Assembly (NCBI RefSeq): GCF_035084215.1
Contig: NC_090340.1
Location: forward strand, 3,596,001-3,660,000
Length of the DNA: 64,000 nucleotides
Origin: Heptranchias perlo
Taxonomy: Eukaryota
Direction: 5' to 3'
Shown: piece by piece, positions 1 to 64,000 of the stretch
Numbering within the stretch: position 1 is the first letter of the stretch
Layout: each line of letters starts with the position of its first letter
Notes under the pieces: model-generated
Seen by the model: the letters and a program-made list of their open reading frames with translations, nothing else
The model's database searches: none
Told to the model about the DNA's origin: nothing
Program-made: the position numbers and the translations under genes

Positions 1-1380
1 ACATATAGAATCCGGCCAATTATTGCCCCATTAGTCTACTCTCAATCATCAGCAAAGTGATGGAAGTTGTCGTCAACTTTGTAATCAAGCGGCACTTACT
101 CACCAATAACCTGCTCACCGATGCTCAGTTTGGGTTCCGCCAGGACCACTCGGCTCCAGACCTCATTACAGCCTTGGTCCAAACATGGACAAAAGAGCTG
201 AATTCCAGAGTTGAGGTGAGAGTGACTGCGCTTGAAATGAAGGCAGCATTTGACCGAGTATGGAACCAAGGAGCCCTATTAATATTGAAGTCAATGGGAA
301 TCAGGAGGAAAAATCTCCAGTGGCTGGAGTCATACTGAGCACAGAGGAAGATGGTAGTAGTTGTTGGAGGCCAATCAACTCAGCCCCAGGACATTGCTGC
401 AGGAGTTCCTCAGGGCAGTGTCCTTGGCCCAACCATCTTCAGCTGCTTCATCAATGACCTTCCCTCCATCCTAAGGTCAGAAATGGGTAGGTTCACTGAT
501 GATTGCATAGTGCTGAGCAACCTCTCAGATAATAAAGCAGTCCGTGCCCGCATGCAACAAGACGTGGACAACATCCAGGTTTGGGCTGATATGTGGCAAG
601 TAACATTCGCGCCAGACAAGTGCCAGGCAATGACCATCTCCAACAAGAGATAGTCTAATCACCTCCCCTTGACATTCAACGGCATTACCATCGCCGAATC
701 CCCCCCGCCATCAACATCCTGGTGGTCACCATTGATCAGAAACTTAACTGGAGCAGCCATATAATTACTGTGGCTACAAGTGCAGGACAGAGGCTGGGTA
801 TTCTGCGGCGAGTGACTCATCCCCTGACTCCCTAAATCCTTTCCACCATCTACAAGGCACAAGTGAGGAGTGTGATGGAATGCTCTCCACTTCTCCGGAT
901 GAGTGTAGCTCCAACAACACTCAAGAAGCTCGACACCATCCAGGACAAAGCAGCCCGCTTGATTGGCACCCCATCCACCACCCTAAACATTAACTTCCTT
1001 CACCGCTGATGCAGTGTATACTATTTACAGGATCCACTGCAGTAACTTGCCAAGGCTTCTTCGACAGCACCTCAAAAACCCAAGATCTCTACCACCTAGA
1101 AGGACAAGGACAGCAGGCACATGGGAACAGCACCACCTACACTTTCCCCTCCAAGTCACACACCATCCCGACTTTGAAATACATCGCCGCGGCTTCATCG
1201 TCGCTGTGTTAAAATCCTGGAGCTCCCTTGCTAACAGCACTGTGGGAGAACCTTCACCACACAGAGTGCAGCGTTTCAAGAAGTGGGCTCACCACCACCT
1301 TCTCGAGGGCTATTAGGGATGGTCAATAAATGCTTGCCTCGCCACAGATGCCCACATCCCATGCACGAATAAAATAAAAT
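1..1380 (+). mobile_element. CR1/Jockey-group LINE 3' part (RT + 3' tail), decayed
   Basis: [26 protein letters not shown]; A-rich end; same family at 3190-3250, 44063-44362, 45124-45378 and 47757-48400(-). Confidence 0.85.
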
Positions 1381-2399
1381 CCTCTACTGCCCCATGTGAT
1401 CTCCTGACACCATTCATGGCTCATCCGTTTCTGGCGGAGCCCACAGCTGCTTTTTGGTCTGCCTTAGGTGTCTTGTACTGTGGCCCTTCACAACTGCCCC
1501 TCCCCTTCTGCCGGTCAAAGATTCCCCAAGTCGATTCCCTGGGGAGCAATCTCTCCAGCCTCTTCCTTTCAGTTTTCCGCTGTCCAATTTGACGACACAA
1601 AGGCGGATCTTTAGCGAACATACAACCCTCCGAAATGTCCACTTCATTGTGAACAAGGCTGACCCCGTCCATGAGCTCACTTTGAGTTAAGCTATTTACA
1701 CTGAGCACCTGTTTACAATCTGGATAACTGTAAGTGAATTCATTCCGTTCATCAAAGCCACCTCATCTGACTATAGTTTCTACAATGCTCCCGCGCAAAG
1801 CAGAATGAAAGGAGCACAGGTCTCATCATAACGTGCTATCTTTGTCTTTCCTTCATTCTTTCAGCATTTTTTTCTCTCATTCTCGTAACGTTCTATTTTG
1901 ACACCTATTTTTAAACATCCTCATTGTCTATCGTCGTTCGATGCTCCGTGGAGATATTTCCCCGGTTAACTTGCTTTTCTCTGCTTTTGCGTTTACACTG
2001 AGAAACCCTTAATTAGTTTTTATTTGAACAATTGTCGAATTTCACTTCTCCCTCCTCCTCTGATTTTCTGCCTTACTGCCTTCGCTCAAAGGTACCGTGC
2101 ACATCAACTTGCTCAACCATATCCATTGAGAACTTCGACCTATTGATCAGTTGAATTTTCGTTGCCGCAAGGAACTGACACGATCAATTTGGATTACTTC
2201 TTCATCCCCATTACTATCAAAGTCGCCCTACCTACCTTCAATCCCATTACCCTCACCTTCTTGGGACAACATTCCTCCCAACTTCATGGGTAAGAAGCTG
2301 TTGAATTGCCAGTCGCCTCTCTTCTGCTCCTTTGTGTGCTGTGACACTGCTGCTTCTCTTACCTTGCTCAAAAGCTCACTATATTCTGCCTCTGACACA

Positions 2400-3060
2400 C
2401 TAATCCCGACCTAGCCACACAATAAATATTTCCTCGATACAGTTCTCTGCTCTACAAACTTCAGTCAGAGAGCTACAGACTTGAGTGCACCAGGTGAATG
2501 GCGGACCTACCAGCAGAATGAGTGGGAGGGTGGAATAGTATCACGTTGTGCATGGTCAGCTCTCCCTGCTATCATCTGGAGACTAATGACGTTCCAGATT
2601 CATTCCCCAACTACTAATCGCTTCTGCTGACTCCCATCCCTGATTGATCATTTCCCACTTCGAACACTGCGAGGAGCATCTGATCAGTTTGGACGTCCAC
2701 GTGCCTGCCTCATCCAGCACGTGCACCTATCTCTAGCCTTCGCCAAATCCGCTGTCAACCCGATCTGACTACTTGTCACTCTGTCCCCTTTCTCTCATCT
2801 CTCGCAGCCATTACGCTCTTCACCTCCATGATATCCGGTATCCTGGATCGTTTCCAGCCCGAACCTTTGGGCAATGAACTTTCATTACCTCACTGCTCAC
2901 CGACATTGTTCGTGGGTCGTTTATGACAGATATCATTTCGCCAACATCCAAACTATTGTCAACTCCCCTTCCTCAAAAATCGCACTGTGAATCCCTCTAA
3001 CACTCCAGCACTATCCTCTAATTTGGTCCTTGAGGTTCCTTGAACATATAATTGCTAATG
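2400..3060 (+). mobile_element. Old L2-like LINE remnant
   Basis: Pyrimidine-rich; degenerate match to the L2 RT start region (LKK..YRPISNL..LE) near 2970-3055. Confidence 0.4.
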
Positions 3061-4530
3061 GAGGTCTGTGCTCACCTCTATTGCTATTCTGTAAAATGCT
3101 TTCCAAAAGGAGCACCTGCGGATGAAAGGTACTATGAAAGACGCATTTGACTGGAGGATCAGGAAACATTGACCACAAGAGCAATTCGGGATTGGCAAAA
3201 ATGCTGGCCTTGCCAGCGACGCCCACATCCCATGAACGAATAAAAAAAATGAAGAGCATGGGAATATGTTTTTCATAACACCTACTTTTAAAAGAAGGGG
3301 TCATACGGAAAATGGAGAGTATGTGCAACCATTGGAGAACGTGTCAGCGTGCAGCCGATTTCAGATTGCTTGGAAAAATTCGCTACCTACCTGATGTGTA
3401 ACCAGACACATGGGTTTACATGACTTCAGCACACCTCGCAACATAAGTCCTTTCCAAGCATAACTACTACGGATACGCCCTGGACAGAGACCTTAGGGGT
3501 AGCCTGTGCTTCTTCCACGGATGGTCCAACAGGTGCCATAAAGACACCGGTGCCATCTTGGAGAATGCTGTCTCCACCAGTTTCCAAATAATTGGGGCTC
3601 GGACAGAGAAAAGTATCTCACATTATGTCTGCTTTCCTGTTGAGATGAAGCAAGTGGGCCCATAGTCCAGTACTGGCGGCATGGAAGAATGGATACCGAT
3701 AATTATGCTTTTCGAATTGCAACATATGTGGGACATCCAGCCTGCCTCTTTCAATGCCTGCACATACGGATAAAAGCTTCTAGGGCCAGCCTGTCCATGG
3801 AGCTACACAAGAGCTTCACTTTGCAGCAGAGCCATCTCATTAAGACACGGGCCAAATCAGTCATAACAATACGGATAACAATGCAAGTCCTGAATTTCAC
3901 TTCACCAAAATTATGACTACAGATGTGTGCTCCTGGTCTTAGTGCAGACAACACGATATTTGGAGTCAACTAAGTGGCTTTATAAATCCAACTTTTTAAA
4001 TCAATGTTGGATATTTCCTGTTAAGTTATAGTTATACAAATACTCTTCCAGTCGTTTGCTTAGAATAGGCGTCATTACTTTACTTGCGAGTAGTGCCATG
4101 TTAAAGGTCCCATAGTTATGTTGCTTAAATGTGGAGCCTTTTTAAGTACATATATATCTGTTGTCAGCCCTGTGGAATCACAACAGACTCCAATGATTCC
4201 TTCATGCAAATAGCCAATGTCCAATAAATGTCCTCAATTAACTACAATACATCGGTGTACCAAGGAATTTGTTCGTTAATGTGTGAAATCCACTTTGATA
4301 AAATATTACAAAATACATTGGTTGAATAAATAACTGCTTTATAGTCTTCTTCAGCTAAAGATAAGGACAAACAGACTGAGCGACATAAATGAGCAATTTT
4401 CTACAAATATTGTTAAACGCCTGAATGGTTGGGAATATCGGTTTGCAGAAAATCTGTTCTGAATTGAGACCATATTATGCGGTATCACAATGCTTATGTT
4501 TACTGAGAGATGGAATATGTAATGTTGAGT

Positions 4531-4592
4531 TGCACTTAATGTGGATATTAGGCTAATATCTGCACTTAATGTGAATATTAGGCTAATATCTG
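4531..4592. repeat. 30-bp direct tandem repeat x2
   Basis: tgcacttaatgtg(g/a)atattaggctaatatc twice. Confidence 0.85.
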
Positions 4593-4624
4593 CCAACAGT
4601 AATTTATTGACTAATACGTCTGAG

Positions 4625-7460
4625 GTACATAGGAACAGGAGTCGGCCATTCAGACCCTCGAGATTGTTCCACCATTAAATGAAATTATGGCTGATCTGTA
4701 TCCTAACTCCACCCACCGCCTTGGGGTCATGTGCTTTAATACCCGAAGCTAGCAAAAAGCTAGCAATCTCAGATTTAAAATTAATAATTGAGTCAGCATC
4801 TATTCTTTTTTGTTGGAGAGAGTTCCACACTTATATTAAACCTTGAGTGATGAAGTGCTTCCTAACTTTTCTCCTAAATGGCCTGGCTCTGATTTTACGG
4901 TTATTGTCCTTGACTCCCCCACCAATGGAAAAGATTTCTCTCTATCTACCCTTTCAATTCCTTACAAAATCCTAAGAAACTCAATCAAATCACCCCTTAA
5001 CCTTCTATTAATGCATACCTAATTTATATAACGTCTCCTCATAACCTAATCCTTGTAGCCCTGGTAACATTCTGGTGAATCTGAGCTGCAGTCCTTCCAC
5101 GGCCAATATATCCATTTTAGGGTGCAGTGTCCAGAACTGTACATAGTACTACAGATGTCATCTAATCAGGGCTCCGTATTGCAGTAGCAAAACACCCTTC
5201 CCTTTATATTCTAGCCCTCTAGTTATAAAGGCTAACATTCCATTAAAAGTGTTCACCGCTATATATTAGGTATGTGTTTACATTGACCTCTAAATCTCGT
5301 TGGACCCCCACTGTTCCTAGCTTTTCACCACTTAAAAAATATTCGGATCTCTTTTTTTGGTCCAAAATGGATGACCTTACACTTACCTGCGTTGACATCC
5401 ATCTGCCACACTTTTGCCCACACACTTAATCTATTAATGCCTTATTGTAATTTTATGGTCCGGTCTACACTACTTACTATGCCACCAATATGCCACTAAT
5501 ATCATCAGCAAACGTGTATATATGACTTTCTATTTTGTTATCTAAGTCATTAATAAATATACTGAATATTTGAGGCCCCAGCACAGATCCTTGTGGGACA
5601 CCACTAGTCCTTCCAATTCTATACGCGTAATAGATATATCCATACCCATTATGCGTAATCCCTGCCTGCTACCGCCTAACCAATCTCCTAACCAGGCCAA
5701 TAATTTGCCTTCAATTCCAAAAGCTTTAATTTCGACAACAGTTTCTTATGTGGAACCTTATCGAATGCCTTCTGGAAGTCCATATAAAATACATCCATAA
5801 GCATTCCCTTTTCTGCTACTTTAGTTACTTCCTTCAAAATTTCAATTAGTTTCGTTAGACTTGACCTACCCTTTACAAATCCATGTTGGCTCTCTCTAAT
5901 CAGATCAAATTTATCTCAGTGCTCAGTCATACGACCCTTAATTATAGAGTCAATAGCTTCCTCACAACAGATGATAGACTAACAAATCTATAATATACTG
6001 CCTTCTCTCTCGCCTTTCTTAAATAACAGAGTTACATTTGTAATTTTCCAATCTATAGGGGCAATTCCTGAATCGAGAGAGCTTTGGATGATTATGTCTA
6101 AAGCATTTTCAATTTCCTCACCGAATTCCTTTAAAACACTGGGGTTGAATCCATCAGGTCCTGCGGATTTGTCAGTCTTTAGTGCCATTATTTATTTAAT
6201 ATTGTTTTCATGGTTACGTTAACTTTAGTGAGTTCCAGTCCTTGTTTCGTTGTTAGTTTCCCTGCAATGTAAGGCATATTATCCACTTCCTCCACGATGA
6301 AGACTGACATAAAGTAATTAACACTTCTGCCATTTCCTTATTTTCATTTGCAATATTACCCACATCTGTTTTTAAATGGCCCACATTACCCTGAACTACA
6401 ACTTTTCTTCTAATATAATGGAAACAACTTTTTGTGTTATTCTTGATATTCCTATCAAGATTTATTGGTAATGCCATCGATCAAATGCATTTCTCCCTAT
6501 CTCCCCTCAGGTTCTTTTGATAATTATCTTAAATCGGTGTCCTTTGGTTACCGGCCCACCTGCCAGTGGAAACAATTACTCCTCATATACTATATCAAAA
6601 CCCCTCAAAGTTTTGAACACGTCTATTGAAGCTCCCGTTAAGCTTCTCTGATCTGAGGAAATTAATTCCAGAATCTCCAGTCTCTGCACATAAATGACGT
6701 TCCTTATCTCTGGTATCGTTCTGGTAAATTTACTCTGCACCCACTCCAAGGCATTGATATCTTTCCTAAAGTGTGTTGCCCAGAATTGGAGACAATACTA
6801 TAGCTGAGGTAAACCAGCGAATATCGAACCGTTTGGCAAAACTTACTGCTTTTGTACTCTATATCTCTATTTTTGGACCTCATTATCTGGTATGCTTCTT
6901 TTTAGCAGCTTGATCAAATTGTCGTGCCGCTTTCAATGATCTGTATGTGCACCAGCAGGTCTCTCTGTTCCTGCACCCCCTTTAAAATTGTACCATTTAC
7001 TTTAGTTTGCCTATCCCCATTCTTCGTACCAAAATGCAGCACTTCACACTTACCTGGATCAAATTTCATCTGCCGTCTGTCTGCCCATTTCACCAGTCTA
7101 TGTCCTCCTGAAGTCGGCTACTATTCTCCTCACTGTTTACTACATGAGTTTCGTGTCATATGAAAATTTTGGAATTATGCCCTCTATATCCAAGTCCAGG
7201 TCAATAATATATCAAAAAGAACAGTTGTCCTAATACTGTCCTCCGAGGGACATCAATGTAGACTTCCCTCCAGTCTGAAAAGCAACCGGTCGTCACTAAT
7301 CCCTGCTCCCTGCTTATTTGCCAATTTCGTATCCACGCTGCCACTGCTCGTTTAATCCAGTGGGTTTCAATTTTGCTTAAAAGATTACCACGTGGCACCC
7401 TATCAAGCGATGTTTGAACGTCCTTATACACAAAATCAACTGCACCAACTTCATCAACTC
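4625..7460 (-). mobile_element. Two adjacent decayed CR1 fragments
   Basis: KSAGPDG, WKITNVTLLFKKG, QRDL; CR1 3' end at ~4625; second fragment ~6480-7460. Confidence 0.8.
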
Positions 7461-8509
7461 TCTGAAATGCAATGATTGAAACCCTATCACATAACAGCTA
7501 CATTCTGGAACTTGAAGTATGAAAAATAAATATTTAATTTGTGCTCTTCTGCGTCTGAAAAGTGATTGAATAAATTTAAGAAAATGGGCACGAATGTTCG
7601 GGAAGGGGAAGCGATAGGTGAGCGTTCGTAACTGGAACTTTATGCACCAGGCGTAGGGGATGGGAGAGGGGCACAGTGGGTGTGTGTTTGGGGTGTGTTC
7701 AGGAAAAGTTTAGAAGAGGCATTACACAGAGCAGTTTCTGTAAACGTAAATGCTTCTTGACTAAAATAATCTAAAATGAGATAGCATGGAGAGAGTGAAG
7801 GGGCATGCAAGGTAGGCATTTTACTAGTAAACTGTTTTGAACAGTTTGTCCGTGGGAATTGATATCTGACAGTGTCTGCTTCTATATATAAACGAGCATT
7901 ATTTTTTAATCCGTTAAACCAAAATCAGAGATTCATTTACTTCATAGGTCCAAGGAAACTTATCCAAAAAATCCATAGACGTAGCCCTATTTATGGCTGT
8001 TCAGGTATTTGAGAAGCCGCAAGCAACCAATGGTCTTATTAGTTGCTACTTTGGCCCTGCCCTTTTCGGGAGGGTGGTGATGAAAGGCGCAGGATAACGG
8101 CTGGGAGAGAACGTGCTCAGTTTTCATTAGGATAACAATCACCAGCAGGAATAGCAGCCACAGTATTTGAACCAGGCCACATATCCCCATTGAAGTCTAG
8201 CTGACTCGCGGTATTAAACAGCCCTTGAACCGTAAAATTACCTGTTGTTACATAAACACTGGAATTTGGGAAAGGTGGTAATGGCCAGCTGCATTGGAAA
8301 TTTAGATGCAAGATTTCTCAGCTCAGCTGTTGCTAGCCAAATCTTAAAATTGTTCTAAAATAATTGGGCTGCAACGTCGCTAGAAATAAATTTCCCGTTG
8401 AGTTTACGATTTGCTAATATATGGTGACCTGACAGAAAACATCTCCGCAAATGTATAATAGTTAACAAGAGAACGGACTTATCACAGTGGCACTATTCTT
8501 GCCTAACAA

Positions 8510-9725
8510 AGCTAGGCGATTTTTTACGGAGGTAACTACCGTTGGAGACAAGGGACTCTCTATAGATGTATTTATATGGACTTGCAGGAGGCATTCGATA
8601 AGGTTCCACATAAGAGACTGTTAACAAAAATGAGATTGCATAGAATTGTAGGTATCCTTTAGGCTTGGATAGGGAATTGGTTAGGAAGTGGAAGACAGAG
8701 AGTAGGGATAATGGGTATGTACTCAAATTGGCAGGATGTGACTACTGATGACACCTAGGCATCTGCACCAGGGCCTCAGCTCCACACTGTATTTATAAAT
8801 GACTTGGATGAAGGTATATCTAATTTGCCTATGACACCAAATTAGGTGGCAGAGTAAATATTTCAGATTGGAGTGGGAAGTTGGAAAGCGTCATTGTTAG
8901 ATCAAATGAAAGGGCAAAACTGTGGCAGATGGAGTTCAAGGTGGGAAAGTGTGAGGTCATCCATTTTGGAGCGAAGAAAGATCAGAATATTTTCTAATCG
9001 GCGAGAAGCTTCGAACTGTGGATGAGCAGAGAAATTTACAGATCCAAGAACAGTAATCATTAAAAGCCAGTGAACATTTACAAACAATAATTTAAAAGGT
9101 TAATGTAACGTTGGCCTTTATCTCAAGAGGGTTGGAATACAAAGGTGTAGAAGTTATGTTACAGCTGTGTAGAGATCTGATTAGACCCCATCTGGAGTAC
9201 TGCAGTTAGTTCCTGGCACTGCACCTGAGGAAGAATACATTGGCTTTGGAGGGGGTGCAGCACAGATTCACCAGTATTATAACGGGGCTAAAAGGATTAA
9301 ATTATGAGGCCAAGCATTGAATAGGCGTGCATTCCCTTGCGTATAAAAGATTAAGGAGTGATCTAATTGAAGTGTTTAAGATTATAAAATGACTCGATAG
9401 AACAGATAGAGAGAAACACCAGCGGGAAAGTCCAGGACAAGGGGGCATAACCTTAAAATTCGAGCTAGGCCGTTCAGGGTGATGTCAGGAAGCACTTCTT
9501 CCCACAGAAGGTAGTGGAAGTCTGGAACTCTCTTCCTCAAAAAGCTGTTCAGGCTAGGTACATTGAAAATTTCAAAACTGAGATTGATAAATCTTTGTTA
9601 GGCAACGGAATTAAGTGTTATGGAAACAAACCGCTTAGCTAGAGTTAAGTTACAAATCAGCATGGTATAATTGAATGGCAGAACAGGCTCGAAGGGCTGA
9701 ATGGCCTACGCCTGTTCCTATGCTC
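8510..9725 (+). mobile_element. CR1 3' fragment
   Basis: AFDKVPH to RPHLEYC region, ending in a CR1 3'UTR (gaatggcctac..gttcctatg). Confidence 0.8.
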
Positions 9726-10504
9726 CCATTTTCCAATGAAATTGTAAAAATACTAGCCTCATTCATATGAGGGAACCGATTAAGTGGAGTGACTGGGGGA
9801 GAGGATTTGTTAACTACAGGCTGTGTAGGATGCATTAGTCTATCTTATTCCAGCTTTTAAAATTATTTTCTTCATTTCGGATGCTATTTATTTAACCTAC
9901 GTTTACTGGTTTCATATATGTTGGTAAACAGAAAAGATAAGTTCTCAATTTTCGGGGTATACATTTTACAAATCGCCTGTAAGATCTACATGATGCCTTT
10001 GAATGCATTTTCTACACTGCCATTTTAGTTAAGAGACTCTACTTCTCCCAATCCATATGGCTAAGGAATGATTAATTCACAATTCTGTTAGGTGACAGAA
10101 AATCAAACAAAGGCCAGTGGATCACAGTGACACAGCAGGAGGAAGATAAATGCCTGTCATTTGTACGCAACAATTACCAACCTATCTGCTTCAAGACCGA
10201 GGATAGAAGAGCAGTTCCTTTGTAATCTATAGTGGTGGTGGGGTGGGGGTGACATTTCCATTCACCACGTGACGCATCGCTGCCAAGTTACGGATAACAC
10301 TGAACTGTGGATGAACGTTTTGTTTTTGCAAATTGAGCTGAAGTCATCTCCATCCACTTCACGTTGACTACAACCCAAGAGAGCAAGAAACGGGGAGGGT
10401 AGATTCCAATTCTTAGGCCTATGCCTGTGCCGAATTGGAGTTGAGGTTATTGATTGAAATAACGTTCTAATCCGTTGTATTAGCTGGTCCTCATTACGTT
10501 TAAT

Positions 10505-12720
10505 TGAATCATAAAATCATACAGCACAGAAGGAACCCATTCGGTGCATCGTTACTGTGCCCACTCTTTGAAAGTGCTATCCAATTATTCCCACTCCCCT
10601 GCTCTTTCCCGTAGCCCTGCAGTTGTTTTCTTTTTCAATTTACTTTTGAAAGTTACCATTGAATCTGCTTCCAGCACCCTTGGAAGCAGTTCATTTCAGC
10701 TCATTACAGTTCGCTTCACGAAAAAAAATCTCTTCATCTTCCTTCTGGTTCTTTGGCTAATTATCTTAATCTGTGTCTTCAGTTCCCAACCCTCCCGCCA
10801 ATGGAAACATTTTTTCTTCATCGAAGCCCGGCATAATTGTGAACACCTCTATTAAATTTCACCTTAATGTACGCTGATCTAAGGCGATCAATCGCAGCTT
10901 GTCTAATTACTCCACATGATCAAATCCCCCCACCCTGCTATAATTCTGCACATCTCATCACCATCCTTTCCAAGGCTTTGGCATCCTTCCTCAAGTAAGG
11001 TGCCTCGACTTGAGCATAATACTCCGGCTAAGGCCTAACCAGTGTTTTATAATGGTTTCGCATAACTTCCTTGTTTTTGTACTCTGTGCCACTATTTATA
11101 AAGCCAAGATCCCGAATGCTTTGTTAACATTTTGAACAACTTGTCCTGCCACCATCAAAGATTTGGGTATGTGAAACCCCAGGTCTCTATGAAAGTACAC
11201 CCCCTCTAAAATTCTACCATGTAATTTATATTGCCTCTCCTAATTCATCCTTCCAAAATGCATCACCTCACACGTCTCCGCATGAAATTTCGTCTGCCAT
11301 ATGTTTGCCCATTTCACTCGTCTGTCCACGTCCTCCTGAAGTTTGCTACTATCATCCTCACAGTTTACTACATTTACGAGTTTAACATCATCTGCTAACT
11401 TTTAAATTATGCTCTGTCTACCGTAGTCCATGTTATTAATATATATCAACTGGAGCAGTGGTCCCAACACTGACCCTTGGGGTACACCACTGTATTATTC
11501 CCTCCAGTCTGCAAAACAACGGTTAACCACTGCACTCTGCTTTCTGACTCTCAGACAATTTCATGTCCACGCTGTCACTGCCCCATTAATCCTATTGGAT
11601 TGCATTTTGCTAACAAGGCTATTATGTGGCACTTTGTCAAACGTCCTTTGAAAGTCCATTAACACAACAGAAGCTGCACTACACTCATCACCTCTTTCCG
11701 TTAGGTCACTGAAGAACTCAGTTAAGTTTGCGAGACACGATATGCATTTCACAAATCCGTGCTGGCTGTCTTTTATGAACGCATGCTTATAGAAGTGACA
11801 ATTCATTTTGTCCCGGATTATGGTTTCTAGAAGTTTTCCCGCCATCGACGTTGGGCTGACTCACCTGTTCTTACGGGGTTTATCTCTCTCCCCTTTTTTG
11901 AACAGGGGTTTGAAATTTGCAACCCTACAATCCACATGCATCACTCCCATACGCAAGGAGGATTGAAAGCTTGTGGCCAGAGCTTCCATTATTTCCACTC
12001 GTCCTTCCCTCAGAAACCTAGGATGAATACCATATGGACATAGTGACTTTTCTACATTGAACGCTGCCAACCTTTTAAGTACCTCCTCATTATCTATTTT
12101 CATCCTCTCCAATCTCTCTGCTCACTCCTTCTTCACTGTGACATTGGCAGCATCCTCTTCTTTTGTGACGACAGGTGCAAAGTATTAATTTAGTACGTAC
12201 ACCATGCACTCTGCCTCCACAAAAAAAAACCTTTTGGTCCCGAACAGGCCCCACCCTTCCTTCGACTATCCTATTATTCTTTATATGTTTATAAATTACT
12301 TTTGTGTTCCCCTTTAGGTTATCTGATAACCTTTTCTCAAAGATTCCCTTTGACTCTCGTATTTCCTTTTTCAGTTCTTGTCTGCACTTTCCCTATTCTG
12401 CTCGATTCTCTCTTCTATTATGAACCTGATATTTATCACAAGCCTCCTTTTATCTTTTATATTTTCATCTCAATATCATTAGTCATTCATGGAGCTCTAG
12501 CTTTGGATGCCCTTTCTTTCCCACTCATAGGAATGTGTTTAGTTTGCACCCGAACTATCTCCTGCTTGAAGGTCACACATCGCTGGTTCACTGTTTTACC
12601 TGCCAACCTTTATTTCCAATGAATCAGGTGCTGATCCCTTTTCAGCTCACTGAAATTAGTCTTCTTCCAGTTCAGTATCTTCAGCTTTGATTGTTTCTTG
12701 CTCGTTTCCTTAACTACTCT
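10505..12720 (-). mobile_element. CR1 3' fragment
   Basis: GKLLETII, QHGF, DFQRTFDKVPH; tail at ~10505. Confidence 0.8.
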
Positions 12721-14454
12721 AAAACGTTTATTTGCATTTTCCCTATTGCCCGATTCTAGAATTAAAGCAGATTCACTGATCCTGCGGAAGCTTAGCTATG
12801 ATTTCCAGTCCTATTGGTTATTTCGCGTTTCACTGATCATTATCCTCTCGCATTTTCCCTCTCGTAAATATCGAGAAGATTAGTGTTTAGAGAATAAGAA
12901 ACAAAATGTTTGTAACGACACCCGTATTATCACTGCAGAATGTTCTACGTAAGTTAATACTTAACATCTGCTAACATTCGACCGCCGCCTTCCGGTAAAA
13001 TGTTTCCTCTTTTATGAGACGCTCATTATTTCCTCCCTGGTCGCCGTATGTGGAGCTGTAACTCAATCTCACGTGCTCCGTTCCCCCTGCGGTCTGGTCG
13101 CAATTCAAGCCAGTAAGTGAATTCCATTATTAGCCCTTTATTGTATTCATCGTTAGCCTGTTTAATACAGTAAGACAAATATTTTAATCAAATGAGCTCT
13201 GGCATCGTTGGCATTGAAATCAATGCGATGTTTTCACACGCACCATGACTGCTGGGATAGCCTAAACACTTAAAGTGATACACGTGGGCAATGGCGAGAG
13301 AAATCATCCCCGACTCTGGGGTGAGACATTTGAGATGCCTAGAGATGCATTGTGGCAGATTTACCTGTTCTACATGACTAAAAGTTTATTTGCTCAAGCA
13401 GGAAATTTATTGCCACAAGAAATAAGTGGAAAGACTGAAAGACTCTTTGGATTTGGATGATGTTCTCCGTAGTTCTGCAGATAATCGTTGCGTAATGTTG
13501 AACAATAAGGATCATTTACTGTACAGGGGACTTTATTTTCCCAGATATCCATTTGCCTGATGCTGAAATACCGGATGTTCGAGGTGGGGTGGGGGGTGGG
13601 TGGTGGTGACTGCTGAAATGTTGTGGATATTGTAACTTATTGTTTTAGCACACACGATGTTAAATCAATCAGTCGGCGAAATCAGGTCTTAGGTCATAAA
13701 TTGCTAGAGATCTATAGTCAGAGTTGCAAGTCTTTCATGAAAGCAATTATAGTGTACAGATGCACTGGAAGACTAAAAGTACGATCCAAATCATATGCAA
13801 TGTCATGAAACGGCTTCATACAGATCACTGTGCCCAATTTATGTCTTCTCTTTTTGTTAGGGATATCAAGTGTTTTTAATAATTACTAAGGGAATAATAA
13901 CTGATGTCAGGAGGAAGATAAATGTCTGCAGTGTTCAAGAAGAAAAATATCTGAGCTTTATTTTGTCAACGAATTTTCGCATCAAAAGCCAACCTATCTG
14001 CCTCGGGGCAGACGGAAGAAGAGTAGTTCCTATTTTGTTCTATGTGCGTGAGATTTCCATTCGCCACGTGACCCATAGTTGAAAAGTTGCAGAGAACGCT
14101 GAATTGTGGATGAACGGTTTATTTTTGGAAATCGAGTTCAGGTCATCTCCATCAATCTCACGTTGACTAGAATGCAAGCGAGCAAGAGATCCAAAAGAAA
14201 CCGGTGGAAATTAGCATCCAATTCTTAGGCCTGTACCGGATTGGAGTTGAGTTAATAGGTTGAAATAATGATCTAATCCTTTGTACAAGCAGTCCACATT
14301 CTGATTAATGTCTTTATTTTTCCCTGTATCCCCACTGTAGCATTAAAACAGAATCTCTGTTCCTGGGGAAACGTAGCTACGATCTGGAGTCCTATTTGTT
14401 GTTTCATCTTTCTGAGGGAATCATTCTCCAACTTATTCCCGCCCACTAAATAAA

Positions 14455-15635
14455 TAACAGAACGAGTGGAAAAGGGTAATGCAGATGCAATATATTTGGA
14501 TTTTCTGAAGGCCCTCGATAAGGTTTCACACAGTAGACTCAAGACTCAAATCAGAGCATGTGGAGTCAGGGGACTAGCAACAGAGTGGATAGCAAGCTGG
14601 GTACAAAACAGAAAGTAGGGGTGAAGGAAAGTTGCTCAGACTGGCATATGGTGGCAAGTGATGTTCCACAACGATCGGTGCTGGGACCACTGTTGCTCAC
14701 CACTTACATAAACGATTTGGACTCGGGAATTGGAAGTACATTTTCAAAATTTGCTTATGATACCTAATTGTGGGGCATAATTAATACTGAGGAGGACCTC
14801 GACAAATTACAGAAAAGACAATAATAAACATGCAGAACGGATATGTAATTGGAAAATGAATTTAGAGGTATGAGATGGTACATTTTGGTAGGAAGAATAA
14901 AGATGCCACATAACACTTGAAAATGAGAATCTAAATGGGGCAAAGGAGCAAAGGAATGTTGGTGTACAGATTCACAAATCATTGAAAGTAGCGTCGCAAG
15001 TTAATAAGGCAATAAACAAGGCAAACGACGCACTGGTTTCATTTCTAGAGGGATAGAATTGAAATGAGTAGAAGTTATGCTAAACTTATATAGAACCTTG
15101 GTAAGACTACACTTGGACTATCGGGCATTGTTCTTGTTTCCAGCTTATAACATGATATCGAAGCACTGGAGAATTTGCAAATATGATACCAGAACTGAGA
15201 GGTTATGCCTATCAGGGAAGATTGAGCAGCGGTGGATGTTTTCCCTAGCAAAATGAAGGATATGGGGTAATTTATATTATGAAAGGTAAAGGTAGAGAAG
15301 ATGTTTCCACTTGTGAGGAAGACCAAACCGAGGGGCCAGAATTATAAGATAGTCACTAATAAATCCAACAGTGAATTCAGGAGGAACTTCCTCACCAAGA
15401 GAGTGGTTAGAATGTGGAACTCACTACCCCAAAGAGAATTTGAGGTGAATGGCATCGATGCATTTAAGGGGATGCTAGATATACACACGAGGTAGAAGGG
15501 AATATAAGGTTACACTGATAGGAATAGTTGAGGAGGAGTGGGAGGAGGCTCTGGTGGAGCATAAACACCTGCATGAACCAATTGGGTCGAATAGCCTTTT
15601 CCTGTGCTGCACATTCCACGTAATTCAATGTAAAT
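14455..15635 (+). mobile_element. CR1 3' fragment
   Basis: VPQRSVLGP, FAYD, RVVRMWNSLP. Confidence 0.8.
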
Positions 15636-18600
15636 ATCTGGAAGGTTAATGTTTAGAGAATAGGTAATAGAATGTTGGTGGTAACTCCGGTATTGTCCCT
15701 GCTGAATGCGCTGTGTAAGTTAACGCTATGCAATCTGCGAATATTTGACTGCCGCCTTCAGGTAAAATGCTTAATTTTTAATAAAAGTTCCTTTCCTCAA
15801 GCTGAGATTTATTGCCAAGATATTGGCAGAATGATTCTGTGGGTTTTGATGATTTCCTACGAAGTTCTGCAAATACGTCTTTGTCTAATTTTAAACAATT
15901 ATAATTATTTATTGTATAGGGGACTTCATGTTCCCAGATATCCATTGGCCTGCTGCTGATATTTTTCTCCCAGATATCCGTTGACCTGATACTGAACTAT
16001 CCATTGTTGGGATGCAATTTTGTGGATATTACAAATGATTGTTTTCCAGCACAACGTGGTAAGCCGGTTAGTTAGCGAAATTAGGTCATATCTTGTTGAA
16101 GATCTATGGTCAGTGTCGCAAGTCTGTCCTGAGAGCAAATTTGGTGTGAAAATGCATTGCAAGACGAAAAGTACAATCCTAATCCGATACAATGCCATGG
16201 TCCGGCCTCATCCGGAACACTTTGCACACTTTGTCTCCCCTTTTATAAGTCGGGATATCAAGACGCTGTTATAGCAGCAAAAGCAGGACCACTCGATTGA
16301 TACCAAGTTTAAGAATCCTTATTTATCAGTAAGCGCCTGAGACATTTTATTAGGTTTTAAAAATTATGAAGGGAATAGATTATGTTCCGGTGGTAGTTTA
16401 ATTAAGTACATAAGCAGACGGGAACTGAGGACATCAATATCAACTACGAAGCACAAGGTTAGGTTAGATGCCAAAAATCTTATTTTGCAGAGTTGTGGAT
16501 CTGTGGAAAAAGTGACCAGCGGCGGCGCTTCGTGGAACTTCACTACAGGCGTTCAAACGGGAGCAGGAGGAATTCCTGCGAGTGAAAGATATCTCCAGTT
16601 ATAGAGATGAGTAGATGGTATTCGTCACTTTGACAACGTCGCATTTATTTGATTGTCTGCAGAGGTCAGTGAGGAATGTTCCAGATTTATTTTATATAAA
16701 AATGGCGGAAGGTACTTTTTCTCTCTTTTCCCTCTCGCAAAAGATTTTTCGGTTGAGGCGGTGGGACGGGAGAGGTCAGTTATATTGTGGTCAGGGAAGG
16801 CTCTATTGACCATCCGGTCATTTCTTGCCCTTTTTATGTATGCTAGAATCAGATTTTTGGAGATTACATCAGAGAGAGAGAGAGAGTCGATTCAAATGTG
16901 CCAGGTTTTGAGAAACAAATGCTACTGTAAGAAGATAGAATATTTAATAGGGATAAGAACGAAATAGCGTGGAATGAGAAAAGTACATCCTTTCCAATAG
17001 ATATTGTACAATTAATTATATGATTGTGTCGGTATCATTGGCGAATCATTACAGCCATATGATCCAACAAGGTTAACTGATATGAAATGTTTTGCTGTTG
17101 AAAGAATACAGTAAAGAACAATTTCAAGGTTACGATCTTTATTAAATATTGCCAATGAGTTACGTTGCTCTGATGAGCACAGAAAGGAATATCTGGACGA
17201 ATGGATTGCTACAAAATGTTAAAAACTCAGCAACTACATTATAAAAATGATAATGTTATGAAGAATAATGACCCAAAACCCCGAACCCCGAAAACAGATC
17301 CCATTCTTGATGCAGAGGATTCCCACTGAACCACTTTAGGCTCCACTAGAAAAAACCCATCCCAATTGACTTTACCTTTTCAACAAATACAACTGTGCAC
17401 AAATTACACAATTGGATGTCTACTAAGTCGAACTAAAGGTGAAGTGTCTTCACCTTTTCAATGGCATGAGGTAGAGGGAATTGAACATGTTTAAGTTAAC
17501 CAGGAAATGAGGCAGCCTGCAGTTAACAAGAAAGTGAACTCAACAATTAACCGCAAAATGTTCCGTTAAGTGGAATGCGTTACCTTGGGTAACCACTACG
17601 ATTTATGATGAGTAATAAACACACTCGCTATTCAGTCTCAAACTTTTCAACAAGGCAAGCTAGTCACTACATCTTGCGGTTTAGCTGCAGAAGCTGCAGC
17701 AATTAAATCCAAAAATAACTATGTAAAGAAATTAAATATAGCCAATTTAGTGCTTGAGTCGCTTCTATTTAAGGAAACGTTAGTAAAAGGATCATCTTGA
17801 ATAACACAGTATCAACTTAACTATCTCACTGGTATACTTGAAGAAACAAGATTTAGTTTACTGCTGTATTAATTGGATGAACGCTTCAGACCTCATTGTA
17901 AATTAACACAGCATTTTCATTGCATTGGACATTAAGCACAGGAAGGTGAAACAATTTGAGAACCTTCTGTTGTTGAATTTTCTCTCACATTCACCCAGTC
18001 TCCTGGTGTCACTTGTGAGTCTGCTTCATGCTCCTTCAGGAAATAGATCAGTGAGGGATACAGGAGCAAACCTAACACACATATACAGTATCACAGTACT
18101 TTGGAGGGCACTGACACTATTCAATAGCATGTGTTAAATGAAATTCAATAAAAGGACCTCAGTGTTACTTATGCGTTACTGATTCTTCGTATTTGGTTAA
18201 GAGGCCAGTAATAAACCCTTTATCCCGAGATCGGAATTATAAATTACAATAAACAACTAAGCGTTTTATACCACATAATATGGCGCATCCAATATATAAA
18301 CAATTTACTGTAAAGCGTATCAGTTGGTTGACTAAAATAATATAAGGCAAGACTGAAGGTCCATTAATAACAACTTGTAACAAGCACTTTAATAAGTACG
18401 TTTTGCCATCTACATTTTACCGCCCCACAATCACAGTGGAGAATTTTGGACGATTTGTTGTTTTAATTGTTGAAGAAAGAAGAATTAGATAGCCATTATG
18501 TAGGAAAAAAACAAGTCCTCTTACATTGGTCATTTGATATTTAATTGAGACTCATCCGGGGAAGCTGACAAAATGCCTTTAATTCCATAGGAGAGTAATG

Positions 18601-20029
18601 CAAACTTATTCAAAATGGCCTAAAAACGAGCCCCCGATCTGGCACTTAGTGACATTCCGTTTCACTGAACGCCAATGTGAAGCCTTTCACTGGGACCCAC
18701 GCCCTATAACCACTCCCTTACCCCACCTCGCCCCTAGCAGCACGAACTCGATTCAACTCCCTTGATAACAAAGTCTGAATACTTCATACTAAAGCCAGAC
18801 CGAGAAAAAAATGGGAAAATCAACTTAACTTACTAAGGACAGAGAATTTAATATTTTATCATAATATGCAGAAATGTAACGTTGTTAAAATGAATCGGAC
18901 CAATTTAAATCCATTAAGCTTTTGAAGGAATACTCACAGATCCTGTAACTATTAGATTATAAACTAGTCACTTAATATCCATTGTAGGGAGAAGCTTATT
19001 TTTGGGAATGGATATTTTCGTGTAAGAAACAAGAAATAAAAAAAAGCGTTCACAAGAAACATGCCATATTGCGCACTTCGACGCTTTTAATGTCGAAACT
19101 CAGATTTTTGTATACAGATATACAATGTTGCTACAGAAATAGAGATATGTGTAGAGAGTTATATACTTTTATTGCATAAATTGAGCTGTGTGTTGTTCTT
19201 TATTTCGTGGCTGAAATACAGCAACGTATACAGTTATACACTTCCACCGAATATCAGTGAAGCTGTTGCCACATTTAGAAGATCGAAATATAACAGTTAT
19301 TGACGTGAGTGAAATGTCCAGAGCCATTTTAATTTTAAATGTAAGGTACACAGAGAGGCATGCGTCAACGTTAAAAATGCAATGCTATTGGAAATACAAA
19401 AATAGAAATAGATTTTAATCGAACTAAATATATTTTGACTCTCCCTTACAGGGATAGCATTACCTCTGCAAAACAAAAATCCAGTTAACATGGATGAGTG
19501 TTTGGGTTTATTTTTAGAATTTTAGCTACTAGACTCCAAGAGGAGGAACACACACATGATGTGATATCGTGTAATCTCGTTCGAGTAATAGAGTAAGGTA
19601 TAAGAAGTGCTAACACTTTTTTGAAAAGTGTTAATTTGGGATTCTCTAATATTCAAATCACATATGAACATTATATTCAAATATGATTTAAAGTATATGC
19701 ACTAAATAATCAGGAAAAATGTTAGGGTCGATTTTGCGAGATACATATTGAACGTGACAATAATTAAAATAATATAAAATGGAAACTTTGGTGAATAACT
19801 CTGTACAATAACGATTAAATTGATCAGCCGCTGTTACTGCACATTGTGTTGCTCTATGTTTCGTTTAATGCCACCAATGATTTTATTTCCTAGTTTTAGA
19901 GTAGATGAAAGTTGATACCTTAATTCAGTGACATAATGCAGAACAGAGTAACCACTAACGGACAGAACTGCGTGATGATCGGTAAATTATTTTCTTATGG
20001 TTCTGCTAGCCACTTCCGTTGTTCTCTAT

Positions 20030-20535
20030 TAGGAACATATGAACATAAGAATACAGGAACAGGAGTAGGCCATTCAGCCCCTCGAGCCTGCTCCGACATT
20101 TGATAAGATCATGGCCGATCTGTGATCTAACTCCATATACTTGCCTTTTGCCCATATCCCTTAATACATTTGGTTGCCAAAAAGCTATCGATCTCAGATT
20201 TAAATTTAGCAATTGAGCTGGCATCAATTGCCGTTTGCGTTAGAGAGTTCCAAACTTCTACCACCCTTTGTGTCTAGAAATGTTTTCTAACCCTGAAAGG
20301 TCTCACTCCTGAAAGGTCTGGCTCTAATTTTTAGACTGGGCCCCCTACTCCTAGAATCCCCAACCAGCGGAAATAGTTTCTCTCTATCCACCCTATCTGT
20401 TCTCGTTAATATCTTATAAACTTCGATCAGATCACCCCTTAACCTTCTAAACTCTAGAGAATACAACCCCAATTTGTGTAATCTCTCCTCGTAACTGAAC
20501 CCTTGAAGTCCAGGAATCATTCTAGTAAACCTACA
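20030..20535 (-). mobile_element. CR1 3' fragment
   Basis: YEERLHKLGLYSLEFRRLRGDLIEVYKI. Confidence 0.85.
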
Positions 20536-20579
20536 TTATTGTTCCTCAATAACTGATGACTTAATAATTGAAAGCGACA

Positions 20580-20585
20580 TTTATT
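20580..20585 (-). promoter_or_regulatory. Candidate polyadenylation signal of the receptor gene
   Basis: AATAAA on the minus strand ~545 nt past the stop codon, just before a CR1 fragment. Confidence 0.35.
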
Positions 20586-21128
20586 TAACTGCACGAATTA
20601 TGCATTAAATAACTGACAGCCTTTCCAAAACACCCTGCACCACTGTAAAAAAATCAACAGATCAGTAAATCTATAGATAGAAAACGATAGTTAACTCAGT
20701 TTGAGATCATTGAATATGCAATATTAAGATGGAAAATACAGAGACAAGTAGAAAAAGAATACGCGAATTAGAGATGAGTAAGAGGAGATATTCGGCTGGA
20801 ATACTCAAGAAAAATGTGATAAATTGTTAGTTTCTAATTGAAATGCCCCTACTATCTTAAACAATTGTTTTCAGCAGCGTTTCCACTGAGAAGGGATACC
20901 GAATTTTACAATGGTAACTTTTACTTAAATTAAGATTTCTACAAAGTCTCAAGGTACCCGCAATTATAATTACATTCTAAACTACAGATCTGTGTTGCTT
21001 CTTGACGTGAACAAGGCAAAGAAATTACGTACAAGGTCCAACTATACAAACCTTTGAAAGCGCCATAATAGATAGTAAAACGCAACCGTTGAACAACAGT
21101 AAAATGGGTGCCACATTGATAATTAATG

Positions 21129-21302
21129 TTATGGGTCCTTGGCATCTGTGTGGATACCCGCGGTTACTCCTCTTTGCGTTGTTGTCCTCAGTTCAGCATA
21201 CTCTGTATTCTTGTCCTTAGTTTTGAGCGTTCCCTTTTTCTTTGACCCATTCAGTTCGAGAGCGGCATATGTCAGCTTGTTATCAGCTCTCGCCTGTTTG
21301 GT
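21129..21302 (-). CDS. Exon 7, terminal ITIM/ITSM module (LTYAAL ... TEYAEL)
   Basis: Acceptor ggcttcacag, phase 0, TAA at 21131-21129. Confidence 0.88.
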   Translation of the reverse strand, partial: TKQARADNKLTYAALELNGSKKKGTLKTKDKNTEYAELRTTTQRGVTAGIHTDAKDP

Positions 21303-24300
21303 CTGTGAAGCCAACGTTTTGGAATATCGTTAGCTCATTGTTTTTAATATGCACTTGTATAATAATGCCCATTCTAAAACCAGTCTTAATTTAAAATAAC
21401 AAACGTGAGCTCAACCACATTTATTGCACCACCCCTCGAATCTTAGTTCGACAAGGGCGATGCATGGCTCTGCTGTGGTTCTCAGCCGTACCTGGGCATA
21501 AACTGTCCTCTCCTCTGGGCATTTAACTCTTGTCGTTAGCTTGGAACTGGTCAAATCTAATGCGGCATAAGTCATCATTTCATCTGTTGTTCCCTTCATT
21601 AATTGCAAAACATCAGTATATTATTGTTATATTCTAAGTAAAGTACGGAATTAAATAAAGAATGGGAATGATGAGAATTAAAATGATGCTTCATTTTTCC
21701 CAGGTTCATGAGAAATTATGTCTTAAATGGATCTCGGATTCCTTAATCGTGTCTGTGTATATTCCCCTTGTTTTACCAATTGTCTCCCTTTCGTTGTTCA
21801 AGGCGCTGACACTTGCTGAGATCCGACGATTGGCTACCTCTGATACCTCGCTCAGTGGCCAATCTTCATGTGTGAGCCCAGGCAGTGATTGAGTAATAGA
21901 TTCTACCCTGGAAGACAACGCAGCGCAGGACGATCATGTCACCACGAAAAGTCCACGCAGACTCGCAGACTTTCCACCAGGAGTTACTGGACAACGGTCA
22001 GGAACTGTGTCTTTCCCCTTCCTGGCCCAGGAATGTCGATGTCAACTGCAAAGTGCATATGTTTTCAAGCAAACGTACAGCGTTTTCGCAAAGTTTGTCA
22101 TTACCACTGCCGCCATCACAACAAGGAATTCATATTTTGTGAACGTACACTAAATTTTAGCGAAATGTGAAAGATATTTGTACTAAATGGAGTTAGCGTG
22201 TAATGACTTGATTATAGAACGCCGAAGTTGTCCCTTCCTTAGTCGAAATACCTGGTCCATTGAATGATGTAAACCTACCCGCTCTTCATGACGGCCTGAA
22301 CTCTCCACAGATCTCCCCGCTCCTAGCAATGAATGAAATTAAAATTCCTTCATGAAAATATGCATTCAAGTTATGCATCAAGTTGTAAAGACATTCTGAT
22401 AGATTGTTTTCAAGGTTAAGCATTTCTTTCAATATATTATTTGGAAACTGAAACGCTGCAGTATTCAAAAGTTGCACATTGACTTCAGAGTCCAGCGGTA
22501 CTCTTAATCTATCGGATATCTCTTCAATTTGAGAAGAATAGAGGCGAAAATGTAACGCTTTCTATAAAGGGCGACCGATCCGGAAGTGCAGTTTTACGCC
22601 CACATCAAAAGTTCAAAATGTACTCCTTCGTGTTTGACGCTCGGCAGTCCGGATATTGATATTTGTCAAAATGCAGCACCAGACAAAGCGATTATAAATA
22701 CACCAGACTGCAACCAGCACTCCACGGTGCAAAATATAAAGGTAAATTCATTAATTCTATGAAGAACTGGATTTCAAGAAGTGAATTTATTGCTATGTTC
22801 ACGAACCTGATGCAATATAGATGATAGTTAATAATCAAATAATTGTGCTTCTACTTAACCCTGACCACACTCGCTGTGAAATAAATGTGAACTAAATGGG
22901 TAATGTCTTACCGTTCCTTATTTTTAGTTGGCGGCGACTCCCAATGACGAACGCCAGCAGCAGAAATGTTAGTCCACCCCCCGTACATCCAGAAATGAGC
23001 AAATGCTTCGAAGTATTGTTATCGCCTGCTAGAATACATAAAATATCGGCAAAAATTACTATGTGATGTAGATAATGTTCTTCAATCAAATCATTTATAA
23101 AGTGACAATTTTCAGCAATGTTGTAATGACCTGGTGTGGCCCGGATTAGTAATTTGTGGATTCCTATCTGCACCTGTCGATAGGGTCAAATATTCATCTC
23201 AGAACTGGTTTCACAGAAAAGCCAAATGGAGGCCTGGTCAGTGGTCATGTTAGCAGAGGCCTGGGATTAGAAAGCAAGACTACAGCCCAGGATAATCGAG
23301 GTTGATGCAGAGAAACAAAATAATGTTAGAAAGTATAAAGTGGAGACAAAACGTACGGAATATTAAATTTAGAAGTGACAATCTGACGACTGAAACCAAC
23401 AGTCTGAATTTTACAATTCTTGCCATCAAATGATTGAGAATCGCTGATATTTTAGCAATAAATAAATTGCCTTTAATAACTGCCTACAGTGATTGCATTG
23501 AAAATATAATTTCCATTTACCATATAATTAGTGATACATTACTGCTTTGCTAACTTAGACACATCAATGGATTTTTGCTCCCTGTGAAGACAAAGTGAAG
23601 CAGTGAGCAACTATTCCCTCCATGGAGTCGAACTCCGCTTCTCTCGGAGTCTGATCCTGACTCCGGATGTACAGTACAGGTTTGGCTCCGGTGCTAATCT
23701 AAACGGATTCCTACCAACGCTAAACTTGCAGTATAAATGTACACGTATTTAACTCAAGTTCATTTTGTTTGTGAGAATGACGGCACCTTACCTATGTTTG
23801 AAATGTGGACAATGAAAGTCACATTAGCTGGAGCCGGGAGGGTAAAGTGAGACACTTGACAAGTATAAATAGCCCCGCTCCGTAAGGACTGTGTCTCCTT
23901 CAACAAGCTGGAAACTTCATACAGTCCGTCTATGTTCAACGTTGTGGTTGTCTCTATGCCGATCACAATCTCAATCCCATCTTTGTACCAAGTGAGGGAG
24001 AGAGCCTCCGGGTAAAATGTATCAGTTTTACACACGAGATTCAGACTGGATAAATTTACTTCAGGTACTTTTGTGAAAATCCTCAATGGAGTTGGCGGAA
24101 CTGTGGAATAAAAGTCAGACAGGAAAGAAATAGCCTTTTTTATATTGTGTTTTTGAGCTTACAAAATATCTGCTCTTTATTTGTTGTCCTTAAACAAGAT
24201 GCCATTAATTATCTTAGTATCGAATAACTGCTGCGAAATTGTATTCATTCGATGAAAACTAATTAACCAAGATATTTTGGAAGGAACACAATATTTCACT

Positions 24301-26179
24301 TCTATGGCAGTTTTCTATCACTAATTTGCAGGGCTATGGGAAGAGTGTGGTGAGTGGGACTAATTGGATAGCTCTTTTAAAGCGACACGATGGGCCCAAT
24401 GGCCCCCTTCACAGATCTATGATTCCATGTCTCTCAGATTCTATAGCCGATGAAGTTTGATATTTTTGTCAATAAATGTCCAATACAAACATTTTTAAAG
24501 AGTCAGAAAGACAGGTTAGTATTTAATAGGACGAAGCATCGTGAGCAGCTAATCTCGGAATCTAATTTTGGCTTCCACCGCGCAAAAAGAATAGCCACCA
24601 CCCTCAAAAAAATCGATTTACATTTCAAACCAAATATCTTTAGTTTTCTGTCCGTTGAAAAGATTGGCAGAAATATTCAAATTTTTATTTGGTAACCTTT
24701 TTTTTTGAAAGCGAAGAAGGTGGTTTTGCAGAATTTGAAACAGGAAGGTCGTTGAGAACATAACCATAGTAAAAAAAATGTTACAACGTCATATTTTATC
24801 TTTGAACGAGTTTGAGTGTGAGCAAGTGCGGGTTACCCGCATTCGTATTCCGAGATACTGCTGTGCCCATCCCGAGACATAACACGGGAAAGCTGAACTC
24901 ATAATATGGGAGCCGTCTTGGAAGTCACATTAACAAGTCCTAATTTAATGCGCTCCATGCATTTTTAAAATATGATTGGATCCAGACTTCATACTTGATG
25001 AAGATATTTAGAGAAAAGTAGTAACGCACCACTGTTGCTGCGCGCGTTTTTAGCCAAAATTTCAGTAAAGGTGCAAATATTTATGAAAAGGAAAATAAGA
25101 CATAATCATCCAATTTTGCAATAAATTTTAATGGAATTTTTGAAAGAAATATTGAAAGCTACTTGAGATCAAAACAAATCATGAACAGATCTGCACCAAA
25201 AGTGCTCTAAGCTACAGGGCTACGGACCCGGTGCTGGAAGGTGGGATTAGAATGCTTGTTCTTCGAGCCGGCGCGGACACGATGGGCCGAATGGCCCCTT
25301 CCGTGCTGTATCTTTTCTATGGTTTCGATGGTTCTATCTTAGATCTATTTAGGGCGCATTGAAGCAGTTCTAAGCGTAGCGATATAAGAACTGGAAAACG
25401 AATTAAAATGATTATAGACACTCTGTTAACACGTGTTTGGAATAAACTCCTTCTTTCACACTTTGGCATCAATGAAATTACTCAATTAAATAATGATACC
25501 GGTGAGTATATAACCCAATAGAGTAAGGAATGTATGTACTTCAAGGGGACGCTTAAGTTAAATGGTGCATAACCATTAAGTAGCATGGATTGAAAATGCA
25601 GTTTGCTGAAACATTTTAAGTCCAACATGATAACAAGAACACCGAACATCTCTGTGTTGTAGTTCTTTCTCCTTCACAGTTTTACTTACCGGAGACTTTG
25701 ATCGTTGAGCCCGTTCCATTTATAATCCTGCCTCCCAGGGTTCTCACTCCGCAGTAATAGACCCCAGAGTCCTGCCGACTGATATTCAGAAGATGAAAGG
25801 AGGCTCCCCCTTGTTTAAAAAGGCGAAATCTATACCTCCTTTCGGAGACAGTTTGCAGAAAGTTACTTTCGCCAAGTTTCCACCAGTAAACATCTGAGTT
25901 ATCTTGAAAAATAGGGGATGTGCAATAGAAGGTGATGTTCGAGCCTACGAGCGGGCTCTTGGTTTCAGGAGTTTGGGAGACTCGAACCTGAGCGTCAATA
26001 GCAACTGTCAAGAAAGCACAACGATAATTATATGGAAGACACGAAGGAAGAATGAGAGAGGTCAAATTAACAGGATATTAAAAATGGGCAGAGCGACAGC
26101 AGAGGGAGGAAGAGAAGACAATACCTGTGCACATAATCCCCAGGACCCAGATGAACTGAGGTACAGCGCGTACAGACAT
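21129..26179 (-). CDS. Ig-superfamily inhibitory receptor, V(J)-C1-TM-ITIM/ITSM (SIRP-like), 7 exons: 26179-26125, 26004-25690, 24100-23792, 23025-22912, 22322-22279, 21593-21492, 21302-21129; ~370 aa
   Basis: GT-AG introns with compatible phases (1,1,1,1,0,0); exon lengths sum to 1113 nt with no internal stop. Signal peptide MSVRAVPQFIWVLGIMCTVAIDA; V domain; C1 domain; TM; four Tyr motifs. The exon-6 acceptor is the least certain junction. Confidence 0.88.
21492..21593 (-). CDS. Exon 6, first ITIM/ITSM module (MTYAAL ... TVYAQ)
   Basis: ORF 21411-21608; donor CAG|GTACGG at 21491; in-frame AG acceptor at 21595-21594, with a possibly decayed ttttgcaa acceptor 9 nt upstream. Confidence 0.7.
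22279..22322 (-). CDS. Exon 5, short cytoplasmic exon (GAGRSVESSGRHEER)
   Basis: Acceptor ttcattgctag, donor CGG|GTAGGT; 44 nt converts phase 1 to phase 0 as the ITIM exons require. Confidence 0.75.
22912..23025 (-). CDS. Exon 4, transmembrane
   Basis: Acceptor ttctagcag (tandem NAGNAG), donor CG|GTAAGA, 114 nt; LLISGCTGGGLTFLLLAFVIG followed by basic SRRQLKIR; no charged TM residue. Confidence 0.9.
23792..24100 (-). CDS. Exon 3, Ig C1-set domain
   Basis: Acceptor ttattccacag, donor AG|GTAAGG, 309 nt; LVC..FYP..LTWYKDG..NIDGLYEVSSLL..YTCQVSH C1 signature. Confidence 0.95.
25200..25335 (+). mobile_element. Short CR1 3' end in intron 2 of the receptor gene (another at ~24328-24430)
   Basis: gacacgatgggccgaatggcc..ttctatgg tail. 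Confidence 0.6.
25690..26004 (-). CDS. Exon 2, Ig V-set domain with J-like G strand
   Basis: Acceptor tttcttgacag, donor CG|GTAAGT, 315 nt; VSQTP...ITFYC...VYWWK...LLNISRQDSGVYYC...NGTGSTIKVS. Confidence 0.95.
26125..26179 (-). CDS. Exon 1, leader (MSVRAVPQFIWVLGIMCT)
   Basis: ATG at 26179; 55 nt ending CAG|GTATTG (phase 1); 120-nt intron to the V exon. Confidence 0.85.
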
Positions 26180-26350
26180 ATTGAACACTGAAAATCAACC
26201 TCTCTGCTGTGAATACCTACTGTCATTTAAAATCAAAAGGTATGCACATAAGCTGATGTGAACCAGAGGAAATGACACGCAGTATCACCGGGCGTAATTG
26301 GAGCTGTCAGATGACGCGCTTATTTGAAGACTGCAGTGCTCACTTTCCCC
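26180..26350 (-). promoter_or_regulatory. Proximal promoter region of the receptor gene
   Basis: Immediately upstream of the ATG; GAGGAA ETS/PU.1-type core at ~26266-26272 and GGGGAAAGTG (NF-kB/IRF-like) at 26341-26350; motif-level evidence only. Confidence 0.35.
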
Positions 26351-26470
26351 GAAGACCCATTCGGACGGAGGTGCACCGGATATTCCATTCCGCCTGCCCG
26401 ATAACTTCGCAGCTGACCCCAGTTAATTTCGTGGGTCACAACCAATTATTTAATGTGCTAAGCTTCCGTT

Positions 26471-27008
26471 GAGAGGAGCCGAGCCGAGCGGAGGGAGCGT
26501 CCGAGAAAAGGCGGGATTTCAGAGCGCTGAGAACAGCTGAGAGGAGCCGAGCCGAGCGGAGGGAGCGTCCGATAAAAGGCGGGATTTCAGAGCGCTGAGA
26601 ACAGCTGAGAGGAGCCGAGCGGAGGGAGCGTCCGATAAAAGGCGGGATTTCAGAGCGCTGAGAGGAGCCGAGCCGAGCGGAGGGAGCGTCCGATAAAAGG
26701 CGGGATTTCAGAGCGCTGAGAGGAGCCGAGCCGAGCGGAGGGAGCGTCCGATAAAAGGCGGGATTTCAGAGCGCTGAGAACAGCTGAGAGGAGCCGAGCC
26801 GAGCGGAGGGAGCGTCCGATAAAAGGCGGGATTTCAGAGCGCTGAGAACAGCTGAGAGGAGCCGAGCCGAGCGGAGGGAGCGTCCGAGAAAAGGCGGGAT
26901 TTCAGAGCGCTGAGAACAGCTGAGAGGAGCCGAGCCGAGCGGAGGGAGCGTCCGAGAAAAGGCGGGATTTCAGAGCGCTGAGAACAGCTGAGAGGAGCCG
27001 AGCGGAGC
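26471..27008 (+). repeat. Tandem array of 8 CpG-rich monomers (53-68 bp) plus a partial copy, forming the CR1 5' end
   Basis: Unit gagaggagccgagccgagcggagggagcgtccga(g/t)aaaaggcgggatttcagagcgct(gagaacagct), starting at 26471, 26539, 26607, 26660, 26718, 26786, 26854, 26922, 26990(partial). Confidence 0.95.
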
Positions 27009-27325
27009 TGCGACCGAGTTCGAAGTGACGTCAGGAATCAGATCGGGACGCGACACAGGGGAGGCACCTGATTGGTGAGTAGGTTCAGGTGAGTATTTCT
27101 CCTTATCGACAGTAACTGAAGTAAAAGGAAAGGGAAGGTCTGCAGGTCTTATAGGAAGTAGCGTTTATTTTTTAGTGAATCAAGGTCCCTAGTGTAGTTA
27201 ACATTCTCTAAATTGAGAACAATTTAAAGGAGTAAACTCCTTAAAGGGAGTGGTAAGTAGTTTTTCTTTCCTTTTTTTTTCTCTTGACATTGTAGTTGTT
27301 CTTAAGCTAATTTAAGGGTTAAGTC

Positions 27326-28273
27326 ATGGCAGGAGATCCCAGCGCCGTGTCATGTTCCTCTTGTGGGATGTGGGAATTCGGGGCTCCTTCCTGTATCCCT
27401 GATTCCTTCACCTGCGGGAAGTGTGTCCAGCTGCAGCTATTGTTTGACCGCTTGACGGCTCTGGAGCTGCGGATGGACTCACTTTGGAGCATCCGCGATG
27501 CTGAGAAAGTCGTGGATAGCACGTTCAGTGAGTTGGTCACACCGCAGATAAAAATTACTGAGGGAGATAGTGAATGGGTGACCAACAGACAGAGGAAGAG
27601 TAGGAAGGCAGTGCAGGGGTCCCCTGCGGTCATCTCCCTCCAAAACAGGTATACCGTTTTGGATACTGTTGGCGGAGATGGCTCACCAGGGGAAGGTGGC
27701 AGTGGCCAGGTTCATGGCACCGTGGCTGGCTCTGCTGCACAGGAGGGCAGGAAAAAGAGTGGCAGAGCTATAGTGATAGGGGACTCGATTGTAAGGGGAA
27801 TAGACAGGCGTTTCTGCGGACGCAACCGAGACGCCAGGATGGTATGTTGCCTCCCTGGTGCAAGGGTCAAGGATGTCTCGGAGCGGCTGCAGGACATTCT
27901 GGAGGGGGAGGGTGAACAGCCAGTTGTCGTGGTGCATATAGGCACCAACGATATAGGTAAAAAACAGGATGAGGTCCGACAAGCTGAATTCAGGGAGTTA
28001 GGAGTTAAACTAAAGAGTAGGACCTCAAAGGTAGTAATCTCAGGATTGCTACCAGTGCCACGGGTTAGTCAGAGTAGGAATGACAGGATAGCTAAGATGA
28101 ATACGTGGCTTGAGAGATGGTGCAAGCTGGAGGGATTCAAATTCCTGGGCCATTGGAACCGGTTCTGGGGGAGGTGGGACCAGTACAAATTGGACGGTCT
28201 GCATCTGGGCAGGACTGGAACCAATGTCCTAGGGGGAGTGTTTGCCAGTGCTGTTGGGGAGGGTTTAAACTAA
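27326..28273 (+). CDS. CR1 ORF1p: zinc finger + coiled coil + SGNH/GDSL esterase
   Basis: Intact 315 aa; CSSC..CGKC, heptad LLFDRLTALELRMDSL, esterase blocks GDS, PGA, HIGTND, DGLH. Confidence 0.93.
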   Translation: MAGDPSAVSCSSCGMWEFGAPSCIPDSFTCGKCVQLQLLFDRLTALELRMDSLWSIRDAEKVVDSTFSELVTPQIKITEGDSEWVTNRQRKSRKAVQGSPAVISLQNRYTVLDTVGGDGSPGEGGSGQVHGTVAGSAAQEGRKKSGRAIVIGDSIVRGIDRRFCGRNRDARMVCCLPGARVKDVSERLQDILEGEGEQPVVVVHIGTNDIGKKQDEVRQAEFRELGVKLKSRTSKVVISGLLPVPRVSQSRNDRIAKMNTWLERWCKLEGFKFLGHWNRFWGRWDQYKLDGLHLGRTGTNVLGGVFASAVGEGLN

Positions 28274-31221
28274 TGTGGCAGGGGGATGGGAACCGATGCA
28301 GGAAGTCAGTGGGAAATAAAGTGGTGACAGAAACAAAAGGCAGTAAGGGAGAGTGTACAGAACATGACCGGACAGATGGTCTGAGAAAGCAGGGCAAAGA
28401 CCAAGGGAAGTCTAGATTAAACTGCATTTATTTCAATGCAAGAAGTCTGATGGGCAAGGCAGATGAACTCAGGGCATGGATGGGTACATGGGACTGGGAT
28501 GTTATAGCTATTACTGAAACATGGCTAAGGGAGGGGCAGGACTGGCAGCTCAATGTTCCAGGGTACAGATGCTATAGGAAAGATAGAGCAGGAGGTAAGA
28601 GAGGAGGGGGAGTTGCGTTCTTGATTAGGGAGAACATCACGGCAGTAGTGAGAGGGGATATATCCGAGGGTTCGCCCACTGAGTCCATATGGGTAGAACT
28701 GAAAAATAAGAAGGGAGAGATCACTTTGATAGTATTGTACTACAGACCCCCAAATAGTCAACGGGAAATTGAGGAGCAAATATGTAAGGAGATTACAGAC
28801 AGCTGCAAGAAAAATAGGGTGGTAATAGTAGGGGACTTTAACTTTCCCAACATTGACTGGGACAGCCATAGCATTAGGGGCTTGGATGGAGAGAAATTTG
28901 TTGAGTGTATTCAGGAGGAATTTCTCATTCAGTATGTGGATGGCCCGACTAGAGAGGGGGCAAAACTTGACCTCCTCTTGGGAAATAAGGAAGGGCAGGT
29001 GACAGAAGTGTTAGTGAGGGATCACTTTGGGACCAGTGATCATAATTCCATTAGTTTTAAGATAGCTATGGAGAAGGATAGGTCTGGCCCAAAAGTTAAA
29101 ATTCTAAATTGGGGAAAGGCCAATTTTGATGGTATTAGACAGGAACTTTAAGAAGTTGATTGGGAGAGTCTGTTGGCAGGCAAAGGGACGTCTGGTAAGT
29201 GGGAGGCTTTCAAAAGTGTGTTAACCAGGGTTCAGGGTAAGCACATTCCTTATCAAGTGAAGGGCAAGGCTGGTAGAAGTAGGGAACCTTGGATGACTCG
29301 GGAGATTGAGGCACTAGTCAAAAATAAGAAGGAGGCATATGACATGCATAGGCAGCTGGGATCAAGTGGATCCCTTGAAGAGTATAGAGATTGCCGGAGT
29401 AGAGTTAAGAGAGAAATCAGGAGGGCAAAAAGGGGATATGAGATTGCTTTGGCAGATCAGGCAAAGGTGAATCCAAAGAGCTTCTACAAATACATAAAGG
29501 GCAAAAGGGTAACTAGGGAGAGAGTAGGGCCTCTTAAGGATCAACAAGGTCATCTATGTGCGGAACCACAAGAGATGGGTGAGATCCTGAATGAATATTT
29601 CACATCGGTATTTACGGTTGAGAAAGGCATGGATGTTAGGGAACTTGGGGAAATAAATAGTGATGTCTTGAGGAGTGTACATATTACAGAGAGGGAGGTG
29701 CTGGAAGTCTTAACGCGCATCAAGGTAGATAAATCTCCGGGACCTGATGAAATGTATCCCAGGACGTTATGGGAGGTTAGGGAGGAAATTGCGGGTCCCC
29801 TAGCAGAGATATTTGAATCATCCACCGCTACAGGTGAGGTGCCTGAAGATTGGAGGGTAGCAAATGTTGTGCCTTTGTTTAAGAAGGGCGGCAGGGAAAA
29901 GCCTGGGAACTACAGACCAGTGAGCCTGACATCTGTAGTGGGTAAGTTGTTAGAGGGTATTCTGAGGGACAGGATCTACAGGCATTTGGAGAGGCAGGGA
30001 CTAATTAGGAACAGTCAGCATGGTTTTGTGAGAGGAAAATCATGTCTCACGAATTTGATTGAGTTTTTTGAAGGGGTAACCAAGAAGATAGATTAGGGCT
30101 GTGCAGTAGACGTGGTCTACATGGACTTCAGCAAAGCATTTGACAAGGTACCGCATGGTAGGTTGTTACATAAGGTTAAATCTCATGGGATCCAAGGTGA
30201 GGTAGCCAATTGGATACAAAATTGGCTTGACGACAGAAGACAGAGGGTGGTTGTCGAGGGTTGTTTTTCAAACTGGATGCCTGTGTCCAGCGGTGTGCCT
30301 CAGGGATCGGTGCTGGGTCCGCTGTTATTTGTTATTTATATTAATGATTTGGATGAGAATTTAGGAGGCATGGTTAGTAAGTTTGCAGATGACACCAAGA
30401 TTGGTGGCATTGTGGACAGTGAAGAAGGTTATCTAGGATTGCAACGGGATCTTGATAAATTGGGCCAGTGGGCCGATGAATGGCAGATGGAGTTTAATTT
30501 AGATAAATGTGAGGTGATGCATTTTGGTAGATCGAATCGGGCCAGGACCTACTCCGTTAATGGTAGGGCGTTGGGGAGAGTTATCGAACAAAGAGATCTA
30601 GGAGTACAGATTCATAGCTCCTTGAAAGTGGAGTCACAGGTGGATAGGGTGGTGAAGAAGGCATTCAGCATGCTTGGTTTCATTGGTCACAACATTGAAT
30701 GCAGGAGTTGGGATGTCTTGTTGAAGTTGTACAGGGCATTGGTGAGGCCACACTTGGAGTACTGTGTACAGTTCTGTTCACCCTATTATAGAAAGGATAT
30801 TATTAAACTAGAAAGAGTGCAGAAAAGATTTACTAGGATGCTACCGGGACTTGATGGTTTGACTTACAGGGAGAGGTTAGACAGACTGGGACTTTATTCC
30901 CTGGAGAGTAGGAGGTTAAGGGGTGATCTTATAGAAGTCTATAAAATAATGAGGGGCATAGATAAGGTCGATAGTCAAAATCTTTTCCCAAAGGTAGGGG
31001 AGTCTATAACGAGGGGGCACAGATTTAAGGTGAGAGGGGAGAGATACAAAAGGATCCAGAGGGGCAATTTTTTCACTCAAAGGGTGGTGAGTGTCTGGAA
31101 CGAGCTGCCAGAGGCAGTAGTAGAGGCGGGGACAATTTTGTCTTTTAAAAAGCATTTGGACAGTTACATGGGGAAGATGGGTATCGAGGGATATGGGCCA
31201 AGTGCAGGCAATTGGGACTAG
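28273..31221 (+). pseudogene. CR1 ORF2p (AP endonuclease + reverse transcriptase) with two nonsense mutations
   Basis: Three ORF-track pieces share one frame, broken only by TAA 29149-29151 and TAG 30094-30096; motifs NARS, ITETW, YRPP, GDFN, SDH, PGPD, YRPVSLTS, QHGF, DFSKAFD, GVPQGS, FADD. Confidence 0.93.
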
Positions 31222-31439
31222 CTTAGTGGTATAAACTGGGCGACATGGACATGTTGGGCCGAAGGGCCTGTTTCCATGTTGTAACTTCTATGATTCTATG
31301 ATTCTATGATTCTATGACGATCCGGCAGCGATTGGGCGCAAGATAATATTTTGGAGTACAAATTGGGATGCTGCTGCAGGATTCAAAGTCCTGTTGCAAC
31401 TTAAAGTGGATGTGGCATTAGGAGAAACATTGGCGAGGA

Positions 31440-31692
31440 AGTGCAAAGTGATATCAATAGGAACAAGAGAGCTTCCAACCTCAAACTCAGCGACGCCGTG
31501 TTGCTGTTCCGCCTGCATGCATTGATGTCAAGGGAATCAAATGTATTTGGCACACAAGGCAAGGGACCATCTTGTGTCACTGTGATGCACAGTGAAGGGA
31601 GGCAGCAGAAGCAGTTACTCCCCGTTCAACAGCCCTCAGGTAAGGAACTAAATGACGGGAAGATTGCCTTGACCAGAATGGCAAGGTAAGTG
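31440..31692 (+). mobile_element. Decayed Myb/SANT-like exon of an older Harbinger-type transposon
   Basis: RASNLKLSDAVLL..VFGTQGK..LTRMA followed by donor AG|GTAAGT; resembles the Myb ORFs at 39360/41300. Confidence 0.4.
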
Positions 31693-32710
31693 TGTCACTC
31701 ACCTACATTAACGTCGTCTAAGCTGCAACCTTATATGTTGGCATAATCAATATGTTTCGGAGCTAAGCGTGATGCCGGTATGCATATAGTGAACTCCATC
31801 TGCTCTTGCTTACAGTTGTCACTGCATTGACATACCAATAGACAATGTAAGACCACCCGCACTCTATATGCTTCCCATTTAGGCTGTCACTACCAGCCTT
31901 CTGAGTATAACAGTTATGAGTCCTGAGATTTGCATGCCGTCAACGGGTGTCCTTCTGATAGCTTCCTGAGCTGAATCAGAATTTCATGTAACTTAGTCTG
32001 CATTTGTGTTGCACGAAATGATGACACGTTATGCGGAGAGAAAGCCCACAGAGAAAGGAGTCGCAAATGTGTCACAGTTAATTCCTTCCAGGAGGCAATT
32101 AGCTTCAGAGAACTGATGGTGACAGAAGATGTTGGGAAGGAACAGAGCTTGGTCCGTTGGTAGAAATAGATTTGCACCTAGATAAAATACTTTTGGCGTC
32201 TGAGGCTTCAGCAGCCAATATATGCCCTCAGCCATACTGCTGCAATGATATTGGATTCAGGAAGATTCAAGGGAGCTCACCGATTAAAAGCCTATGAAAC
32301 CATTTCCTCCATCCCGTTGAAATGCCTCCAAATGTGACTGTTAACATGGCTGATGTCGTACCCTCTCCCATCAGCTGCCGTCCTGCCAGAATATCTTCAC
32401 GCATACTGTCATGTATTCCATTACATCATAGCGGCAACTAAAGACAAGCACGTGTGAACTTTAGACTAGTGACGTGGAAGGAAATATACTGCATGACACA
32501 GACTTCACAAGTAGCCAGCAGGCAGAGAGCATAGAGCAAGTGGACGGGATCACCTCAGATCAAAGGCTTCAGAAGTGTTAGACTTCGGCTGTAAAGCTTC
32601 GAGTCACAGATCCCATAGGCCCAATTTTCAAACAATTGTGCTCCATCTTTCTGGTCTGTAGGATTTCAACCCCTACTCTCAGGATTATAATTTAATGCAA
32701 TCCAAGGAAT

Positions 32711-33488
32711 TGTTCGTGATAACAAGACCACCACGGTACTGGTATTATGCTTAAAGGTAAAACAGATTTATTAAGCACATGACAATTAGTACAAAGAAAG
32801 TGATACTTAACAAAGAGAAATAGTCATAGTCTGTTCCTTGAAACCTTGGAAGTATTCCTCCAAGTGATTGTTGCGCGGTCTCTCTCTCTCTCTCTTGCTG
32901 AGTTCTGTTGACTGAAGAGATTTTTTTTCTTCATCGCCAGAATCTTGTGCGCCTTCCTCTTGTCTCCCACCCTTTAGAAGTTACATTCCAAGCCACTTCT
33001 GGTACCATCTGTGACTTGTTGGTACAGACTTAACCATATCTTATGTTAGAGTTACATTGCCGGCCTTGACAGGAACGTTTGTATAAACAGACGTCTATTC
33101 ACTAGCTTGCGGGGGCTCGACATAGAGGGGCCTTAGCGTGTGTTACTCCTTGATTTATTTAATCTCTCATCCTCCCTCAAGCCCGTGATTTTCCCAAATC
33201 CTGTTAATTGTCACTTCAATACTGTCAGCATTCTGTTAGTTTTAATTGCAAACTTGACTATAATAACCATCATGCACCCTTCTCGGCTACCAGTACTTCC
33301 TTATTGAATACACATTACATGGTTCAAACTATATTAATGCACATAAATGCCTCACTCCCAAGATAGGGAATTGTAAGAATTAACCCAATAACAGAAATAA
33401 TTTAGTACAATTATAAAGAATAGTATTCTACTTCTACTGTTCTTTATAATTGTACTAAATTATGTCTGTTATTGTGTTAATTCTTACA
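32711..33488 (-). repeat. 3' LTR of element 1
   Basis: Begins TGTAAG after purine tract AAGGTAGGGA-AT (33500-33489); AATAAA near 32770; ends ...GAACA at 32711; no second copy to confirm boundaries. Confidence 0.6.
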
Positions 33489-33510
33489 ATTCCCTACCTT
33501 GAGAGCGAGG
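33350..33510. repeat. Long inverted repeat (76-bp arms, 9-nt loop) spanning the PPT and U3 start
   Basis: 33350-33425 is the reverse complement of 33435-33510 with 6 mismatches. Confidence 0.95.
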
Positions 33511-33623
33511 TTTTTATGCCGATCCCTCATACTTCATGCGAATATATTTTAGATTCCTATTTTTGCTACTTTCTATTAGATCTTGGGTTCTTATCCCTCA
33601 TAACTGGTCTCTCATCTGGCGCA

Positions 33624-34243
33624 CTAATGTTTCAAATAACATGTATAGGAAACTAGACAAATCAGTGCTAATAGCTGGGCCACTACCAACAGGTGTGAAA
33701 GCGTTCTGAGCCAGGGAGGAATTATGATCTTTGACCCTCTGTCCCACCAATGTGTAGAGCCCCCTACCCCTAGGATCTCCTTAACCACATCCTCATTTCT
33801 CTGTTCCAGTTCGAATGGATTCCCTCACTGTCTACGATTATGTGTCCCGTTAAAGCTTCTTGCACCTGTTCCCATACTTTGTCATTCTTTTTCAGGAATT
33901 TCCATAGTCTGCACTTTGCTGTTTTCGTAATGGGCACCTCATGCATTGCCAATATCCCTGCTGTACTTCCCTCTCTTTCACCTGTTCAAATGTAATACCA
34001 CATAGCACCTGGAAATCTGTTACCGCATCTTCGTCCCTATTTTCCTTAATTCCCAATGTAAAATTACAATTACTTGTCTCGTTATATTTCTTAGTGTGTC
34101 GATGCCCACCAATGACCTGTGGCTTTGTTTCAAAATACAATAGTTCGGTAAATGTTCGCCTAAAACGGGTGCACAATCAAGGATTCTTGATTCTCTACTT
34201 GATGTACGCCTTGGAGTATCAATATCAGCATAAGAGTCCACAT
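33624..34243 (-). pseudogene. Short env-like remnant of element 1
   Basis: Acceptor cttacag (34252) then signal peptide MWTLMLILILQGVHQ; after frameshifts FELEQRNEDVVKEI..HWWD..IPPWLRTLSHLLVVAQLLALICLVSYTCYL (heptad + TM). Confidence 0.65.
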
Positions 34244-34277
34244 TTTCCACCTGTAAGCAGACCAAGCATAATATATT

Positions 34278-35320
34278 TTAATCCTTGACAGTTTTCATTC
34301 GGTTCATGTGAAATCACTCAGCTTTGGTTCCCCCTTTAACCCATTAGGAACATTCAAATGACAGATGGCTGGGTTCAGCTTATCAACGATACGGTGAGGC
34401 CCTGTCCATTTAAGATCAAATGAATGCTATTTCGGGGAGAATTTCTGTAACATGACTTTATTCCCAATCTGACCCTTTTGTCAAAGTATTTTTTTTACCT
34501 GTCGTCGGGATTTGCCCATATTGATTGCCACTAACTAGTTTACCTTGTTGATATGGTCAATCAGAGTCTGTATCCACTTCTGATAACACGGTTGTAGTTT
34601 CAGAGGGGTGTTGCTACCTAAGGTTACATGACCTGGTATGTGCATTTGTCTCGCTGTCATTGCCTCGTATGGACTGATCCCTGTTGTCTTGTGAGGGGTA
34701 GAGCGTATGGACATCAAGCACAGGCGCATCATGCTAGCCCATTGATCGGGGTGTTCTGTACACATTTTGTGTTACGGTGTTTTTAGTGTTCCTTTTGTCT
34801 CTTTCCACAATTCCAGACGACTGTGGATGGTGGGGAATGTGTAATTTATGTCACATCTGTAGAATCTACTGCAGAGCAATAAAGATTTCCCCTGTAAAGT
34901 GTGGGCCCTGATCACTATCCAACTGAACTGGTATTCCCCATGCAACTCGCTCAATAAGATATGTGCTGTTGTACGTGCCTTATTGTTCCTGGTGGGAAAG
35001 GCTTCTATCCACTTAGTGAATTGATCAACCACCACGAGGGCATACTTGTAATTGCCCTGAGATTTGGTAAAGGGACCAATGAAATCAATCCGTATGTGCG
35101 TTCACGGCTCGTCAGGAGGAGGCTGTAAACGCAGAAAGGCACGGTTAGAGCAGGTGGGGGGTTGAGTTGCAAACAAGGTAGAGATCGATTAACAAATAGC
35201 TCAAAGAATTCTGCTATCCACTGCCACCAAAATACATTACTCAGCTTTGCCAAAGTGGTTTCAGCTGAATAGTGTCCGGCCTTGGGATGGGAGTGGAAAA
35301 GAGCTAACATGTCCTCCTTA
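34278..35320 (-). pseudogene. Integrase (HHCC, DDE, GPY/F-like C-terminus)
   Basis: FHSHPKAGH, VVDQFTKWIEAFP, STPHKTTGISPYE, WTGPHRIVDKL; frameshifted. Confidence 0.9.
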
Positions 35321-35489
35321 GGGTCTGGGGGAAGGCAAGGAATGTAAACACCAACTGGTTTATGTTAAATCAGGAGGGGAGGGGGTGATGGTAGCTGTTG
35401 AAGCACCATTGACTCAGCCCAGGTTTTCGGCTTCGGAAGTGGCCGTCCCTCTTGATGCCATGTAATTACCGTGGCATAAGGGTCATGGG

Positions 35490-35990
35490 TTAACTGTAGC
35501 GCTGAAAGATCAATCGCGGTTGCTTTCGTGACCGCCCCGACCTCGGGCGTGCTGGGACAGTGAGGCCATCAATAGCCAACTCTTTAGCCAGCTGATCAGT
35601 AACTTTATTACTCTGGATGTGAGGGGAGGAATCTCTCTGATGGGCAGCTAACTCCCCGATATGACATGGGACATCTCGCTCCTGGATCACCTGCCAAAGC
35701 TTACGGAGGAGTTCCGAATATAATAGGGGCTTACCATCTGAAGAGTAGTAATCGTTCTTAGTATAGAGGGGCAGAGCCATAGCGGCATTGCTACTGTCTA
35801 AGCAATTGTTAGTTGCTTCATCCGCCGAATAATGAAGGACCAGAATTATTGCAATCAGCTCGGCCTGTTGGGAGGAGTGGAGAGGGACCTTAAGCCCCAT
35901 TGACCAATAGGGGGCAGTTATGTCTACCATCGCACACCCTGTGTAAGCTTTACCATCTCTGTGATAGGATGATCCGTCCACATATACACT
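35490..35990 (-). pseudogene. Second (retroviral-type) RNase H
   Basis: YVDGSS..SSQQAELIAI..DS..LAAH..NKVTDQLAK. Confidence 0.88.
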
Positions 35991-36049
35991 GCGAGTGTCA
36001 GGGATAAGTTTTGACTCAATAAGACTTGCTGTTTAATCCAATACTGGTA

Positions 36050-37340
36050 ATGGGCATTGGTACGGGCTTCCCTCGTATGGCAGCATAAGCGGTAGGAGGG
36101 TTGTTTGTTTAGGAGTTATATCCAGATCCCGTTGGAGAAATTCGAACGTCCATTTGCTACTCCGATGTGAGGACACAAGAGTGTCGCTTGGTTTCAATAT
36201 TAAATTGAGGGGTGTGTGTGGTGAATGTAGTATCAGCTTCTGAAGTCCTGTGATATACGTAAAATGATTAACCGCTCAGAATTTGGCCAGAAGGTGGCGT
36301 TCACATGCCGTAGACTGAACTTCCACGCCTCTCAGTATCTTAGATGCGTATGCTATGGGGTGTAATTTACCATCCGCTGACTGCAGCTGACTCAGAACGG
36401 CTGTCAGGCTGACGGCGGTGGACCCCACTTCCAGATGGAACGGCTGAGTATGATCAGGGGAGATAAGTGCGGCAGCCTGCATTGTAGCCTGCTTTCAGGC
36501 TCCCACTGCCTGTGTGTGAGATTCATCCCATACCTATCGTAGATCCTCCGGGCCCTCTCCCTTCAATAGTTCATACAATGGTTTCGCCATTGCTGCAAAA
36601 TTTGGGATAAAATTTTGTTGATATCCTACCAGTCCCAAGAAGGATGGTAACGCTGTTATAGACCAAGGTAACGATAATCGCTGCATGATGGCAACCTTCT
36701 GTTCATCCGGTCGGAGTACCGCCGCTGAAATCTTGATGCCGAGGAAAGCGACTTCCTCCCGCACGAGCTGCACCTTCCTCGGGTTTATTTTTAACCCAGC
36801 CTTCTGTAACAAAGGTAACAGTTCATTCAAAAGTGTTAAATTTTCTGGGACGTCCTCCGAGGCCAGGAGGAGATCGTCCACTTATTGTAAAAGAGTCACT
36901 GGTTTCGAGAACGCCTGTACTATCTCAGCCATATGCTGATGGAAAAATAGACGGCGAATTATGGAAGCCCTGTGGCAGGCAAGTGAACGTTTGGCTCTGT
37001 CCCTCAAAAGTGAAAGCGAATTCATATTGGTCGTCCCTAGCCACTGGAATACTCCAAAAACCATTCGCGATGTTAAGGGTCAAGAACACTGTAGCCTTAT
37101 TGGGAACCGAGGTTAACAGGGAGGGGGCATGGCTAACCGTGGTACTCTTATTCAACATCCTGTAATCAATAGTGAGTCTCCAAGACTCATCAGGCTTCCT
37201 AACCGACCATACGGGGGAATTGGTAGTAAAAGCGCCTTTCCTTATCACCCTCTGCTCTTCCAGTGAGGCAATGACGGTTCACAAATATGGAATACTCTCC
37301 CTTGGAATCGGATACTGCTCACAGGCTTGGTGTGGCGGAC
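36050..37340 (-). pseudogene. Reverse transcriptase + degenerate RNase H tether
   Basis: NSPVWSVRKPDESWRLTIDYRMLN, NGFWSIP, LPQGFHNSP, *VDDLL, FLGLVGY; tether PFHLEV..PIAYASKIL..CERHLLA lacks the catalytic Asp. Confidence 0.92.
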
Positions 37341-37444
37341 CATTAATTTGCACTAGCCATCCGTCTACAATCGTGATTAGTTTTAGCGAATATATCAGCA
37401 GGTGTGTCAATCAATTCTTGTACCTCAGGCAACCGGTGGGTCAG

Positions 37445-37895
37445 TCATGCCAGCTGCCCTGCTTTTTTGACGGCTTGCACGGAGTGCGTGTCCAAAATCT
37501 GGTCTACGTCCTCCACCTCTGATCCCATCCACAGGCAATCATGATTGTAGTCTAAAATAGCATTCAGCGCTCGCAGGGTGTCGCTCCCAAGGATGCCTCG
37601 TTCGTCGTTCATACGCATATATATGAGTTCTATCACCCGCACTGGTATATCTCCTAGCATGATGTAAACACTATCACGCGGGTAAGCAAGGGTATAGGAC
37701 CCCGTAATCCCTGTCACTGGAACTAATTTTTCCCTGAGTGACGTGAGTCTCTGGGGAGGAGAAGTGCGCAATAATCATGGAAGATCCGGTGTCAATCAAC
37801 ATTGTCTGCCGCACGGAGGCGGAAATCATGGGTCGGCCATAAGCGTCCCGCTCGAACCTCACCTCTCTCCAACGGGAGAGGTGGGATCCTGTCAT
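37445..37895 (-). pseudogene. Aspartic protease
   Basis: DAYGRP..LIDTGS, GITG, GILGSD. Confidence 0.85.
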
Positions 37896-38974
37896 AAGGA
37901 AGGAGGGGGTTCCAGCTGCAACTCTGTAATCTGGGCTACTGGAAACTCATGCGCACGAGTGGTTATTAAAGTCTGCACAATACTGGTCCGTTTTTCGATC
38001 CTATCATCTGCAGTGTCCGACCATGCCTGACAATTAGGTGGCTCCTGGGCTTGATATTCACCCGAGGCTGGGTTTCCCTTGGTCATTTGATTTGATTTTG
38101 GGGCCTGGTTTACTCGAAGCCCTCCTCTTCTATCTCTCCCAAGACTGAAATGCTTATCACCTGGACAGTCTCTCGCGAAGTGTCCGTGAACTCCACAATT
38201 ATAGCATACACCGTTAGGCCTGAGCAATGGCGCAGAAGGGGTATAACGTGGACCTTCTACTGTGTTAACAGGCCTGTCTGGGAAAAGCATACTGGCGGGT
38301 GGTAATTGCATCTGGGTTTTCACAAACTCGCATGCCGACGTGGTTTGTTGGAGTATGGTGTCCCACGGTGTCACATGGGTGATAGTATGTGCCAGAGCTG
38401 ATCGAAGCGATGGACGAAGTTTACTCAGGAATATCTTTTTCAACGCAACCTCATTTTTCCCATCTTGGTCATTCGCATTTGGGGTTCACTGTACCATGTT
38501 ATATATGGCATATAGCCGGACTGCAAAAGCACAGGGCACCTCGCTGGGATTCTGCTTAGTCTGGCACATTTTAACTGGCAAATCCATAGAGTTCACCCCT
38601 AAAGCTGTCTATAGTATCTTCTACGGTGCGGTTTTCCCTGAAGACAGCGAACGATAAGAATGCCAGAAACTCGCTGGAAAGAGCGGTTCACAGGATCTGT
38701 TTCATACCCACATTTTCCAACGTACGGCGGTAGGTCCGGAAATCAATCACCCTTTGTTTTACTTCCATTGGTCACGTCTGCATGGTCACTGGTCCCAATT
38801 GTTGAACACAGGCTTTTAACCCTGCAAAGTCCAAGGGCTGGGATTATTCGACGTACCTGCCCAGGGAGGTACCCCTGGTGGTGGTAACAGTGCCCTGGCG
38901 GGAGGTGATCCGTTATTATCTGATTCAGGTGAACCCGCCTGTCTCTGATTCCAAGCGGGGGCAGCAGGGACAGG
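37892..38974 (-). pseudogene. gag C-terminal part (capsid-like + CCHC knuckle)
   Basis: CYNCGVHGHFARDC; Pro-rich spacer. Confidence 0.85.
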
Positions 38975-41900
38975 GGGCTCGAATTTAGCAGGCCTGCGGG
39001 TTCCCAGCGGGTGGTCCTCCGGGAGCGTGGTCAACACGCTCGGCGAAATTAGTGGGTTGCCCGCGCGATCGGAGCAGGCAACACACTGGGCATGATTTTA
39101 GCAGGCCTGCGGGTTTCCGGCGGGTTGGGTTTCAGGTGCGTGGCCTCCGCGCCCGGTGAAATTAGTGGGTTGCCCGCGCGATCGTAGCAGGCAATCAACT
39201 AATTGGATCCACTTACCTGCTCCTCCGGGGTCCGCGCTGCTGGTCTGCGCGTCAGGCGGGCTGCGCATGCGCAGTACGATCTGTCAGCTGGAGGCTCTCT
39301 AGTTAAAGGGGCAGTCCTCCACTGACAGATGCTGCAACCAATGGAACAAATTACAGCATGGAGCAGCCCAGGGGGAAGGCTGCTCCCAGTTTAATGATGC
39401 CTCACCCCAGGTATCATCAGATGGGGTGAGGAGGAGGGGGAGGACAGAGATTTTCCACCCGGCGGGCGGGAGGAAGCGGCCTGCCTCTGCCACCAAGAAG
39501 GCCTGGCTCGAGGTGGCAGAGGGGGTCACCTGCGCCACCAACATATCGCCCACCTGCATACAGTGCAGGAGGCGCTCCAATGACCGCAGTAGGTCAGCCA
39601 CAGTGAGAACACGTAGTCTTTCCCCTACACTCCGTCTGCCACATCACTGCCCCCACCCCACATCTCCTTCGGCACCGCCAACACTACTCTGTCACATCAC
39701 CCCTCATAACCACTCAAACCCCATCCTCATCTTACCTGCACCTACTCACCTCGCCATTACTCATCCTGCCACTAACACGCAACCCAATCCTCATACAATC
39801 TCATGGCTCTATCCCATATTCACCCTCTCGTGGATCTCCCTCACGGCCAGCCTCACTCAACCTGCCACCACCTGTGCTGCAGCCAGAGGGCATGCATCAC
39901 ATATGTGCAGTAGGCAGCGTAAGGCAAACGTGTCGTGAGCATGAAGGGGATGCACAAGGGTATCTGAGGGTTTGCAATGGTTGTTACCTATATTGAATTT
40001 CAGAGCAACAAACATCACACATTTTATTGGCACCACCACTGCCATGTCTCTGCGAATCCTGTCTGTTGTGTCCAATAATGCCCGCTCCTGGGTATAACTA
40101 TGAGGACCCACCACTGATGCCACCCATTGTTTTACTGCAGAGTAGGTGCAGGTGTATTTGCAGGGCTCTTCCGTGCAGACGACTGAGAGACATCGGCGGT
40201 GCACCCGGCTGCACCCTGGAAGGATGCGGAGGAGAAGTTGTGGAGGGCAGTGGTGACTTTGGCAGCGAAAGGTAAGCAGATGATGCTCGGGCCACCCAGG
40301 AGCAGCTCGGCATGAAAGAGCCTGCAGATCTCCACGACTACATGTCGAGTGAATCTGCGCCTCCGTGTGCACTGCTGCTCGGAGAGGTCCGGGAAGCTGC
40401 GCCTCGGTCTGTGGACCCTGTGGTGAGTGTAGTGCCCTCTGCGACGCGTCTCTCTCTGCGGTAGCCCTCCCTCCTGATGTACAGGTGGATGTGTCACAGC
40501 ACTCTGTTGTGGAGCTCCGTGTGTCAGAGGTGGACGGCGTGGATGGCGAGGCTGGTGATGCTGTTCGCCCTCCGAGGGGCTCATGACTGCAGCTATGGCG
40601 GCCCCCATCCGCAATATGTACATCTAAGGGGGTCCGCAAAGTAGGCACATTTCTCCAGACCCCGGGGTGAGTGTGCAGGTTGGTGACTTTGACAGTCCAG
40701 AGGGGGGTGGTGGAGGCCACACTTTGTCCCAAGTGACAGAGCGGCCTCCTGCAATGGGTGAGGGTCTCCCCCCCCTCCACCTGTCAAATAGACCTTTGCA
40801 GCTGCCACAGCCTGACGGCTGCAACACGTCCAGTTCAACGAGGACAGTTTCCCCCAGTGTGTGAAACAGTCCCATGTTTCTCCAAAAACACACACAGTCC
40901 CTTAATCAGGTCAGTTAATGACCTGAACAAGCGAAATAAATAACCTCAAGTGGCATCCCGCTGGCTTTAATTGCCTGCGGGATTCCCACCAGCGGGGGCC
41001 ACGCACGTACCCCTGCACGTCATCGGGGAACCCAGAAGTGGGCGGGATGGTGGCGCGATCCGGTCACGTGACTGGATATCGGGATTTTCGGGTCTCCCCC
41101 GCCGGAAACCCACAGGAAACCCGACGGTAAAATCGAGCCCACTAATAGGAATCAATTACCTGCTCCTCCGGGATCCGCGGCGCTGGCCTGCGCGTCGGGC
41201 GGGCTGCGCATGCGCAGTACGATCTGTCAGCTGGAGGCTCTCCAGTTAAAGGGGCAGTCCTCCACTGACAGATGCTGCAACCAATGGAACAAATTGCAGC
41301 ATGGAGCAGCCCAGGGGGAAGGCTGCTCCCAGTTTAATGATGCCTCTCTCCAGGTATCATCAGATGGGGTGAGGAGGAGGGGGAGGACACAGATCTTCCC
41401 ACCGACGGGCGGGAGGAAGCGGCCTGCCTCTGCCACCAAGAAGGCCTGGCTTGAGGTGGCAGAGGGGGTCACCTGCGCTACCAACATATGGCCCACCTGC
41501 ATACAGTGCAGGAGGCGCTGCAATGACCGCAGTAGGTCAGACACAGTGAGAACACAAAGTCTTTCCCCTACACTCCGTCTGCCACAACACTGCCCCCACC
41601 CCACATCTCCTTCGGCACCGCCAACACTATTCTGTCACATCACCCTTCATACCCACTCAAACCCCATCCTCATCTTACCTCCACCTACACACCTCGCCAG
41701 TACTCATCCTGCCACTAACACGCAACCCAATCCTCATACAATCTCATTGCTCCATCCCATACTCACCCTCTCGTGCATCTCCCTCACGGCCAGCCTCACT
41801 CAACCTGCCACCACCTGTGCTGCAGCCACAGGGCATGCATCACATATGTGCAGTAGGCAGCGTAAGGCAAACGTGTCGTGAGCATGAAGGGGGTGCACAA

Positions 41901-43080
41901 GGGTGTCTGAGGGTTTGTCATGGGTGTTACCTATATTGAATTTCAGAGCAACAAACAGCACACATTATATTGACACCACCACTGCCATGTCTCCGCAAAT
42001 CCTGTTCGTTGTGTCCAATAATGCCTGCTCCTGGGTATCACTATGAGGACCCACCACTGATGCCACCCATCGCGTTACTGCAGAGTACGTGCAGGTGTAT
42101 TTGCAGGGCTCGTCCGCGCAGACGACTGAGAGACATCGGCGGTGTAGCCGGCTGCACCCTGGAAGGATGCGGAGGAGAAGGTGTGGAGGGCAGTGGTGAC
42201 TTTGACAGCGACAGGTAAGCAGTTGGTGCTGGGGCCAGCCAGGAGCAGCTCGGCATGAAAGAGGCTGCAGATCTCCACGACTACATGTCGAGCGAATCTG
42301 CACCTCCCTGTGCACTGCTGCTCGGAGAGGTCCGGTGAGCTGCGCCTCGGTCTGTGGACCCTGTGGCGAGGGTAGTGCCCTCTGCGACGCGTCTCTCTCT
42401 GCGGTAGCCCTCCCTCCTGCTGTGCAGGTGGGCATGCAACAACACCGTGTTGGGGGGCTCCACGTCTCTGCGGCGGACGGCGTGGACTGCGAGGCTGCTT
42501 AGGCTGGTCATGCTGTTCGTCCTCCGAGGTTGTCCACACACCACCCATCTGGCAGGTGTTGGTCTGAGGGGTTGTGCAGGGTAGGTGGGTGGTTCCTCGG
42601 ACTGGGGCTGCGGTTTCGTGTCGGTCTGTCCTCTGGCTTGGCGGGGGGTGGTGGGGGACAGGGGTTGCCCTATGTGACGCGGTGGCCTCCTGCGTGGGTG
42701 AGGGCTGTCCCCCGTGGAGTGCACCTTGGCACCTGCCACAGGCTGCTGGCTGCAACACGCCTGGTTGGAGAGAGACTTTTTCCCCCAGTGTGTGAAACTC
42801 ACTGCCTTGAACCTAAAATCCCACACTTCCTCTTTTGACAGCTGATTCAGCTCATTAACTGACCTCAACAAGCAAGGTAAGTACACTCAAGTGCATCCCC
42901 GCTGGCTTTAATTGCCTGTGGGATTCCCACCAGCAGGGCTTGCGGGCGCAGCCCCGCACGTCAGCGCGGTACCCGGAAGTGGCCGGGATTTCGTCGCGAT
43001 CCGGTCACCTGACCGGATATCGGGATTTTCCGGGCCCCCCGCTGGAAACCCGCTGGAAACCCGACGCCAAAATCGAGCCC
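38975..43080. mobile_element. PIF/Harbinger derivative (outer copy)
   Basis: TIRs GGGCTCGAATTT / AAAATCGAGCCC; imperfect 3-bp TSD AGG/AGA; Myb/SANT ORF remnant (+, ~41300-41545) and HARBI1-like transposase N-terminus (-, ~42110-42560). Confidence 0.85.
39089..41140. mobile_element. PIF/Harbinger derivative (inner copy, inserted in the outer copy)
   Basis: TIRs GGGCATGATTTT / AAAATCGAGCCC; perfect TSD ACT (39086-39088, 41141-41143); Myb (KKAWLEVA..QCRRRSND) and transposase remnant (DLSEQQC..KVTTALHNFSSASFQ..VSQSS). Confidence 0.88.
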
Positions 43081-43801
43081 AGAGTCCGGATGCACCCAGG
43101 ACCCAGTCACAAGATTAACTGGATTCCCCTCAATATCAGGAGATGGGCCTTCACTCCTCCTTCCGCAGCCTCATTTCACACTTTCCCCTCGTTCTGAATG
43201 ACCGACACTGGTTTTACATACAATGGGGGAGGTTCCATTCATGGGAGCGGGAGATACGGGGACTGACCATGCCTACTATCCCAATGGTAATTCTGCCCGG
43301 CGTCTCCAGCTACAACAGCCGCTACGACAGCTTGTTCTACTCCAAGTCTGCTTTCGAACTGTTGGATTCTGTCCCGGCATGCTCGGTGGTCTGCCTCTCG
43401 ATAGGGTCGCTGAAGGGCTTCTCGCAAAACACCTCTTGCATCCTCTAATTATTTATTGAGGCGAGTATTATCTTTCCTTACAGTTTCTAGATGGCATCTT
43501 GTTTCCTCTAAATGATGTAATGCTGATCCAGCAGTACAGCTTTAACACTTTGATGTTGCATGATTGCAGCTGCGGACACAACTTGGTATTTTAAACTGTC
43601 AATCTGACTATCTTTCTCGGTAAGTTCTTTCTGCTGCTGTAGGATGACATCTCGATCTCGTTCCACAAAATATGAGGCTGCATAAGTGATCAATCGGATC
43701 ACATTATCCCGCCTCCATTTCTTATCAGTAACTCTCTGTTCAATGAACGCCACGGCGTCCCTCAGCGTAACTTCTGGGCCTTTCCATAGGCATTCTAACA
43801 A
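43081..43801 (-). pseudogene. gag N-terminal part (coiled-coil-rich) of element 1
   Basis: ILQQQKELTEKDSQIDSLKYQV; the frame (NLVTGSWVHPDS/VPAAPAW) rejoins 38974 when the Harbinger and a 3-bp TSD are removed. Confidence 0.65.
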
Positions 43802-44362
43802 TAAACCTCTACATCAGTCCTGCTACGCTTCTTCTCTATCCAGGCACTTAGAAGAACAAAAGGGAAATCATTTCAAGAATAATGAACACATTATCTGCCA
43901 TTTCACTCATAATAATGTATAAATTGGAGTGCCACCATTTTGCTGCTTTTTTCATTGAGCTTGATAATTATACTGGATCGGTGGGCGGGTGGGGGGGCGT
44001 GGTGCGATATTTGTGGTGAGCCTCTAATGTTGATGTGTAGCCAATTATAGATATTGCGATCATAATGTCAGAAATGGGGATGTTCGCTGATGATTGCATA
44101 GCGTTCAGTTCCATTCGCAACCCCTCAGATAATGAAGCCTTCCGTGCCCGTATGCAGCAAGACCTGGACAACATCCAGGCTTCGGCTGATAACTGGCAAG
44201 TAATATTCGCGCCAGACAAGTGCCAGGCAATCACTATCTCCAACAAGAGAGAGTCTAACCACCTCCTCTTGACATGCAACGGCATTACCATCGCCGAATC
44301 CCCCACAATCACCATCCTGGTGGTCACCTTTGACCAGAAACTTAACTGGACCAGCCATAAAA

Positions 44363-45123
44363 ATGCCGAGTCACAGGAGTATAAACATCACACGAGAGGA
44401 CACCACCCACCAGGTAGATGGTTCATACACCTGTGACTCGGCCAACGTTGTCTACCTCATACGTTGCAGGAAAGGATGCCCCGGAGCATGGTACATTGGC
44501 GAGACCATGCAGACACTGCGACAACGGATAAACGGACACCGCGCAACAATAGCCAGACAGGAGGGTTCCCTCCCAGTCGGGGAACACTTTAGCAGTCAAG
44601 GACATTCAGCCACCGATCTTCGGGTAAGCGTTCTCCAAGGCGGCCTTCGAGACACACGACAACTCAAAATCGTCGAGCAGAAATTGATAGCCAAGTTCCG
44701 CACCCATGAGGACGGCCTCAACCGGGATCTTGGGTTCATGTCACGCGACACGTAACCCCACCAGCAGGAAAAAAAAGTTATCTGTTTTTAATACAACTGG
44801 AAATTCTCTCTCTCTCTCTCTGCCTTTCGGGCCTCTTTCTCTCTGTCTGTATAATTTGACACATTGTGTATTCAGCGTACAAGGAACTACTGTTTTCGGT
44901 GGCTAACCTGTCTGAACACCAACCACACCTTTGATTGGTGTGATGGTGTCCCAGCCTAATATAAGATATGCGATTTGAGAACCACTCATTCACTCACTCA
45001 CCTGACGAAGGAGATAATCTCCGAAAGCTTGTGATTTTAAAATAAAATTGTTGGACTATAACCTGGTGTTGTAAGATTCCTTACATTTGTCCACCCAAGT
45101 CCATCACCGGCATATCCACATCA
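44363..45123 (+). mobile_element. Penelope-like element 3' fragment (GIY-YIG endonuclease + pLTR)
   Basis: YTCDSANVVYLIRC..YIGET..LRQRINGHR..VGEHF..EQKLIAKF..GLNRD; splits a LINE fragment. Confidence 0.88.
44998..45034 (+). ncRNA. Minimal type I hammerhead ribozyme motif
   Basis: TCAC-CTGACGA-A-GGAG(ataat)CTCC-GAAA-GC-TT-GTGA: conserved core, stem II, palindromic AAGCTT stem III, stem I TCAC/GTGA. Confidence 0.7.
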
Positions 45124-46029
45124 CACCTAGAAGGACAAGAGCAGCAGGCACATGGGAACAACACCACCTGCACGTTCCCCTCCAAGTCACACACCATTTC
45201 GACTTGGAAATATATCGCCGTTCCTTCATCGTCGCTGGGTCAAAATCCTGGAACTCCCTTCCTAACAGCACTGTGGGAGAACCTTCACCACACGGACTGC
45301 AGCTGTTCAAGATGGCGGCTCACCACCACATTCTGAAGGGCAATTAGGGATTCCCACATCCCATGAACTAATAAAAAAATGTATCCATGATATATGTGAA
45401 CCACTTGTATCAATGAAAAAATGTCTTATCAGAGTGTTGCTCACATTTCCTGTGTCAGGCACATGAAGATTCCCTCAATGATTTTCATTATCTTGCTCTT
45501 CAATGTCAAGTTACTATTCGTCCTCCATTTTCCGTGGTTATTTCTCCTCCTCCTGCAGTTCAACTATTTTTTCGAGTGAATCATTATATAGGATTCACCG
45601 AACAATGACTATGCTCGATAACCGAGCTGGGACCAATTCAACAACCCCAACAGATTGACCAGCCAGTTGACTCGTGATCTCAGGATTCCAACGGTGTGCT
45701 CCATTAATATTCTGGTTGCTGCATGGGGCAAATTATACCTGGATTGAGCAACATTCTGAGGACTCCTGACGTAGACCAGTAACCAGGTTTCAAATGGATA
45801 ACCCTAAATCGCGGATCCCCGAATTGCAGCTGTTCAGTCCTGTATGTTCTGACATCCACCTGTTTTTTTCCTCCCGTAGTGTTAGTATCTCTTTCAAGAA
45901 TACACTTATCACCCTCTGCTCAATAAACCAGTTCCCATCTCTGTTACTTCTTCCATTGCCAGCTTAGCGAGCTATTTCACCTTGAGCTGAGCTTCTGACC
46001 CATATCCTTCCATCACCAAGACGTCTATT

Positions 46030-47640
46030 TCCATCTCAATAATATCTCCACTCTCCGCCCTTGCTTCAGCTCGTCTGCTGCTGAAACCATCATCTATGCC
46101 TTTGTTACCACCAGACTCGACTATTGGAATATATTAGCATGGATAAATGATTGGTTAAAGGACAGAAAACAGAGAGTCGGGATAAACGGGCCATTCTTAG
46201 ATTGGCAGGCTGTAACTCGTGGGGGTACTGCAAGTATTGGTGCCTGGGTCTCAGCTAATTACAATCTATATTAATGACTTAGATGAAGGGACCGTGTGTA
46301 ATACATCCATGTTTGCTGACCGTACAAAGCTAGGTGGGAACGTAAGCTTTGAGAACGCAAACAGCCGGCAGAGATACAGACAGATTAAGTGAGTGCGCAA
46401 GAAGGTGATAGCTGGAGTACAATGTGGAGAAATCTGAGGTTCTTCACTTTGGTGGTAGAATAGAAAAACAGAATATTTTCGAAATGGTGGGAAGCTTTAA
46501 AAATTTGGATTTCAAAGGTTCTTGGGTGTCCTCGTACAAGAAATACTAAAAGTTAGTATGCAGGTTCAGCAAACAATTCGGAAAGCAAATGGCATGTTGG
46601 AATTAAAAGCAAGGGGTTTGGAGTACAAGAGTCAGAAATCTTACTACAGTTGTACAGGGCAATAGTGAGAGCACACATTGAGTACTGCGTACAGTTTTGG
46701 TCTCCTTATCTAAGGAAGGATGTACTTGCCTTAGAGGCGGTGCAACGAACGTTCAATAGATTAATTCCTGGATGAGATGGTTGTCCGATGAAGAGAGGTT
46801 GAGTAGAATGGGCCTGAACTCTCTGGAGTTTACAAGGATGAGAGGTGATCTCATTGAAACATAAAATATTATGATGGGGCTTGACAGGGTAAATGCTAAA
46901 AGATTGTTTCCCCTTGCTAGAGAGTCCAGAACTAAGTGGCAAAGTCACAGGATAAGGAGTCGGCCATTTAGGACTGAGATGAAGAGGAATTTCTTCACTC
47001 AGAGGGTTGTACATCTTTGGAATTCTCTACGCCAGATGGCTGTTGATGCTGAGTCATTGAATATATTCAAGGCTGAGATGGATAGATTTTTGGACTGTGG
47101 GGGACTCAAGGGATATGAGGATAAGGAGGGAAAGTGGAGTTGAGGTCGAAGGTCAACCATGATCCGAGTGAATAGTGGAGCAGGCTCCTCCGGCCTTATG
47201 GCCTACTCCTGCTCCTATTTCTTATGTTCTTATGTTCCAACGATTTCCTGACTGAGCTCCAACCTTAGATCCTACGTAATCATCAGCTCATCGAAAACTG
47301 TGCTGCCTGCATCCGAAATCGCACCGAATTCCGTTCACCCATCAACCCTTTGCTTGCTGACCAAAGGCTCTGGTTCTGGCAAAGACTTGATTTTAAAATT
47401 ATCATCCGTGCTTTCAAATTTCGCCATGGCCTCGCCCCTCCCTATCCCTGTAACTTGCTCCAGCTCTACAGCCCTCCGTGATCTCTAGGCTCCTGCAGTT
47501 CTAGCCCGTTGTGCATCCCCGATTTTAATCGCTGCACCATTGGCGGTCGTGTCTTCAGTTGCCTAGGCCCTAAGCTCTGGAATTGTCTCCCTAAAGGTTT
47601 CCGCCTTTCTACTGCTTTCTCTTCCTTAAGACGTACCCAT
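46030..47640 (+). mobile_element. L2-like 3' fragment split by a CR1 fragment (46125-47236)
   Basis: AETIIYAFVTTRLDY at 46080-46125 resumes at 47237; the insert has RT/3'UTR CR1 motifs and a (cttatgtt) tail. Confidence 0.7.
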
Positions 47641-47756
47641 CCCCATACAACGTTTCCAAACAAAATTTGGCAAGAAGTCACATAAGGAGATATTAGGACA
47701 GGTGACCAAACGCTTGGGAAAAGAACTAGGTATTAATGTGCGCCTTAGAGAGAGTA

Positions 47757-48830
47757 TTTTTTAATTCGTTCATGGGATGTGGGCGTCGCTGGCGTGGCCA
47801 GCATTTATTGCCCATCCATAATTGCCCTTCAGAAGGTAGTGGTGAGCCGACTTCTTGAACCGCTCCAGTCCGTGTGGTGAAGGTTCTCCCACAGTGCTGT
47901 TAGGAAGGGAGTTCCAGGATTTTGACGCAGCGACGATGCATTTCCAAGTTGGGATGGCTGTGACTTGGAGTGCAACGTGCAAGTGGTGTTGTGCCAATGT
48001 GCCTGCTGCACTTGTCGTTTTACAGGTCACGGGTTTAGGAGGTGCTCTCAAAGAAGCCTTGGCGAGTTTCTGCAGTGCATCCTGTGGATGGCACACATTG
48101 CAGCTACAGTGCGCCGATGGTGAAGGGAGTGAATGTTTCGGGTTGTGGATTGGATGTCATTCAAGAGGGCTGCTTTGTCCTGGATGGGGTCGAGCGTCAT
48201 GAGTGTTATTGGAGCTGAACACATCCAGACAAGTGCTCTTGTAGCCACAGTATTTATGTGGCTCGTCCACTTAAGTTTCTGGTCAATGGTGGCCCCCAGG
48301 ATGTTGATGGTGGGGGATTCGGCGATGTTAATGCCGTTGAATATCAAGGGGAGGTGGTTAGAGTCTCTCTTGTTGGAGATGGGCATTGCCTGGCACTTGT
48401 CAAGCTGAAGAGATTTACTAAAATGGTGCCAGCGATGAGGGACTTCAGTTATTTCGAGAGGCCGGAGAAGCTGGGGCTGTTCGCCTTAGAACAGAGAAGA
48501 TTGAAGAGTAATTTGATAGAGGTGTTTGAAATTATGAACGGTCTTGACAGAGTAAATAAGGAAAAAACTATTTTCAGTGGCAGACGGGTCGGTAATTAAA
48601 GAACACAAATTTAAGGCGATCAGCAAAAGAGCCAGAGGCAACATGAGAAAAAAAATACGTGGCGAGTTGTAATGGTCTGGAATATATTCCTGGAAGGATG
48701 GTGGAAGCAGATTCAATAGTGACTTTCAAGAGGTAATTGGATAACTACTTGAAGGGGAAAAAAAAGTACTGGTCTATGCGGAAAGAGCAGGGGAATGGGA
48801 CTTATTGGACAGCTTTGTCAAAGATGCTGG
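47757..48830. mobile_element. LINE fragments: 47757-48400 (-) and CR1 48400-48830 (+)
   Basis: ESPTINILG..DQKL; KLGLFALEQRRL. Confidence 0.75.
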
Positions 48831-51360
48831 AGCACATTACTTTAAGTTTCTACGTGGAAGATCCTAATAGTAAGTTTACAGAAACTAAAAACTCAACTCC
48901 TCTTTTGAGAACCAAAAATACCACCTCCAAACAAAACTCGACATACAAAGAAACTTTAAAACACGACCCATTTATTTCTTAAATGGCTCTTCAAGGGCAC
49001 CGAGTCTTTGGTATAGTCTGGTAACCCTGGTAGCTCCAGTCATTCGAAATGACATTTCTTGATACAGATACAGCTGCCAAACAAGCAGGAACTGCAAAAT
49101 CCCGCCATTTTCGTTCGAGTGGCTGAACTCCTTCCGGAGAAATTTCTTGCGCAGTTCCAACCTGTATGTGATTGCACAAAGCTAGTACCTGTCTAGATAA
49201 CGATCAGAAGTATGCTGCACAGAATGACACAAATGTTTCTGCACTGAACAGAAAATAACATATTATTGCACCAATCTTTAGTTCAACAAATACGATATTC
49301 AGATACCTGCAGCACACGTGATACGTTTTCCCAGTGTACCAAAACCAATTATAATTCGGCGTGCGAAAGGAAAAAACGAACGCAAGACATGATCCATGGT
49401 GGACAAAAAAGTGCTCAATTTAGCCACAGTAAATAAAGTATTGCATTACATCACAGGCTTCTAATATCTGTTACGCAATAATAGTTGAAGTTTAGTGATT
49501 GATATAGCAGCACTTAAAATTGTAGCGAGGATGATGTAATAATTTTTAATCATTCTGCAAGTACTATTGTGAGCTTTATAGAATAATATAGGCCATCTCT
49601 GAGGTGTGCAACGGGAGGTATCTCGACTCATTGGCTGCGTCACAGAGTTATATTTCCCTCTACTGTTCCTTTGTTGAATTGCACGTCATAGACATTAGAA
49701 AAATTGCTTGCATATATATCCATTTCGCTCCGTTTACGATCTTAGAAAGGCCCAAAGCGCTTTACAGCCAATGCAATATTTCTGAAGTATAGTCACTGTC
49801 GTATTTTAGGAAACTTGGCCGTCAATCTGCACACAGCAAGGTCCAACGAAGAACAATGAGATAATGACCATATGAATGTAATAAACAGAATAGGTCATTC
49901 AGCCGCTCGAGGCTGTCGCGCCATTCAATTAGATCGTGGCTGACCTGTATCTTGACTGTATTTACTCCATCTAATTTGGTATCCCTTAATAAAAGTAGGG
50001 GTGATCATAATATAATTTGGTTTAAAGTAGTTATTGAAAGGGAAGATGAAAAATCAAAGGAGAAAATACTCAACTGGAAGAGAGCGAATTTCAGTGATTT
50101 GAGAGAGAATCTGGCACAGGTGGACTGGAAACAAAGATTGACCAGGAAAACAATGGCAGGCCTTCAAGGCAGCGATCATTATGGCTCAAACCAAGCATAT
50201 TCCCATAAGGAGGAAAAATGGGGCATCCAAATTTAGAGGTCCATGCATGAAAAAGAAAATAGACGTTAAATTAAAAGAGATAAATGAGGTTTATGACAAA
50301 TGTCAGGAACAGAATAGAATAGAAAACCGTACAGAACAGAAAGAGTGGAGGGGGAAATAGTGAAAGAATATAAGAATGCAGAGAGAGAGTATGAGAAAAG
50401 GTTAGCAGGTAACATCAAATGGAACCCAAAAAACTTTTACAAATGTATAAAAAGCAAAAGGATAGTTAAAGGAATGATGGGGCCGATAAGGGACAACAAA
50501 GGCAATCTTCTTGAGGAGGCAGAGGGTATGGCTGACGTTCGGAATGATTACTTTGCATCGGTCTTCACAAAAAAGAGGATGAATTTAATATCGCAGTCGA
50601 GGTGACGGGAGTAGAAATAATGGATGGGATAAAATAGATAGAAAGAAGGTGCTTAATTGATTGGCATCACTCAAAGTTAACCCGGGCCGGATGGGGTGCA
50701 TCCTAGGTCGCTGATGGAAGCAAGGGTGGCGACAGAAGCTCTGACGACAAACTTTCAATTCTCCTTGGATATGGCAGTATAGAGTCATAGAGTTATACAG
50801 CACGGATAGAGGCCCTTCGGCCCATCGTGTCCGCGCCGGCCATCAGCCCTGTCTACTCTAATCCCATATTCCAGCATTTGGTCCGTAGCCTTGTATGCTA
50901 TGGCATTTCAAGTGCTCATCCAAATGCTTCTTGAATGTTGTGAGGGTTCCTGCCTCCACAACCCTTTCAGGCAGTGAGTTCCAGACTCCAAACAACCTCT
51001 GGGTGAAAAAGTTCTTTCTCAAATCCCCTCTAAACCTCCCGCCTTTTACCTTGAATCTATGTCCCCTTGTTATAGAACTCTCAACGAAGGGAAAAAGCTC
51101 CTTAGTATCCATCCTATAGTAGTACCAGATGACTGGAGGATTGGAAAAGTTACACCCCTGTTGAAAATAGGGGAGAGAGATAAACCTGGTAAATACAGGC
51201 CAGTCAGTCTAACGCCAGTGGTGGGAAAACTACGGGAGATCATTTTCAAGGGCAAAATTAATTCTCACTTGGAGAAGCATGCGTTAATAACGGATAGCCA
51301 ACATGGATTTGTTAAAGACAGCTCGTGTCTGATGAAAATGATTGAATTCTTTGATGAAGT

Positions 51361-51837
51361 AAATCAATAGGGGTTGGAACATACTTAACGAGGGTCAACA
51401 CCAATCATAAGCCGGGCATAGGTTGCCATGTGAGGTTACATTATTTCCGGCCAATCATAAATCGTCCATGAGCTGATCATGCTGCTGTTAGACATCAAAG
51501 GGTATACTTCCTCACCTTCCAACTTGGAATGTTCTTCCCTGTCCCTTATCTCCCAACCTGGAATGTCTTTCAACTTTGGCTAAGCTCGTTACCTATATTG
51601 ATCTGCCATAAACATGGAGACATTCAGACCAGTCCTTGAATCACATCAAAGACTCTACATTGCTAAGACCATGCAAACCTGCTGACTACACAAACATATG
51701 GCCCAGCAGGAGGCCAGGCCACCTGTACCAATCTCAGTTACTAACTGATTAACCCTTTCTATCCATTTTGCATTCTGCTTCTTTGCCACATAGGCATCTT
51801 AATATTTTACCGAAAACTGACCACGTAGGGATTCTCA
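51361..51837 (-). repeat. Truncated 3' LTR of element 2 (U3 only)
   Basis: Matches 56860-57336 with ~4 differences counted by eye; preceded by the PPT at 51841-51850; stops just before the TATA box. Confidence 0.92.
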
Positions 51838-52417
51838 TTTCCCCCCTTTTATCATTTCATGATAACCAATTATTACGGTGCTCACTGGTTCTGCAGGTTC
51901 TGCAGCGCAGCAACATTTAAGTCAGCAATAAACTATAAGAGTTATAACAATGAATATGACTAGCCCTTGAACTAGAGAAGTCCCAATAGAACACAGACAT
52001 GTTTCATCAATACGCCTTTGTACTCTTATCTGTTCTCAGGAACAGACTCCTTCTAAACATCTCTCAAGTAAGTTGCGAATGTCCTTGGTCAGCTAAACCT
52101 ATTCATGTTAATTTGAAAAGGCTAAAATAGTCAAATATCCTATGGTGCTTTATATTTTGTTTCCAGCCTAACTAGACTGAATGGTACCTTTCAGACCATT
52201 TTACACCTGTGAATTGGTGCCCTCCCCATTATATCCCTTAATCCAAATTCTCCCTACAATATCCCGTTAGATGCTGTACCTCATCTTCACCAGGTTCCCT
52301 TCGTGTTGGCCACCAGTCCGGGTGGAAGAGAGGCAGAGCATCTGATAATCCTATCAAACTATAATTGTCTTCCCTTTTACATGCACCTTAACCCAGCAGG
52401 TGCTACTCCCGGTACCA

Positions 52418-53170
52418 TTAAGATGTGTTCTTAGTTGAAACCACAGAGACAATGGGGACATTCTCACCCAGGCTCTGTTTTACTATCTTTGCCAAACCCT
52501 TCATCCTCTACTTACATTTATTACATGCAATGAAAATCAAGAAGCACATTACAACAAACTGCACTACGACTAATACATATGAAATTAATCTAATCCAAGG
52601 ATTGATCTGTATATTTAGTCCCAAATTCCAGAGGTCATTTCACCAGGTGGTGACTTTAATTTGGTCAATGTCATGCTTAATGTTGTTATTGTCCTGTTGT
52701 AGGTTATAATAAACCTTCTGGGAGAGGCGTATCTCCATTCGCAATGCTTTCAAGTATTTAGGCAACAGGGGTGTCAGATACCCAAATGTGTCCTGATATG
52801 CTTTTAAGTCCTTTCTGACATTCTCAGAAACTTGTAAGGTGGTGAGGTTATGCCGGTGTATCTCTACCAGTTCCTCGGGTCCAATCCGAACCAGGACTTC
52901 AGAAATGGAGTAGAATTCTGGACTTAAAATATCACAAGTTAGATTGGCATATTTAAACGTTTTCAAATTAGTTGTAACACAGTATTCGCCCTCTCCGGCA
53001 TATACCACTTAAGTGGGTTTTAGATCCGCCTCTAGGGCCTCCATGGTACAGTTAATATCCCGATTGGTACCGGTATTATTAAACCCACACTGTGCTTCTA
53101 GGCTGTGTCCAACACGATGTAGACATACAGTGACAGCATGTCTAGTAACACATCCCTTTAATTTTGTTCC
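52418..53170 (-). pseudogene. env C-terminal half of element 2
   Basis: Cys-rich GC..VTVC..QCGF..NCTME..GEYCVTT..LTC, heptad YYNLQQDNNNIKHDIDQI, W*NDLW, INPWIRLISYVLVVVQFVVMCFLIFIAC TM; scattered stops. Confidence 0.78.
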
Positions 53171-56100
53171 AGCCAATCATCTTAAATCTACGTCCTCTAG
53201 TTCTTGAACCCTCTGCTAGGGGAAACAGGTACTTCCTGTCTACTTTATCTGGGCCCCTCATAATCTTGTAATTTTGTATCCATCGTGCGGATATCTTCTA
53301 AATATTGTTTCTCCCAATTTTATTGTTAACTAATGGGAACCTAACCCTGAATTTTGGAAATCCAAATTACTTTGTCCCTCTTTACTTTAATTTCAGTCCT
53401 TTTGATTGATACCAGTGTTTCCTGACTGTTTCATTAATTATTTGGTTTCTCTATGGACCATGTGTCAGTGCCTTGTTTAAAAGGATTTCTCACTCGCCTG
53501 GACCACATTAACCATTTTCCTGTTGTGCTGTTGTCAAGTAACTGAGCCTGTCTGAGACTCATTCTTCAATGTATCTTCTTCATGTATCTCCGCATACTAG
53601 CAGCATCTCATAGGAATGAGCTTAGTGTTCTTGGATATTAACTTTCTGCTGGCCAGTCTCTTCTTCCTCATGATATTTCCGAACATTTTCCATGGCACAC
53701 ATCATATGTCCTGTAGGATTCAGTCCTGTAAAAGCAACTGGTTTGTTTAAAGAGTGGTTGCAATAGCTCACCAGGCCATAGGCCTTTGTAATCATGTTCT
53801 TCATCCTGATCTCCGTTTCAGATGATGGCAACATACATTTGTATCTTTTATGTCCACTGTAGCCATTCTTAGGTTTTCAGGTTATCTTATCAAAAATATC
53901 AGGGGTGTCTAGAGTGCTTATCTCCCCCTGAATGGTCCCGATGTCAGGGTAGTGGCCAGGCTTTTGAGTGTAGTTTTCTCATTATTCATTATAGGCAAGG
54001 ACACAAATATCTCCACGAGAAAGCTATCAATTTACTATTCTCAACCACACTTTCCTGACTTCCACTAGATTGTATATTTATGCCAGATTGATTTTTTTAT
54101 CATGCCCAATTCAATGACTTTAGAGAAATTCCCATATCTCCCCACCTCGAGCACTCTGTCTCGGAAGACAACAAATAGGCTAAAACAAAACAAATCAAAA
54201 TGTTTTCAAAAGAAGAGAATCAGGTTGATATCACCACGCTGTGACATTTGGTATCCGCTGATGTCTGCAGCTAAAGTCTTAAATCTTTAACACCACTGGA
54301 TCGTTTCCTGCACCAAATTTCTCCAGCAAAGGTTGCACCGTAACTTTATAATTACTCTTGGTAATCCTGCACCATCAACACTCGCGTGGTCCCAAAAAAA
54401 AACCAGGGTCACCTGTTTTAAAAGAAAGAAAGAAAATCCATTGCGGCTCTTCTTGAGAGCCCAAGTGATTAATTTGTCAAATCTTCATTTATTATTTATT
54501 TATCCAAAGGAATAATCCCTGTACCCGAAACAAATTTAGAAAACAAAACAGGAGAGAGAAATTGCTTAGTTCCACTCTTGCTCTCTCTCTGAAGCACGCA
54601 GCCTGTCTGAAATAAACACTGTCTCTCCCACATACAGATGTACGCAGGGCTGCAGACTGGAATTTCTAACTCCAAGTCCTGATCTCTGTGTTTTCAAGAT
54701 GTAACCACATTAAGCAGATATCATTAGCAGCCGCCTGCTAAGATACGTTATATTCCTCTTTTATTAATTTATTAATGGTTTGGGCATGTGTTTCTAGCAC
54801 TGTAGCTATCCTTTGCAAATATATGGTCAGCATTTGATCCTCAGACAATTCCTTATCTGTATTTTCATTTATCTTTTAATATATCTTTAATGCGAGACCC
54901 TAAATCTCTGACCTTTTGATCTAATGTTGTCAAATCAATGGTGTTAACAACTGAGGCAAAGGCAGTTGCTATATCACTTATCACAGATCTTTACGTCTCC
55001 ATAGTTGCCTATCTCTTTTTACGATGTCCACCTCCATTCCATGTCGCTCTTTGTTTTAACACTTGAGTTAGGATGTGTTGATCTAATTGTTGAGATTTCT
55101 TAGCATTCTCGATGCGAGTTATATAATTTGTCAGGGAAGGTCTCCTCTCTTTGGTCAGATCTTGTATTCTACTATTAATTTCAAATAAAATTGAATAGCC
55201 CCAGAACTTGTCAAAACTTCCTTATCATACTGTGGCAGGGTAAAACTGATTGGTGTTTAGTACCCTGTGTCAGTACATAGCTCAAGTAATGGACTTCCAA
55301 TTGTCTAACCTATGCTTCCTTTTCATATGATTTGTTTTACATTCCTTTCTTATCAATTTTTCACAGTAGCGTGAAAACTTATATCTCAGTCAATTGTAGC
55401 CTTTGGCATTTCCGATTGATTGGGACAACTTTACTAATATAACCTATACCAATTGTTACCTCATGTTCACCTGTGTTCTGGGCAAGCCTCAGACAGTTCT
55501 CAACCGACTGGGTCATTTCTATCTGTTTGAACTGGTCTTGGCATGACAGTCTGGCTTCTTGGGATGGAAGGGGTTAATATTAACTTGCTCTTGTGGTAGG
55601 AGTAACTTGATCCTTCTCCCTTTGAGATTAACTTCCCACCTTCAAAATTTCTCTTCACACAGGTTCGACTGATTTTTTTTAACTTCTCACATTTGTGGAT
55701 TGCTTTATACTATATTTTTGCACACTATTTTTTCACAGACTTTTAGTGGATGTGATTATAATCAACGCTCCGAGCTGTTCCAGCTGTCCGACTGTTCCTA
55801 ACACAATGATCCTGATAGTTTTTTTTAATCTATCCCGTTAATTTTTAACCTCTTTTTAAACCACAGCCAATCACAAAATAAACATTCAAAATGCCAATTT
55901 TTTGAAGATCCCATGTCTGGAATTTAACATGCCCACACTTTATAAGAACCAGAATTTAATAGGTCACTTAAATTCAATAACTCCAATTTTAATTCAGCAG
56001 TATCAGAATTAAACACACGACAAGACAGATACATTACACAAAGGAAGAAAACACGTAAGACACAGTAAGAAGGGGGCGTGGCCCACAACACCGACAAAAA

Positions 56101-56654
56101 AACACTGATCAAGACAGGCTTTTTAAAGGGACAGTACACTTAAACAACAGAACCTTACTTTTTCGGGTCTCTGTCTTTTAAACATTTTTCTAGTCACTTA
56201 ATTCTATCCATATTTTTTTTTACAGTACTGTCTCCATAAAGCAATTACTTCTTTGGCTGTGGTACCTCTGTTATTTTTTCAAATTAATTCCTGAGCCTTT
56301 TTAGCGGCATCTAAGTTTTATCACTAGTTCCTGTTTATATCCAATCACCAGGAACTTAAACCCTGACTACCCTCAGTGATATTAACCACTGACCTACCGC
56401 TTACACGTTATTCCCTCAGTATTATTCGACCACTGACCTCTTCCTGCTATTTCTGTGCATTCGCCAGACTGACCTGAATCTTGTAAGGACGCCACACGAG
56501 TGTTAGCGATTGGACGATTCGTCGTCAGACTGACGGATTGGAGGAAAACCGACGTAGTAAATTAAGACTACTTACATCGGGGCGCCATTTCCTTCCTCTG
56601 TGTCTGAGACAATCCGCCTCTTACTCCGCGAACTCTCGGTGAACGACCGTTAAG

Positions 56655-56672
56655 ATCCCACCGCTGCCACCA
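56655..56672 (-). other. Primer binding site, tRNA-Leu
   Basis: TGGTGGCAGCGGTGGGAT is complementary to the 3' end of vertebrate tRNA-Leu(AAG/UAG) (ATCCCACCGCTGCCACCA). Confidence 0.88.
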
Positions 56673-56674
56673 AA

Positions 56675-57336
56675 TGACGATCCGGTTTCTTTCCCCTCAG
56701 TCTGGTTCAGTAAAAACTGAAGTCGAATACATTTTAAAGTTCAGCACAACTTTAATAGCAGGGTTCTTAGTCTGCAGCATGGATTTGGACTCCTGATAGA
56801 GTCCCTCTATGCTGGCAGAGCAAGAACAAAAACATACAGAAATCCACACGTTTTTATACAAATCAATAGGGGTTGGAACATACTTAACGAGGGTCAACAC
56901 CAATCATAAGCCGGGCATAGGTTGCCATGTGAGGTTACATTATTTCCGGCCAATCATAAATCGTCCATGTGCTGATCATGCTGCTGTTGGACATCAAAGG
57001 GTATACTTCCTCACCTTCCAACTTGGAATGTTCTTCCCTGTCCCTTATCTCCCAACCTGGAATGTCTTTCAACTTTGGCTAAGCTCGTTACCTATATTGA
57101 TCTGCCATAAACATGGAGACATTCAGACCAGTCCTTGAATCACATCAAAGACTCTACATTGCTAAGACCATGCAAACCTGCTGACTACACAAACATATGG
57201 CCCAGCAGGAGGCCAGGCCACCTGTACCAATCTCAGTTACTAACTAATTAACCCTTTCTATCCATTTTGCATTCTGCTTCTATGCCACATAGGCATCTTA
57301 ATATTTTACCGAAAACTGACCACGTAGGGATTCTCA
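56675..57336 (-). repeat. 5' LTR of element 2 (662 bp, TG...CA)
   Basis: TGAGAAT start, CA end, TATAAAA at ~56851-56858, ATTAAA at ~56750; abuts the PBS. Confidence 0.92.
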
Positions 57337-57418
57337 AAGACAGCTCGTGTCTGATTAACATGATTGAATCCTTTGATGAAGTAACAGAGAGGGTCGATGA
57401 AGGTTGTGGAGTAGATAT

Positions 57419-57429
57419 TTTATATATAT

Positions 57430-57465
<36 letters not shown>
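57419..57465. repeat. (TA)n microsatellite inside CR1
   Basis: Directly visible. Confidence 0.9.
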
Positions 57466-57468
<3 letters not shown>

Positions 57469-58599
57469 TTTCTAAAAGCATTTTACAAAGTAGCATATAA
57501 CAGAATTATTCGGAAAACACAAGCACATGAGATTAAAGGGACGTTGGTACATTAGGTACATAATTGTATAAGGGATTAGGGAGCATAGAGTAGTGGTGAA
57601 GTGATGTTTTTCTGACTGGATTGAAGTTTGTAGTGAGGTCCCTCAGGGGTCAATATTAGCACCATTGCTTTTCTTGTTACATATCAAGGACATAAACTTG
57701 GGTATAGGTAGTACAATTTCGAAGCTTTCGGATGATACAAATAGACAGACTGGTGAAATTGGTAGGCATGTGCCAGATGCAATTTAATGCGGATAAGTAT
57801 GAAGTGATGCACATTGGGAGGAGCAACATGGAGAGGCAGTCACACCTAAAGGGTACTATTTTGAGGGGGTACAAAAGCAGAGTGCCCAGGGGGTACATAT
57901 TCACAAATCTTTGAAGGTGACAGGGCAAGTTGATAAGATGGTTAAGGAAGCATATGAAATAATTGGCTTTGTACATAGAAGCATTTAATACAAAAACAAG
58001 AAAGTCATGCTAAATGTTTACAAATCACTAGTTAGGCCACAGCTAGAGTTTTGTGTACAATTCTGGGCATCACACTTCAGGAAAGATGTCAAGGCCTTGG
58101 AGAAGTTATAAAGGAGGTTTACCAGGATGATACCAGGGATGAGAGACTTCAGTTATCAGGAGAGATTAGAGATGGTGGGATTATTCTCCTTAGAACAAAG
58201 AAGGTCAAAGTGAGGTCTAATAGAGGTATTCAAAATTATGAGGGGTTTTGATAGAACAAGTAGTGCAAAACGGTTTCCGCTGGCAAGTTGGTCGGTAACC
58301 AGAGGTCACAGATTTAGAATAATTAACAAAAGAACTAGAGGCGAAATGAGGAGAATTGTTTTTCCCACACAGAGGTTTGCTAAGATCTGGAATGCTGTAC
58401 CGAGAAGAATGGTGGAATGAGATTCCATAGGAATTTTAAAAAATGCAATTGGACATGTACATTTCGAGGACGAATTTGCAGGGTTATTGGGAAAAAGGTG
58501 GGGTATGAGATAAAATTGGACAGCTCTTTCAAAGAACCACACAGGCACGGCTGTCCGATGGCCCCCTTCTGTGCTGCAAGATTCTGAGATTCTATGATT

Positions 58600-59318
58600 C
58601 GAATTCCCTTGCCTAAAACAAAGGTATCAATCACAGTTTTGAAGTTTTCAATTAACCTCGCCTCAACGCCATTTCTACACCATAAACGCTTATACTCAAG
58701 GTACTATAAGCCCAGGCACTGCAACCTGTCCTCATAATTTAACCCTTTAAGCCTTGGTATTATTCTGTTGAACCTGCTCTGCACCGCTTCCAAGGCCAGT
58801 ATATCTTTCTTCAGATGCGGTGACCAGAACTGATCGCAATATTCTAAATGTGGTCTAACTGGAGCTTTATATAACTGGAACATATCTTGCATCCCGTTTG
58901 TGTTCCAGCCCCTTGAGATAAAGGCCAACATTCCATTAGCATTTAAAAATAATTTTTGAATCTGCCTATTAGCATTTAGTGATTTCTGTACACGAACCAA
59001 TAAATCTCTCTGCTTCTCCACAGTTCCTAGCTTCTCACCATTTGGTAAATAGTTTTATCTATTTATCTTTGCTCCAAAGTGGATGAAGTCACAGTTCCTC
59101 ACACTGAACTCCATCTGCCACAGTTTAGCCCAATCACTTTATCAATGACCCTTTGCAACTTTCTACTCCCATCTACCCTATCGACTGCGCCACCTAAAGT
59201 GGTGTCATCAGCGAGCGTGGATATACGGCTCTCTGTTCATTTATCCAAATCAGTAATAAATATAGTGAAAAGCTGAGGTCCAGTACAGATCCCTAGTGAC
59301 ATCACTATTCACATCCCG
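58600..59318 (-). mobile_element. CR1 fragment whose 3' end lies at 49871-49992
   Basis: VRPHLEYC; 3'UTR continues across the inserted block (atcccttaata / cccttgcctaa). Confidence 0.75.
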
Positions 59319-59515
59319 CCAGATAAACTGTTTACTAAGTGATTTAGGTTGAGTGATGAATGTTGGCAGGACACCGAGGAGAATTCCCCTCCTCTTCCTC
59401 GAATAGTACCATGGGATCTATTACGTCTACCTGAGACGGCAGACTTGGTTAAGCGCCTCATCCGAAAGACCGCACCTCCAACAGTGCAGCTTCCCTCAGT
59501 ACTGCACTGAAGTGC
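59319..59515 (-). mobile_element. SINE fragment (Deu/SacSINE1-like); other half at ~49700-49870
   Basis: ggacacc..tcatccgaaaga..acctcc.acagtgcagc.tccctcagtactgcactg; recognised from memory of shark SINEs. Confidence 0.55.
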
Positions 59516-60154
59516 ATCATCACATTAACGACAATAATCTCCTATGTGCTTAAGTAAGAAAACATGGAAATCCTAAATTATTTTAGGAATAGAGCAATAC
59601 AAGGAATACTCCTCATTTTACGTTCATTTATTTATTCCTCTTAATTGTACGATTTTTTGTTCTTATATATTCATGAAGTCGATAAATTTGCGTTTTCACT
59701 GAGTAGTACATATTTAGAAACACGCGCTAATGCATCCGATATCCCAGCTTCGGATCTTCTTTGTATTAGTTTGAATGGAGAGATAATCGGTTGAGCTCAT
59801 GATCGTGTTCAATTTTGTAATATTTAAATTTTCCTATGGATTGAAAGGCTCAAAGTATTTCTTCGTTTTTTTCGGTTTTGTTAATTTGTATTCTGTGTCT
59901 TATGGGGATATTCAGTTCTGATTGCTTATGACACCGCTTTTAGCCGTGGCCAGCCAATGTTTTGCTTTGTCTGGCGCCTAATATGGATGTCATCCTCCAC
60001 CTTCGAAGTTATGCCATTCTGTATCTATTTTTACGATGTTCTTCATTCCTTCCTATTCGCTGTTCTTGCTCTTTAGTTTCAAAGATGCTTTTCGTTTCGG
60101 AGCGTTTCTGGGCGGTTTCCCGGTATATCCGGTGGAATATCAGCGTAAACCCCG

Positions 60155-60995
60155 CAAAAGATTTGGCAGATGGAGTATAATGTGTTAAAATATGAACTTG
60201 TCCACTTTGGCAGGAGTAACAGAAAAGCAGTATATTATTTAGATGGAGGGAGATTTAAATGGAGAGGAACAGAGGGATCTGGGTGTCCTAGTACATGAAT
60301 TACAAAAAGTTAGTATGTAGTTACAGAAGTGATTCGGACGGCAAATGGAATGTTGTCATTTATTGCAAGGGGGATGGAATATAAAAGTCGAGATGTTTTG
60401 CTAAAGTTGTACAGGGCATTGGTGAGGCCACATCTAGAATACTGTGTGCTGTTTTGGTCTCCTTATTTAAGAAAGGACATATTGGTTTGGAGGCGAATCA
60501 GAGAAGGTTCACTCGACTGATTCCTGGAATGAGGGGGTTATCTTATGAGGAAAGGTTGGACAAGTTGGGCCTGTATACACTGGAGTTTAGAAGAATGAGA
60601 GGTGATCTTATTGAAACATATACGATCCTGAGGGGGCTAGAAGTTGTAGATGCTGAAGGGATATTTCCACTTGTGGGATAGACTAGAACTAGGGGTCAGA
60701 GTTGAAAAATAAGGGGTCTCCGATTTAAGACAGAGATGAGGAGAATTGTTTTCTCTCAGAGGGTTGTGACTCTGTGGAACTCCCTTCCACAGAGAACAGT
60801 GAAGGCAGGGTCATTGAACATGCTTAAGGCTGAGTTAGATAGATTTCTGATTAACAAGGGAGTCAAAGGTTATAGTCGGTAGACGGGAAAGTAGTGTTGA
60901 GATCACAATCAGATCAGCCATGATCTTATCAAATGGCAGAGGAGGCTCGAGCAGCCGAGTGGCCTACTCCTGCTCTTAATTCATATGTTCGTATG
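60155..60995 (+). mobile_element. CR1 3' fragment
   Basis: LYRALVRPHLEYC, RRMRGDLIETY. Confidence 0.85.
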
Positions 60996-61811
60996 TAAAA
61001 ACGGTGTAAATGCTGTACGCCCCCAGGCTCTACTTTGATCTTCCGTCGAATTTATTGCAAAAAGCCTGAAGAGGCGGCTCAAAGTGCTGTTTGCAGAAAT
61101 AATTCATTGTTTACTTGAATCTTCGGCTGACAGTTGGGAGAACCCCCGGGAAAATTTACCCTTTTTCATCTCACTGTCTCTTTTATTCTGATTGTTGCAT
61201 TGTTTGCCTGATATTCCTTCTGCTCGTGTAATAAATTTTCTTCAATTATCACATATCGGGAATCGTATTCAAATATTCTTTCATACTTTCTCAGCTTTAG
61301 TCTATCTCAGAGTAGAAATCTACTGATAACCAACTCAGGAAAGGTCCAATCTCGGCGGTGAGGCAAAATAATTTCAAACGAGTTACTATGAGCATACACG
61401 AGACCGCCACGGGGATTTATGAATCAGAAGGAGGGATTGATTATGTTCAGATTATCAATGGTATGTTTGGTCGAGGCATGTTAAAGTCGTGGTGTCGTTG
61501 ACATGTGTGCCTGAATGTGGTTTCATGCTGACGCATTGTAGAAAAAACTGCACTCCTATCTAATAATTGGTTTCGATGTTAACTATATTGCAGACCTGCA
61601 AATTACTAACTCTAGCAGCTGGACCAAAGGAATTCTTCATGAAAGATATGTAAGAATACAGGAACAAATGTTTTAATAAGGGATCTATTATTTTTGTACT
61701 ACCAAGTTAAGATTCCGATTTGGACCTAGTTAAAAGCTATCGAGGCACAATGACCAAATGGCATATATTTCACAGATCTCTTTGAATAATTAACGCACCA
61801 GTTACAAGAAA

Positions 61812-61812
<1 letters not shown>

Positions 61813-61845
<33 letters not shown>

Positions 61846-62270
61846 CGCCTTTAACGTAGATTAACGTCCGAAGGCGGTTCACAGAAACATGGTCAACACA
61901 TAGAAGTGACATCCAGCCAAAGTAATGGGGATCTTAGGAGATGTGAATAAAAGCTTGGTCAAAGAGGGGATTTGAAGGAGGGTTTTAAAGGACGAGTAAG
62001 TTCGAGGGGTTGAGAGTTGTTTGGAGGGAATTGCTGAGCTTAGGGGCTAGACAGCTGAAGACAATGCCGCCAACACTGGGGCCAAGGGATTAGGGATACG
62101 TAAGAGCCGACGGTTGGAGGAACGCAGAGTTCAGGGAGGGTTGTAGGGCTGACGGGGGTTGCGGGTCTGGAGAGGGGCAAAGCCAATAATGGATTAAAAC
62201 ACGAGGAAGGTAATTTTAAATGGAAGTGTGGCGGTGGGGGGTGGGGGGGAGAGACCGGGATACAAATTGG
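61813..62270 (-). mobile_element. L2-like 3' end with (TA)n
   Basis: (TA)n followed by tatagcgcctttaacgtag.. and a G-rich antisense L2 body. Confidence 0.55.
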
Positions 62271-64000
62271 TCAGGGAGGTCATAATAACAACGATAAGAG
62301 ACGGAACTTAAGTTCACCCAAATTGGGACAATTACGAACGAACTAACATGAGAATATGAGGGAATTCCATGAATAGTTAGTGTTTTGCATGAAACAACGA
62401 CGTCGTTCCCTACTGGAGGGGGAAGGGGTACTTGAACAGCCGCTGCGTTCCCGTTTCCAGGCTGTTCGTACCTCGGTGTGGACGTGCATTTTCATACCTG
62501 ACAGTTCCAAGCCTGAATTTCTTCAGTAGGGCGGTGAACATATATTTCTCGTCATAATCGGGATATCTCAGATATACAGGTTGCAAAGAAAATAACGATT
62601 ATTAGGGTGAATACCGGGCATTCCATCTTACGAGTGAGATCAGAGTGAAGTGAGAAAATATGCAAACAGAACCTGCATGTTACAGAAAAGCCTATCATCC
62701 CTCCAGGCTTTTGGAATAGCACCTCTCGGTAAAACACGGAGGTTTAGAGTGAAGAATTAATAATATCTATTCTCCAACGTCTTAAACGTTTCGTTGAACT
62801 TTCCACTGAGTGTAAATTTGTGAGTTGAGTGAGGGCGCTGTTGTGTTCGCAAAACGTTTTCAGACCCTGAACCCAGAACATCATTAGATTTAGACTCCCG
62901 CCTGTCGCTTGTTTCATATTCTAACAGAGAGAATGAGAGAATTTTTCCGTTTAGGGATGTATTTGACGGCTGCAGTTTTATCTATTCATACAAGAATTAA
63001 CTTCTTCTCAATGATAGAATGAATATTTGATAGCTAACGTACCTGTCGTGCGTTTTAGTTGGTTGAAGAGCCAGAAGCATTAATCTGTCGACGATCATTT
63101 CTATTACGTATTGCCGAGGTCCCTTTGGTAATGCAGCGCAATGACCTACCAAACATAATTGAACGACTATTCTTATTTGCGTTTATCCATAAAGGGATTC
63201 CTTGCAGGAATTGTTTTCTTGTCCCTGGTAGCTTGATTAACTTGAAAAGTTGATATGGGCCTTTTTTGAGGGAAACACTGGCATTTTGTATTCTGTTGAA
63301 TAGCTCTGATGCATTGGACACATTATTTATCACCACCGTGAATCGAATCATTTAACATATAGGAATACATTAACAAATCCTTGATCCCTTTGTGAGTTCA
63401 CGTATCACACACCAGAGTGCTGTAAACCAACAGAAACATCCTATTGGAGAATATCTCCGGCGTTTTTTCCGATCTCCTGCCTTAACTATGGTGGAATATC
63501 GGCGTATACCCTGCATAAACGGCGTAAACGGCCTTTCTTCTGTGTTATATTTGTACGTTCTTAACCGAGTGCTTCCCGTTACACCACCGATGTTTTGCAA
63601 ATCAGTAGAGAACTGGAATAAATTGCAGACCTCTCTAACCAGAGATGGTAAAAATGGATCTAGTGATATCAGATTCGATATGGACTGTACCTGAGACTCC
63701 TTGCACATGATGTATGAGCTTATTTTCAATATTGCATCAACATCTGCTGTACAGCGCTTCAGGCAGAATCCAAAGCGTTATGATAAGTCTGAGAGGCATT
63801 GGATGCTGATGAGAAACAATATAGACAGATCTTGTTCTGGTAAGTGTGTCTTTGAAGCTCAATCTAAGGAACTTTTATAACACTGTCGCACAACAGAAAC
63901 AATATTGAATTAAGTACAAATATCGGTTCCAATTCAGCAGGTACGTTCTTGAATGCTCCGAGGACCAAGAATCATCTTGAATTTGATTTATGATCCTGAA

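What the first reader, a model, noticed from the sequence alone, without database searches (positions are those of the whole stretch)
32711..43800. Lokiretrovirus-like provirus (dual RNase H + env) in a probable cartilaginous fish
Seen: gag-CCHC, PR, RT (LPQGFHNSP, VDDLL), a first RNase H with its catalytic Asp lost (PFHLEV..AYAS..CERHLLA), a second retroviral-type RNase H (DGSS..QQAELIA..AH..N..D), integrase, and an env-like ORF with its own splice acceptor and signal peptide. Known: tether+RNase H is the retrovirus/lokiretrovirus/Odin layout, not that of ordinary Gypsy elements. Lokiretroviruses are the sister group of retroviruses and have an env related to Mononegavirales F proteins; as I recall, their described hosts are lampreys, bony fishes, amphibians and reptiles. 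Inference: this may be a chondrichthyan member of that lineage, filling a host gap.
Basis: partly seen in the sequence, partly recalled or inferred. Interest (0 to 1): 0.85.

Follow-up and report, generated by a model that had tools for sequence, protein, structure and literature searches.

The report
Dead shark retrovirus, F-type envelope
This is a broken fossil retrovirus, likely in a shark, whose copying enzyme groups with ordinary retroviruses and not with the lokiretroviruses it was taken for, while the envelope gene of its family is predicted to fold like the fusion protein of measles- and RSV-type viruses.

Summary
The anatomy is real: a minus-strand provirus with gag-CCHC, protease, RT, tether, second RNase H, integrase, env remnant and a 3' LTR. 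It is dead: many stops and frameshifts, about 1.7 kb of env deleted, a 4.1-kb transposon in gag, and the 5' LTR deleted.

It is not a lokiretrovirus. RT trees put it among canonical retroviruses (100/99 support), and a clade with loki is rejected (AU p=0.022 and 0.0003). Its nearest protein is a Xenopus tropicalis ERV Pol, and by eye its pol matches elephant-shark CmiERV lineage I (Han 2015), so no host gap is filled.

The loki-like traits are nonetheless real. Env from sister copies folds like paramyxo/pneumovirus F (Foldseek E 4e-7; sister family 6e-11, Z 12.6), behind a likely Ig-like domain. Its RNase H groups with loki, away from SnRV and gamma. CmiERV-I has a gamma-type env, which suggests an env exchange within one lineage.

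The host is probably a cartilaginous fish (indirect evidence). This scan found the same kind of element before in other genomes (3 notes). I found no paper describing this env type here.

The parts
32653..32656 (-). 4-bp target-site duplication, right half
   Evidence: Same 4 bases flank the 5' LTR of the duplicated insertion L017; L020 also shows a 4-bp repeat
32657..33488 (-). 3' LTR, 832 bp, TG...CA ends
   Evidence: 56 matches in the genome from 40 of 482 candidates scored
33489..33500 (-). Polypurine tract
   Evidence: Purine run directly before the LTR, kept in L017 and L020
33501..34243 (-). env remnant: signal peptide and start of a likely Ig-like domain (34243-33810), joined to the membrane-proximal part and TM (33809-33627); about 1.7 kb deleted at 33809/33810
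   Evidence: TM hydropathy 2.15
34251..34252 (-). Candidate env splice acceptor (AG after a pyrimidine-rich run), 8 bases before the env ATG
   Evidence: Sequence; use not shown
34304..35364 (-). Integrase (zinc finger, core, C-terminal part), broken
   Evidence: Pfam, tblastn
35553..35990 (-). Second, retroviral-type RNase H
   Evidence: PF00075 E 1.4e-9; aligns to MLV RNase H
36036..36494 (-). Tether (degenerate Ty3-type RNase H)
   Evidence: PF17919 E 6.7e-14; acidic residues lost
36497..37353 (-). Reverse transcriptase, in pieces
37448..37891 (-). Protease; pol begins in frame right after the gag TGA
37892..38974 (-). gag 3' part with one CCHC knuckle
   Evidence: PF00098 E 9e-8
38975..43080 (.). 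Later insertion: two tandem DNA-transposon-like units with about 12-bp inverted ends and a 3-bp duplication (Harbinger-like by recalled hallmarks; no Pfam hit)
   Evidence: empty site in L017, L018, L019; Pfam blank
43081..43848 (-). End of the leader and gag 5' part (coiled-coil-like)
   Evidence: 83-90% nucleotide identity to sister copies
43843..43848 (.). Junction of a deletion of about 1.5 kb that removed the PBS, the 5' LTR and about 550 bp of host flank
   Evidence: Window 43843-43901 matches L017 9942-10000, beyond L017's 5' LTR

Best explanation
This is a dead provirus whose reverse transcriptase groups with canonical retroviruses (likely the CmiERV-I / SnRV-related, class III-like grade), and whose family carries an envelope predicted to be an F-type class I fusogen. 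Shown: LTR, 4-bp target duplication, a PBS in sister copies complementary to a host tRNA-Arg(TCG), a TGA between gag and an in-frame pol, tether plus RNase H, and the breaks that killed this copy. Inferred life cycle of the ancestor: LTR-driven RNA; Gag-Pol by read-through of the TGA; tRNA-Arg priming; spliced env; furin-type cleavage at a basic site, exposing a fusion peptide for F-like membrane fusion, with the N-terminal Ig-like domain as a likely receptor-binding module; germ-line integration. History of this locus, inferred: integration into an Ig-receptor gene cluster, env deletion, segmental duplication (L017), then the transposon insertion and loss of the 5' LTR, then a recent duplication (L016). 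The lineage likely kept an old RNase H and env type shared with loki, while its relative CmiERV-I carries a gamma-type env.
For: RT tree, 45 rows: branch separating loki+Gypsy from the window's side 100/99; window+loki rejected, p-AU 0.022. RT+tether tree, 32 rows: window sister to X. tropicalis P0002 100/99, inside canonical retroviruses 100/99; p-AU 0.0003. The mixture-model quick tree agrees (SH-aLRT 96). References were labelled by motif identity with the published alignments: P0074 = SnRV, P0085/86 = lamprey loki, seven teleost loki. Family RT identity: 56% to P0002, 45% SnRV, 37% loki. A lamprey loki Pol finds only 32-37% matches in this genome (53 scored, strict first look); 4 of the 6 top loci show the canonical motif, and all 6 are nearer to family B than to loki. 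Env: family copy L024 matches F proteins, best E 3.6e-7, all 38 rows shown are F; sister-family env E 5.7e-11, Z 12.6, rmsd 11.5, 331 aligned to hPIV3 F and Z 12.5, rmsd 6.0, 320 aligned to Langya F, residues 245-650. No gamma-type CX6CC or ISD in 46 of 46 env rows. PBS in 8 of 17 loci examined, exact 18/18 in 4. RNase H: window with loki and the frog/coelacanth set against SnRV+gamma, 98/96 and 97/95; window+P0002+SnRV rejected, p 0.021.
Against: The position inside canonical retroviruses is unresolved: no tree shows a supported clade with SnRV, and the integrase rejects one (p 0.006). No foamy, Odin or named ERV-L/epsilon reference was in the trees. The link to CmiERV-I rests on reading the published DNA by eye, not on a computed alignment. 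The models are middling (mean pLDDT 60 and 64; TM to targets 0.3-0.47; high rmsd). PF00523 hits 0 of 41 env rows and PDB sequence searches find no F. The window's own env lacks the fusion core, so the F call is by proxy. RNase H trees are unrooted, 149 columns, with long branches. The Ig-like domain rests on a motif, an all-beta model and weak hits (E 0.05-0.9; 1 of 41 rows Pfam Ig). The basic cleavage site is intact in 2 of 4 family copies checked.
Confidence: 0.8

Rival explanations
1. It is a true lokiretrovirus, the first in a cartilaginous fish.
For: Tether plus RNase H; F-fold env in sister copies; RNase H groups with loki; integrase pieces score higher on loki than on SnRV (35% against 22% for the C-terminal piece); coiled-coil-like Gag start.
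Against: RT, the defining marker, excludes it (p-AU 0.022 and 0.0003). Canonical RT motif. Loki Env starts its F region right after the signal peptide (Loki-Xtr and Loki-Pma rows), here after about 220 extra residues. F-like Env is not loki-specific: foamy Env (PMC11468914), walleye epsilonretrovirus Env at ranks 6 and 27.
Confidence: 0.04
2. It is an old recombinant lineage: a canonical RT joined to RNase H, integrase and env taken from a lokiretrovirus.
For: RT and RNase H trees conflict. Loki integrase nests with the coelacanth/frog members of this grade at 94/95. Domain swapping is described for retroviruses (PMC7947760).
Against: Loki stays one clade on a long branch in every tree, and the family never falls inside it. 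Shared ancestral state explains the same pattern: Wang and Han call the loki+foamy RNase H the oldest type. No env sequence similarity to PF00523.
Confidence: 0.12
3. It belongs to the shark/frog foamy-like ERVs (CmiFLERV, XtrFLERV; clade Tu).
For: Those were reported from a shark and X. tropicalis (PMC5512871), the hosts of the nearest relatives here; foamy Env is F-like; foamy RNase H groups with loki.
Against: MLV RT scores 121 bits against 82 for foamy. By eye the RT resembles SnRV more than the ZFERV-2 and AciFLERV rows. A CCHC Gag and read-through pol are not foamy traits (recalled). The FLERV sequences could not be seen, so this is untested by tree.
Confidence: 0.04

Closest known systems
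CmiERV lineage I of elephant shark (Han 2015, PMC4422223), reported to cluster with snakehead retrovirus; clade Huo of Xu et al. 2018
   Same: By eye on the published DNA: same RT, tether, RNase H and integrase motifs, stop between gag and pol, coiled-coil-like Gag start, one CCHC, splice acceptor after pol, cartilaginous-fish host.
   Different: CmiERV-I env has a gamma-type TM (ISD and CX6CC, read by eye) and another PBS; this family has an F-fold env and a tRNA-Arg(TCG) PBS.
Unnamed ERV Pol proteins of Xenopus tropicalis (P0002), coelacanth and frogs, annotated 'NYNRIN-like'
   Same: Closest proteins found: 52% over RT-tether-RNase H; sister to the family in RT+tether and integrase trees (100/99). 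X. tropicalis also holds an env relative.
   Different: Not shown that the frog pol and env lie in one element.
Snakehead retrovirus (SnRV)
   Same: Nearest named exogenous virus by RT identity (45%); tRNA-Arg primer and gag read-through (recalled).
   Different: No supported clade on RT; RNase H and integrase reject one; no accessory genes seen here; SnRV Env was not among the relatives I could name.
Lokiretroviruses (Wang and Han 2021, PMC7947760)
   Same: Tether plus RNase H, F-type env, RNase H on the same side of the tree, coiled-coil Gag start.
   Different: RT clade and motif; N-terminal extension of Env; not detected in 6 chondrichthyan genomes listed in that paper, nor here.
Foamy virus Env and paramyxo/pneumovirus F
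   Same: Predicted fold of the ectodomain core.
   Different: 7-15% identity; the extra domain sits at the N terminus, whereas the foamy RBD is nested inside the core (PMC11468914).

Membership tests
Lokiretroviruses | RT falls in the loki clade, sister to canonical retroviruses | tested here: not met
   p-AU 0.022; p-AU 0.0003; 4-9 loki rows per tree
Lokiretroviruses | Tether plus second RNase H | tested here: met
   shared with all retroviruses
Lokiretroviruses | Env related to Mononegavirales F | tested here: met
   By predicted fold on sister copies; by sequence PF00523 0 of 41; core deleted in the window
Lokiretroviruses | RNase H of group I (loki + foamy) | tested here: inconclusive
   Same side as loki at 98/96 and 97/95, but unrooted, no foamy rows, long branches
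Lokiretroviruses | Integrase sister to CGIN1/NYNRIN | tested here: inconclusive
   No CGIN1 row; family position relative to loki open
Canonical Retroviridae | RT inside the retrovirus clade; LTR-PBS-gag-pol-env-PPT-LTR | tested here: met
   (5' LTR and PBS from sister copies)
SnRV-related / clade Huo, CmiERV lineage I | Pol clusters with SnRV | tested here: inconclusive
   RT unresolved; RNase H and integrase reject
SnRV-related / clade Huo, CmiERV lineage I | Pol closely similar to CmiERV scaffold 2 | tested here: inconclusive
   Motifs match by eye; no computed alignment
Gamma-type Env | ISD and CX6CC in TM | tested here: not met
   0 of 46 env rows
Foamy viruses / FLERVs | RT in the foamy clade | not testable with these tools
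   No foamy sequence came into the session; only PDB scores
Odin / Gypsy | RT outside retroviruses; Gypsy with a single active RNase H | tested here: not met
   Gypsy rows separate 100/100; Odin rows not available

The most novel reading that the evidence does not exclude
Sharks, frogs and coelacanth hold a deep grade of canonical retroviruses that kept the ancestral kit shared with lokiretroviruses (old-type RNase H, related integrase, F-type Env) and added an Ig-like receptor-binding domain. F-type Env would then be the original envelope of all retroviruses, and gamma-type Env a later replacement that occurred even within this lineage (CmiERV-I). A young sister family with at least 66 env copies in this genome shows the grade was active recently.
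Probability: 0.4. Interest if true: 0.75.

Novelty: new variant of a known kind. Interest (0 to 1): 0.5.

Why it matters
Wang and Han left four scenarios open for where retroviral Env came from. An F-fold Env on the canonical side of the RT tree, outside foamy viruses, favours the scenarios in which the common ancestor already had it. It also shows that dual RNase H plus F-like env does not diagnose a lokiretrovirus. Two env classes on closely similar shark pol genes would be a clean case of envelope exchange. The locus itself is an ordinary decayed copy, and the claimed first chondrichthyan lokiretrovirus does not stand.

Tried and rejected
Env by sequence: Pfam, PDB phmmer and hmmsearch and ESM Atlas gave nothing usable. 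Viral contigs held no relative. Sequencing runs: organism coded; no RNA holder listed, which says nothing on expression. ESM Atlas on the host V exon gave only 'Chordata'. A third protein search found no shark Pol by name. XtrFLERV/CmiFLERV sequences were not in the supplements searched. PMC9972966 (cartilaginous-fish foamy virus) is not held. A PBS-like site at 52312 has 3 mismatches and no LTR beside it: chance. Rows dropped: 17 of 60 RT rows, 11 integrase rows plus one failed cut, 12 RNase H rows, 30 of 60 kept (near-duplicates, long branches, odd composition). My label 'GrusENS3/Hirundo' covers class II-like rows; no true ERV-L row was identified. Not in print: no description of an F-type env in SnRV-related or shark ERVs in searches; subscription papers (e.g. 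Calcraft 2024, seen only as a citation) and bioRxiv supplements were not visible and could hold one.

Full report
OBSERVATION. Three-frame translation and Pfam confirm a minus-strand gag-pro-pol with CCHC knuckle, RT, tether, second RNase H and integrase. The window is C18:3596001-3660000 of a 3.25-Gb genome; the RNase H finds 151 matches, 14 of the 150 listed at 69% identity or more. Twenty 10-kb stretches around matches were compared with the window. They define the 3' LTR at 32657-33488 with a polypurine tract and 4-bp target duplication. They also show three large lesions: about 1.7 kb missing from env, a 4.1-kb insertion in gag with inverted ends and an empty site in other copies, and a deletion of the PBS, 5' LTR and host flank. 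pol has at least 5 frame changes and about 16 stops. The copy cannot replicate.

HISTORY OF THE LOCUS. L017 shares the host flank and the env deletion, lacks the insertion and keeps both LTRs (K2P 0.107). L016 is 98.8% identical and has the insertion. So the order is integration, env deletion, duplication, insertion, duplication (inferred); the 5' LTR loss came after the first duplication. With the two rates used in PMC4422223 (2.2e-9 and 2.2e-10 per site per year) 0.107 gives about 24 or 240 million years, so the age is only 'old'.

CLASSIFICATION. Protein searches brought in references. P0074 matches the SnRV row, and P0085/86 and seven teleost proteins match the loki rows, of the alignments in the loki paper's supplement. 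In RT trees the window's two pieces and a natural open frame of the same family (L020) fall on the canonical side: quick mixture tree, careful tree 100/99 with p-AU 0.022 against a clade with loki, RT+tether 100/99 with p-AU 0.0003. Relations inside the canonical side are mostly open; the one firm sister is an X. tropicalis Pol. A loki query finds nothing above 37% in this genome, with a strict first look. The published CmiERV scaffold-2 sequence, which Han placed with SnRV, shows the same pol motifs by eye but a gamma-type env. Against a simple 'SnRV-like' label: RNase H puts the family on the loki side, and both RNase H (p 0.021) and integrase (p 0.006) reject a clade with SnRV. Foamy and Odin rows were not available.

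ENVELOPE. Sister copies keep the part deleted here. It aligns with the env of a younger family at 30-41% identity: signal peptide, N-terminal domain, basic cleavage site, hydrophobic peptide, heptads, Cys-rich region, TM. A search of 1.84 billion representatives gave 43 relatives; 20 were looked up, 16 had names, 14 from sharks and skates and 2 from frogs. AlphaFold2 models from 41-row alignments (mean pLDDT 64 and 60) match paramyxo- and pneumovirus F over residues 245-650 of the longer model, nearly the whole F ectodomain. Sequence methods see no F. The N-terminal domain is all-beta in the model with a C...W...GxYxC pattern and weak Ig hits; UniRef names one relative 'Ig-like domain-containing'. 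It is variable: only 6 of 43 relatives match it, against 36 of 43 for the core. I call it likely Ig-like and its receptor role untested.

MECHANISM. Shown: PBS complementary to the 3' end of a host tRNA-Arg(TCG) gene plus CCA; gag ends in TGA with pol in frame and no ATG at the junction in the window, L020 and 3 of 3 family-B copies (two other junction windows were misplaced and uninformative). Inferred from established retroviral biology: read-through, spliced env, cleavage-primed class I fusion, integration.

HOST. Indirect: named env relatives are mostly chondrichthyan (up to 76% to family B); a sawshark Niban protein matches six exons at 63-80%; V and C1 Ig exons show a jawed vertebrate; earlier notes call this genome a shark. 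About 90% likely.

LITERATURE SEEN. PMC7947760: text parts 1-3 of 4, supplement part 1 and term searches; six chondrichthyan genomes are listed without the asterisk that appears to mark positives. PMC4422223: text part 1 of 2, supplement part 1 of 3. Passages only: PMC9040795, PMC10435555, PMC6001957, PMC5512871 (and a supplement search), 10.1101/2023.10.26.564294, PMC11468914, PMC11521997, PMC10699275, PMC12583693, 10.1101/2024.03.17.585361, PMC8922424, PMC12287698, PMC12440569. PMC9972966: title in a reference list only. SnRV primer and read-through, foamy Gag traits and Harbinger hallmarks are recalled. Three earlier notes of this scan, on other genomes, reached the same reading; I saw them after forming mine, and they are not independent support.

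VERDICT. A real but dead ERV of a lineage already known in cartilaginous fish, not a lokiretrovirus. The F-type env with a likely Ig-like domain, the loki-side RNase H and the apparent env exchange make it a new variant that bears on the origin of Env. Interest 0.5.

Noticed in passing
L032-L036 and G000 matches: A young sister ERV family (family B; RT 52% identical to the window's family): open gag, Pol of 1405-1420 aa, LTR pairs at K2P 0.004-0.005, the same F-type env. 66 of 66 scored env matches, in open frames of 336-831 aa (a floor).
   Followed up: partly
L042-L047: A third family of the same grade with long open Pol frames, 45-49% identical to family B, canonical RT motif.
   Followed up: partly
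   Followed up: partly
L016 (C18:4.42 Mb) and L017 (C18:5.23 Mb): Two segmental duplicates of this insertion, 98.8% and 87.8% identical including host flank; they order the mutations.
   Followed up: yes
P0191, P0192, P0208: Long env-like annotated genes in Mustelus, Chiloscyllium and Pelodytes with differing N-terminal domains; candidates for co-option and for domain exchange.
   Followed up: no
L017, L018, L020, L024: LTR pairs differ by K2P 0.107, 0.035, 0.047 and 0.012 although separate insertions differ by 8-18% in pol: long invasion or LTR conversion.
   Followed up: no
window 27323-31221 (+), 44041-44755 (+), 26399-27075: A near-complete LINE, a LINE fragment with a GIY-YIG (Penelope-like) piece, and a 68-bp tandem repeat.
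   Followed up: no
ranks 2, 6, 27: Predicted Env of walleye epsilonretroviruses (WEHV1, WDSV) and a fish filovirus glycoprotein score as F-like against this env model.
   Followed up: no
window 33342-33518: An 84-bp inverted repeat spans the 5' edge of the 3' LTR and is kept in sister copies.
   Followed up: no
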